Source: Trichoplax adhaerens (taxonomy: Eukaryota > Animalia > Placozoa). Taken from it: 64,000 nt of DNA. The notes under the pieces were generated by a model, which was given only the letters and a program-made list of their open reading frames with translations, did no database searches and was not told the DNA's origin. Of the stretch, positions 1 to 64,000 are shown piece by piece; position 1 is the first letter of the stretch, and every line of letters starts with the position of its first letter. The translations under genes and the position numbers were made by a program. The stretch lies in NCBI RefSeq assembly GCF_000150275.1, contig NW_002060944.1, forward strand, positions 8,704,159 through 8,768,158, read 5' to 3'.

Positions 1-2547
1 TGTTAATAAATAATATGAATGAGAATATTAAAATTTAATTCCATCAATACGGAAGCAAAGTAGAGTGTAGAAATATTTTTATTTTCCGGATGAAACGAAG
101 ATTAAATTTTATTTTAGTCTATGAAAAATAACTTAGCCAGTTAGCTCCTTTAATTATCAACGAAATGCTACAGATTCTTATAACTTTTATCATAAATAAC
201 ATTATTAGCACAGCTGTAAATGTAATAGGAGTCACTTGGCTTTTACGAAAGCTCTTGCTTTATATCAATATTGGATATATTTAGCTATCAGAATTATTTT
301 ATCACACAGTACTAAATAATATAAGCCATTAAGCTATATAATTTCTATTGATTGCAATCAATATTCATACACACCCTCCTTCTCTGTATACTCGTACTTG
401 TGAGGATTGCAACCCACTTTAAATAGCAACTGCAGAAGGAAAAAGTTACTTCAGGATTGACATAATATGTAATATATAAACTCAATTGAATATGAATAAG
501 GATGATGAAGGATGTCCATCCTATCTTTCATTTACTTTCTATTTGATTTACAGCTCGTATTTAGCATTCTACAGCAGTGGTTGAAAACATCCGCTTGCAT
601 TGATTAGCAAAGAAATATTAACCAAACAATATTTTCAAAGCATAGCATTCACGAAATATCATAAGATTATAAGCAGAAGCACGAGAAATGATATTGTAAT
701 TAGTGATAACTTTCATTTGCATATCGTAGCAGTGAACTATTTCCATTCTTTTTATCTTATCATGGAGGCTATATAATAAATCTATTTCTCATCCTCATTT
801 GTTTGAGTAATCAAAGTATTCATTTTTTAAGAGTCTTGAATATATTTGCTACTCTATAATACGAGCGTATATATCATATCAAAGATATGATGTTACGACA
901 GCAGAGATATACGAATAGCTATGTTTGTAAGCTACTCTTAAGTTAGAAAGCCCATTTTAGAAAGCGTAATTCTATGAGAAGAGAAATCTTAATGAATAAA
1001 CTATTTTAGGATGATTTATATCGACAGCTAGCTCCTTGTTTTGATTACTTTACCATAGTATTTATGTATGTACAGTACGATAAAGATAATATGATTGCCA
1101 ATCACAGAATTTTTAATTACATGAGATGCCTAAGATTTGTCAGCTATGGGAATAAAATTAGTTTTTCTAGATCAGTGGATAAGCTAAATCGACTTAGTGC
1201 CGAGAGATTCTATTTATCTTGAACTTTTTATTAATATTTAGAATAAATATATATTGCCTATTTACAGTTATGAAATTATAATTGTTTGAAATATCCAAGA
1301 TTTGCAATCTGTTTGAATGGAATCATCCTTTTTTGGTCAGTAGATAGAATTAATTGATACTGTATCGAAAGCTGAAATTTGTTTTGATCTTTATTCCTTG
1401 GTACGTTTAGTAAATAATGTACTGTCTGATCGTAATTGTAGAATTTTTAATTGCACGAGATACAGATCCAAGATTTGTCATTCATTTACAAATTAACCTT
1501 TTCTTGGTCAATTTATTGGAGAAATCGATTTTATGCTATTTTTGAAATATTGCAATTGCCCATAAGCGTTTCTCAATTTTATAATATTCAATTTATCAAA
1601 CATTCAATTTATATACGTATATTTGAGGAGAGAAATGAGGTTTTAATCTCACCTGTGAATAATTTTACAAGGATAATATGCTTGTCATTAGCTGACACAG
1701 TTATATTTTTCAACCGTTTAAAAGAGGAACATTTAAAGCTATGTGTGAAATTTCATAAAACCGGAACTAAATGTAATATAATGATGAAATACTGCAGCTA
1801 TTGGAGGCGTTCGACAATTTATTTCAATTCTAGATCAGAGATCCACAGTGACTGATTAACTGTATTTCGATATTTTCTGCTATGTTCTTATTAGTCTAGA
1901 CTCAGATTGCATAATTTGATGTTGAATTTCTTACTTAGAAATCTAGTATTGCTAGAATAGTTATTTCATAGCTCAGTATAGGAGCTCCCAGTCATAAAAG
2001 TTACTCTATACATATACCAACCGTAGCAAGTAAAATATACAAATTTATAAAGTTGATGGTCATAAAATGAATTCTTTTACTGATAGTCCAATTAATTAGT
2101 TTTATAAATTTTAATATGAAACTGTCGATCTTAAGCGAATTTTAAATTATATTTATGAAATATATAGCTGTTATAGTGATTATATTATTTAAGCATTTAG
2201 CAATAGTAAAGTGGCGTGTAGATTTGTGCGCCTTTCAAATGAAGTTCCTCAATATAATAGCGGAATGAAAATAATTAATATTTGCAAAAGAATTTTCAGT
2301 CGGAATAAGAGTATGTTGGATATAATTTCTTATAAGCATCCATACCTCAAATAGTCCAAGTAATGATTTACAATATTACTAAAGAACGGCAGTGACTATG
2401 TAATCGATCAAAAGAGGTCCTTTCTTTTGATCACTGATTATCATTATATATTATTTGTAAGATGTAAAAAATATTATATAAAAAAATAAATTACTCTCTC
2501 TGAGATTTATAAAAACTATATAGATAATCTATTTCTATGACGTTAAT

Positions 2548-3642
2548 TCATAGATTTAATGTTTTCGTACGTTGATGATGATAAGGGTTCTGGATGTCAT
2601 TAGCAAATATAGGAGATATTTTGTTACCAAATCTTTTAGATGAACAGCAATGTCCAAAGACAGAACTTAGAGGATCTTTAAATTTTTTCATATGTGTAAT
2701 GTAAATGATAGGATGATAAATTGCGACTGCTAACATGAATAAACATAAAAAGGCAAACATAATGGAGATGGTCAAAATAGACATTCTTTCATTGAAGAGA
2801 ATAATACTGACCAAAAATAATAAACACATTGCATCGCTTAAAACTTGCAAGGAGAAAGTAATTTGAAACATATGTACAATGGATTTATTTTTTCCAATTC
2901 TGAATTGTTCGACTCGCGAAAGTCGCTGCTGTCGAAGTCGAAGTCGTAATTGTTGCATTTTCATTGGCGTTAATGATCGATTTTTTAATTTGTGTAGAAT
3001 ACGTGGATAGCAATGTAGTATAGTTACCAGTTGTAGTATATATATTAATGCCGCTGTTGATATTACTAATAGCTTGACGGTAAATCTAGTTGCAATTAGA
3101 CCACATAAACTTTCTATTGGAGGAAATGGACCACTTGTGATAGTTCTTGGCCAAATCATTAGGACACTCACTAGCCAAATTGCTATAATAATTAGTAATA
3201 CGTGAATTCGTTTTAATTTTTCAACCGGTGAAGTTGCAATAGCTTTATAACGCTCGTAGGTAATTAAGACTACAGATAAATTAGATATCATAAAAGCAGT
3301 CACTAACGTAGGTACAACTAATTTGCAAATAAAGATTTGAAAAAATCTTTGATGGAAAATGTTAGTTAAATTTAACGTTGCTCCATATCTTCCCCAAGTT
3401 AAAAAAGTGAATGATATTGTCAAGAAGACGTTCGCCACTGCCAAATTTCCTATGCATATATAAGCCGGTGAACGCATATCTTTGTGGGAAATGATGATCA
3501 TAATTAGATATAAGTTACTGAATAAACCGATGATTTCCAATGGTAGATAGAAAATAGCAACTAATTGGTAGAGAAACAGTGAGCTATTATGTATTATATT
3601 TATATTATCATAAGAATCATTCCATGATGTTAAATTTTCCAT
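2548..3642 (-). CDS. Intronless rhodopsin-like (class A) orphan GPCR, 364 aa
   Basis: Seven hydrophobic segments, N-terminal N-glycosylation sites, TM2 NLAVAN, ERY at the end of TM3, TM4 W, TM7 YHPIIY, and CC in the tail. Confidence 0.93.
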   Translation of the reverse strand: MENLTSWNDSYDNINIIHNSSLFLYQLVAIFYLPLEIIGLFSNLYLIMIIISHKDMRSPAYICIGNLAVANVFLTISFTFLTWGRYGATLNLTNIFHQRFFQIFICKLVVPTLVTAFMISNLSVVLITYERYKAIATSPVEKLKRIHVLLIIIAIWLVSVLMIWPRTITSGPFPPIESLCGLIATRFTVKLLVISTAALIYILQLVTILHCYPRILHKLKNRSLTPMKMQQLRLRLRQQRLSRVEQFRIGKNKSIVHMFQITFSLQVLSDAMCLLFLVSIILFNERMSILTISIMFAFLCLFMLAVAIYHPIIYITHMKKFKDPLSSVFGHCCSSKRFGNKISPIFANDIQNPYHHQRTKTLNL

Positions 3643-6600
3643 CTCAAGCCAATTTTTTGAATTTCTTTAAAAAATGTAACCTTATGAACTGGTTCATATA
3701 TCATGTGTTATAGACATGCTCTTACGGCAGTGATTCTATAAATCATCAATTCTTAATTTTAGTTTATTCAATTTAAAGCTATAATTAATGAATTAATTAT
3801 AATGGTTTATACCTATCAGGAGCTCATTACATTAATGAATTCTATTATTGAGATAATTATATATTTCCATGACGCGATAGATGACGATTATAGTTTGGCT
3901 AGTATTAAGATTGAGAGCTAACGTGTGTACAAATATAAAACTACATGCTGTCATATTAAAAAGTCTGCAATAGTTAGTGTTATACACTTTTAAGGTATTA
4001 TTGTCATGTATTTAGATAAATAAATATGTAATCGACAATTAGTTTCTTTCATAACATACAGAAGAGAAAAATTACACTTCATTCTTACATTAATAATATC
4101 CCTTGTTACTTAGGATTGTCGTAGGCTGTTCAACTATTTTGATAATAAATTATCAAAATTCGAAAACAAAGCGATTTTAGTTTCTATAATAGGTTAATTA
4201 TAAGTAAAATAATGTTATAAAGATTACAATCTCACAATAAATGGTATCACATGCATACATGAATTTATTTATGTCGTTTGTGATAGTGGTTACTATTAAG
4301 AATCAAGATTTAAGTTTTAAAATTTTACATTACCTTTATCATGCTAATAGCTACAAAATTGATTAATATATAGGTTGTCTTTTCGTTGCAAGTTTCCGTG
4401 CATTACTGATGTTGCACCTCAGACTAATATCATTCAATTTATTGTAAAATAACCTACTTTAAGTGGAAACATATCTGCAAGTTTTAAATCTATAGTCGCT
4501 AGTAAATGAATTTTCAGCCTATCTTATATCGAAAGTTAGTCTCTTTTACATAAGTTAGAGAAATCAAAATAGTTTACTGTAGAGCTTAATTAGAAGATCT
4601 ATAATAATGGTAAAGCCGTCACTTAGTCGATTCCTTGCAATCATAAAAATTTATATTTATTATGGTAGCAGGTAGCCTACGTCTTGATGATATTTCATCA
4701 GCCACCGTTCCTCTCTGGTATTCGCTACTATAACTTAATTCTGTGATACATAGTCAAATTTATAATTTATAGTCTATTTCTAATTTTTTTATGACGTATG
4801 AATTTTGTATATCTTCTTTACAAGAAAATAGCTGATGAATAAAGACTTACAAAGAATAATTTGAGTGAAACAAATTAAAATAAGGTGAAGATTATAATAC
4901 AATCGAATATAACTATTTTTTTCCTCGTTCAAATTACTCTCGGATTTACATTATAGATATCTTTCATAGGAAATCTTTGTGTAATATCATGAACAACTAG
5001 GAAAGTGATCTTATGACTCCTTTTCAGCAGTTCACTTATAATCTCTCTTCTGGTAATCCATATCAAAATCATCCTGACCAAATCATTTTATAATGTGTCT
5101 CGTAATGACGCTAATGTCGTTATCAGTAGACTATTTTAAATTCATTATTAATCGACCAAGCTGCTTATTGATTAAATTTAAATATATACGTTAAGATTTA
5201 ATTTTTGGGCTTACTTCCATTTACAGGAAGCGGTGAATTTCTTAATGAAATGCTAATGTGAGACATTACTGGAATTTTATAGTATTCAGAACTTTAATTG
5301 CTATAACGTTAAAATTTTATTGTAATAGTAATTATCTTCCTATAAATTAGCATTCTTTTTTGTAGTATCTTGGTTATTTCCAGGAAAATCTGAATCTAGC
5401 TTGATGAAAATAATATGTGTAACGAAAAGTTGTTTATTTAAAATCCCTAACTGACTGTATTTATTCTTAATTTCCTGATTTATACAATTCTGCGATAGCA
5501 CTGATAAGTTCATTTCATCTAATTGAGAAAACTTCCTCTTTTCAGATTATGTCAATATAAATAAGCTTTAATGCTTTAGATGTAAATATCTTAGCAGTTA
5601 TCAATCGACTATATCTATTAACAGGTATAAAGTAAAAATGTAGGTGTAACCATATACGAGATCAAAATTGGATAGTGATATCAGTTAATGTTTATCTTTA
5701 GTATTCGAAACAATTAAGTTAAAAGTACTGAATATATGCCAGAATTTATATAACTTTGGTAGGCCTATTTATAGTGAATTGTTGCAGTTACTATAGCTAT
5801 TCCTAAGCTTACATTCTAATAGCGCAATAGCAGTTACGAGGGATAGACTATATTGAGCAGTTTTCATCGAAATATAATAGACTAATTTGAAATATCCAAT
5901 CTAATAAAATCCGATTTGGATACTGAGATGGTTGCGTCGTAAATTATTAAAAATGTACTAGCGATTAAAAGGGATACAATTACATTTCTATGATGCATAA
6001 TGCTGTTACTGAAATAAAATTTTCCATAGTTTGGTAGTATCTGTTCTGTAGGCAAGTATGCCAGTCATTGATTATTTACTAAGTTTAATACTTTACTAAT
6101 CTTATAAGTAAGATTTCCATATCAGGTACAAATGTTCATTACATTTATGAATTGATTTTGAACAAATAAAAGCTAAAAATGGAGGAAAGAAATTTCATAG
6201 TTCAAGATGATCCGGTCATTACTATAGGTAAGGGTTCAGTCTACAGTGAGTGGCATTACTGAATTTGAGCTGATCTTGATAATTACTAATTAGTGTATGA
6301 TATAAATTATGAACGAGAAACGCCTTACGTCGCAAATGATGTTTATTTTATTTACAACAGTTACGTTTACTTACAGCTAATACGAATTTTTTTAAATATT
6401 GAATTACTTATTTTGACAATTATTTAAATAACTATAGTAATATTTACTGTGGCTTGTTGCACTCACCACCTGAGCAAATATAGTATAAGTGAGATTTCGA
6501 TAATAGATAAAAGAAAAGCAGACAGATATAAGTTAATTTTCACCCATGGGAGCTTTTAGTGATGATAATTCATTTTGCACAAAAACTCAAAATTTCGTGA

Positions 6601-7657
6601 CATTTACACCATTTGTTAATATCTAATTGAAATAACTTGTAAGTGTATAGTCTACGATGTAGAGTATGCTGAACTATTCTATAGCTGCTATTATCTTAAA
6701 TTAATAGCATTAACGAGCTCAGAATGACTGGTACTAATGCAAGTCATATACAAGTCGTAAGATGGAAAATGATTAACGTAACATTTTAAATCTGTTATCG
6801 ATATGAGGATCGAAATTGCATTGCAATATAATTCAATTCTTTTCCTATGTAAAAGTATATCAAGTCAGTTAGTAGTAGGCCGTCTCCTTCATAGAAGATA
6901 TCAGATGCATAACTAAAACTGACTTATAATTTTTAAACATACATCTTGTTTTAGCAGTGGATTGGTCAGCAACTGTAAAGACAAACTGGATAACATTAAT
7001 TGGTGGGATGAATTAATCGTAACAGCTGCCTTGGTTCTTCTGACTGAAAACAAACTTGTTAACGCTCAATGATTTACAACGCAATTAATGATAATGAGTA
7101 AGTTATGCGCAGAAGATGGTATTAAACAAATAAATTACTTCAAAAACATACTAGTTATCTAATAATCGTGACTTCAATGTTACTGGGTAGTAAAAATAGC
7201 ATGCTCTCCAATAGTATTAACACAAGTGTATAATTACTGTATAACATGTTATTAATTAGAACTTTACTGAAATCTACTGGTTCTATAATAATACCCAGGT
7301 ATAATAATATCACCGAATAGGAAAAATGGTAAAATCTCAAGTATTAGTACAAATGTGTATTTACTGTACTGTATATCAGGTTATTGATTAATACTTTACT
7401 GTTACCGTCTATTTATCGAATGTTTTGCAATAACAATTTAAAACATTTACTTTAGAGCAGACTTGTAGGCTGCATACAATAATTATGTATGCAAGAATAA
7501 TAACAATTTACTTAATAAATATCAGAGTCTGTAACATCTTGAAAAATTAATTACGTTGCAATAGATGTTCCGATATATGCAGGATATGATTATCAAGTTC
7601 ATAACTGCAGAAAGGAATGCATTTAGTTGCATAAATATGTACTTATAACGTCAATTT

Positions 7658-9282
7658 CTATCGGCTTCTTTGAAAGCGTGCTAATCTTGCTTCTCTAACT
7701 TTATCAACATCATTAGAATTGGGCATCTGACTGGGCTGTGGATAAGTACGCTGGATATCATTCTGAACTAGAAGAGGAGGAGCAGTAGCAATCGGCCTAA
7801 GAAATTTTAAATTAAGAATTTGAAGTCCGTATCAGACGTAAGATCTTGTCCTCGCTAGATAGATATTTTTACAAGCAGCGATATTTCACCTATTATGATG
7901 GCTTTCTTGTAAGCTAGCTTGTATTGCCTGTTGGAATTCAGGATCATCGTCATCGTTAATAGGTTCGTACTGTGGTCGTCGACTGCCTGGATAGGATGGA
8001 CCGCTGACGTTATTGACGTTATCTGCATGGCTTGGAGTTTGCATTCTATAACCAGTCACTCCTATTTACGAGTATGAAGCCATTAATTATATAATGTATA
8101 TACACTAGTATTAGTAATTTACGTGTACAGTATTTGACAAGAGGATTATATATTATCAAAAGAAATTTGTTTCCTACCTGACGACTGAAATCTTTGATGA
8201 TGTCTTCGATTACTAGAGCCTCTGCTACCTGTAACTGTATAGATGATGATAGAGATTTTAATACTGTACATCATGCATACTTTTACTTTATTGGTTAATG
8301 CAGTTCTCTTGAGTTACTTGAAAGAGCACATAATAATCGGATTAGTAAAGCAAGTGGAATAATCTTTTACGATCAATCTTTAGTAATTGTTAATGTGTAG
8401 AAGAGATACTCAAAGTCTTTCTTACTTCGTAATCGCTAATTGTTCACTTAGTGAGAACTATGTCTAGTCTTACCAATGCTGAAGATAGAATCCAGGATAG
8501 ATCCAATTGGTGTCTTTACATATGCTAATCCAACTAAGATACCAGCTAAGTGGCCTAGGAAAGAGCTGTTTGGTACTAAGACTTGGATAAGAACTAATTC
8601 AGCCCAACAGGCGTAGCGTGAGCTAATAGGAATCAAGTTCATTATATAATTGGTGCTAGGGGGTGAAACGTATGTCGCCACCACTTTAAGAGCAAATATA
8701 ACTCCTAAATACAGTCAGAAGAAGAAACTTTATTATCGACAGTGTCTAGAAAAATAAATAATGGCTTTAGATGGCGATTGAATTTTTCTCACAGAAAGAG
8801 TCTGATAGACATGTACTCTATGTAGAAAAATTACCTGAAAAACCAACAGCACAATCGGTAAAGTAGTGTAGCTTGTCAGTATGATGTCCTATTGCGTAGC
8901 TTATTGCCACTAAGGTGACATTAGTTAATGCTGTAAAGCTGATAATCATAGATAGAAAGTGTAAGCTTCCATATTTCTTCTCTAAATGTATCCCTTTCCA
9001 TAGAAATGAGACCATATTATAGTAAAGATGCATATCGCTAGCATGAAAGAAGGCTCCTAATATTAATCTTTGCCATTCGTTCATATACCAAACAGACTTG
9101 ACACTAATGCAAACTTCACTTAAATGAGGTAATCGATAATCAGGTAATAGATTCATAAACAGGATTGAATTGAGACCAATTGTAGCCAGTGTGATCGGTG
9201 GAATACGATCTAAGCCTACATGAAATAGGTTAGCAAGGAGTAAAAGTAGACCAAAATTGTTTCCGCGTCTCCTTAAGACCAT
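7658..9282 (-). CDS. RHBDD1: Rhomboid-related protease 4 (RHBDD1/RHBDL4), 5 exons: 9282-8835, 8704-8474, ~8235-8178, ~8061-7890, ~7796-7658
   Basis: ATG at 9282 (MVLRRRGNNFGLLLL). Motifs: WQRL, HASDMHLYYNM, catalytic GFSG joined across an intron to VIFALK, and GHLAG. The spliced C-terminus has a UIM-like DDDDPEFQQAIQASLQES and a VCP-binding-like VREARLARF. All introns are GT-AG with the frame preserved. Confidence 0.95.
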
Positions 9283-12200
9283 TTTGATCGGATCGGATGT
9301 TTGAAGCAAATATCTCGACAAGAGTAAGAGGCGATGATCCAAAAAGCTCGATATCGATGGCCACAGAATAAATTGAAAGATTTCAACGCGTGTCGCCAAT
9401 ATTGAAGAAAGCGAATGAAAGAAAAATTTCAATATTCAGCTAATAGATACTACAGGAATCATTTGCTGTCTATTCTATTTGAAAAGGACATTGAATATCC
9501 ATTTCTCCTTCCTAACTGTTAATTCTACTGTCGAGTGTTGGCTTAAAACCTTTGTTGATATTGGTTGAAATCAGCGAACTCGTTATCGTATTGGGTTTCA
9601 GGATAGCACACTGATCTTCAGTATAGAGTGTTCAATCTTGGTAAGGTTACGATCGCCGAACACGGATTGCGCTGTGATCTTGCTAATACGTCTTGGGATG
9701 ATAGCCAATCGTAATTGCATGCAGTAAAGCTTTAGAATAATAATAATAAATCAGTTAGAAGAAATAAGATGTCAGCATTAAGTTAGAAATAAGATTGGAG
9801 CGTAGAACATTTGTATACGTAGACCAGATGACGTCACTATAATTAATTTTAGAGTAGCATTCAATTGATAGTAAGACACTAGAGATCGGAGCGATGATTG
9901 AGTTGTCCTACTACCATATCAATGTCTTGTTTTCAAGGGATATTTTACTGCTTGTCGATATGGTTTGGGACTGACGTCGGATGGACAGACTTTCACTCTC
10001 GCTGAGGCCGAAAATGTCGAAAAATAGTAAAGCAGTATAGATCTTCCGAGTCTATTTTCGAAAGCAATCGTATTAATTTGAATAATATTTGTGATCTACT
10101 GCATGGTTGCTACTTCCAACCAGAGCTTAGCATCAGACGATGGAATACAATGTCGTATTACTTACTTCATTTAGAAAAAATCAGCCAATTCAGAATCGAC
10201 TGTCTGCCTATTAAAGTATTCTCATAACAGAGTGTTTGGCACAATTTGTTGACGAAATGTGGCTAAATGTCTATCCAGTTCAGGTATTTTTCAACGAATG
10301 GTCTATGGTACAGTGCAGTATTACAGTAGACGATGCTGGTGGGACAGTAGTACCAATCTTATCCATATAAAACTGTACCAATAAATTACAATCTAGAATC
10401 AAATCTGTCAGAACCAACTCCTACAGTACGTTAGAAATGTATTTCTCTGACTTTCGTTTCTGAGCCTATACTGCAAAGTATATTGCCTCTTGGTCAGATT
10501 TATCATATTCGCATTCATTTACCGTTTAAATAATATGAAATTGACTGCATTGAGTGCTCTACACTATTAAATCCATATAGCACAGTATACTACGAGCATA
10601 GTAAGGTAAAAAAGTACTACTGGTAGTCATGGACAACTAAATTACGGGTCTGTGCATCGAGTAGACCATGTATTAGTACACTCAGTACGCCAAGTATAGC
10701 GATCTTAACGGGTGGGCAATTTTGTAAACAATAATAAATGTGTTTTCTTTGGCTTTTTGGTAAATTTACTATCATTGCCGTCGTCAGCCAGCTGAAGTAA
10801 ATTTCGTCTTTTGAAAGTCGATTTTATTTGCCAAATAGTTATATGTTTATTATCCTCTACTGGTATCTAAGCAACTGTGAGCCACGCTAGTTACTATATT
10901 GTCGTGTTTTCACCGATATCACGATAAAGTCTCTCACTAGGATTTCAAATAAAATAAGCACTAATTACAGAAATAGCAATCAGATCCCCAAGAGACCTTC
11001 AATTTTGCGAATAAAAAATAAAATTCGATTTTTTGTCAAACTCTGATTGGAAGTACGTTAGCTTGTCACCATTGGCCAGCCAAGTAAATTTCACCGGCTG
11101 AGGAAAGGATTTTTGCCCGACAGTCATTTGGTGTATCTTGACTGTTTTTCGTAGGACAGTGTTGTGTGATGTGTTATATTAACACGCTATCTAAGAGTCG
11201 ATACGTCAAACATGAGAGACTATAAATCGCTTATTATAAACGATTTCCACTACCGTTTGCCATGGTTGTAACAGTACTATAATTTATATTCAAGTAGAAA
11301 GTTTATTTCTTAATGCGAATATTATGTCTGTTATCAATTTATTGGCAGGACGTACCATTTTGGTCATGTAGTATTTATATTCATATCTCAGTATTCTATT
11401 GTCGATAATGGTAAACAAGAATAAAATAATAATTTAGAGAAAAAATCTTGGACTTTCTTCTAGCCGCAACCTGAACTGATACATAGAAAAGAGATCCGGT
11501 CAATTGTATTACGTAAGATATGAAAAATGCATTTTAGAGCATTATATACTTAAATGTTCAACAGTGCTGAAATCACTCAAGTATTCAGAACTTTAACTTG
11601 GATTTAAATATCTTTGACAGCCTTTACAGCGGATCTTAATTTTTTAGACATCCATATAGAAGATGTTGATCCCAACACAGCATTAAGGTTGTGATGCATT
11701 TGTGAATCATGATTGATACGGAATTTGTAATGCCCGATTGTGTAATATTAGCGTGTACTTCCTTTTGTGATGTATTATCTTTTGAAGCAAGTATACAGCA
11801 TACTCATATACTGTATAAAGCCAGATAGCTATCATATAAACATGCCCTACTTGTAATTAAATGCCTGGATTAACGTAAACATAGCCAACGAATAAAAAAT
11901 GTAGGGTATTGTAGATTTTGAGATTAATAAAGGAACTATAATTGACGTCATTCTATCGGCGTGTTCATTTCCTGTAGTGATATATTAAAACGTAATTGAA
12001 ACTGCATGCAAATATATTATGCTATAGAATAGGATATTATTTTGAAAGAAGGGAAAGCTGAAATTGTTGGCTTAGAGTAATTTTTAATCAATGCAGACGC
12101 GTTATTGATGCCTGCTTTTAGCGAATCATATCTGCTTCCATTGTTAGAATTGAAATCATTCAATTTCCTACGGCCCTTTTTTGAATAAGTATTATCAAAA

Positions 12201-12337
12201 TGTTTCAGAGAAATCGAAGTATAAAACAACATAAAGTACCGATTGACTACGATTTTGATTTAATTGTTCCATTTTACTGAAAAAGTTTTTTCTCTCATGT
12301 TTATGTATAATTATCCGTAATCAACATAGAATCAGTC

Positions 12338-13447
12338 ATGTTCGTTTGCCAAAAAGGTACAACTACGATTTCAATTTATCACAAGAATGAAACAAGCTTT
12401 AAGTATCCAACGATTTATGACCAATATCTTCAAGCTGCTGTGGTGTTAAATTCTACCGTTGCTATCATTAGCATCATATTAAACACTTATGTTTTACTTG
12501 TTATTACCTATAATAAAACCATGCGATCAGCTGCTCACTTGGGAATGATAAACTTAGCTTTCGCTGGATTGATATGTTCGGCTTCGTTTTCAGCGGCTGA
12601 TGGTATAATATATTACTCTAGTATCAATAAGCTACTACAAGATAAATTAGTTATTGATATTACATGTGGAGTTGCTGTTCCATTAGGTATGTCAGCTTAT
12701 ATGGCCAGTATCGCTACATTAACTTTTATTGCGATCGATCGTTATCGTGAAATGGCTGTACCGTCATCACACAAGTGGAAAAGATGGCAACTATTATTCG
12801 GATTGATTACAGTCTGGCTATTCGGCTCGTCAATAAGCTTTCCGCACGCTCTAAATAAACTCAATTCTCAATCGCTTGTCAAAGCGTGCGATTTATGGGT
12901 TTTACGTTATGATGGCAGGAAAGTTAACCTTTATCTCATTGACATTCCTCTTTTCATACTCTTTTTGATAATGCTTCTCTGCTATCTAAGAATTACGATC
13001 AAAATAAAAAGTACGAACAAAATTTTAGATGCTAATCAAGCGGATGATAATACTATTTCACGAGTAGACGAAATTAGATCGCAACGTAGAAACTTATTAC
13101 TGAAAGTCTTCCTGATCATATCCTTGATACAATTTTTGTTAATTCTTGTATGGCTTGTGATGATTCATGTCCTAGTTTTGGGTTACGACGTTGCTAATAT
13201 CCATTTACTAGGGCTTTTATCTATTATGAATCATACATTTTTGATATGTATGAGTAGTTATAATGCTTTTATTTATATCTATTACTTGGAAAGATTTCGC
13301 TTCTTTGTTGAAAAATTGTTCCCGTGCTGTATGCGCTTAGAAGGTGAGGAACAAATGAACCTAACAAATGATCGAGCACAAAATCCTTATGCGATATATC
13401 AAGGAGAGCCCGATGGTGCAGCCATGGAGACAAACAATGAAAATTAA
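12338..13447 (+). CDS. Intronless rhodopsin-like orphan GPCR, 369 aa
   Basis: Seven TM segments, DRY, TM3 and ECL2 cysteines, TM7 YNAFIY, and CC in the tail. Shares subfamily motifs with the GPCR at 2548-3642. Confidence 0.93.
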   Translation: MFVCQKGTTTISIYHKNETSFKYPTIYDQYLQAAVVLNSTVAIISIILNTYVLLVITYNKTMRSAAHLGMINLAFAGLICSASFSAADGIIYYSSINKLLQDKLVIDITCGVAVPLGMSAYMASIATLTFIAIDRYREMAVPSSHKWKRWQLLFGLITVWLFGSSISFPHALNKLNSQSLVKACDLWVLRYDGRKVNLYLIDIPLFILFLIMLLCYLRITIKIKSTNKILDANQADDNTISRVDEIRSQRRNLLLKVFLIISLIQFLLILVWLVMIHVLVLGYDVANIHLLGLLSIMNHTFLICMSSYNAFIYIYYLERFRFFVEKLFPCCMRLEGEEQMNLTNDRAQNPYAIYQGEPDGAAMETNNEN

Positions 13448-16400
13448 AGATATAATTGTAATATAGCAATAACTGTGTAGCTAGAGTAAATAATGATTCG
13501 ATATTCATGAACGTAATATTACACAAAATATGGATAGAGCATCCTTTGATCGATGATAATATATTAAGACCGTTCTTGTCAGGTACAAAGCAACTATCTT
13601 ACGAGGAATACTTTAGATCATGTATGCAAATGATATACGTACTGCACGGTATTGTATATTATAACTACCCTATACTGGCACAGTTTTTGTAAACTATCCA
13701 AAATTGTTGACACAATAATTAGATGGCTAAAATTTTCGATTTCTATGAATTGCATTGTTTTATTCATGTTAAGGTATGAATACTGCATTAGCACTGAGGA
13801 ATTTATTGTCAGCGATATTGAATGTCTACTGTATGATATTAGTGAAGTTAGATCTAAGTTCATACATTTACTACAGCATATTTTTTTTTATAATATATCA
13901 CAATAATAATCTTTACTAGTTATCTCAAATGGCCTACGGCTAGTGCAGTAAGATGTAGATTTAGTCACATCTGAAATCAAAAATTCCTGGTCTATTGAAT
14001 TTTTATATACTGTAGCTGCTCGATTAAGCCGTAATATATATATTCTACGAAAATTCTTGTTTCTTTCGATAGGTCGTCGAAATAAAGTAGGAGGAATGAC
14101 AGCCTCGAGTTGATATTTATTTCATTCCTTTATTCCAATGTTTCGCTTTGAATTTAATCCGAGCAAAATTTCATAATATATGCATGAGGTTGTGTGAATA
14201 TCCATCCAAAAAAGAATAAAATATCTAAATGATTCAATTATTTCTTAATTAAAAATCCGGCAACATCTTTGTATGGCGAATATAATATCATTTATCATAA
14301 TATAAAATTTTGCGATTCTCTTTTGTCGTCGATTATATTTCCAGTTACACATTAGCTATTAATGCTTAAAGATTACAAATTTTTTCAACTGAATTTCGTT
14401 ATGAAATATTCAATTTATTTTAATAGTACTTTATCCATTCCCACTATCGAAGTTTGAGACATTGTAAATATAATAAAATGTTGCCTTTATGATAGATAAT
14501 CATGAATTCATAAATTTTTTGCGATGAATAACTCTGCATAGTATGCTGAGATTTTCCGGGTAATAGAAGCAGATTTTTTACGCTCCGTTTTTACATTTTT
14601 TTCTATCGAGCTATATCCAAACTTAATCTTAGATTCCTTCTACTGATTATGCAAGAATAAATACTAATTATTCATAATAAATATTTACCAATTTGACAAA
14701 GATAGGGCTGAAATTTATTAAATTCTCGTTTTAGTAGTGCAGTATACCAGTATTTCAAAGTGTAGGTTTATAATTTTATAGTTCATATTATTAACCTATA
14801 GATAATTTGGAATATCCTGATTGTATCTACGCTGTTATTGAAAAATAGTTGTGTCTTTATGATACTCTGTCCCAATTACGAGATTTTAATTGGTTCGATA
14901 AAAATTTATGATGCAGTAAGGACATGGCAGAAATGTTTGTAGGTACATTACAGTACAGCACGTACACATGATTTCGAAAATTTTACATAATAATCCCAAG
15001 GTAGTGGGGTGTGAGTGACAAGGTAATAACGTATTTTCTATTTATTATTTTTATATTTGTGACGTTCTATAAATAAGTACTTATTTCAATAGAAATTTGT
15101 TAGCAGTGTGTAATAGAGCGTAAATCCAGTTTACTTCTATTTCGATCGGCGGAATCTATCTAACAAATCCCTTTACACCCCCTTATGATACTTGAAGCAC
15201 AGATGAAAAATATCCTTGACATTTGGCAGCGCACCTCAAATCATGATTATCAGCCATATGAATATTGATTAAGGTATTAAAAATAAAAAGGATCTAAATG
15301 AAGACTATAATAGTCAGGAATGAGATCGACATGAGAGATAAGTATTGATTCAGAACAGAAGTCATGAATTTAAAGGGTATAGCTCATATGATGCAATAAT
15401 GTAGCATAGCTGGTTGAATGGACGTCAATAACTTACCTAGTCGGCTGCCCTTGTCAATTGTATAGTTGCAGTATTTTATCAATTTATCTTGCAAAGTACA
15501 ATCGGGAACATGCACTACTGAAAAATCTTCTTTTAAGACTTCACGATGTGGAATTAGTGACCTTGAGGTTGAGTTATTTGGGCATTCATATGGGTGTACC
15601 GATTTTTAAACTGATAGCAATAGTTTAAAAACAAAATATTGGTGCTGAGTGATTTAGGAGAACAAGTTGACCGTATACTAGTGTACAGCCACTGCATATT
15701 TTTATTACTGTACTAGTACTACAGATTACGGTTTACAAATACGATACGCATTACGCCGTTATAATTAATAGTGAGTAGAAATATATGATAATTTGTTTAT
15801 TTAATATAATTATGTAAATTTATGATTGCGCAATTTGCATTTGTATCTAAGTATAGAAGTACAATTTGCCTTGCATATTTTCTTATACAGTAAAATTTAA
15901 AATTTTAAGATTATCTTTATTACCATTGTCAGTAGATCAGTGTCACCGTAAATTCTTTAACATATGCTTTAACATGCTTTTGATTAATTAATATGATCAA
16001 TAAGACTGTACCTCGTCGGCTCGAGTGATGCTTTCAGCAAAGTCTTGCGAACACTATTAACTGTAATCGGCGATCCAATTTAAAATTGTTTCAGTTTTAT
16101 CGCAAATCATAATTTACAATGTAATGTTTATAAACATAGCAGTAAAAATAATAACTTTGGTTTTATCATTGTTTCTACTGATGGCAATAAATGAGAGTTG
16201 ATTATATGAGACTAACTTTCTTTTTTACTCGTATTTATTACGGTAATTTGCAAAATAATAGATTTATCAATTATGTTTTGACGCGGATTACAGTAAGATG
16301 AGATTCCCCACGTATCGCTTGACATTTTATGGTAATTATGTATCTCCTAAAATTCTATTTATTCTACTTTAGCTAATTAACGGCAATAAATAATTTAATG

Positions 16401-16469
16401 TAATGCAACTACTGTACTTAATAGGATTATACTTAATACGGTATAGAAAGTGATAATAATTCTCAATAG

Positions 16470-17393
16470 CTATGCCTTATTAGTACGATTTAGAAGATTT
16501 TGAATGAGTGTTGCGAGGTTATGAGCACAGCGACGATCGAATCGAAAGAATAGTTCAGGCTCTAGTATTTCGAACTCTGATAGTAGTAATTGATTTTGAG
16601 AGTCGTATATAGCATCTACTCGAGCGTAAGCCGGTTTAGTCCTGCATTTCTCTACAACATTTTCGGCAAAATGACGTTCCTGATCCGATGCAGTATATGG
16701 AAAGACATACCCTCCATAGTCGTCTTGAATCTTAAATTCTCCTTTTTTAGCTACTTTAAGTACACTATGAGTTAGTTTACCATCGATGACCACAAAGGAC
16801 ATTTCGCCTTTTGTAGTATAAGCTTCCATAAATGGCTGGGCAAGCAATTCCTTCTGTGATATCAAATCTGTGAGAATACTCTTGTATTCATCGATTTCAT
16901 CGCGTTTTATCTTGAAAGTATTTTTGGCAGCAGCTGACACAGCCGGTTTAACGACTATAGTTTGTGTCTGGAGTTTATTAAAGATATTATCAATATTTCT
17001 TAGATCATTATTGCATAATTTTATCGTTTCCACGATAGGAATTTTCTTTTCTTGGAATTCAAATAAGTAATTTTTGTCTATATTCCACAAGCATAGATCT
17101 GCTGAATTAATTAAAATCGTCTTTTTCTCTGTTAGATGTATCCATTCTTTAAAACTTTCCCAATAATCGGAATAGTTCCATGTAGAGCGAATGATAGCAC
17201 AGCGTACAGTCTCCCATTCGAATGGAATATCCCAAGCAACACGTATTGCAGTTAATCCCACATTTCTTAGGCAATGGATGAGTAAGCTTTCTTCAAATCT
17301 AGACTGGATACGGTAGAAATCGTGATCGGGTAAATCTTGAAACCGGCTACTGTTACAAGATTCGGTTACAATTGCTACGTCAATCATTGTCAT
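16470..17393 (-). CDS. ATP-grasp ligase, DcsG/RimK/glutathione-synthetase-like, copy A (intronless, 307 aa)
   Basis: Motifs IRSTWNY, WNIDKNYL, VVKPAVSA, AQPF..GEMS, QDDYGG, YARVD and EFEILEPELF, typical of the bacterial DcsG-like ATP-grasp family. Confidence 0.88.
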   Translation of the reverse strand: MTMIDVAIVTESCNSSRFQDLPDHDFYRIQSRFEESLLIHCLRNVGLTAIRVAWDIPFEWETVRCAIIRSTWNYSDYWESFKEWIHLTEKKTILINSADLCLWNIDKNYLFEFQEKKIPIVETIKLCNNDLRNIDNIFNKLQTQTIVVKPAVSAAAKNTFKIKRDEIDEYKSILTDLISQKELLAQPFMEAYTTKGEMSFVVIDGKLTHSVLKVAKKGEFKIQDDYGGYVFPYTASDQERHFAENVVEKCRTKPAYARVDAIYDSQNQLLLSEFEILEPELFFRFDRRCAHNLATLIQNLLNRTNKA

Positions 17394-18373
17394 TCACGAT
17401 TCGTTTTCTTTTTCCTACACAATATTTCGACAATCAAATACTACGGTGCTACACTAGTTAATTAATTAAGTTAAGCCTTCCAGCGCTTAGTACTATCCTT
17501 AAGAAGAAATTTTTCAAAAACTAAGCGATTTTTTTAGCTTTAAAACCTTGCAAAGGAATAATGGATAGTGCTGGAACTGCAGGATAATGTCCATCTTGTG
17601 CGTTATTCGAAGACGGTTCGTTTGGAACCACTTTCATACCGGGTAAAATTTATTGTTTATATATAACAGGCTGGCGTTACCGACGTTGGCTGTAACATAT
17701 TGTGTTATTATATAATTACGGTATGCTAGTCCTATAATTATAATCCGTGGCGTGGCTAACAGACTGTGACTAATAGCGATGTTGGCCGTAACATATTGTG
17801 TTGTATCACACCAGCTTGCAAGAACCTGCTACTTCTCATCGCTGGAACAGCTCTATCCGTTCTCTTGTCCAAATTGAATATAATAATTAAATTTCATGCA
17901 GTGTCAGCCTTGTGTAGTGACAGGTATTTGCAAGCAAGGGTAAGTACCGTCCTGGACCATGATACAGTGTAAAAGAATAATTTGCTTCGCATATTTCCTT
18001 ATACCGTAATATTATTTAACTTCAGGGCTAATCATATTAATTATATAATTTTTCATCATTGTCAGAAGGATCAAAGATGGAAAGTAGCAGTCATGATTTT
18101 ATTATTGCATCGAATGATGACGGCAATAAGTATCAATTTATAATTACTTTGTTTACGCAGTTACTCAAAAGTTACTTGAAATTGATTTTATTTAAGTACG
18201 GAAATACAGAGTATGCAATAACTATGCATTCATCTTTCATTATAATTTACGCTGCATATCTATAGACTTGAATCAAACTATTATACGTAAACTATAATTT
18301 AAGATACTGCAACTACTTTGTATGATTATACTTTATATCGTGTGTAGAGTGATAATTATTCTCAATAGTTACT

Positions 18374-19294
18374 TTATACCTTATTAGTACGATTAAGAAT
18401 ATTTCGAATAACTGTTGCGAGGTTATCTGCACATCGTCGATCGAATCGAAAGAATAGTTCAGGCTCTAGTAGTTCGATCTCCGTTAAAAATAATTGATTT
18501 TGAGAGTCGTATATAGCATCTACTCGAGCGTAAGCCGGTTTAGTCCTGCATTTCTCCACAACATTTTCGGCAAAGTGACGTTCTTGATCCGATGCAGTAT
18601 ACGGAAAGACATACCCTCCATAGTCGTCTTGAATCTTAAATTCTCCTTTTTTAGCTACTTTAAGTACACTATGAGTTAGTTTGCCATCGATGACCATGAA
18701 GGACATTTCGCCTTTTGTAGTGTAAGTTTCCATAAATGGCTGGGCAAGCAATTCTTTCTGTGATATTAAGTCTGTGAGAACACTGTTGTATTCATCGATT
18801 TCATCGCGTTTAATCTTGAAAGTATTTTTGGCAGTTGCTGACACAGCCGGTTTAATAACTATCGTTTGTGTTTGAAGTTTATTAAAAATATTATCCGCAT
18901 TTTTGAGATCAGAATTGTTCAATTTTATCGTTTCCACGATAGGAATTTTCTTTTCTTGTAATTCAAATAAGTAATTTTTGTCTATATTCCACAAGCATAG
19001 ATCTGCTGAATTAATTAAAATGGTCTTTTTCTCTACTGTACGTATCCAATTTTCAAAACTTTCCAAGTTATCGATATAATTCCATGTAGAGCGAATGATC
19101 GCGCAGCGTACAGTCTCCCATTCGAATGGAATATCCCATGCAACACGTATTGCAGTTAATCCCACATTTCTTAAGCAATGGATGAGTAAGCTTTCTTCAT
19201 ATCTGGTCTGGATACGTGCAAAATCATCATCTGGTATATCCTGAAATCGGCTACTGTTGCAAGATTCGGTTACAATGGCAACGTCAATCATCAT
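18374..19294 (-). CDS. ATP-grasp ligase, DcsG/RimK-like, copy B (intronless, ~306 aa; ATG at 19294)
   Basis: Tandem paralog of copy A with the same motifs, an intact ORF and alignable flanks. Confidence 0.88.
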   Translation of the reverse strand: MMIDVAIVTESCNSSRFQDIPDDDFARIQTRYEESLLIHCLRNVGLTAIRVAWDIPFEWETVRCAIIRSTWNYIDNLESFENWIRTVEKKTILINSADLCLWNIDKNYLFELQEKKIPIVETIKLNNSDLKNADNIFNKLQTQTIVIKPAVSATAKNTFKIKRDEIDEYNSVLTDLISQKELLAQPFMETYTTKGEMSFMVIDGKLTHSVLKVAKKGEFKIQDDYGGYVFPYTASDQERHFAENVVEKCRTKPAYARVDAIYDSQNQLFLTEIELLEPELFFRFDRRCADNLATVIRNILNRTNKV

Positions 19295-19910
19295 TGACAA
19301 TTTATCTTTTTTAGCTCTACGCGTATTTCACAATCAAAACACTACAGTATTGCTCTAGTTCAACAAGAACGCGTCTAGAAATCATTCAACTGCGAGCAAT
19401 CGTACAGTACAACAGAGGATTAGCAGTTTATTTCATTTATTCTATAGCACAGTTCACTTTGCAGACAACTTGACGGATACTTGGTTGCACACAGTAAGTC
19501 AAAAAGTAGATCATTGGAGTTTTGCTGACTGGTGGCTAACAGTAGCTAGGGACGACAACTAGTCGTGCCCAGCGGGAAGGAAAATGGATCACGATGAACT
19601 CTGCATAGCTCATACAGTACAATATGGAGCTTGCTGCCACTATTGTTATACAAAATACAGTACAGTATTGCATAAAGTTGCATCACTTGCTTTTACTATG
19701 ACAACATACAGTACGTACAGTACCGTAAGCCTCAACGGTACAGTACTCGAAAATTGAATGGAATACTGTACTGTGGCCGACAACTGAGCGCTGACCACGC
19801 TGACAATATTCTGAGTACTATATATTCACTGCCACCAGCCTCCTGTAGTCTTGGCAATCTTCTAGATAGATCGAGTGACATGATTTATTAGGGATTTGTG
19901 GATGTCCGAC

Positions 19911-20240
19911 AGACAGGTTAGGAAGACATATATCTAGGAGTACATATCTTCCTAACCTATCCAATTATATATGATTATATTGATTTAAATTATTGTTCTT
20001 AATTGATAATAAATAGTGAGTCTATGTTGTCATGTACTATAGATTGTTATGCTATAATGTTTATTGCCATGTACGATCGGACAGGTTAGGAAGACATGTA
20101 TCTTGGGGAGTACATGTCTTCCAACTTGTCAGATTATATTTATTTAATAATAAAATAATTGTTCGTTATTACTAATCAATAAATGATGAGCCTATGTAGC
20201 CATGCAGATTGTTATGCTATAATATTGATTGTAATGTGGA
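19911..20240. repeat. Two diverged ~168-bp tandem units, each beginning with a ~50-nt hairpin
   Basis: gacaggttaggaagacat...atRtcttcc(t)aac at ~19912 and ~20080, each followed by an alignable AT-rich tail (agattgttatgctataat). Confidence 0.8.
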
Positions 20241-21823
20241 TACTAATATCAGGAAGATAAATTTGGGTTTGCTCATTTTACTGATATACTAAGTACCGTA
20301 TTTTGTGAACATGAGGAATTAATTGAGGTTCATTAAATGCAAGCTGTGCGAGCTGTACTTACTGGATATCATTAGTGCGATTTTACCAGCACAGTCACAA
20401 CGGCTGTCTGACAAACAGTTTCATCGATCTGCAAGATCCGCTCAGATGATATTTTCATCGCCAATACTGTTTGCATGCATGTTAGTGAATAAATGGCCTG
20501 TATTGATGAATGATGAAGTCTTTGACTAGTTATAACTTTCGCAATCGTCATAAATACAACTGAGTCCTCTAGAAGTATGGCAATACTCATACCATGATAT
20601 TTACTGTACTGCATAAGTGCATATTAGTGCTCTGTAATCCCACTTGGACTAAATCTCACTAATCGTTACTACGTGTACAGTGCATTTATTCATAACTTCG
20701 GTACAATCGGATACTCAAATTATTTTATGGGTGACCAATATACATGCTCGTATAGAGTGTAGATAAATAGTAATAAAATAAAATTATAATCATTCATTAA
20801 CTGTGAGTCAGTGATAAATTAGACAGTAAAGTACAAGTACTGTACGAGTGTACAGACGAGTATGATATAGTTACTGTAGTAAGCGAACGTATGAGCGCAT
20901 GATAAATCAGCACTTACTTCCAAACCTGCTTCGGGGTTTTATTGCACATCTCAATCAAGATGCAGTACAGTACTATACTATTAAGCATAGGAGTAACGAT
21001 CTCAGTTTTGCTATTATTATACATGAATTCGAAATCGTTACACCGATAATTGCAAGATTTCAAGACATTACTTGGTGAAAACAGGATTTTTACCGAGGAT
21101 AGTACATCAATTAGGCCATTCTTAATTAAAATATATAGCAACAACGATATCAGATAATGATAAGTAGATAACCATTGCAAATTTGAATAGACCTGAAACG
21201 TATACAGTACATACTCAGCAACTACTGTACTGAACATACGTGGAGATGGTACAGTAGTACAGCAAATTGTAACTATGTAGTAACGAATTCAAAGCAAAGA
21301 CATACAAAAATACATTGTATCTAATTATTGTTCTGTATTCTGCAACTTCCAACTACCAGTAAATTATGCAGTATTAAGCAGAGTTATAAGCTTGAATAAT
21401 GAACTTATAAGATAATGATATAATTGAGGAAAACATAATAACGTGAGACAATACTGGCTGCAATGCATATGTTTCGAATGGCGACGTATGGCATAGTACC
21501 ATCAGTAAGCCATCAGTCAGTTACTTCACATCACCGGTTACTGCAGTATAGTGTTCATCAGTGCGCAATGGCTTTACATACAGTAGTTGCAAGAAAGACC
21601 TATCCGTGCAGCATTGCATGCTGATTCAATCCATTTTACTAAATATTCTGCTTTACAAGGTATTACATATGTGTCAATCAAATTGTGTTATCACTTATTC
21701 ATCATCTACTACAACTGTATCACTACTTCATAACCCCTATTTGCAAAATCGGAAAGCCGACTATTTTACAAATAGAAGAAAAAATTTGTCGCTATTAAAA
21801 ATTGCAACTAACTATGAATGCAT

Positions 21824-22192
21824 TTATTTTTGAGGTTGTCCACTTTCCAGTCCTAATTGCTTGAACATACATTCATCATAAGCACGCTGAGAGGGCCGAC
21901 AATATTCAAATTCGTGATTATTGTGATCTAAGCAAGTCCAGTGTTTAGTAAAGTCTTCTCTACAACTGGCGTTGACTTTTTTAAAGAATTCAACAGCACA
22001 TTCGCTTACGCGGCGTCCTTGAGGCAAGCACTTTCTTGGATCGGTGGTTTCGTAGCGACATAACATAAATTCGTGGTTGGGCTTGTCACAATAATTTCCA
22101 TAATGGTACGCTGCTGCGGCGAGTACGGCCGACGTTACATTGACTTCTTCCACTACCAAGTCTGACACTGGAACATCTCTTGTAGAACTCAT
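21824..22192 (-). CDS. NDUFA8: NADH dehydrogenase 1 alpha subcomplex subunit 8 (intronless, ~122 aa)
   Basis: Four CX9C motifs plus EVNVTSAVLAAAAYHYG and DPRKCL. First ATG at 22192; the ORF track start is a GTG. Confidence 0.93.
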   Translation of the reverse strand: MSSTRDVPVSDLVVEEVNVTSAVLAAAAYHYGNYCDKPNHEFMLCRYETTDPRKCLPQGRRVSECAVEFFKKVNASCREDFTKHWTCLDHNNHEFEYCRPSQRAYDECMFKQLGLESGQPQK

Positions 22193-22419
22193 AACGACTA
22201 TTTCAGATCTTGACACAGCTAAATCACTCTTTGCTGTACGTTAGGCTTGTTCAGTATAGCACATAGGTTTAGAATGAACGACAGCATCCAATGAAGATAC
22301 TTTATTCCCAACTTTGCGCTGCTCTCGATTGCAGACCAGATTCTCAAGATGGCACTCGAAAGCGAGCGTTCTCCAAAGACAAGCGTGACGATGTCTGCAT
22401 CACTGTGTGCACTGCAGTG

Positions 22420-22940
22420 CCGTAGTTTCCACTGTACAATGTACCCTGTAGAGGCCAGGACTACAGTACTGTACTGTACTGTACAGTGCAAGAGGTAAAA
22501 GGAAAAAATTCCACATGAAACTGTACTGTACTGTACAGTACTGTACAGGGTTAGGGTTAGTACTGTGTAATTTGTAATTGACATACTGTACTGTACTGTA
22601 CACGCTGTAGGATTCTGAACCCAACACGCTAACATACTGTACTGTACTCGAACTGACGCCTGCGCACTTTGTCACTAAGAGTTTGTTGTAAATACAGTAC
22701 AGTAGATTATGCAGTTGCAGTGTTGCACAAATCCGTACAGTACTACTACACGGAGAAAGGATTCTGAACCCAACACGCTAACATACTGTACTGTACTGTA
22801 CTGTACAGTACACAACGTACAGTACAGTACAGTACTGTACAGTACATGTACGGTACTGTAGCCCTTATTACTGTACTCGAACTGACGCCTGCGCATTTTG
22901 TCACCAAGAGTTTGTTATTGATAAATTATGCAGTTGCCAT
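22420..22940. repeat. TACAG/TACTG pentamer arrays within a local duplication (units start at ~22611 and ~22760) in the NDUFA8/IFT54 divergent intergenic region
   Basis: The repeated backbone gattctgaacccaacacgctaaca...ctcgaactgacgcctgcgca..ttgtcac.aagagtttgtt is interrupted by variable pentamer runs. Confidence 0.9.
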
Positions 22941-23791
22941 AATTACGGTGGAGGAAAAAACTTCAGTTTGGTGTCTGCTCGCTCTTGTGCGTGAGAACTG
23001 TATAATGAATCATTTGAATCATCAAGTTAAAATAGACAGTACTCACAGTAGCAGGCTAACTGGTCGATGGCAATACGTGTATATCCTTTAGTGATAGGAT
23101 AGACAAACTGTCAAGTAGAATAAGTTGGTTCTTGCAGACGCATTGTACAGTATAGTTAGTAGACGTATACGTATTATCATTGAAAGTAATCATCACACAA
23201 AAATAGTAATAACGTCTTTTATGACGTTGAATGGTGAAAATTATTAGTTTCTCTCCAAGTTCTGTTACTAGCGAACATATTAGAAAAATTGGGCTCCAAG
23301 GCTTATAGCTGAGTGAAGAACTTAAGGTGATAGAGTAGCTAGCATTCAACTCAAAGTATTATTCAAAAAGATTGATGTTGATGCTACCATTTGGGAGTCA
23401 CGACATATTTGGCGATAAAATATTCGGCGGCTGATCGTTCCATTTATTGTTCAAATAACGCGAAAAGAAATAGCTACGGCAATTCTACAATCTACGCTGC
23501 TGGTAAAACCAAAATTCCGTGCAGATTGCTTTATTCTCAGTTGGCAAGTTGATATCACTAGCTAAGAAATCGAGATAGCTGATACATCACCTTGAATGAT
23601 CGATATTTATATGCTTTGGCAATTGCATCACATTGGCCTGAAACAGCATATCAGTAATTAAACAGCTTTGGGCAATCGCTCACCAGAAGTTAGCAAATTA
23701 ACATATTCCTAGTACAAGCTCCCATAAGTGTTTGAGTAACTACTTCTTGGACAAATCAATTGAAAAACTTAAAAATTTTACGGTATTTAAA

Positions 23792-26700
23792 ATGGACGAG
23801 AAAATTTGCGATAAAACAAAGGATACGTTAGGAAAAATTATCAAAAAGCCACCATTAACAACAAAATTACTTAGTAAACCCCCTTTTCGATTCCTACATG
23901 ATATATTGACGGAGGTCGGTTTTACTTTATTTAAATTACATTTAATTTTAAGTTCATTCCATTGGTTTTTGCCAGAATTTTTCTTTCTACTTTAGAGCAA
24001 CCACATTATAATTATAATCAAGTGATTTTCTCAACCGTCTTCTAAAATTTCTAATATTGGAGTATAGGTAATTCGGACAACTGGCTTTATGGAAGGTTTA
24101 TATACCAAAGATGAGATGAATTCTCAAAATGTTAAGGTTATTTGATATAATATAGTTGTTTCTTAAAAATATCCGTTAGTTGCAAGGTTACAGGATATCG
24201 TCATGCATTTAAACTTCGAGTAGAACGACTATTGGTTGCAGTCTTTTACGTTTCTCTAAGTTCCCCAATTTTTATTTGAATATATTTGGCGTTGTATGCG
24301 AGGTGATAGTACTGCACCTGTTGACTTGTAAACTTCTTTCATAGGATAAAGATAGCAAAATGGCCTTCCTACAAAAAGCTGTGGATTGTATTTGTAAGTA
24401 ATATATGTTGCAAATATTAGTGACGTACGGACTATTAAGTTAAGGTTGATATTAGCAAATTTTGGGCATATCTACTTTTTCTTTCCGTTGTATATGTGCG
24501 ATCTTTGTGAAACTAAAATATTTAATCATTGTTGGTTGTATAGGCCATGTTACACACCAAAATTTATCAGTAAAGCCATCTAAAATTGTGTCCGGTCACG
24601 AGCCAGAAAAAACTAATGAACTTTTACAAGTTATGGCTTTGGCTATAAGTAATAAGGTAACAACACTTTACTGCCAAGAAAATTATTGCTTCTTACTCAA
24701 AATAGGAATAGTACGTAAAATATGATTGCATATGAAAGCAACTTTGAAATATGTTCATGTTCTAGACGGATAGCTCTGATGCTGTTAAGAAAGTTTTATC
24801 TGGTGTGAAACCGTCGAGGGTATCTTCGGGGTAAAATATGAAATACTCATTATATTCTAATTAATCTAAAGATTCTAGTATTGTTGCTAAAAATTTACTG
24901 CATAGGTGCTAATGTTGATATTGTTCGTATAGCAAAAAAAGGGAAGGAGGTTCAGGTAAATCAAGTCGTTCTAAAGAAAATGATGTCCGACAATCCAGTG
25001 CCGAACGATCACAGAAAGAAGTACGTTGTTTAAAAGATAAGGAATGTTTCATTGTCGTCTATACGTGCGCCTTATTAAGTTTTTCATTATAATTTTGGTA
25101 GCAAAAGAACGGTAATCAAGAAAATATACCTAGTCATACTGAAAATGAAGAAAGATCTAGAAAAGAAAGACACACGCCAAAGGAAGAGAAGAAAGCTGAA
25201 AAAGAAGACAATTCAAAGGTATTAATTTGGATTGAACTAAGTAATTAGTATTTAGTCCGTACTACAATATATTCTTATCGTTACCTATATCTATATGTGT
25301 ACTACATGTCATGTTACGCACGCATTAATGTAATTAGATGCTATAATAATTAATAATAAATAACGGTTATTGCTAGCAGAGGGTTCCTCACGATGAAGAG
25401 GTTAAAGGCAATGATCCGGCACCAGTTGAACAGGATTCTCGGGGAAAACAGGTTAATTTTGATTTAGATTTATAAAAAATGGGAGGCATCGGTGCGTCTC
25501 ACCATTCTTGATAGAGGTGATGATAGGTGATAAAAATGAAGACCTTTTTGATAAATAATTTAGAATGATGTTCCGCCAGAAGCTGACCAACGTCCATCTT
25601 CACCAAAAGGATCTCGGGCTACCAGAGAAAAACTGGATGACGGTATATCTCATATTTCTTGTATCTACTGATCAGAAAAAAAGTCTCTCTAATTAACTAT
25701 TGTAGACAACCTCTCTAAATTTATATTATAGAAACAAACGATAAAGCTCTACGCAAGCCTCGCTCTGGTAATTTGTTTTTACAGTTTTAATGTGGTGGTA
25801 AATGTTTTCTGGCACCATATTTGATTTAGCACTGCATAAAAAATGCTATATTGCAGCGAGCTTATAAAGATGATTGACTGTTTTTATTGATATAGCCTAT
25901 AATAATGTACTTATATAATATTAGCCAATAAGGATACAACAGATGGGCCAATCAGATCTGCAAAATCCGATCGGCAACGATTAAATGGAGCGATGAATGA
26001 AAATGATGAAACTCCTGTGCCCCGTGTTTATAGCGGGTAAAGCATGTTTTTGGCGGAACTTTTCAATTAATACCTCCTATTATCATACGAGATATCTAAC
26101 GTAATGAAACGAAATTAATTTAGTCACGTAGAACGACCTAGTAGTGCAAGACCTGCACCACCGAGGCCTCGGAAGCCTGGTTCTGGAGATGATCGTACTA
26201 GCCGGTACAGTTTTGAATTACCTTTCAGTTCTATTTTCCTACGTATGGTTTTATATAATTTTATTTATATTTTATGGTATTAATGTTTGCTAAATACTTT
26301 AGGAATAGCGGTTCTGCAAAAGCTGTTGCCAATGTCATTGTTGATAATGGCAATGAACAAGAGTCAGAAGATGAAACATTTGTCGTAGAAGAGACACAAC
26401 CTACTATTATAAAGGTTAATCATAAAACTAATTTTTATTGTGCTGGACGCTAAATTTTCTATGGAGGCTTGTGCCATATAAAACATTTAAAAGAATACTG
26501 ATAGCCGTCATGTTTTTAATTTAAGAATACATGTACAAAGAGTATAGTATGTGTTAGAAATATTTTACTTGCAATGTATTTTGAGTATATATTAAGTGTG
26601 TGTTGAGCAGTGAATTTTATATTGAACTGTAAACAGGATGAGCAAGTTGTAGACAATATAGAAATTGAAAATGAAGAACACGGTGGGCTTGTAAAAAAGA

Positions 26701-28022
26701 TTTTAGAAACAAAGAAAGAACTCGAGAAGAAAGGGCCTAAAGGACCTGATACGGTAATCAACACATTTAAGAAAGTTTAGTAAGGAAGTGGCGCATCTAG
26801 ATGTATTCTTTCTATATTATTTGCACATTATTACAAATGATAAACCTAAAATTCTTTGTTTTGACAGTCCAAATCCATTATACCAGATGCAACTAGGAAG
26901 AAGGAAAGGGAATTAGTGGAGAAAGAGGTTTGTTAATTCGATTTGCAAGAATTTAAGATATATGATATTTTTAAGTAATGTTATGATGATTATTAAACTA
27001 GATTGAAAAGCTGAGAGTCACTATTCAGAATTTATGCCGAAGTGCTAATCCATTAGGTAAGATTATGGATTACGTGCAAGAGGACATTGACAGCATGCAG
27101 AAAGAATTAGAAACGTGGAGATCAGAAAATACCGATCATGAAATGGCTCTAAAGCGCGAGAGAAAGTAATACTGTTATTCCGAAAGCTTATTAATTTTAG
27201 TATTTGGAATACTTTCATTTCATGTCTAAAGCGTTTGAAAGCTAACGATTGCTTATTCTATTTTTGTTTAGTGCATCTGAAACTGCGATTGAACCATTAA
27301 AATCACAACTGAAAGAGATTGAATTAGGCATAGCCGATAAGGTATAACTATTTTTTTCTGGCGAATACTTCTGATTATACAGCATGTTACGACATGGGAA
27401 TTGTCATCTTTAAATAGATTGATTGCCTAGATGGCTTACACATACAGTATGTATCACTGCTATGCGAAATTGTCAATCTTGCATTGCTGTGAATTATAAT
27501 ATTTATTGGAGGATATATTTTTTTATCAGATTGTTGATTTAATTTTTAGTAGTTTGATATATTTTACTCTTTCGCTGTGCAGTATATTTGTAGAAATAAA
27601 AAGACTTTGCAGTGAATAGGAATGCTTAGCCTACGAATTTAGTATGTAGTTAAAGTAACGATGGTAGTTGCAATTCGTTGATTGAACCGTAAAAATACTA
27701 TATTTATAAAATTGTTAGGCGTTAATACTACAGTGTTTTAAATATATACTAAGTTAGTCCCCGTATCATAAAGTAAACCTAACTAGGCAAATCGTACAAT
27801 ACTACGATTAAACTAGTGCTCTATAATAATTGAAAAGTATGGATTAAGAAGTGGCAAGATTTTCGTGTTCAATTTGTTATTTATCATTCGTTTCAACTAA
27901 AATCGATTTTTATTTGAAATCCATTCCAGATTGAGCTTATTAGCACCGTAAAGGCCAATATCTTGAGAAATGAAGAAAAAATGCAGAAAATGATTAATGG
28001 GATATTTAGTTCTAGGTCGTAA
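23792..28022 (+). CDS. TRAF3IP1: TRAF3-interacting protein 1 / intraflagellar transport protein 54, multi-exon
   Basis: N-terminal [26 protein letters not shown] and [16 protein letters not shown], then [12 protein letters not shown] and [17 protein letters not shown]-terminal coiled coil [26 protein letters not shown]. Last exon [18 protein letters not shown] ends at TAA 28020-28022. Confidence 0.95.
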
Positions 28023-28502
28023 TTGTTTATAAAATAGTAATTATTCTTATTGGTATTAAAGGTCCTAATTTGGGATATCGTTGTGACATACATACAGTAC
28101 ATGCTATAGCTGTTTAGTAAGCGCGATCGTAAAGATTGATCACAATCGTTCATTTTTGATCCTGTACAGATAATGTAATTTATGTGGCCACTCTGTATTG
28201 CAGTTAAAAGTAAAGTTGGTATTTGTAACTTTTGACGCATCCGAATGGTCAAAGTTTCCTTGTATTGTCGATTGATTGATTGATGTTGATGTACCTACTG
28301 TCCACTTACGTAATGTAGCACTGATTAAAGTTGTAGTTATGGAAATTGTATCATGGCCGTTTTGATGATGGAATTGTACTATGGACTGGCAAGTTTGAGA
28401 TATGTTGTGAATAGTATCCTATTGATTGCAACCAGAATGATTTCACTATTTCACTTTCATCGCAGTAGGTATTGACTAGAAGTCCAAGAATTGACCCAGT
28501 TG

Positions 28503-29112
28503 GTACGTGCAGTACAGTACAGTACTACAGTGTACAGTATGTAGAAATGCTTTTTTCACAACTATACTGTACAGTTCCAGATTCTGCGCTGTAAAAAAGT
28601 TGTCGCTTTCGGGCCACCGTAGTGTACTGTACAGTACTGTACTGTACATACAGTCCACAGCGCAGTACTGTACACTGTAGTGGAAGGTTGACATGTCCGT
28701 CCGTACTGTACCTCCAGTGTTACGCAGGAACATCAGTAGATTCAGTTCTGTAGCACGTACAGTACAGTACATACTGCTCTCTGTGTGGATTCTACTGTAC
28801 TGTACTGTACAGTATACTGTAGGACTGTAGAAATTCTTTTTTCACACCTGTACAGTACAGATTCTGCGCCGTAAAAAAGTTGTCGCTTTCAGGCCACCGT
28901 AGTGTACAGTCCACAGTACTGTACACTGTAGTGGAAGGTTGACATGTCCGTCCATACCGCACCTCCAGTGTTACGCAGGAACATCAGTACTGTAAGTTTT
29001 GTTAGTTCTACTGCACTGTACAGTACTGTACACTGTAGAGTACAGTACAGTACTGTACTCTACTCCTCTCTGTGTGGATTCTACTGTACTGTACTGTATA
29101 GGACAGTAGAAA
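28503..29112. repeat. ~280-bp tandem duplication (units start at ~28541 and ~28827) studded with TACAG/TACTG arrays
   Basis: Duplicated backbone gattctgcgc.gtaaaaaagttgtcgctttc.ggccaccgtagtg...ggaaggttgacatgtccgtcc...ctctctgtgtggattc. The copies differ mainly by pentamer insertions. Confidence 0.9.
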
Positions 29113-29812
29113 AACGCGGGCAAATCAAAATAAAATAAAACATCGAATGTATACGAGCGGGTTGAAGTTAATAAGTGTACGCGGACAGTAAATCTGTTTG
29201 CATCGTGACGGCACCCAAGCTGATAGGGATTGACTAGCAATTATAAGGTTAAAAAGTCAGGCTTAATCGTCTTGAAAATCATCATTTATTGTGGTTAAAA
29301 TCAATTCAACTTGACTTAATACAAGATTGTGGAAAAGACGAAGGTCATCGTGAGACTACTGTTGGTATTCGATTGTCCTACATGCTTGGATAACTTTCTC
29401 ATTCGTCGTCATTTTCGTCGTTGATTTAGCCATTATTATTACGCTTGTGCAACTGAAGGTGTCGTCTACTGGTGTTACTCCAGTTGCAGCCGATTGCACC
29501 TGAATTATTAAAAGGCAAAGCTTACTGCTTGTATAGGATACATTGAATCATCAAGAAATGGCTCCAACTGCCATCTTCTTGTCATAGTTCTCTGGATTGC
29601 TTTTACTCCATTACTACAACGTTCTTGATATTTCCAAAGAGTTTGAAGGTAGGTTTGATGATGGCACCAGTGTTGTTTGCTTTGAAGATCGATCTTTAAT
29701 TGGTATCCTAAGTTAGTATCCCAATAATCATTTCACATTAATCTTATCCAGTGGAACCTTACAGTATATCGTATTGAATCTTTGTTATTACTACGTTACA
29801 TCGTATTAGAAA

Positions 29813-29824
29813 GGGGGGGGGGGG
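29813..29824 (+). repeat. G12 homopolymer
   Basis: 12 consecutive G in an otherwise AT-rich region. Confidence 0.9.
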
Positions 29825-30920
29825 AGGAGAAAAATAGTGCAGCACTGTCTTGAAAGCCGATATAGTACTAATAAGTGAATCAGATTGGCTGCTTCCAATA
29901 TTGCTGGAATAAACTCAGGAAACCGTTTGTAGCTGGTGTATAGTGGTATAGTGTAGTATTTTGCATAGTGGATAGCATGCACAGTATTTCTAGGAAAATT
30001 GGAGGATAACCGCGTATCATCGAGTAAATAGTACTGATTTGAAACGGTTTAATACTGTCTTGTATCTTAGTGACTACCCGTTGTTGTTATACTGTATACT
30101 TGATAATAACGCTAGGGAAAAAATGCGAAGAAAAAAGAATAAAAGTGATGTCCTTTTTCTCTTCTTTTTATACATATTATTCTTTCATGATGAGCAACGT
30201 AATTATGTGAGCACATTATGCTATGATTATTGATTGTTAAGAAGAGGATTAGACGCGTTGTACATTCCATTGGAGTTCTATATAGAGCGTAAAAAGAGTA
30301 ATGCGTTGAAGTTATGCACTGACAGAGGACAGGAATGGAAATAAATTAATCGAATTGAATTATTCTCAGTCTTGGGTAGTTACAAAATGGTAACGGTATC
30401 TACGTATGAAGACAATAACTACAAAGACTCAACTGTACTTTACTGTCGTTATTTTGAGAGAATGTTTATACGGTTAATTTGGGGGAGATTAAATGACTAC
30501 TGATTTAAAAACAAGGAGACCAATAGCATTTTGAAAGCGTATGATCACACCGCATGGTAGTATTGAATATCTACAGTGAAAGTATTTTTAAAAAATAGCA
30601 AATGAAGTACGATTTGATCGATAGAGTGTATACCTTAGTGACATCCTAAATGCTTGTACTTTATTAAATAATAATAATAATTAGAGAATGAGGATATCAA
30701 CTAGAGATCTTCAAGGTCATGTGAAGCGTACGGTCGAGATTGGCATTATAATTTTATGTTTACGTAATCCTACTCAGAACTTTTTAGATCCTCTCAGGCG
30801 ATGTCATCAACTTACTCAGTAGCCTACTATACAGTGTTAACACACGTATTAACTGTTACCAATGCAATATTTTATGCAAGTATAGGTCAGAGAATTTACA
30901 TCGAAGATTAGGATTGAACT

Positions 30921-33900
30921 ATGGCTTCATTACATCAAGACTTTCTGAAATTGTGCCAAAACGGAGCTGATAGCGTAAAATTCACCGATTTTATGATCCG
31001 CAATGTAAGGGTGTACAACGATAGTGTTGCGGTTACAGTTATTTACAGTAGCGCGATAAATTCTTGACGACCAATGTGCTAATATATTTTGTAGTAAATT
31101 AGTCAATGTTAGCGATTCAATTTATTATCATAATAAGAGATTGTGGATAAATCTAATCTGATAAGGTACCCTACACATTATCATTATATCATAATTACAG
31201 CAAATTCGAACTGTACTGTTGTAGCCTTTATAATGTTATAACATTTCTAGCTACACAGCTACGATAGTTTATAATTATGTATTTCCTATCGTTATTTTGT
31301 CCCCACTTATGTGACATAGAATATGAATTGATAAATTTTAGGATTTACGCCAATTTAACATGAATTCTCGCTTTGTAAAGTTGATAATAAATTATAGCGC
31401 GATCTAATAGAAATATAATATTTACAAGTACATTATTGTTACTGTAGATAATGTAATAATGAAATATGATTTGATTTTTATTATTTCGCTAGTGTAAGCG
31501 TAACAGTTCTTTCAGTTTGCCGGAAGTACTTCAAGAGTTAAACAAACAAGAATCGAATCAATTGTGGAAAGGGATATTGGGTATTTGCAATTCTGTCCTA
31601 GGTAATTTTCATTTTGAATTGGCAGAAAATGAATTTTTTGAGCAGGATTTGCAGGTATGTTGTTAAGTATAAGAATTAAATGCACATGAGCTATGATAAT
31701 ATTTAGTACAAATTTAATCGTGAGTACTACTGTAAAGGAACAGTTTACACCACAGTTCGCTACTTAATTATGGAAATCATCTGATATTTTTTATGTTGTT
31801 AACTCTATTGCATCGATTATCTTGGAAGTCACAGTCATTATCGATTGTAGTGATTCAATAGTCTTATTGGCTACAAATTTTTCATAGTTTTATTTCTATA
31901 ATTTAGGATCGGATGGGTGCTGTCGATTGTTTGCAAGAAGTTACCAAAGTTATTAATGCTGCTTTACAAATCAAGACAGACAAAGATGGTATTGAGCCTT
32001 CGTTGCATGAGATTGCTTCAATACTACACGGTAATTGTTGAAGCTTAATTGCTTTGGTAAATTTTACAATTATAGCAAGTAATACTGTAGTGCAATTATT
32101 ATGAGGTACACACGTCATTTCGATGCCTTTAAAATATTCTGAAAAATGCTGGAATGCATAATAGTACTGCAATCTATGAGATCATTACATTTTAAATGGC
32201 TTTGCTGATTCTTCATATCATTGAGATGATCTTAGGTCAGTGTTTTATAATTTAACATGTAGGTATTTTAATGTCACTTCCGGAAGCCGCGATTACTTTA
32301 CAAGATAGTATTTCACGGATCTGCGAATTGTGGTATGAGATATTCTAATGCATTATCATTGTTGAAAGAAATAGATTTTCAATCTTAACATCTATTATAT
32401 GATCTATTAGGTGGAGTAAAGACTTTAGTGCTAAGGAGGAGCTGATTCCTCATATGGTTCCATATCTGTTAATGAGATGCTTACAGCCTGATGCCGTTTT
32501 GAAGGATATCAAACGTTTATGGCAAATACGCAATTGTCTCCTGCTGTTGGATTATGATGATCCATCAGCAGATTCTACAAAGCTATTGTTGCTACGCTGC
32601 TATATGCAACCGTTATTTTTGAAAACTGATGAGGTAGAAACTCAAATTCAATAAATCGTGTTTAAATATCCACAAGAAATTGTAAATTTTAGTAGTAGCC
32701 GTAGTAATGTAAGATGATACTAACCCATACTTAAACTGCCTCTTTATATTGCTAATTACTCTTTATAGATACTTCTGTAGCTTTCATTGTGGTTATTAAA
32801 TTTTAATAAATGAATGAGTGTATTGGCAATAGACATAACAGGATTAATTATATTTCGAAAGGACTTTATTTGAAGATATTCATAACTTAGTTTTGATTAG
32901 TATTAATAATTATTCACGGTTAGTACTATTTTTCCTGTAGGGTCGTCGCATCTTAACTTATACATTTGGTTTACATGTTCCATTGATTGAAGACATTCAT
33001 GCTACTATTAAAAATAACATACCATCATCTTCAAGGTAAAATTTGAAATTTTTAGGAAATTTGTTTAAGATCTTTGAACTCCGCTGATTACCCTTCTGAT
33101 ATTTGACCATGCAGTTTGTCGTTTTATTTACCAATCATTACTGTAATTACGCAATTGCTAACTGCCTGTACTGTACACTGCAAATATATTATGCATGTTC
33201 TGAATTATATCAATTTTTTAGTTACTGTTTATATAATTTAATAAAAACATTGAATGATAGAGTATCTAGTATTTATTAATTGATTATTGTATTAATTTAA
33301 GATCACTTCAAGAATATTATGGGGAAGTTTATTTTCGGGCATGGCGCTCTTCTTCTGGACCGTATCGCGAAAAAATTGAAAATTTCTGCATTCAAGATTT
33401 AATGCATCATGCAATTCATGCTAGAATAAGTAGGCCATCGATAGCTGCTGCTCTGAAAAGGGTAATGACAAGTTAAATCGATATGTTATCTATTTAAACA
33501 TTTAGGAATGCAGGTGTAGAATAGGACCACAGATAAAATTTTATAGACAAATTTAAAGTGCTCAATCTACTCTTCATCAGATTTTAGATCAGTTTCATCG
33601 TGAAAAGAAACAAAGCGGTGTCGATAAAATGTTACTTACGTTATATCAACCAATAATTTGGCGTTCTTTGAAAGTTGCTAACGCTATTGTTAGAGCTAAT
33701 GCGGCGGCCTTGTTATTTAGTGCATTTCCATTGCATGATCCTGATGGCGCCAATGAGGACATTGATATTTTAATGCAACGTCAATTTGACGCTTTTGCCG
33801 TTAGTGCTTCTTTCAATTATTTATTATATCGTTGTTATTGAAATTTTAGTTTTGGATCAATAATTACTTGATTGTTTTAGGATTTATTACAAGATCCATG

Positions 33901-36900
33901 TCCCAATGTTCGTGAGGTTACAGTTAAGGGTGTTTGTCGCGCTATTAGCATATTTTGGGAGTTGATTCCAATCGGCGTACTCAATTCATTGTTGAACAAA
34001 CTTGTCAATCAGCTTGCAAATGATGGTTCATCAACAGGTGTTCGCTGTGCAGTTATTAAAGGCCTGTCTTTTATTTTGGATAACCATCTAAGTCAACCTT
34101 CCTTGAAAGCTTTATTACCGAAGCTAACAAATCATATTCACGATTTTTCTGAGCGTGTTCGCCTTGCATTTATTGATCTTTTGATTCTTGTAAAAGGTTC
34201 ACTTGGAATTAAGGTCAATATAAAATTCATTATTAATCGGTAGATTATTGTAATTATCGGCTGATTGAATATATAGTATTACTTCAATTACTTTTCTATG
34301 ATTTTTTTATAACTGCTTCTTCGTACTTGTAATGATAGTTTTGGGAAATTGTTCCTAGTGAACATTTATTAGCTCGTCTTGAAATGGATACATCTGAAGT
34401 AGCTGGAAAAATTGTAGAATTACTATTTAATTCGTTTATTCCGCTAACTAGGGGCGAAGATGTTCAGGTTTGTGGTATTGAAAAATAATTAACTACAGAT
34501 CAGTTTTGTCTGCATATTTTAAATTATTTATATAGCAGATTATAAGTCTTGTATTTAAAGTTGTATGTATTTACTGGAAATCTCATTTATTGTTGATAGA
34601 TAACTAGATGCGTAACTTTATTACGCACTAATTCCAATGCTGCACGTCGGTTTTACCAATTTGCAGTTCGTTATATGTCTGTCGACGCAACTGGTAATTT
34701 ATCAACTGTATATTTGATGTTCAGAATTGGTAAAAATCAATTAATGGTTTATTTTGATATTACGGTATTTAGGAAAATATATTATAACTCTATGTCGTTA
34801 CGTGCTATCTTGCCTCGAGTCGGATTTACGTCAACAAGATGATAATATGAAAGAGAATGTGCGAGATCATAATGTAGATAATGGAATGGAAAGTGAAGTA
34901 AATGACGAAGTGAACGATGAAAAAATAATGCAAGGTTTAATGGAAACTATCGCAATTCTATGGACTCAAATTTATAATGAATTGCAAAAGGTTAAAAATA
35001 TTTACCATTATCTTGTATGATTTCTTGTTTACTATTTCATTGTATATTGATTCAAACTGCTTTTTTTGATAGCCTGTAAATGAAAATATATGTAATAAAC
35101 TTAAGATGAAATTTGGCAAGGCTTTACCAGTGCTCTGGACTGCTTTTAAGGTATTTTAATTGGGTTGATGGCTTTAAATGATAAAGTTTATTAATGATAA
35201 TTGTTAATACGGAGCGTATGTTAAGGAAGTTTTATTTATTTTTATTTATACATAATTGAAATGCTAATATCTAGTATACTATAATAGACTAGTCCTTCTG
35301 CGGCTGCAACTATCACTATTGCAGGTTGCTTACCAGCTACTCAAGTCTCGGAACTAAGGTTTGAATGAAGTTCATTTTTAGCTTTCATTCCCGGTCATAA
35401 CTTAATTGTTATTGTGATTGATTTCTTTTATTAGCCAAGATTGCTATGATGATTTAGTTTCGGTATCCAATGATGCTCTACTGGATAATTTTAACCACTA
35501 TGTTAGCAGTTTATGTATGTGGGGTCGATGTGATGTTATTTTAGAGCAAATTATGCGTTGGCTGCAGTTCGAAATTTCTAGTAAAGATAAAGCCGTACAT
35601 GAAGCACCTGTAGGTGTAATCATACAATTATTAATTATGATTTAACGAAATTACACTGTCGCTGTATATTTTTATTGTTATCTGAAGTTATTGCTATTTT
35701 TTATTTACGATAGTCTAAGAAAAAGAAAAGATCTAGAAAGACTGCATTACACAATGCAGAAAAAAAACCAGAGTTAGCTTTGCGTATTCTAGATTTTATG
35801 ATGGTAATAAGAGTCATGATGTTTGCCTTTTCGTAATATTAGAGTAGCATTTTAGCAGTTTATGAACTTTCTCATAACAAAATTTCTTTCCAGAGAGATG
35901 CTAAGTGTCGCCCTTGGATGCTTGCACGCCATGACAGATTACGTCCTGTTATTGAAAGGTTGAAACTAAGTATGGTAAGTACTGTATTAATAAGCATTTA
36001 ATGACATAGAGTGTCAAATTTTTAGCTAATTTGTTATTATTTTATAAATATTCAAGGATAATATTGAAAATGTCTTCAAGAATTCGACAAGTAATAATGA
36101 TGGTTTCCGAGAGTCATCGATCTTTAACCTTAAATTTGGTTTTGAAATATATCACCGATTACTTATTCACTTAGCTTTTGAGGTATAAAAAAATATGAGA
36201 TCCTAGCGTTGATCTTTTGATTTCTCAGTAAATTGTTGCAATATGCTTTCATGGAAATATTTAGGAGCGGAATAATACCAGTCCTGCACTCTTTCTACGG
36301 GATGATGTTTGTGATATGCTATCTTGGGTTAAGCGAGTTATCTTACCTAACGTTGAAGCTGTAAATGATAAGAGTGAAGACGATGACACTAGTAATAAGA
36401 AACGAAGTAATTCATCCAAAGTAACTGAAGTAAAAACCGATTTAGGGATTGGTATTTTGGAGGTGTGATATACTATAAGTATCACGCATTTCGTTTAATA
36501 AAATAATATCTTCATATTAATAATGAAATGCCGTAATAGTTATTTGCATAGCATTTACGTGAAGCATCTATTGGGTTTTAAATTTAATCGTTTAGGTTGC
36601 GATGACTATCGTACATGATGCCTTAGTGTTCACACCTATAAATGTAAGACTAGCTGGGGATGTCATTCAAATTTTAAAACAAACAGTTACAAAAGGTTTG
36701 TGCTGTACAACTTAGCTTGTATTTCAGCTACGAGATATGTAATGGAACGTCAGGGAAATAAATTTCAAGTTTTGTCTCTAATTTGTAGTGGCAAGCAACC
36801 GTCAAATTTTTTTACAATCAGTAAAAATTGTTTGTCACCTGGCCAGGCATAGTTTATTTTCGTACATTGGCAATGACTCTGGTAAGGATAGACTTATGTG

Positions 36901-38038
36901 AAGACCGAAAAGTCTTGATGTTATTAAAGGAAATATTTGCTTATGATCTTATATACTATATTGATTGCACTTACGCACCATACTTATTATCTCAATAGGC
37001 TACATAGATGTTTGCTCAAATTCTACTACATTGGAAATCGTCAAGTTTATATTAGAAACTTGGCTGACTTTATCCGAGGATAATTCGTACAAAGTTAGAT
37101 TATAATTAATTGCTTACTGTGTGGATATTTTCATTCGTTATTTTCCAAATTCACTGATACTTACTCTTTATAACCGATCAGTATTGACTGTTTTGTTAAA
37201 TTTTTAGGCTAGTACTAATGTGAACGGAGCAATTTCCGTTTTAATCTGGACATTAATTCGCCTCCAATGTGTCACGGATTCACCGGATGTGAATTACCTG
37301 AAATTAGTTACTGAACTTGTAATTTGTGACACACAACGCCATTTAAAAAAGGTAATCTTTTCGAATTAAAATTTACATGACGATCAAGCGTCCCAAACTG
37401 ACTTTAAAATGTAATTTAGTTCTTGCAATATTTATGCTTTTATATAGCTTTGGCATGCAGATAAGTTGGAAAATTTTGAAGCAAATCTCATCAAGCCGAT
37501 AGCTTCTAGCATCTTAGGAGTTTTATTTAGAAATTCTGCTGTTGAAAGGTACTACATATTGTCTAACGTCTTTATACAAGAAAATTTAATTCATTCGATT
37601 TCTCTACCTTTTATTGCGTCAGGCGCTGTGCGGAAGAAATTATACAAGCAGTAAATAGTAGCCGTATCGATTTTTGGTATTGCGCCGCTATTGTACAAAT
37701 ATTAAGGCAGTTTAAAAAGGGTAACTATGCTTTAGCCATTTGCAACAGTTATCTACTGCAAAGTTTTATGAACTTTGTAGTATTGATTAACGGTGCTTTG
37801 TTGTCTTTGATTGTAGACGATAGAATAATTGATGCTGCATCGAGACAATGCCTGGAACAAATACAGAATTATTTTAACAGTAGGGAACTAGGCGATGATC
37901 AAGTGAACGATTCTCGGCTTAGGCTAGTTTTATGTCTATATTTTGGATTTGATATGACAAAGTATGTTGTAACTATTATTAACCCTTTTCACAACTTGTA
38001 GGCAAGAATTAATGGATATGGTGGTGGCTAATAAGTAG
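30921..38038 (+). CDS. NCAPG2: Condensin-2 complex subunit G2, multi-exon
   Basis: Exons translate to FSLPEVLQELNKQ..QLWKG, DIKRLWQIR..LLLLRC, YGEVYFRAWR, LYQPIIWRSLKVANAIVRANAAALLFSAFP, LLQDPCPNVR, IHDFSERVRLAFIDLL and FWEIVPSEHLLARLE. The ATG at 30921 and the last exon ending TAG 38038 are inferred. Confidence 0.92.
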
Positions 38039-39559
38039 TATATTGATACCTTTTGGGTCGATGATTACGTTGTATATTTTTATAGTACAATTACAAAAGT
38101 CATCATTGATGATTGATTGATGTTGCAACTACATCTTATTTGTGTTACAGTAACTATGGAGCACTTCTATGAAAAAGGATATAGTAAATCGATTGTTTTA
38201 AATGCCGCAAGTATTGTGAGAGTCACGAGTTAGAAGAATTATTGTAATAACAATATACTGTACAGGATAGTGTCTCCAGTTAATAATTAAGCAACATAAT
38301 TTCATAAAGACTTTACTAAAACCGTAGTGATGTGGCTAAGGATCGACTGGATATTCAATGTTTATAGAATTTTCGATTGTAGTCTTGTTCTGATATATAG
38401 TAATTATCAATGTGTACGTATTAAGTTAGTGACTTTTACGGCTTTGTATAAGTTCATGAATTTTAATGAGTCCTGTTTAGTTTCAATTATAAATTAGCTT
38501 TCATTTAATAGTCACCTTTTTAGGCACTGTTATAAATTTTAAACTCGAGCTGTTTTTACTGATACAATCGTGTTATTATACTCAAATAAAATTTAATTTA
38601 CGCATCATATTTGCTATCGACCTTCAGTAATATTGTAGGATGCACTCTAGCTAATCTCACTGTATCAGTGAGCTTGAAATATAATAAATAGTAGTAGCTC
38701 TCGAATGTTCTTGAAATGAGAGACATCATGACGCTAAGCTATTGGCATGAACTTACAGGTTTTAAAATCTAGAAATCTATGGTATTGGTAATGTTTTTAA
38801 GGAAAGTAATACTTATTTATGACTTTATGATGGATTTGCTGAAGAACATCTAAGGTCATCAGTAACTTTGTAATCCTTGACAATAGCAGAATATCGTAAA
38901 TTCATTTATTGCCATTCAATCATTTTGCCTACTTACTACTTTAGATTTTGCATAGATTTCAACTATAACCCAATGTGTTCTTGTACAGCCAAATACAGTA
39001 TCTCATCGTAAACTTCAGTATTTTTCGACAGATATTATTTCGCTCGAAGACGCAATTACCCCAGATCAATCGCTTGTATTTGCGGAAGCCATAACATAGT
39101 GCATGGCTTGTATCAGAGAATCGTGCATTACTTTTACTTTAGGCTATATAGCACACTATTTGCCATAGACTTTCGAAGCAGTTATAATTAAACACTGTTC
39201 AAATCAAATAGTATTCGTAAAATTAATTTTCGATTTGAATGAATCACAGAGCAATTTATTACCGTATCATGAAATTAAGCCCGACTATGTAACTAATTAT
39301 GTAAAACAAAGTTCATCCTAGTACTCTAGGCACTATTCAGGTAGCTATACCGTAACATGGTATAGAAATACTTAGTAAATAGCTCAATTTAACGGAAAAT
39401 AAGGTTCGAGGCCTATTTTCATGTGACAAGCGTAGCACCAATATTATCATACAGCTATGACCATCGATGTTCTACTTAATTTTATCATCTTATAATGAAA
39501 CTTCTAGATTTGATATATGCCAGTATAGCGAGAGAGGTTAATAGTAACTCACTAAATTA

Positions 39560-41295
39560 TCAGTCTTTCGCAGAAAATGCAGGATTATCATATTCATTCG
39601 TAGATGACTCCAGGCGATCCAGATTATACTCCGGCCCTATAGTTATGTAATATCGTGTTTGATGTTTAGTCTTCAAGTTACATAGTACCTAGAGGCGACT
39701 GTATAATATGACCGCCTCATAGACGGAACATACGGAGTTCTAACACCATGTGGAATTGTTTATTATTACTAGTAAACGTAGCATTTACTTACTGGGCAAA
39801 TCTGATCTTTTACTTGATGGGTGTTTAACATCGATCATGCTTGGATTGTTTGATAGTGAATAAAGACGATAAGGAAGTAAAGAAAGTGTTTACTATAGTT
39901 TATGGCTAAGATGACAGTGTGAGAATAGGCTAAACTAGATCAGTGGCATAAATGATAGCGCTCTGATACTAAAGTAATAACGATAATTAATCTGTAATAG
40001 AACTTTCCCTTTCTTCTGTAGGAAAATATATGCTGCCAAAATTATTGCAACACCAATTATGCTTTCAATAGCAATACCGATATACGTGCCAGCTGAAATA
40101 AATACATCACTGTCAGTATGACGATAACTGCAACCTATATATGAATGCATTATATATATAATGTATTAGGTTGCTTTTACCGCTTTGTGTTGCAGGACTT
40201 TGACAGTTATCTCCACCAAAGCCTCCAGAACAGCTAAAATCGGATAAAAATTTATGAACATGCATTACTTGAATTCTTAATTTTAATTTTAAAATCCTAA
40301 TACGCGTATTTTTTTATATTAAAATTTCTTCGGGTACAAAATATATCTGAGTATGGAATATCAACTAAACCGATTTTCAAAGTGGCTATATAACTAAAAA
40401 ATTATAATATTTGATTACTGCAATACCTGTAAGTTGGCTTGTTATTCATGTTACTTTGACCATTGTGGCTGCAATGCCCTCGTGAACAAACAAGTCTGCA
40501 TTACGCGGACGTCGGAGTCAAAGATAAACATAGCATGAATAAATATAGACGTTGTACGTAAAGTTAGGATAGATAAATTAAGAATGTATTAACAATTCTT
40601 AGTTTCAGAGTTATCTAGTCTGAGCGGTAAATAATAACTTCCCCTCTACATACTTATATTTGATGGATTAGACATTAAAATTTGATTATTAGTTGGATTC
40701 CGAGCGCGTCATGAAAACACTCCATCGTCACCGATCGACATCGGGCTGAAAGTTAGGTAAGATGTAATTCTAGATTTCAGATTGCTAACTACTTCCGTGA
40801 TGTTAGTAGTATTTCTAGAAGTAAACGCTGTATTATCTTTCATCCATGTTATAGGAAGTAGGGGCCGCCCTACAGCTACATTCTAATCTTGCAAAAGAGC
40901 CAACCTTGAATGTACTTGTATTAGCGGCAATAGATAGTATAGCAACTCCGATAGCTACAATAAATTAAAATGTACAGCACACTATTTGTACAAGATGCTC
41001 AATTATTTCCCATCATTCATTTATCGTCTTACTTTGAAAAAGGTATCACATGGATTTCCAATAATTCCAAAGTTACAGCTAAAATATTAAAAGGAGGCCA
41101 CTAAGGCTATCGTAATAGTGTTTTGCATGAATATTAATTACCTAAGTCAGGTGAAGCTAAATTTGGTACTATTAGGAATAGCATTTTTCCTGTTGTTAAA
41201 CCAAAATATGCTTTATCTGCCTTGCAATAAATCGCTACCAACGATATTACTACATGTTCCATTACCATTACAAAATTTCGGAAAGCAAGACATTC
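39560..41295 (-). pseudogene. Decayed paralog of the 3' end (EGF-Ig-EGF-TM-tail) of the SRCR/Ig-EGF receptor gene
   Basis: Exon-by-exon similarity, e.g. [13 protein letters not shown] and [13 protein letters not shown]. The Ig exon has a frameshift at ~40878 and TGA replacing Cys at 40709-40711. EGF cysteines are lost (C>S, C>Y, C>G), and a GT donor is mutated to AT at ~41216. Confidence 0.85.
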
Positions 41296-43523
41296 CTAAT
41301 TTACAATCACAGGAACGAATTCGATTGTGTAAATCAAAAAATCAAGCATTTAATATTCTAACCAGACATTAATATACGGATTTAGAATCTTAAATATTAT
41401 CAACAAGCTATACGTAATAAATAACAGCGGAAAGATAGGTTTGACCAACGTGTAGCGTTAACAATTGATATCTAAGCCATAAACAAGTAGACTTACTCCT
41501 AGCTAGGGCACCAGCAATTTCTTGTGTGGTTTCAGTATGAGTTACTTAAGCTACCTTTACATGATCGGCGTGTTACTAGTACAAGTGATACCTTTTCTTC
41601 TCAAAACAAGTAACTGAAAGACCAGTGATATTCGGTCAGACTTTTGTGGCTTGCCGCTGAAAATATTCAATTTTTTATATTTGTAGCCGTTAGATACTTG
41701 GTCATTGAACGATTATTGGCTTAGACTTTGCCACCTGAAAAGTACTACAGTGGCTTCTATCTCAGTATAGAGAGAAGTGTGGTTAATGTATATTGTAATA
41801 AAATAATTCGAAAGAGTTTATAACTTAACTAATTAATGAGATGTAAACGGCAAATTATCGCTTACTGTTGAACGCAAACTGCTCATGTAAAGCTAGCTTA
41901 ATGTATTCGTTAACACATAACTGCTGTAATTAGCTGAAATCATTGCGTTGCTGTAGTATTTAATTGTAATCAATTGTTACGGTGTTGCCTTGTCATTAGG
42001 ATAGTTGAATAAGTACAGTAATAGCTATTATGGAGAATATCCATATTTGCAGTGCTAGGTAAGATAAGTAATGCCTTAACGTGGATGTTGTTTGTAGTAG
42101 TTCATTACATATTTGATATTGATTGTTATTGAGTGATAGATAGCAATAAGATGATTCAAATTCTAGTTGATGATAGTTGAATTAGACAATCTACGAGCTT
42201 AGATTAAGATTAAGTATGAGTAAGAGATTCAAAATATTTACTGATAGAAAAGCTATGTAAGGAATATCTTAGTTCGAGGTGTTTCTCCTAGTAAGGTATA
42301 ATAATAATACTGTTGTTGTTTATAAATTATACGGTTCCTATAAAAACTGGAACATTTGAGTTGAGTGGGGTGGTAAAAAGCTGTAGATGTATCTTTGCTA
42401 ATAAAAGTTTCATCTTTACAGTATTTTGCTGTAAGTGTTCAATGTTAAGTAAAAGGGCGTTTAAGTCAGTAGCTACTTATAGACTTTACTGTACGTTACC
42501 TTGTCGCAGAAGTGAAATTGTGACATCACTATATAAGAATGCTAAATGAACCAAGTTTAGCTCTCCATTCTTTATAGTAATTGGTACTAGTTGATAGCGT
42601 GACAGGCGTATAATGAAATTATTGATAATATTTATAGCAATAACTAGAGGAACAGCATCATGAGATTATTTTTAATTATTATCTTTTTCATCTATGTATC
42701 ATCATTGTTCGACCGTGGTAAACAGACTCATCTGAACTAGTTTACGCCAATATAGTAATTATGTGAATAGAAAATAATTAGAAAATGAAAGTGTTAAGGA
42801 AAATAGTAGTAACCAGATAAGGTGACAAATAATATATTAATTAAATTATAATATGAAAAATGATTATATCAACTAATCTATGAATTATTTACCGTTACAC
42901 TTCCTATTTACAGATAAATTATACATCTTATAACTTATAATTCATGCTCAATAAATTGAAACTTAAAATCTTTTCCGATAGAAATTTATTCTTATATGTC
43001 ATCTTGTTACAACTTCCAAATTTTGTAAAAAGTACTAGATCTGCATTCAGCGAGGAGACCCAGTAATTAAGTTGAAGAACTAACTTTATTGTTAAAATAA
43101 AGAGTTTATATTCTTTCTTTATTGTGACCTTTGATCTACTAACGTATATCACAAGATCATCACTAACAGAAAGGTTTCCCTAGTTTAGACATTACAAATA
43201 GACTATCATGCCAAGTATGGCAACATGAGAATACATATATAGATAACCTTAATATAGTACCATAACTACATCTATATGCGCATGACGTGATAACATCGGG
43301 ATATTTAACCATATATAGAAAGAAGGTAACATACTAATTATGTAACTATTACAGAACGTGACGCATCTTTACTATGGTGTGAAACGTGTAGCATGATATC
43401 AAATATTTCATCCATCAAGTAGATATAGGTAATAAGATCTAAGTCATATAAAGCTAATAATGTAATATACTGCAATTAGTTGTGTGACTTGTAGCAATAT
43501 GCCAATGGCCGGATTAAAGTAAC

Positions 43524-43659
43524 CAGGGACTACTCAACTAAAAATTCTCCTTTAAAAGCCGTAACTAAAAAATTTTTCGCCTACATTAAATACACGGAAC
43601 TAGGGGAAAAACATTTTAGTTACGGCTTTTAAAGGAGAATTTTTAGTTAAGTAGTTCTT
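43524..43659. mobile_element. hAT-like MITE (fold-back element) with 8-bp TSD
   Basis: Starts CAGGG. Inverted arms of ~58 bp (core aactaaaaattctcctttaaaagccgtaactaaaa). Flanked by the direct repeat aaagtaac at 43516-43523 and 43660-43667. Confidence 0.8.
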
Positions 43660-45496
43660 AAAGTAACATAGAAGATGTGACAACTATGATTCTCATCATT
43701 CATAAAATTTAAGATTACGTCATTAATCAATTATTTAGGCTATGCTACACAGTTTGTCAAGTGCGCTCGTTTATTTATACCATCTTTTGTAGGAAACTTA
43801 TAAATGAATAAAGATGATTTTTAATTTATATTAAATAGCCAGATATTGTCGAGCTGATTAATTACGGTATTGACAAAGAATGGAAAATAAAGGACAGTCT
43901 TTAAATTATCCAATAAACTTTCAGATTAATTAACAGCTGGTAAGTGTAACTTTCTTAAACATCACGCAAACGGTCTGATGAGGTTATTATTAATCATTAT
44001 TATAGGAAAGGCAATGCAAATTCATCATTTTAAACTGTAATTTAGTTATTACTATAGGTAATATTACCTTGTGAAGTAATGCCAACTATATTTTTCGGCT
44101 TAGCTCTTACAAATAAGAGCACGCTTTCATTCTTTTAAATAAATAGGAAATTCCCAATATTATGTTACTTGCTATGATACCGAAGTAACAGCCCAAATTG
44201 TAAATCTATAGGAATGTATATCCTGGCCAATCTAGTTTACTGCTTATGCAATAAAATCAGAATTTATTTGACTATTACGGTCAGTCTGAGAATTGGCCGC
44301 TTAATTCTTATGAATAATGGTAACATTGTCATTATTAAGAGTAAACTATATCAAATTCATTTCAATTCATCAAAAAGAACTTAAATTATTTATTATAATC
44401 AGTCACAATTGCACATTACGACGACTTTTTTTCAATGGATTTACTATATAAGTTGGAGTCAAATGTATCTTAAGAACTAGACCACCTAGGTGGAACATTT
44501 CCAACTAACTCAATTACAGGGAAAACTTGCCTAATTATTAATATATTCAAATTCTTACACTGATTGTAAAAATATTTGATATATTTAAACATGAATAAAT
44601 ATGCAGTAGCAAGAATAAAAATTCTGTTTTTCAGCATCACATTCAATAATAAATAACTCAAGCAATTACGACATCTGTTTTGTTCTTGGCTTATGAATTT
44701 CTGCTAAGAAGTCCCTGGTTACGTTTTTAGCTCAACATCTTGTCACTTACACTTACATACAATTATCTAAATAATAAAACTTTGACAATTACTTATAAAA
44801 AAATTATGTTTAGGACGGTAAATTTATCCATTAGACTACTCATGATCATGTTAGAGTTACATATATAATGCAAAGCAAAATTTGCTATCGGCTGCCAACA
44901 TTTACTTAAGATAATGTCAATTACCATGATAACAATATAATTTCTGACTACACAAAACTATATTTCTTACAATACTTTCGCCAATACAGAAAGTTATCCT
45001 GATAAATACTTAAAATTAAATAACATTTGATAATGGTTATTATAATTTTACAATTGATTTGTTGCAATAGCCCAATAATATCATATCAAAAACATCTTAG
45101 TTTGTTTACCTAAATCGTTACTAATTGTATTATAAAGTTTGTCCTTTCATCTATTTAAAGATTTCATTCTCACTCGGTAACGTAATTAATGTAAGTAAAA
45201 GAGATAATTTTTAAACCATACCAGACCAATAATTGGCTCTTTAGATGATTGTATTTCTTTCCAGGACAAACTCATCGATTGATCTGATCGTTTTAATATT
45301 TGGATTTGATACCCATATTCTCGTTAATGCTGGTACGGTAACACCAAATGAATAATTTATTTGTATTATGATCAAGATAGAGAAACATTTTCAGTTATTT
45401 TAAGCTAAAGATCTACGATGAATTAATTCCTATTTTCCTTATTTTCGTCCTTACTCAATCATTTCCACATTGATTTCGACATAGACCGATGCCATC

Positions 45497-46498
45497 ATGA
45501 ACGAATCTAGCGAAAATAACACCATCGATTATGAACTAATTAATAGCATAGCATTTCTATCGGCTATTCCGATCACTATTATTGGCTTAGTAGTGAATTT
45601 ATTCATTCTTTATATTCTCATCTCAGATAAAAATTTTCATAAAACTACTTACTATCTAATACGATTCTCCGTTCTATCTGATATCGCGTCCACAGGCGCA
45701 TCTAGTTTATCTTTTACTACTGGATCCGTACTGCAACTGCAACTCTATCAAGGCACAATACTTTGTCGCATGTTCATTTTCATCATTCTGGCATCATATG
45801 GCGTATCGATGATGACATTATGCATTATAAGTGCCGATCGTTACATGGCGATTGTTAAACCAATGTCTCAATTCTATCGTCGATATAAGAAACTTATCAT
45901 CTTCCTATTACAAATGGTAGTTTGCTGTATATCGCTTGTAATGGCAATACCAGCTTTACTATTTATAGGTACTTATTCTGATGATACGAAATTTTGTGAT
46001 TTTCCTACCGTAACTTCATCAACTGCCCTATACTTTATCATGAGTTCGATTGTATTATATTTTATGCCAGTAACCTTCTTAGTAGTGGCATACTGTAAAA
46101 TTATATTCCACATGAAAAATCATATTAGGCCACCTGGATTATCAGTTCAACAAGCGGCCGAACGAAATCTAAAGAAACGAAAATTTATTCAATCCTTGAT
46201 GTCTATCACAGCCGCGTACGTATTAACTACTTGGCCATTTTGGGCGACAAGTATAGGCATGGCAATCACACAAAAATCAATGCGCCAAATTCGCCAGCTA
46301 GGTCTATTCTGGTATCTTTTAGCATTTGCATCATTCACGGTAACTACTTCAATTAGTGTGGTTAATCCTTTTCTATATTTAAAATTTGATAGCAATATCA
46401 GAAAAAAAGCAGCAGCTCTACTGAAGAGGTCAGCTGATGCCAATGACTATTATAATCCATCAACTCGAATAACAGTTATGACTCAAAACACAGTATAA
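45497..46498 (+). CDS. Intronless rhodopsin-like orphan GPCR, 333 aa
   Basis: Seven TM segments, TM2 SD, TM3 C, DRY, ECL2 C, TM6 WPFW and TM7 NPFLY. Confidence 0.95.
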   Translation: MNESSENNTIDYELINSIAFLSAIPITIIGLVVNLFILYILISDKNFHKTTYYLIRFSVLSDIASTGASSLSFTTGSVLQLQLYQGTILCRMFIFIILASYGVSMMTLCIISADRYMAIVKPMSQFYRRYKKLIIFLLQMVVCCISLVMAIPALLFIGTYSDDTKFCDFPTVTSSTALYFIMSSIVLYFMPVTFLVVAYCKIIFHMKNHIRPPGLSVQQAAERNLKKRKFIQSLMSITAAYVLTTWPFWATSIGMAITQKSMRQIRQLGLFWYLLAFASFTVTTSISVVNPFLYLKFDSNIRKKAAALLKRSADANDYYNPSTRITVMTQNTV

Positions 46499-49400
46499 TA
46501 AAATATAAGGGTGTTACAATTATTAATTTGCGCACATTTATACAAAGTTTGAAGCTTAATAAGGAAATGGTGATAATTGGTCAAAATATACCCTGTAATG
46601 GATTTTACTATTATTTTCTGGACAAATGCCACCTTTTCGTAGACTCCAATATTATTGAAATTTAAATCAAAATATATACCTTATTTTAATTTAAGCTTGA
46701 ATGTAAAGAGTCTCTTAGCCTAATTATACGTATATATGAGAAATTTATCGAATTTATTTCTATATGATATTACTTTGGAATATATATTAACAGTCATTTT
46801 ATTGCTAATTAAGGGTAGCGAAAGCAAAACTTCTTCCGATGGAATGACTTATTTTATGTCAGTTACTTTGTAAGAAGCTATCATTATTAGCTCAACGAAT
46901 TGATGAAACTTTATGAAGCTATAATAATTTTCTACTCGCATATTCCGTTATATTTAGAATTTTCAATAAATCCAACATATTTTAAAGTTTTAACTGGTAC
47001 TAAAGTTCATTTTACTTAGGTTGAATCAGTCAATTGGCTGAAAGAAAGTATTTGCCCGTTTTACTCGATATTAAATCTGTTACATCATATTGAATGGATC
47101 AATCAATCAATCACGTCCGTTCATTCTTAATCGGGCAGATTTTTACGTCAAAGTAAAAAAAAATTAAACAATACATCATATATAAGTTAAGGAACTTCTT
47201 AATACATCGTAATAGTATTGCAAGAGTTGCTGGTACGACTGCTACTTAAAATAGTTAGATAAAGCGTTTTTTTTATAATCAGGCTGTATACGTAATTAAT
47301 GTCAGTATTCCAATCCGGTCTAATCAAATCGTCCGGTTCAGAACTATTCAAGTAAGCAGCTAGATTTTGCAATTGAGGCAGTAATTTAGACTGTTTATCA
47401 ATTCAAATATTGCATCAATTCAGATACATATCTTACCAAGAATTGTTATTTCGATAATGAATTAAGAAAAATTGCCGGAACTTAATGAAAGATGATTTAA
47501 ATTAGATTATAATTTAAAATACTAAAGTCTTCTACTCGAAATAGAACTCAATTAGTGTTGTTTAAACTTTCTATTGTTTAAGTTTAATGTAAAAGCCTGG
47601 AAACATGAATTTAGTATCACACTTTAGTTGCTTCCATTTAAAGAAGTTCATTCGTGATAATAATAAAGTATATCATACGTAGCAACATACACAGCATAGA
47701 TGTAATTTAAACTAGCAATTCTATATCTTGGCGTAGGAGATAAAGTTTGTTTAAAAATATCTTTGAGATTATTTAAAATTGCTGTCGGATGTTCTGAAGG
47801 CTATATCAAGCCTATGCACATTTATAGGAAACCTGATGGACAATGTGTAGATAAATATTTAAATCTGTCTTAAAATTTCATATAAAATGGATCATTCTTT
47901 TATCAGCTATTTCAGATTAATTGATGTATTACTTTCAAGCGATAATGTTTGACTAGTTAAAATCCGTTCCATATTTTATGAATTTATGAATGTTCGTCAT
48001 ATTTATCGACTAATTGCGGTGATAAAATTAATATAAGATAACGCTAGAGATTATGGTACATATCAACTCAAGCTTTGCAATAGCTAATAAAAATGAATTC
48101 GGTTACCGTTATATCATCCATTCCATATGAGATATAAAATCAGAAACGCTTATGTTGCTATTAATAATATAGTGCAATTTTCATATACACCAGATTTATA
48201 TTTGGCTTTTACTCTCATTCAATTTTATCGAAGACATAAGGTACTGTAACTTGATTCAAAAGTTAATTATATTCTTACCACTCCTCATACATAAACTACA
48301 GGTATTTTCTCCAGTTGTGTTTCTTTCCATGCGTTATAAGAGCGATTCTCAATCGTCTATTAGGCCAATTATTTCTGCTAGTTACACCACAATCTTATAC
48401 ATCTACGTTATTCTACTCTATATTCGCTGCTCGACTGTATCACATCAATTAATATTATGCGCTACATGATTTTTCTCAATACTGATTGCAATAAAGAGTA
48501 CGATATTTGTTACTTCTAATTAAACCGCCATTCTTTACTGTTTCAGTGACTTTCGATCTGCAGAAACATCACATTAATGTAATATTTTGTATATTTAATA
48601 GATTTGCTTTGTTGTCCTTTCTGTTTTTCGTTCATTTATATAATCATTTTTCTGGTATAAGGGCAAGTTTTAAAGTTTTGACAAACCGATACCGTAATTT
48701 GTAGATCGAAGAGACCTTGACTACCTAAATAATTTTGTATTTAACGATAATTTGCACCCTAAAATGAAATACGATATAATGCTAATAATAAATTTACACA
48801 GTTAATATCTAAATTAAAAATATATCAGTTAAATAGGTCGTAACAGTCCAAAATGTAAGTAGTTCGCTGCAGTTTATTCCCCAAAATTTATCCTAAAATA
48901 GGAGCCATGAAACTATGGTTTTTCATAATTTGATCGACTTTAGTACATAATGTAGTAGATTCAAGATAAAATAGTCAGTCTAATTGTACTAATAAAGCTA
49001 CAAGACAGTGTTATTACCCTAATCTTCGGCATATTTGTTCATTAAACTATGCTACGTAGCATCTAGGTGAATAGAAAGATATTCAGTGTTTTTGATAGCA
49101 TAACACTGATTTATAATTAAATTTTTTGTTAGATGGCTACGTGATGTAATAGCGAAACTATCTAAAAAATAAGGCTACCAGCATTTTTTGATTTTTCGGG
49201 AAAATACTAAATATTTTGATCAAATTAAGATAATCGATGACAGAGAATTGAACAAAATTAAAATTTACAGCACAGCTATTATTTTATGAAATGAATGAAA
49301 CCCTGAAATAATTTTATTCTTAAAATAATGATTGTCCAAAATGTTTATTTGCATAAATAACTAAACACTATCACAACAACGGAAATGCTGGAAAAGAGAG

Positions 49401-49699
49401 CGAGTAGATCCTCATATCTTGTGTATTAACGTAGAATAGATAAACTGTAATGTATGTATTTGCAGCTAGAATTTCTTGATTTGAAATACACTAGTATAGC
49501 ATTACGCTTAAGCTTAAAATGTTGGAACAAAATGTAGATTAATAGTGACTTACTTTATATAACTGGCATTAACTTCAAGTAATCGTATCCGTAAACGTAT
49601 GCTACTGAATATGCTAGGTTAAATTGATATCTAAAATAATATTTCGAATACGATATGTGCCAGCCACCGATATAAGTCAGGGAAGCTCATGGTAATGCG

Positions 49700-52600
49700 T
49701 CAATCTTCTTTACAAAATTCAGTACTAGTATATTCTTCGGTTAGAGACGAAACAAGAACATTCATGTCATGATCTGCTCCTCCTAAAATTTAATTTTGTG
49801 TATGATAACTCGGCCTCAGAATGTGTGGCATCAAAAGATTACTGTATAGTAAGAGCGTTGTATAGGCTAAATATCCAGGATTTCTAGGGTAATCGAAATA
49901 TTCTATATATTACTAGTGACTTTTTTGGTACATACCTAAGTTCATTGTAGGTCTTTTAAGTGCTAGACATCTAGTCCCAATAAATCTAAAATCATAAAAT
50001 ATTTAATAATGAAGGTGGAAATAAAAGCGTATATAAGTTCAATCTAAGATTACGATATGGATCTACACCAAATTCGGTTTATTAGCAGTATGATTCTACA
50101 TCTCTATAACTTATATACTACGCAGACAAAATTTACTAACCGAATTATACAGAAGAAACAAGAAAATATTCTATGTATATATATATATTAAAAAAATGGA
50201 ATAGATCGCGCGAAATTGAAATTGACTAGTCAATTGATTACCGGTATTGGTTGGCCATTATCGGTAATGTCGATATGACTAGTCAATTTCATTACCGGTA
50301 TTGGCTGGCCATTATCGGTAATGGACTGGCCATTACCGGTAATGGCTGATATTATCGGTAATGGCCAGCCATTAACGGTAATATCATCATTACCGACATT
50401 GGCCGTAACATATATACTATTATTCCAATAATAAATATGCTAGTCGGTAGCAGAGCTTACCTTTTCCTCCATAGTAAAGCGAATACTCCTACAACTGCCA
50501 GGACTCCAACAACACATCCAACAGCAACTCCAATAATTGTGCCATCTGAAATACATTTATGTGAGCAATGCAGTGATTTGAATTTCAGAATGAATATATA
50601 AATTCATAGCAATAAATCTATAATAGTGATGGTTGATTGTTTCTTACTAGTTTGTGTTATAGGACTTTGACAGTTATCGCCACCAAAACCTCCTGAACAG
50701 CTAAGTAATGAATACAAAGTTTACAAAATTCCTATATTTTAATTCCGTCAGATTGTAGGTACTAGGGTAATAAATCAAAATTTGAGGTACAGAGAACGTT
50801 AAACTCTAATGGTAATCTATAATGGAAAGTTTGTATATTTGTAAACGAATCGATAATTGAATAAGGATAAAAGAAACGAATTAGATTATTATTTAGAAAT
50901 ATGAGTAATGATTTCATCGCACCCAGAGTTTAAGGATGGAATGAAGATAAAGTATAATCTTACACTAACACCCGATTTTTTAAACAATTACATTAACATT
51001 CATTACTTCTAAAGTAATTTCCTAAACTATTGCACGGCTTTGTCAAGATTTAACTAGTATGTTAAATGTTGATACAAACTCAAAAATAACGAAAACCGAG
51101 CGTAATATGAATTTGTTAACATTCTTTGGGATACAAATGATAACTAGGTATGGTCCCAAATATCGCTTAAATCTATTTCATCATGGCTGTATGACTGATG
51201 ACTGAGAATAATCTTCAACTTTTCCTTACCTGCAAATTGGTATATTGTTTTGCATGTTACATTGCCCATTATTACTACAATATTCTTCTGAGCAAACAAA
51301 GCCTAGACAGTTGTCAACGAATAGTATATCAGTTCCAAAGATACATTCATGTGTGATATGCACACATATGTAAAGAAGAAATTTCTTAGATACTTCAAAA
51401 CATATCGCTAATATCATAATTAAGTAGCTTCAGTTGTAACTAATTATTCTCCCTACTTATACGACTTGGAACTGAAGATAAGACATGGTTATTAGTAGGA
51501 TCTTTAACACGGCACGAATAAACTCCACTATCACGGATCGATAGCGGGCTAAAAGCTAGGTAAGACGTAATTCTAGATTTCTCTTGGCTGACAATTTCTA
51601 TAATTTTGCTAGTATTTCCTGTTACTAAAGTCGCCTCATCTTTCGTCCAAGTTAAAGAGGGCAGTGGACGTCCTATGGCTTGACACTGTAATCTTGCATA
51701 AGAGCCGACTTTGAATGTACTTGTGTTAGTAGAGATAGATTCTACACCGACTGGAATCACTATAATGTAATAATCATACCGAACGATTATTATCTTTTAC
51801 AATAATATTTAAAATCAAATAGAAAGGGAGTAAAATTATACAAAACTGACTCTCTAATTGAGTTTCGCAATTTTTGCCAATGTACAAAGGACCGCAGCTA
51901 AATATTTTAAAATTGGAATTAAGAGTAAGTTTAACAACATACATGTATTTTAGTTCCTGTCAGAAGTTTCGAAGAGAAAAGTAGCAGTAAGAATGTGATC
52001 ATATCGCTAGAAATTAGCTTATTGCATAGGTGTAGCTTAATGACTACCGGTATTGTATGATACAATATTTTGGGGGCATATAGCTGTACTTGGTATATAT
52101 TATAAATACTAGAATTTAATTTCACATGCGATATTTCTTGTACAAGTACATTTACTGATATTACAATGTAATTCTTTAGTACTAATTCTGGGAATGTATA
52201 ATATTGCACACTATGGGCAAGTACTTAATAGTATCTAATTTAACGCTAATTTTGCATGAAACATCCCGTACATGATACATCGCGCTAATTCTGTACTGTT
52301 ACTCTTTCAGTATACAGTATCGGTATGCAAATAATTTAGAACAATCTTAATTAAAAATTTGAGCTTATGGAACGTGATCCATTGGCCTCATTATATACAA
52401 AATTGTGATAGGCAGCCGCGTAAATACTCGAATGTACATTAATGAGAATTTACTGCAGCTACTAGGTGAGTATGCTAGTGTACATAACTACCATACACTT
52501 TTTTATAGTATAGTTTATCAAATTACGGTACTTCATTTCGCCTTTAAAAGTATCTTTGGAAATTTAATGTACCATGCAAACCCACTTCTTATTTAGTACT

Positions 52601-55600
52601 CAGGTATGGCGTATTCATTGAAATAATACCGTAGTTTTATTTGTGTGTATTAATTATCGTCAATTAGAAATTTCTAACATTATTGAAGTAATAATATTTA
52701 TAATTTGCATCGTCAGTAGAACAGTGTTTGTCAAACCTATTTACCGGCTTGCGTAGGATTAGAAAGGTAAAGTATTTACCTGCATTTAGGTTCAGAACTT
52801 TCTTGATTACATCGGCCTTGCGAATTGCAAAACGCAGGAGAACAAGAGAACTCTACACATATGCACATTAGTCTCAATAGCGTTTAGAGTATAGATTACA
52901 TTTAATACTATAGTTATATCGTATGGAAGTATAGAGAACGTTTACGTATACTCTTACAACTTAAAGCATCTTAAAATAAGTATTACTTACGTATATTCAC
53001 AGCAGTGCTAGTTATATGTTTCATGTGCACATTATCGATGACTTGACAATTATAAGAACCAGCATCGGTTAGTTGAAGATTTGAGATAGACAGAATCATA
53101 ATACTAGTATCATTGGAATCAAGTGGGACTAGAGACATTTTAATACGACTTCCTAATAAAATTCGTTTGCCGTTCTGGAACCAAATAAATGTAGGCCTTG
53201 GTCGAGCTCGAGCCTCACATTGTAAGCCTGCATAACTTCCAATCAAAAATTGAGTAGCATTTGCCTTTACAGTTACAAGGTCTAGAGGAAGATCTACAGA
53301 TGAATAAAAAAACAACGGTTTCCTGTATTAGCTTTAATTTATCCGTAACATTTTCAGTCTGCTGAAGAGCACCAAACGTAAAATATTGATAATTATAATT
53401 TAAAAGTATTAAAATATATAACACTTTCTATTTTATTAAGTCAATCATGGGTAGATATCAAATACTAAACAGTGAAGCCAAGTTTTGTAATATATTAACA
53501 GATCAGCATAAATTTTTCAAGTGTAGCTAAAAAACATTTCCTATGATCGTTTAATCTAATGGTTATTAAAAATTTTACTTTTAGAAAACTTAACATAGGT
53601 GGGATGTAAGCAATCATCCATAAACACTTACATATATTAGCTTTTTGACTGTAAATAATAAGAATGTATGCGTAATTTTGGTTATCATTATCAAATTTTA
53701 ATATTAAATGTTAGGTTTCTTGCTTACTGCCTATAACATACAAGTATATCGTTGTTGTATTTTATATGTATCAGTCAAGTATGTATCCTGGTCATAAGAC
53801 AATACTGAAATATGCAAAAGTATTCTTTTAAAGCTACAAGATTGTTTTTTTGATTGTTAGAGCGTCGAATGATTATATGTCGTTCTAGTATCAAAAACTG
53901 CTCTGTCGCTATGTAATCAGTAGTAAGTAAAAAGATAAGCTTTACTAATTGCATATCACCATGCCTGGTAATATGGTATCACATCGATTTCCAGCAATTC
54001 CAAAGTTGCACCTATAAATATTATATAAGTGATGTTAATGATGATATTTGCATAACGTAACCATTGAATGCCTAAACTGATGAGAGCGAAAATAGTATTC
54101 ATGATAATATAATATATAAAATATTTCATGCTGATGAGTAAACTTGTTTTACCTGCATTGTAATAAATCGCTGCCAGCGATCTGACTACATGTTCCATTA
54201 CCATTGCAGAATTCTGGAGAGCAGGATATTCCTAAATTAATTATAACCATAAATTTGAAAGGCGCAATCTAAGTTCACAACATAGTAATAAAAGTCTATC
54301 TTTGCTTGAAGTGAAGATTATTTGTAGTATCCTTATCAGAAGGTAACACAAGAAAATGTAAGAAATACAAATGGACACTTATGACTTACTTAAAGCATAT
54401 ACCCGACTCTGAACAATTATCGCGGAATTCTTATAATTTCCAACACATCTATAGTCTCCATTGTTATCAATTGTTAAAATACTTATGACTAAGATTGACT
54501 GTATTGTAGTAGGGGTGGAAAATCCTTCTTTGTATATGATGTTGATATTGCCACCACCGCCAATGGGTACTCCGTTTTTAGTCCATATCAGTGTCGAAAT
54601 GGGACGCGATTTGGCCTGACAAGTTAGAGCAATGTAAGAACCAAAGGTATGCAAGGAAGTATTACTCTGTAATGTCACGTTGGTTAATGGAATGTCTGAA
54701 AAAGGTCAAAAATAGGTATTCATACAACACCATTAATCATACTTCTAACTTTATTTATGCAGCTTTTTAAGATTTAGCGAAGAAAAATACTATCGTTATG
54801 ACCATTTGAACTGGTTGGCATTACGTTATTTCTAAATTATAGCTAGCATACGATATTAAAATTATCGGTTGCAGCAGGCATCTGATTCAATAAGCTCACC
54901 CGATAGATTAGTTTCGCAGAAGACACCAGTGTGAAAGGGTCTACAACTATAGATTGATTATAAGGTTAAAATTGTATGTAGAATTAGTAAACTCACACAC
55001 TATGCCGTATGTGGTAAGCAAAAATTTAGTTAGCTGCTAAGGAATAAGTTGAAATTATGCTATGCACATTTTACTGATAATATGTCTATCAAAATTAAAA
55101 GTTCTGGCTGATACTTCTTTAGAATGAATTCGTAGATTACAATAAATTAAATTATCATTTATACTGCTGGCTTTGTAAAGGTATTTCTACTTGCCTACAG
55201 ACAGGAACCGCATTTATGATATTACACTTTCCATTGTCATTACATTGGAGAGGAGAGCAAGGGATGCCTGTAAGATAATGATTAATTTAAAATGTCTAAT
55301 AGATTATCTATGAAAAAGATAGCGTATATAGAATATCATGAATTTATTGGTTGTAATTTTTCTACAATTATAACAAGACTTAAAAAGACGTAATAAGAAG
55401 TTCAAGCTACAGTTAAAAATATATATGCTTAGTATTGGCTATTGCTAATCGATTTTTAGTCATATCGGTGATCGAGCTAACGAATTCAGCCACGTCACTA
55501 TTAGCTATCCATACTGGAAGATATAAATTAAATTTTATGAAGCTGTAGCATAGATAAAATTAAGATATGCGAAGAAATCCGTCATTAATACAACTGCCAC

Positions 55601-58600
55601 AGCCAAAAGAATGGTATATCACTTATGTTTGTATAAATATATTGTGACACTGTAATTCATGTTATAAACTATCAAAAATTAGGTTTCAAAATTTGATTTT
55701 TATAATATTATAAATATACTATTAACTAGATCACGGCAGATTTTTAAATTTAAGTTGGTAAAAAAATGAGACATTTCGTGCGTTTAAATATACCATACCT
55801 ATGATTAAAAACTTACTAATATTAATGATGTTACTTTTAACTACTTTGCCGGTAGATGGCTGCGTTGCGGAACAGCTATAGGCTCCAGTGTCCTTGGGTG
55901 ATTGTAATATGAAGGACAATGATGATTTAACTTGATAATATTCTTTGCCTTGTATCGAAATGACGGAATATTTATTCCCAACGGCTATTAGGATATTATT
56001 TTTACTCCAGCTAATAGATGATAGAGGATAAGAAGGAGCTTCACAGTCTAATCTAACATACTGGCCAACTTTATATGTCGTGATGTCGGATCTTACAACC
56101 ACGAATCTGAGTGGTATACCTGTAGTTAAATTGTTGTTATCAGACAAATTTATTAAACAGTGGGATGCAGTAATGGTTTCAGCTAATTAGAGTAGTTATG
56201 TATACAGATATCGTTGCTTGCTACTTTGTTGTAATGTGCCGAATCAATAAAGAAAGTATATAATAATAGAATTGAAAGGGTAATGAGGGAAATGGAGCCA
56301 CTAAAAGATGGAATTATACGATAATAATCACTTACTGGATATTGTCTATATCCAACAGTAAGAGAATACTTACTTGGCATAATTGACTCGCAATAATGTC
56401 CAGTGAATCCAGATTTGCAATGACTAAAAATTAAGTCGTCAAGAAGATTCGTAATTAATTCGTAAATTTACACGAAGGAAAATAAATTATTTGTGCAAAT
56501 ACCTGCATGATGGTGAACCGTTGACCATAGAGCAATACCCATGATTACTGCAAAATTCTGGTGAGCAAGTAAATTCTGAAGTAGAATCAGATTAGTACAT
56601 TTAGAGTTTGACCATTAGTTTAAATTAGTATAGGTATTAAAAATTGGATTATTTATGGACATAGAACGCAAGTCCTCTGATTATTCCATAGTCTATCAGC
56701 CAGTGAGTAGTATATCATCCATTACTTTATACTTGTAGTATCTGAATCCATATAAGTGATAATACGATAGAATACAGCTCATGTGTGTACTTGTAAGTTT
56801 AATTTTTAAGTCTTATTATATTCAGTTAAATGTAACGGAAACTATTTAATGTCTTTAGATTGTTATAATTTTTAAAGAAATAATACTTACGAATTGTGAC
56901 TGAGTTACTTCGCACAATCTTGCCCTTTGAATCCATACCATTGCATCTATAGACACCGATATTTTCATGAACGACAGGATTGAAGTGTAGCGCAGATTCA
57001 GCAATGAATTCTGACATGCTACTTGTTCCGAAATTGATATTATCATCGGCGGATATTGGAATACCATTTTTTGTCCACGATATTTTTGCTAATGGGTATG
57101 CGTATGCCATACATTGTAAAGATAGTTGCTGCCCAATAAGGTGAGTAGTAGCATTGGCTTTTAAGGTTATCTGTGATAAAGCAATATCTGTAAAATGAAG
57201 AATATGGAATAAAATAAATCAAGATGGAGAATGACTGTTCTGATACAAGTGGTAACAGCTGCCGTACTTAAATAACGAAAATCGAATGTAGAACATGCAT
57301 CCAGGGAATAGCAACAATGTATCAAATTAAGCTTTGATCTTACGGATTAGTTTTAAAGAAAATCTTTTAATTTTACAGCTGTTATTTTGATGCTTTACCT
57401 CTAACACATTCATTCCCATTCCAATATCCTGAATCACACAAGCAAGTAAAGGTTACCACAGGCTGAAGTATGTCAATGCATGTCGCTCCATAACTTCCAC
57501 AGGGCGAACTGAGACATGCGCTAACGTCTAATCATGCGAGAAAATTAGTTGTTTAAAATACTGAAACTTACAAAACGTGGAAGATATTAGTAAACTTATT
57601 CGTAGCAATTATTCTCAACAATCGATTTCCTAAATTGTATATTAAGATGTTGATACTCTGACATTATGATTGTTGAAATTTTGTCTAATGTAACTGCTGC
57701 CTTTGTATAGTTTTTTGTTCATAATGAGCAATCTAGTTTAAACGAAATGTGCATACATTGACTTATGTTTAATGTTCAAGTAAATTTGGTTATTTTGTTT
57801 CAATAGAAATTAACCTAATTACTGGTACAGTCCTTACAAGATGGGCTTAACTCGATATTATTTATTATACCACTTTTTGACTTTGAAATGTCCAAACTAT
57901 TTTACTGATTACCGCAACTACAGATTTTATCCGTACTTGAAAATTATTTATTTATTATCCTATATAAATTAATTTTTGATGGTTAGCCATGATATTATGC
58001 TAGTAAATGCAAATAAATACACTTTTAATAATTGTTAATAAATACGAATTTACTTACCGGTGTGGCATATATAACTATTCAATTATTCGGTTGCATAAGA
58101 ATAAAAGAGATTAGTATGATTTGCGAAAGAGAGGTAATTTTACTAAGTTTAATTAGAAATCCTAACGTTTCAATTTTTATTTGCATAGTATAATCAATTA
58201 AATTTAAAAAAACGAAGATCATTTACTTGGAAGGGAGCTGCGTATTACCATTAATGCTTGCATCTAGAGGTTGATCTATACATTTGAAGTCATATGGAGT
58301 CATTATAAAATAATTAAAATTTGTCGATTGAGCAATGTATCATACTGCTAGTATGTCGTCCGAAAATGTATTTTTTATCACAACTTACCGATACAGAATG
58401 CTTGAGCACTCATGGTGGCAGAACATTGCGATAGATCATTGGTAGTATTACTTTGTGGGCAATTAGCAAGATTAGGCTCGTTACCCAAGCAATCGATTTT
58501 TCCAATAATTGTTGGCATATTACTCGTGCCGCAACATTGGCTACGTAACTGCGTGTCAGCGAATCCAAGTTGACGACATGCTACTTGAGCATCTTGGAAA

Positions 58601-61600
58601 TGCCAAAAGTTAGTACATATCTTACCCCAAACTTGGCCGTTATAAATTTCAACTTGGCCTTGATTATACGATGTAGAACTTGTTAAGCGGATTCCTATCA
58701 CGGTAGAATCTAAGTATGGATAGGATATTAATCCTTTGTATTACATCAAAACCTCGCAATAGTTTTCTATTTATGCCTAACAGTATTAAATAGTCAAGCT
58801 TTCATAGTAATATGGCATGTGTTATAATGACGATGGTTGCACCCAGTAAGAATATATTAATTGAAGTCATAAATTTAATTTTAATTATTCACAATTATCA
58901 AAGTGTGATGCTTTACTTCAGGATAATATCTATGGAATTGGTAATGCCGTTGTAAGTAATATGTTTCATATATATGTGATCTATATTAATATACCACACC
59001 TTTATTTCTAAACTTTTGATTTGTCGAAATACTTACAAAATAGGCAATTATATCCGCTGTAACCGACTGGACATTCACATGTATAATATCCGAGAAACTC
59101 TTTGCAGACAGCTAGTCCTCCGGCCATGGATTGACAAGGATTACTGGCGCATTCATCAATGTCTGGTAAGATCCAATATAAACAAAACCTTGTAGGATTA
59201 ATTTGTTTTATGCGCTTTACAATTACGGTATTAGAACGGTTAACGAAGTTGAATAAAATATATCAATTTGTTACTTTATTGACGACAAAATATACATATG
59301 CTCAAGTAAGGCAGTTTCGTGAAAGATAGCGCTAATAGGTTAGATTTGTAGAAGAACTAATTTATATGCACGTACATAGTGATGTTAATAAGAAATTAAA
59401 TTTTCGTCATGTTATTTCTGAGACATTTTTTCGCATAGCACTTCTATAGTAGTAAAGTACAATCTTGTATAGTATACTGTATCATATTAACGTTTCTGGC
59501 TTTAGTTACCGATTTCACAATTTTTGCCAGTATATCCCTTATTGCACTGGCAGATATACTCGTGGTCTTGTGCAAGTGCTACGCAAGTACCTCGGTTATT
59601 ACAGGTTCCATTTTTGATATCGCAATAATGACCTATGTTTGAAAATTGAATAAAATAAAGCGTTTGATATCTAAACGAGTAATCATTATAAGATAATCAC
59701 ATCGATTTAAATGGCTTTTGAATGCTCACTACTGCATCTAATGGTTGCATCCATGCTGTGTGTGCAAGTTGCGTTGACAGGTATATTTCGAAGGCAATCT
59801 AATGGCGAAGCTTCATCACCGTTACAGTTTAAGCTGTCAAAAAGGATTTTTCCATTACCACTACCATAGATAGTAGATGAATAGATAGTGGTTGCATTAC
59901 CGAAACCAGCTGCTCTGCATATGACTGTTGCATCAACTAGATCAAGACCAATATTGCATACTGTGCCCCAAACGCCATTTTGGTAAATTTCCACAAAACC
60001 TATTCCAGCGAATTTGCTACTGCCATTTATTCGAATTGCCCCATTTGATACTGCTACAAATTGGCAATTATCACCATAGTATCCATTGGGACATTGACAA
60101 TAGTAAGATTCTCCTTTTGAAGCAGTAAAGCATGTTGCATTACTAGGGCATAAATTTGCAGAGCACCAATTACCTTCGCATTCCACACCAGCTTCCTCAT
60201 CACTGATGCAATTATGATATCCCCATCGTCTATGTTGACAATTGGATAGAAAACTTTCATTACCAACACATTTGACATCATCTAGCCAATATTTGGTTAT
60301 GTTTGAATTATATCTTGAGCAGCAGTAGTACTTGCGGACTTTAGTAAATCCAAGCTGTCTGCATGCAACATCAGCTGCTTTCAGATCGAAATAGTCGTCG
60401 CAAACGGAGCCCCAGGTACCATTGTAAAAGATTGCTAAGTTTCCAGTATACTTGTTGGGTCCACCGATTAATTTTAGCGGCTTTCCATGAATTACTACAG
60501 TAATTTTATTAAACAATTAGCAGGGAATTTTTTACGCGGGAGCACTGCGTAGTGATAAACTAAAATAATTAACTAACTGCATGAAAGTTCAAGTCGTTAT
60601 TTATATGCTTACGTTAAATTGCATTTACCTGTTTCGCAATGTTTACCGGTGTGTTCAGGTTCACAATTACATTGATAAGTTGTGGGTGATTTTGTAGTAC
60701 ATGTGCCTCTTGGACATGGAGATGAGTAACATGGATCATCTAGAATCGAAGGTTGTGGCGGAGTACAGACTCCGTCAATTAATTGTAGCATTAGCCTTAG
60801 TAATTAGTAATTAAGATTATATTAATTGTTAATAACATTTATTTATTGGGTATGGGATAATTGTAACATTATTAGTAGTCTAGTTATACTTGTTGTAGAC
60901 TCTGTGCAGAGTAGTGTATTTACAGAAATGATAACTAATACTAATTTCTGTTGCTTTGTGCTGAGCCTTTGATTGTTAATTGGCTCTTAATTAGTTCATA
61001 ACTCATTAGTGTTGTTTACGCCGTCTGCCATACTAAACCATATAGACAATCGGCTATACAAAAGCTGTATACTTTTAGAGTTGTTTACCTAAGCTGTGCA
61101 CCGAGTGCAACCGGGCTAGGGTATATAAAGCCCAGCGCTCTCACTAGCAGTACAGTTGTCGATTGATCGTGTAGTTAGAGTAGTCTTGGATGGCAAGATT
61201 ACCTTGGTTCAATAAACTATTTTAAAAGCCTGAGACTAGTCTACACTTAGCCCGTTAGGGCATACTTGGCTGTTATAGCCTTAGTATTCGTACAGCTTCA
61301 AAGGCCCAGGTTTCCTTGTCGTGGGCTGATCACGACAAAGGTGCATTGGAGTGATTAATTTGTAATTTTTTTTAAGGTAATAAATAAATCAATCTAAATC
61401 AACGCAACATACCGGCACATTGAATTCCGACCAGACTAAAGTAGTCGCAAGATGGAGAGATCTTTGTATTTAGTTTACAGTCTAAGATGGAAGTTTCATT
61501 TCCGGAGCATAGAATACCAGCTGTAAATGAAAATGTGATAGCATATACCGACGATAAGATGGCTTGAAATTACAACTAAGATAATCTAGCCGTAGTAGTA

Positions 61601-63270
61601 GATTTTACTTGACATCTAAATTAGTTCCGATGATGTTGTGATCTACATCTACTGTATAAATATTTTTGTGAAAGAATCTATTGCTACCATTTCCTTTCTA
61701 ACAACGTTCAATTACTTCTCTATTCTCGAAACATCGCTCGTGTTCATTTTACAGCTAATAATTTCATGATAGAATGATTACTATATCTTTCATTATTACT
61801 ACGCTATTGCTTTGAGATAGGAAATTGTTTTACTAATTCTAGCAAACAGAATAAATTTGATCGGATCCATAGAAGCGAGATATTACAGGTCATGAAATGT
61901 ATAGCACAGGTAGTAAAAGTCATTCCTATTGATTCTAATATAGTATGTTAAGTAAATATACTATAAATTATGATCTTATGATGGCAATTTTATTATAAAA
62001 ACGTTGGCGAAGTTTATCCCATCTTAAAACGTTAATAAATTGCTAATTCATAAAATAGCTAAATAAAAGAATATACTTGCATCTCTAACTTACAATAGAA
62101 TATTTTTCCTGTGACATGACCATAGAAGCTCCTCTGGTAGCGATTTGCCATATAAGGATAATTTAGCTTCGAACAAATAAGCGAAGCAGCCGCGTTATTG
62201 AAGGTATTTTGATCACAGACACTGCCCCAAGTTCCATTGTGATATATTTGCAGCGTTCCTGCCATTACATTATTGCCTTGAGAAGATGTAAGCCTAACAT
62301 CGCCTTCAGTCGCTCCTAAGTAAGCATAATGCTAGCTATTATTATACGCGTAAGTGCGCTCACGATACTTTATCGCAATGTTCTAATTATGATGCTAACT
62401 AGCGTATAATATATGGCTACTACGAATAATTTCAAGTTCTTTTACAGTTCTAACTAACTTTCTGTACAAAATCTTCCATGAAATCCTGGAGGACAATAGC
62501 AACTATATCCGTAAGGATGATCCAAACATGTGGCAGAATTACCACAAGGGTTATTATTGCATTCAATTTCTGTAATTTAAAAAGCAATGACATGTAATTA
62601 TCGGTTATATTATAAACATTGAAGTCTATAGTGGCTTAGAAAATTTAATGTTTACAATGCAATATTATGAAATCTTCTTATCACAACGTTAATTAATCAC
62701 GATCATCAGCACCTACTTATATAAGAACTAAGATTTGAGATCTACTGTAAAAATACTAAATTTATGCATCTACAACTTTTTAGCGGATATCAATCTAAAA
62801 TTAATTGATATATTTACGAATAATGAATTGAGTAGTCTCTAAATAAAATATCTTTAGAGGTTATTTTCATGCCAAACTACTGTACTTCAAAAAAGCTTAG
62901 CAGGTTTTATTACAGTGAAGAAAGATAGTGTGATCACGATAGGATCTTATAATTACTTAAATAAAGTTTCATACTATTTTTTAGAAATATTTTCAAATGG
63001 ATAGCAATCAACTCCCCAAATTTTATAATTGAAATTAATACACGTGACCAGCAATACTGCATAGTATATTGTTGTTCTGCAGCTATTTTTTTATTGGCTC
63101 ATCCTAATATATCATAAATTTAAATAATTTATATTTAAAAAGAAGCTTACTTGATGAACAATCTTGGCCAGTGTAGCCAACGATGCAGACACAAGAATAA
63201 ACGTTTATGTCGCCATTTACTAAAGTGCACTTTCCCCTTGAACTACAAGGGTTGTTTGAGCAAGCATCCG
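49700..63270 (-). CDS. Large type I membrane protein, 5'-incomplete: EGF-EGF-SRCR-EGF-SRCR-EGF-SRCR-EGF-EGF(Ca)-SRCR-EGF-(Ig-EGF)x5-TM-short tail
   Basis: Frame-consistent exons. N-terminal SRCR/EGF part: 63270-63151, 62569-62459, 62315-62094, 61520-61413, 60739-60629, 60494-59730, 59632-59510, 59162-59037, 58709-58389, 58275-58227, 58074-58058, 57527-57399. Ig exons: 57187-56891, 56119-55817, 54695-54390, 53293-52991, 51759-51457, each followed by a two-exon EGF. TM exon 50545-50461. Tail exons 49985-49936 and 49782-49700 (TGA). Confidence 0.9.
50212..50412. repeat. Intronic array of ~20-bp self-complementary units (cattaccggtaatg-type)
   Basis: About eight copies of attaYcggtaWtg separated by gctggcc/gactggcc-type spacers. 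The right end ttaccgacattggccgtaacata recurs at ~17677 and ~17779. Confidence 0.8.
60891..61337 (+). mobile_element. Possible solo-LTR-like insertion in an intron
   Basis: GC-richer block with TGTTGT...ACGACA termini, a TATA box (gggtatataaagccc, ~61119) and downstream AATAAA (~61211). No TSD found. Confidence 0.35.
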
Positions 63271-64000
63271 CTGTTATAAGAAATATAGAAGAAATTAGGA
63301 TGTAAGCTGTATAATAAACTGTACTATCCAGTGAAGATTAGCAAATGGGAAATACAAGAGTAGTGCAGTGAAATGGACTTGTAATTTATTAATAATTAGA
63401 TGACCAGTATGGCATAGCTAATATAGTCGGGATAATTTAGAATTACAGAGTACAGTTATTATATTGTATAAACTCCAGTATTATGTAAAAGTGATTATTC
63501 ACGATTGATTTTATAGAATATAAAATTGGTATCGTAGAAATAGAGTTTATTTCAGGGCTATTAAAATTCTATTCTTATTTAATTCTGTAAATATTAGAAA
63601 ATGCTGTAAGCTTTAGTAAGGTCACGTATCCTAGTAGATTCAGATTTTATTATAAATTAAGATATGATGATCTATTTAAAATATGATTAGGGTTGTAGAA
63701 GCATTTCTCATTGGATTTAGATTCGGCTTAACTGATACAAAGATTTCTTTACAAGGATAGTATAAAAGATACTGTTGCTTACAATACAATATAGTAAAAT
63801 TTTTGGTAAAACCTTTACTTTCTATATTTGGATTATTGGTCGCTAATAATTACTAATAGGTGTAGAAAACATTACTGAATTTCAGATGTGAGACTGTGAA
63901 TATTGGTAAGTACGGTAGTTTCAAATTCTTTTTAAGCTCTTCTTACAAATATATCAAATTACAAGCCGGAATATAAAATTAATATATGAGTGGAAATGTT

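Follow-up and report, generated by a model that had tools for sequence, protein, structure and literature searches.

Here, we describe a tandem pair of intronless, bacterial-type ATP-grasp ligase genes, designated copies A and B, in the nuclear genome of Trichoplax adhaerens, and consider it likely that they stem from an ancient bacterium-to-placozoan transfer, followed by duplication in the Trichoplax lineage and by selection for a soluble ligase. In our model, a placozoan ancestor would have gained a stand-alone DcsG-like ATP-grasp ligase gene from a bacterium; the gene would have inserted beside NDUFA8 in the nuclear genome, taken on the base composition of the host and remained intronless under purifying selection. 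A block of approximately 1.07 kb would then have been duplicated in tandem in the Trichoplax lineage, giving rise to the two copies.

Results

A tandem pair of ATP-grasp genes among animal genes

The pair lies in the window, the whole 64-kb stretch of DNA that was analysed. Copy A (positions 16470-17393, minus strand) is an intronless coding sequence of 307 amino acids with an ATG start, classified as DcsG-like by a PF27100 DcsG_N domain together with a GSH-S_ATP/RimK ATP-grasp domain. Copy B (18374-19294, minus strand) is likewise intronless and encodes 306 amino acids from the ATG at 19294, within an open reading frame (18374-19300, minus strand) that opens at a TTG at 19300. The two proteins were 89% identical over 305 amino acids without gaps, and each aligned end to end with bacterial homologues of approximately 300 amino acids, so that no intron is needed. 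These results confirmed the original prediction of two intact, intronless ORFs of approximately 307 amino acids.

The predicted position of the pair between a GPCR gene and NDUFA8 was borne out by domain and chain matches. Directly upstream lies an exon of NDUFA8, a complex I CHCH subunit (21824-22216, minus strand; CHCH domain, E = 5e-38 against NDUFA8 chains), and on the other side lies a rhodopsin-family GPCR gene (12338-13447, plus strand; PF00001 7tm_1, 69.3 bits). Other parts of the window contain additional GPCRs and one exon each of Rhomboid and SRCR/EGF type. The AT content is host-like, as had been claimed: both copies have a GC content of 36.5-36.7% and a GC3 of 0.32, compared with a GC3 of 0.26-0.37 in neighboring host ORFs.

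The unit of duplication comprises the coding sequence with approximately 66 nt upstream and 80 nt downstream. Comparison of the units by blastn, together with direct repeats (families D1 and D2), delimited it to 16390-17459 for copy A and 18294-19360 for copy B, both on the minus strand, and the two units were 87.6% identical at the nucleotide level over 1077 columns. The spacers of the two copies did not align outside this block; hence, the flanks described earlier as alignable are so for these short 5' and 3' stretches but not for the remaining spacer.

Candidate poly(A) signals (AATAAA) were read from the sequence 107 nt past the stop codon of copy A (16358-16363, minus strand) and 182 nt past that of copy B (18187-18192, minus strand); both are weak candidates because the DNA is AT-rich. 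Look-ups for transcripts of the two copies retrieved genomic contigs only. No intrinsic terminators were found at the locus, and sigma-70-like sites near the two copies were not above shuffle expectation. The TACTGTA motif, which occurs host-wide, clusters in the spacer upstream of the ATP-grasp genes.

The locus is conserved in other placozoan-type assemblies

We considered whether the genes could derive from bacterial contamination or an assembly chimera, for example from a rickettsial endosymbiont or food bacteria, given that endosymbiont scaffolds are known to be present in the Trichoplax assembly (PMC3641634). Against this explanation, the pair is located 8.7 Mb into a 9.7-Mb scaffold with animal genes around it and shows the host-like GC3 described above, while the nearest bacterial protein is just 43% identical. 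These two copies are the only ones in the 105.6-Mb assembly, and no further copy was found on its small scaffolds or on its endosymbiont scaffolds. A current rickettsial endosymbiont was also considered as the donor and was not supported, since the assembly includes endosymbiont scaffolds without a further copy.

An independent assembly, GCA_003344405.1 (contig NOWV01000014.1), which represents Trichoplax sp. H2 (PMC6057997), carries the same tandem in a collinear arrangement, with 99.3% nucleotide identity over 6.9 kb. In addition, a diverged AT-rich contig, L003, carries NDUFA8 followed by a single ATP-grasp orthologue, P0003, with 60% amino acid and 69% nucleotide identity. Positions 232-730 of this contig matched the NDUFA8 segment of the window (22204-21706) at 78% nucleotide identity, and the order and orientation relative to the ATP-grasp gene were conserved; L003, as well as L004, is labelled placozoan on the basis of synteny, nucleotide similarity and AT-richness. 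The genes are therefore physically linked to bona fide host genes in independent assemblies, in agreement with the earlier assessment that contamination is unlikely, and we assign contamination or a chimera a negligible probability. Trichoplax and at least one further placozoan lineage most likely separated after the transfer.

The placozoan genes branch among bacterial sequences

An exhaustive search of 1.84 billion cluster representatives returned 5556 matching representatives, in which the placozoan cluster itself scored 682 bits and the next one 238 bits at 43% identity; no relatives between 43% and 60% identity were found among these representatives. The closest non-placozoan relatives were 36-43% identical, and each one that was checked resided in a dense bacterial gene context. 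In the Atlas, the 30 nearest clusters were without exception 100% Bacteria, and homologues were present at no fewer than 580 loci in bacterial species genomes from many phyla. Caulobacter vibrioides, too, has a member of the family. An IMG/VR scan for a viral route yielded no relative.

The nearest bacterial proteins are uncharacterised and of DcsG_N/RimK type, and include those of the alphaproteobacterial metagenome-assembled genome (MAG) OFTM257, Pleionea mediterranea, Prosthecobacter, Thauera and Gemmataceae, all 36-43% identical over the full length. They are encoded by stand-alone genes for approximately 300 amino acids and share the inserts and invariant residues of copies A and B. These inserts, one N-terminal and one of five residues, are features of the subfamily to which the two copies belong, and the family's other branch has neither of them. 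The settings differ, in that the bacterial genes sit in dense neighborhoods of 36-66% GC, whereas the placozoan genes sit on a long branch and in sparse, AT-rich animal DNA.

In our trees, four placozoan-type sequences formed a clade (support 100/100) with a long stem (0.8) among bacterial sequences of one subfamily. This clade fell inside a mixed bacterial group with an SH-aLRT of 97 in the quick tree and support of 87/96 in the careful tree, a placement within bacterial sequences to which a composition-bias warning applies. Its sister group consisted of alphaproteobacterial MAGs from two lineages, with weak support (UFboot 95, SH-aLRT 57) in a tree whose bootstrap had not converged; every sequence involved in this placement was flagged for AT-biased amino acid composition. 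Given the weak sister support and the biased composition, we do not name a donor.

Under vertical inheritance, the ancestor of eukaryotes or of animals would already have had the gene, and placozoans would be almost the only sampled lineage not to have lost it. The long placozoan stem allows for great age, but the gap in the search between 43% and 60% identity, the exclusively bacterial nature of the checked relatives and Atlas neighbors, and the position of the clade among, not outside, the bacterial sequences of one subfamily all argue against this scenario. Moreover, most Trichoplax genes have introns, whereas the ATP-grasp genes have none. We thus regard vertical inheritance as improbable, and, as judged from the cluster searches and the gene contexts that were checked, the gene may be absent from other animals and eukaryotes. 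The initial proposal of an old horizontal transfer with subsequent duplication finds support in the fully supported placozoan clade among bacteria and in its distant closest outsiders, bacterial wherever checked.

We also grouped the flanking ORFs of 33 bacterial loci, 107 in total, by clustering and observed that neighbors recur only within closely related genera; these loci revealed neither a neighbor shared across phyla nor a conserved operon partner, so that the substrate is not inferable from gene context. Spot-checked bacterial neighbors belonged to unrelated families, namely LysR, an AhpC/TSA-type (thioredoxin-like) redoxin, Diphthami_syn_2, DUF3467 and Ysc84.

Both copies retain catalytic-type residues under constraint

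Residues K106, K148, Q185, E196, H208, K212, R257, D259, E272, E274 and E277 are kept in copy A, copy B and P0003. Among them, K106, K148, R257, D259, E272 and E274 are invariant across the family, and by analogy with Ddl and GshB we take these six to be phosphate-binding lysines and Mg ligands. Of 40 near-invariant residues of the bacterial family, copy A retains 37 and copy B 38, including all catalytic-type ones. The dN/dS ratio was 0.22-0.26 between the two copies and 0.17-0.19 between the copies in the window and P0003. The pattern indicates that purifying selection has kept both copies.

Alternatively, the transferred ORFs could be relics that have stayed open by chance and no longer give rise to an active enzyme. 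In a related sequence, P0004, the frame remains open although glutamates of the Mg-ligand type and further invariant residues have been lost, showing that a gene of this family can decay while its frame stays open. However, both Trichoplax lineages have kept two frames of approximately 920 nt intact, and a further intact frame persists in a lineage whose dS is saturated; together with the dN/dS values (0.17-0.26 across all comparisons) and the 37-38 retained invariant residues, this renders a non-functional relic an improbable explanation. The description of the genes as domesticated is supported at the level of sequence constraint (dN/dS of approximately 0.2 and retained catalytic residues).

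The proteins are DcsG-like members of the ATP-grasp superfamily

Copies A and B matched the Pfam models GSH-S_ATP (PF02955; 32.8 and 31.4 bits, respectively, cut-off 23) and RimK (PF08443; 25.4 and 27.7 bits, cut-off 21), and PF27100 DcsG_N is among the precomputed Pfam domains of copies A and B and the H2 copies, from which the assignment is taken. Every motif quoted in the original prediction was present (RSTWNY, WNIDKNYL, KPAVSA, YARVD and E.E..EPELF). The AF2 model of copy B (pLDDT 94.9, pTM 0.92) retrieved at least 500 ATP-grasp chains at E < 1e-3 using Foldseek. Its best PDB match was DcsG (6jil; TM-score 0.83-0.87, 21% identity), which was also the best match by sequence (E = 1e-14), followed in the fold comparison by ArgX/LysX, RimK, PsnB, Ddl and GshB. 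Domain scores, the three-domain alpha/beta fold and conserved residues thus place both proteins in the ATP-grasp superfamily, and the proposed membership in the family that includes DcsG is correct at the level of a DcsG-like ATP-grasp protein according to Pfam, NCBIfam and the PDB sequence and fold matches.

Against the NCBIfam DcsG equivalog NF058666, copy A scored 118.5 and copy B 129.1 bits (118 and 128.7 in the genome search), well below the cut-off of 360; we therefore refer to the proteins as DcsG-like and not as DcsG. NCBIfam glutathione synthase models gave 27-34 bits against cut-offs of 272-408. RimK, LysX-ArgX and GshB share with the two copies the Lys / Arg-x-Asp / Glu-x-Glu(Asn) nucleotide- and Mg-binding pattern, with a TM-score of 0.72-0.76 to the model and 12-14% identity, and, unlike LysX and RimK, the copies show no sign of a relationship to the LysW carrier protein or ribosomal protein S6. 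PADLOC returned no defense-system match for the ATP-grasp genes.

We next weigh whether the animal might produce D-cycloserine or a close analogue through the DcsG reaction itself. Among characterised proteins with a solved structure, the closest relative is DcsG, the O-ureido-D-serine cyclo-ligase of Streptomyces (PDB 6JIL); it resembles copies A and B in its size of approximately 300 amino acids, its three-domain ATP-grasp architecture and PF27100, and yields D-cycloserine by ATP-dependent heterocyclisation (PMC9298251). Nevertheless, at 21% identity the animal nuclear genes reach only one third of the equivalog cut-off, and they belong to a large subfamily with its own N-terminal and five-residue inserts that, unlike DcsG, is distributed widely across many phyla and has no dcs-type cluster or other conserved biosynthetic neighbors around its bacterial members. 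Since the copies fall into a different subfamily without such a cluster, their substrate probably differs from that of DcsG; a D-cycloserine precursor is an unlikely substrate, and a true D-cycloserine synthetase is a very improbable reading.

The activity, substrate class and expression of the two copies are predictions. As a transferred and selected ligase, each protein would be a soluble enzyme that lacks an N-terminal extension, binds Mg-ATP between the central and C-terminal domains and converts a carboxylate of its substrate into an acyl-phosphate by phosphorylation. This intermediate would then be attacked by a nitrogen nucleophile, either intramolecularly, in the manner of DcsG, or from another molecule, in the manner of GshB, RimK and LysX, leading to an amide or cyclic amide. 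A small, amino-acid-like compound is the probable substrate.

Discussion

Placozoans, which rank among the simplest animals, feed by grazing on microbial biofilms and harbor bacterial endosymbionts. It is conceivable, although on balance rather unlikely, that the ligase pair makes a placozoan-specific small molecule that acts against bacteria, controls symbionts or serves as a signal, and that the duplication reflects divergence in substrate or cell type. Such a molecule could possibly be a cyclised or N-acylated amino acid derivative, perhaps from a D-amino acid by analogy with DcsG, or a short non-ribosomal peptide; the small-peptide or defense-metabolite product first proposed for these genes is speculation.

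The pair offers an animal route into a very large uncharacterised bacterial enzyme subfamily with thousands of cluster representatives, whose sole studied relative, DcsG, makes the antibiotic D-cycloserine. Identification of the substrate would give this bacterial family a function and could reveal a placozoan-specific metabolite.

Twelve bacterial transfer candidates have been described for Trichoplax adhaerens, namely dapF, murA, BPL_N (two), rsmE, PhrB (four), GNAT (two) and MhpC (Driscoll et al. 2013, PMC3641634); the ATP-grasp gene is not in that list, and in the accessible literature we found no paper linking Trichoplax or placozoans with a DcsG-like ATP-grasp gene. The pair thus represents an additional well-anchored bacterium-to-animal transfer that is conserved between lineages and constrained. 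Anthozoans carry a transferred ATP-grasp gene of the mycosporine-like amino acid pathway (PMC3640398), which, like copies A and B, is an ATP-grasp ligase gained by a non-bilaterian marine animal. The pair also resembles other such transfers in being intronless bacterial-type enzyme genes in large eukaryotic scaffolds. The pair differs from other bacterium-to-animal transfers in that it shows no rickettsial signal, does not belong to a transferred pathway of several genes and appears older than the divergence of Trichoplax from another placozoan lineage.

Two intact ATP-grasp genes reside in an animal locus

The minus strand of the window carries two open frames encoding ATP-grasp proteins, copy A at 16470-17393 (307 aa) and copy B at 18374-19300, where an ATG at 19294 gives a protein of 306 aa. 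The proteins are 89% identical in a gap-free alignment, and because both align end to end with bacterial proteins of ~300 aa, we consider the genes complete and intronless. Every motif quoted in the original prediction was found in these copies, and the placement of two intact intronless ORFs between a GPCR and NDUFA8 was confirmed by the ORFs, the end-to-end alignments and the domains of the neighbours. As judged from their encoded domains, the ORFs around the pair belong to animal genes. Rhodopsin-type GPCRs lie at 2548-3642, 12338-13447 (plus strand) and 45497-46498, NDUFA8 lies at 21824-22216 (minus strand; matching NDUFA8 chains of complex I at E 5e-38), and one Rhomboid exon and one SRCR/EGF exon lie elsewhere in the window. 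Copies A and B have a GC content of 36.5-36.7% and a GC3 of 0.32, inside the 0.26-0.37 of neighbouring host ORFs, bearing out the predicted host-like AT content; this base composition differs from that of most bacterial homologues.

The window spans 8.70-8.77 Mb of its scaffold, and a search of the 105.6-Mb, 1414-contig genome recovered these two ATP-grasp copies only. Contamination or chimerism, anticipated to be unlikely, was dismissed because the same tandem recurs in Trichoplax sp. H2 (NOWV00000000; PMC6057997), a lineage whose genome was sequenced and assembled independently. The H2 assembly (GCA_003344405.1, NOWV01000014.1) encodes an identical copy A protein with a second copy ~1 kb upstream in the same orientation, and a 6.9-kb stretch is collinear with window positions 13470-20388 at 99.3% identity.

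The genes probably derive from a bacterial enzyme family

The DcsG-like family, related to the D-cycloserine cyclo-ligase DcsG, was found at no fewer than 580 loci in bacterial species genomes, spanning Pseudomonadota, Verrucomicrobiota, Planctomycetota, Bacteroidota, Myxococcota, Gemmatimonadota, Actinomycetota and others. An exhaustive search of 1.84 billion proteins returned 5556 cluster representatives (E<=1e-3), with the placozoan cluster at 682 bits followed by a drop to 238 bits and 43% identity, and each of the nearest 30 ESM-Atlas clusters was 100% Bacteria. All near relatives whose DNA was examined sit in dense bacterial context, one of them on a 5.8-Mb contig, with neighbours including GcrA, RelA/SpoT, LysR, TetR/AraC and RadA/DisA. 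No viral relative was found in an IMG/VR scan.

The phylogeny against bacterial homologues was run as a quick tree (130 rows) and a careful tree (79 rows, LG+C20 PMSF). In both, copies A and B grouped at 100/100 with two AT-rich relatives, P0003 and P0004, in a clade whose stem was long (0.6-0.8) and which fell among bacterial sequences, with 98 SH-aLRT for a 7-row set (quick) and 87/96 for a 31-row set (careful). Two MAG lineages of Alphaproteobacteria were the nearest neighbours, supported at only 95/57, with the amino-acid composition of these rows flagged as biased and the bootstrap unconverged; for these reasons no donor is named. The genome-wide search, which yielded only the two copies in the window, gave no sign of a present rickettsial endosymbiont as donor. 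Collectively, the trees, the sister relationship of A and B and an orthologous locus in the P0003 lineage support the proposed old horizontal transfer followed by duplication, and the genes represent a well-anchored, supported case of a non-bilaterian animal acquiring enzyme genes from bacteria.

Driscoll et al. (2013) reported 12 genes of bacterial type from the large scaffolds of T. adhaerens, namely dapF, murA, two BPL_N, rsmE, four PhrB, two GNAT and MhpC; the ATP-grasp gene is absent from that list (PMC3641634), and our literature search found no mention of it.

Predicted fold, active site and chemistry

Both copies matched the Pfam GSH-S_ATP and RimK ATP-grasp models above cut-off, and precomputed annotation adds PF27100 (DcsG_N). 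The top NCBIfam model was the DcsG equivalog NF058666, with far lower scores for the glutathione synthase and Ddl models, and the sole PDB sequence match was DcsG (6JIL, E 1e-14). A confident AlphaFold2 model built from a 72-sequence alignment (pLDDT 94.9, pTM 0.92) superposed best on DcsG (TM 0.83-0.87, 21% identity), followed by ArgX/LysX, RimK, PsnB, Ddl and GshB. DcsG itself was ruled out by this 21% identity and by NF058666 scores of 118-129 bits, where the cut-off is 360.

Forty columns are conserved at >=90% in the alignment's 68 other sequences, which were bacterial in every case checked; 38 of these columns are retained in copy B and 37 in copy A. Both retain K106, K148, Q185, E196, H208, K212, R257, D259, E272, E274 and E277, which we take, by analogy with Ddl and GshB, to include the ATP-phosphate-binding lysines, the Arg-x-Asp pair and the Glu-x-Glu Mg ligands. 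From sequence and model, the copies resemble active members of the DcsG-like group of ATP-grasp ligases.

As in a generic ATP-grasp reaction, such an enzyme would use Mg-ATP to form an acyl-phosphate on a substrate carboxylate, which a nitrogen nucleophile would then attack, yielding an amide or a ring. No neighbour genes were conserved across phyla among bacterial members, and PADLOC gave no match; context therefore indicates no substrate. We expect a small, amino-acid-like substrate by analogy, since the nearest relatives of characterised function (DcsG, GshB, LysX/ArgX and RimK) all use amino-acid carboxylates. D-cycloserine synthesis by these copies is highly improbable, and the products suggested in the original prediction, a small peptide or a defence metabolite, are speculative.

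Across 14 well-known control genomes, a sub-threshold DcsG-model match occurred only in Caulobacter vibrioides, so this uncharacterised family has a member in an alphaproteobacterium amenable to genetics.

Both copies have been retained since an old duplication

In the trees, A and B were sisters (99-100), as were P0003 and P0004 (96-97), and the Trichoplax duplication is therefore younger than the split from the P0003 lineage. With dS between A and B at ~0.25-0.28 and nucleotide divergence between H1, most likely the lineage of the window, and H2 at 0.7%, it long pre-dates the H1/H2 split. The duplicated block of ~1.07 kb (16390-17459 and 18294-19360, minus strand) comprises the CDS with ~66 nt of 5' and ~80 nt of 3' flank and is roughly transcript-sized; unequal crossing-over is one candidate mechanism for the duplication. 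Identity between units is 87.6% overall and 93% in the final 300 nt of the CDS, a pattern that may reflect local gene conversion. Comparing copies A and B gave a dN/dS of 0.22-0.26, and comparing them with P0003 gave 0.17-0.19, against 0.08-0.10 for NDUFA8. These values indicate purifying selection on both copies since duplication.

The ~0.9-kb spacers beside the units did not align to each other. The spacer immediately upstream of copy B holds a loose eight-member cluster (19343-19770) of the heptamer TACTGTA/TACAGTA, which was counted 119 times across the window where 14.7 would be expected (0/100 shuffles reached this count), with dense arrays at 5-nt spacing at 22.4-22.9 kb (22460-22875) and 28.5-29.1 kb (28513-29098) and others scattered.

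Relatives at an orthologous locus and in marine biofilms

P0003, the closest other protein (60% aa), is encoded on L003, a 4.2-kb, 35%-GC sequencing-run contig on which a homologue of NDUFA8 (78% nt, 82% aa) is followed by the ATP-grasp gene (69% nt), with order and orientation matching those of the window. On this arrangement and similarity, the locus is orthologous to that of the window, at a distance where synonymous sites are saturated (dS >1). The window NDUFA8 ORF covers only ~residues 10-116 of the ~172-aa animal protein, and nucleotide similarity continues ~118 nt beyond its stop (window 21706-21823; L003 613-730), giving 78% over 499 nt in all; this extension is probably a conserved downstream exon, intron boundary or 3' UTR.

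P0004 (53% aa to the window copies, 65% to P0003) is encoded by an open 304-aa frame standing alone on two 32%-GC, ORF-poor contigs (L004 1794-2708; L005 1777-2691) from marine-biofilm metagenomes (PMC6355793). A marine biofilm is a plausible pick-up site for grazing placozoans, making P0004 a candidate placozoan sequence. Thirteen of its 40 conserved positions are changed, including W71C, Y73N and, at the Glu-x-Glu Mg-ligand positions, E272D, E274K and E277K. P0004 is probably catalytically dead, and likely represents an inactive paralogue or a gene in decay or shifting function.
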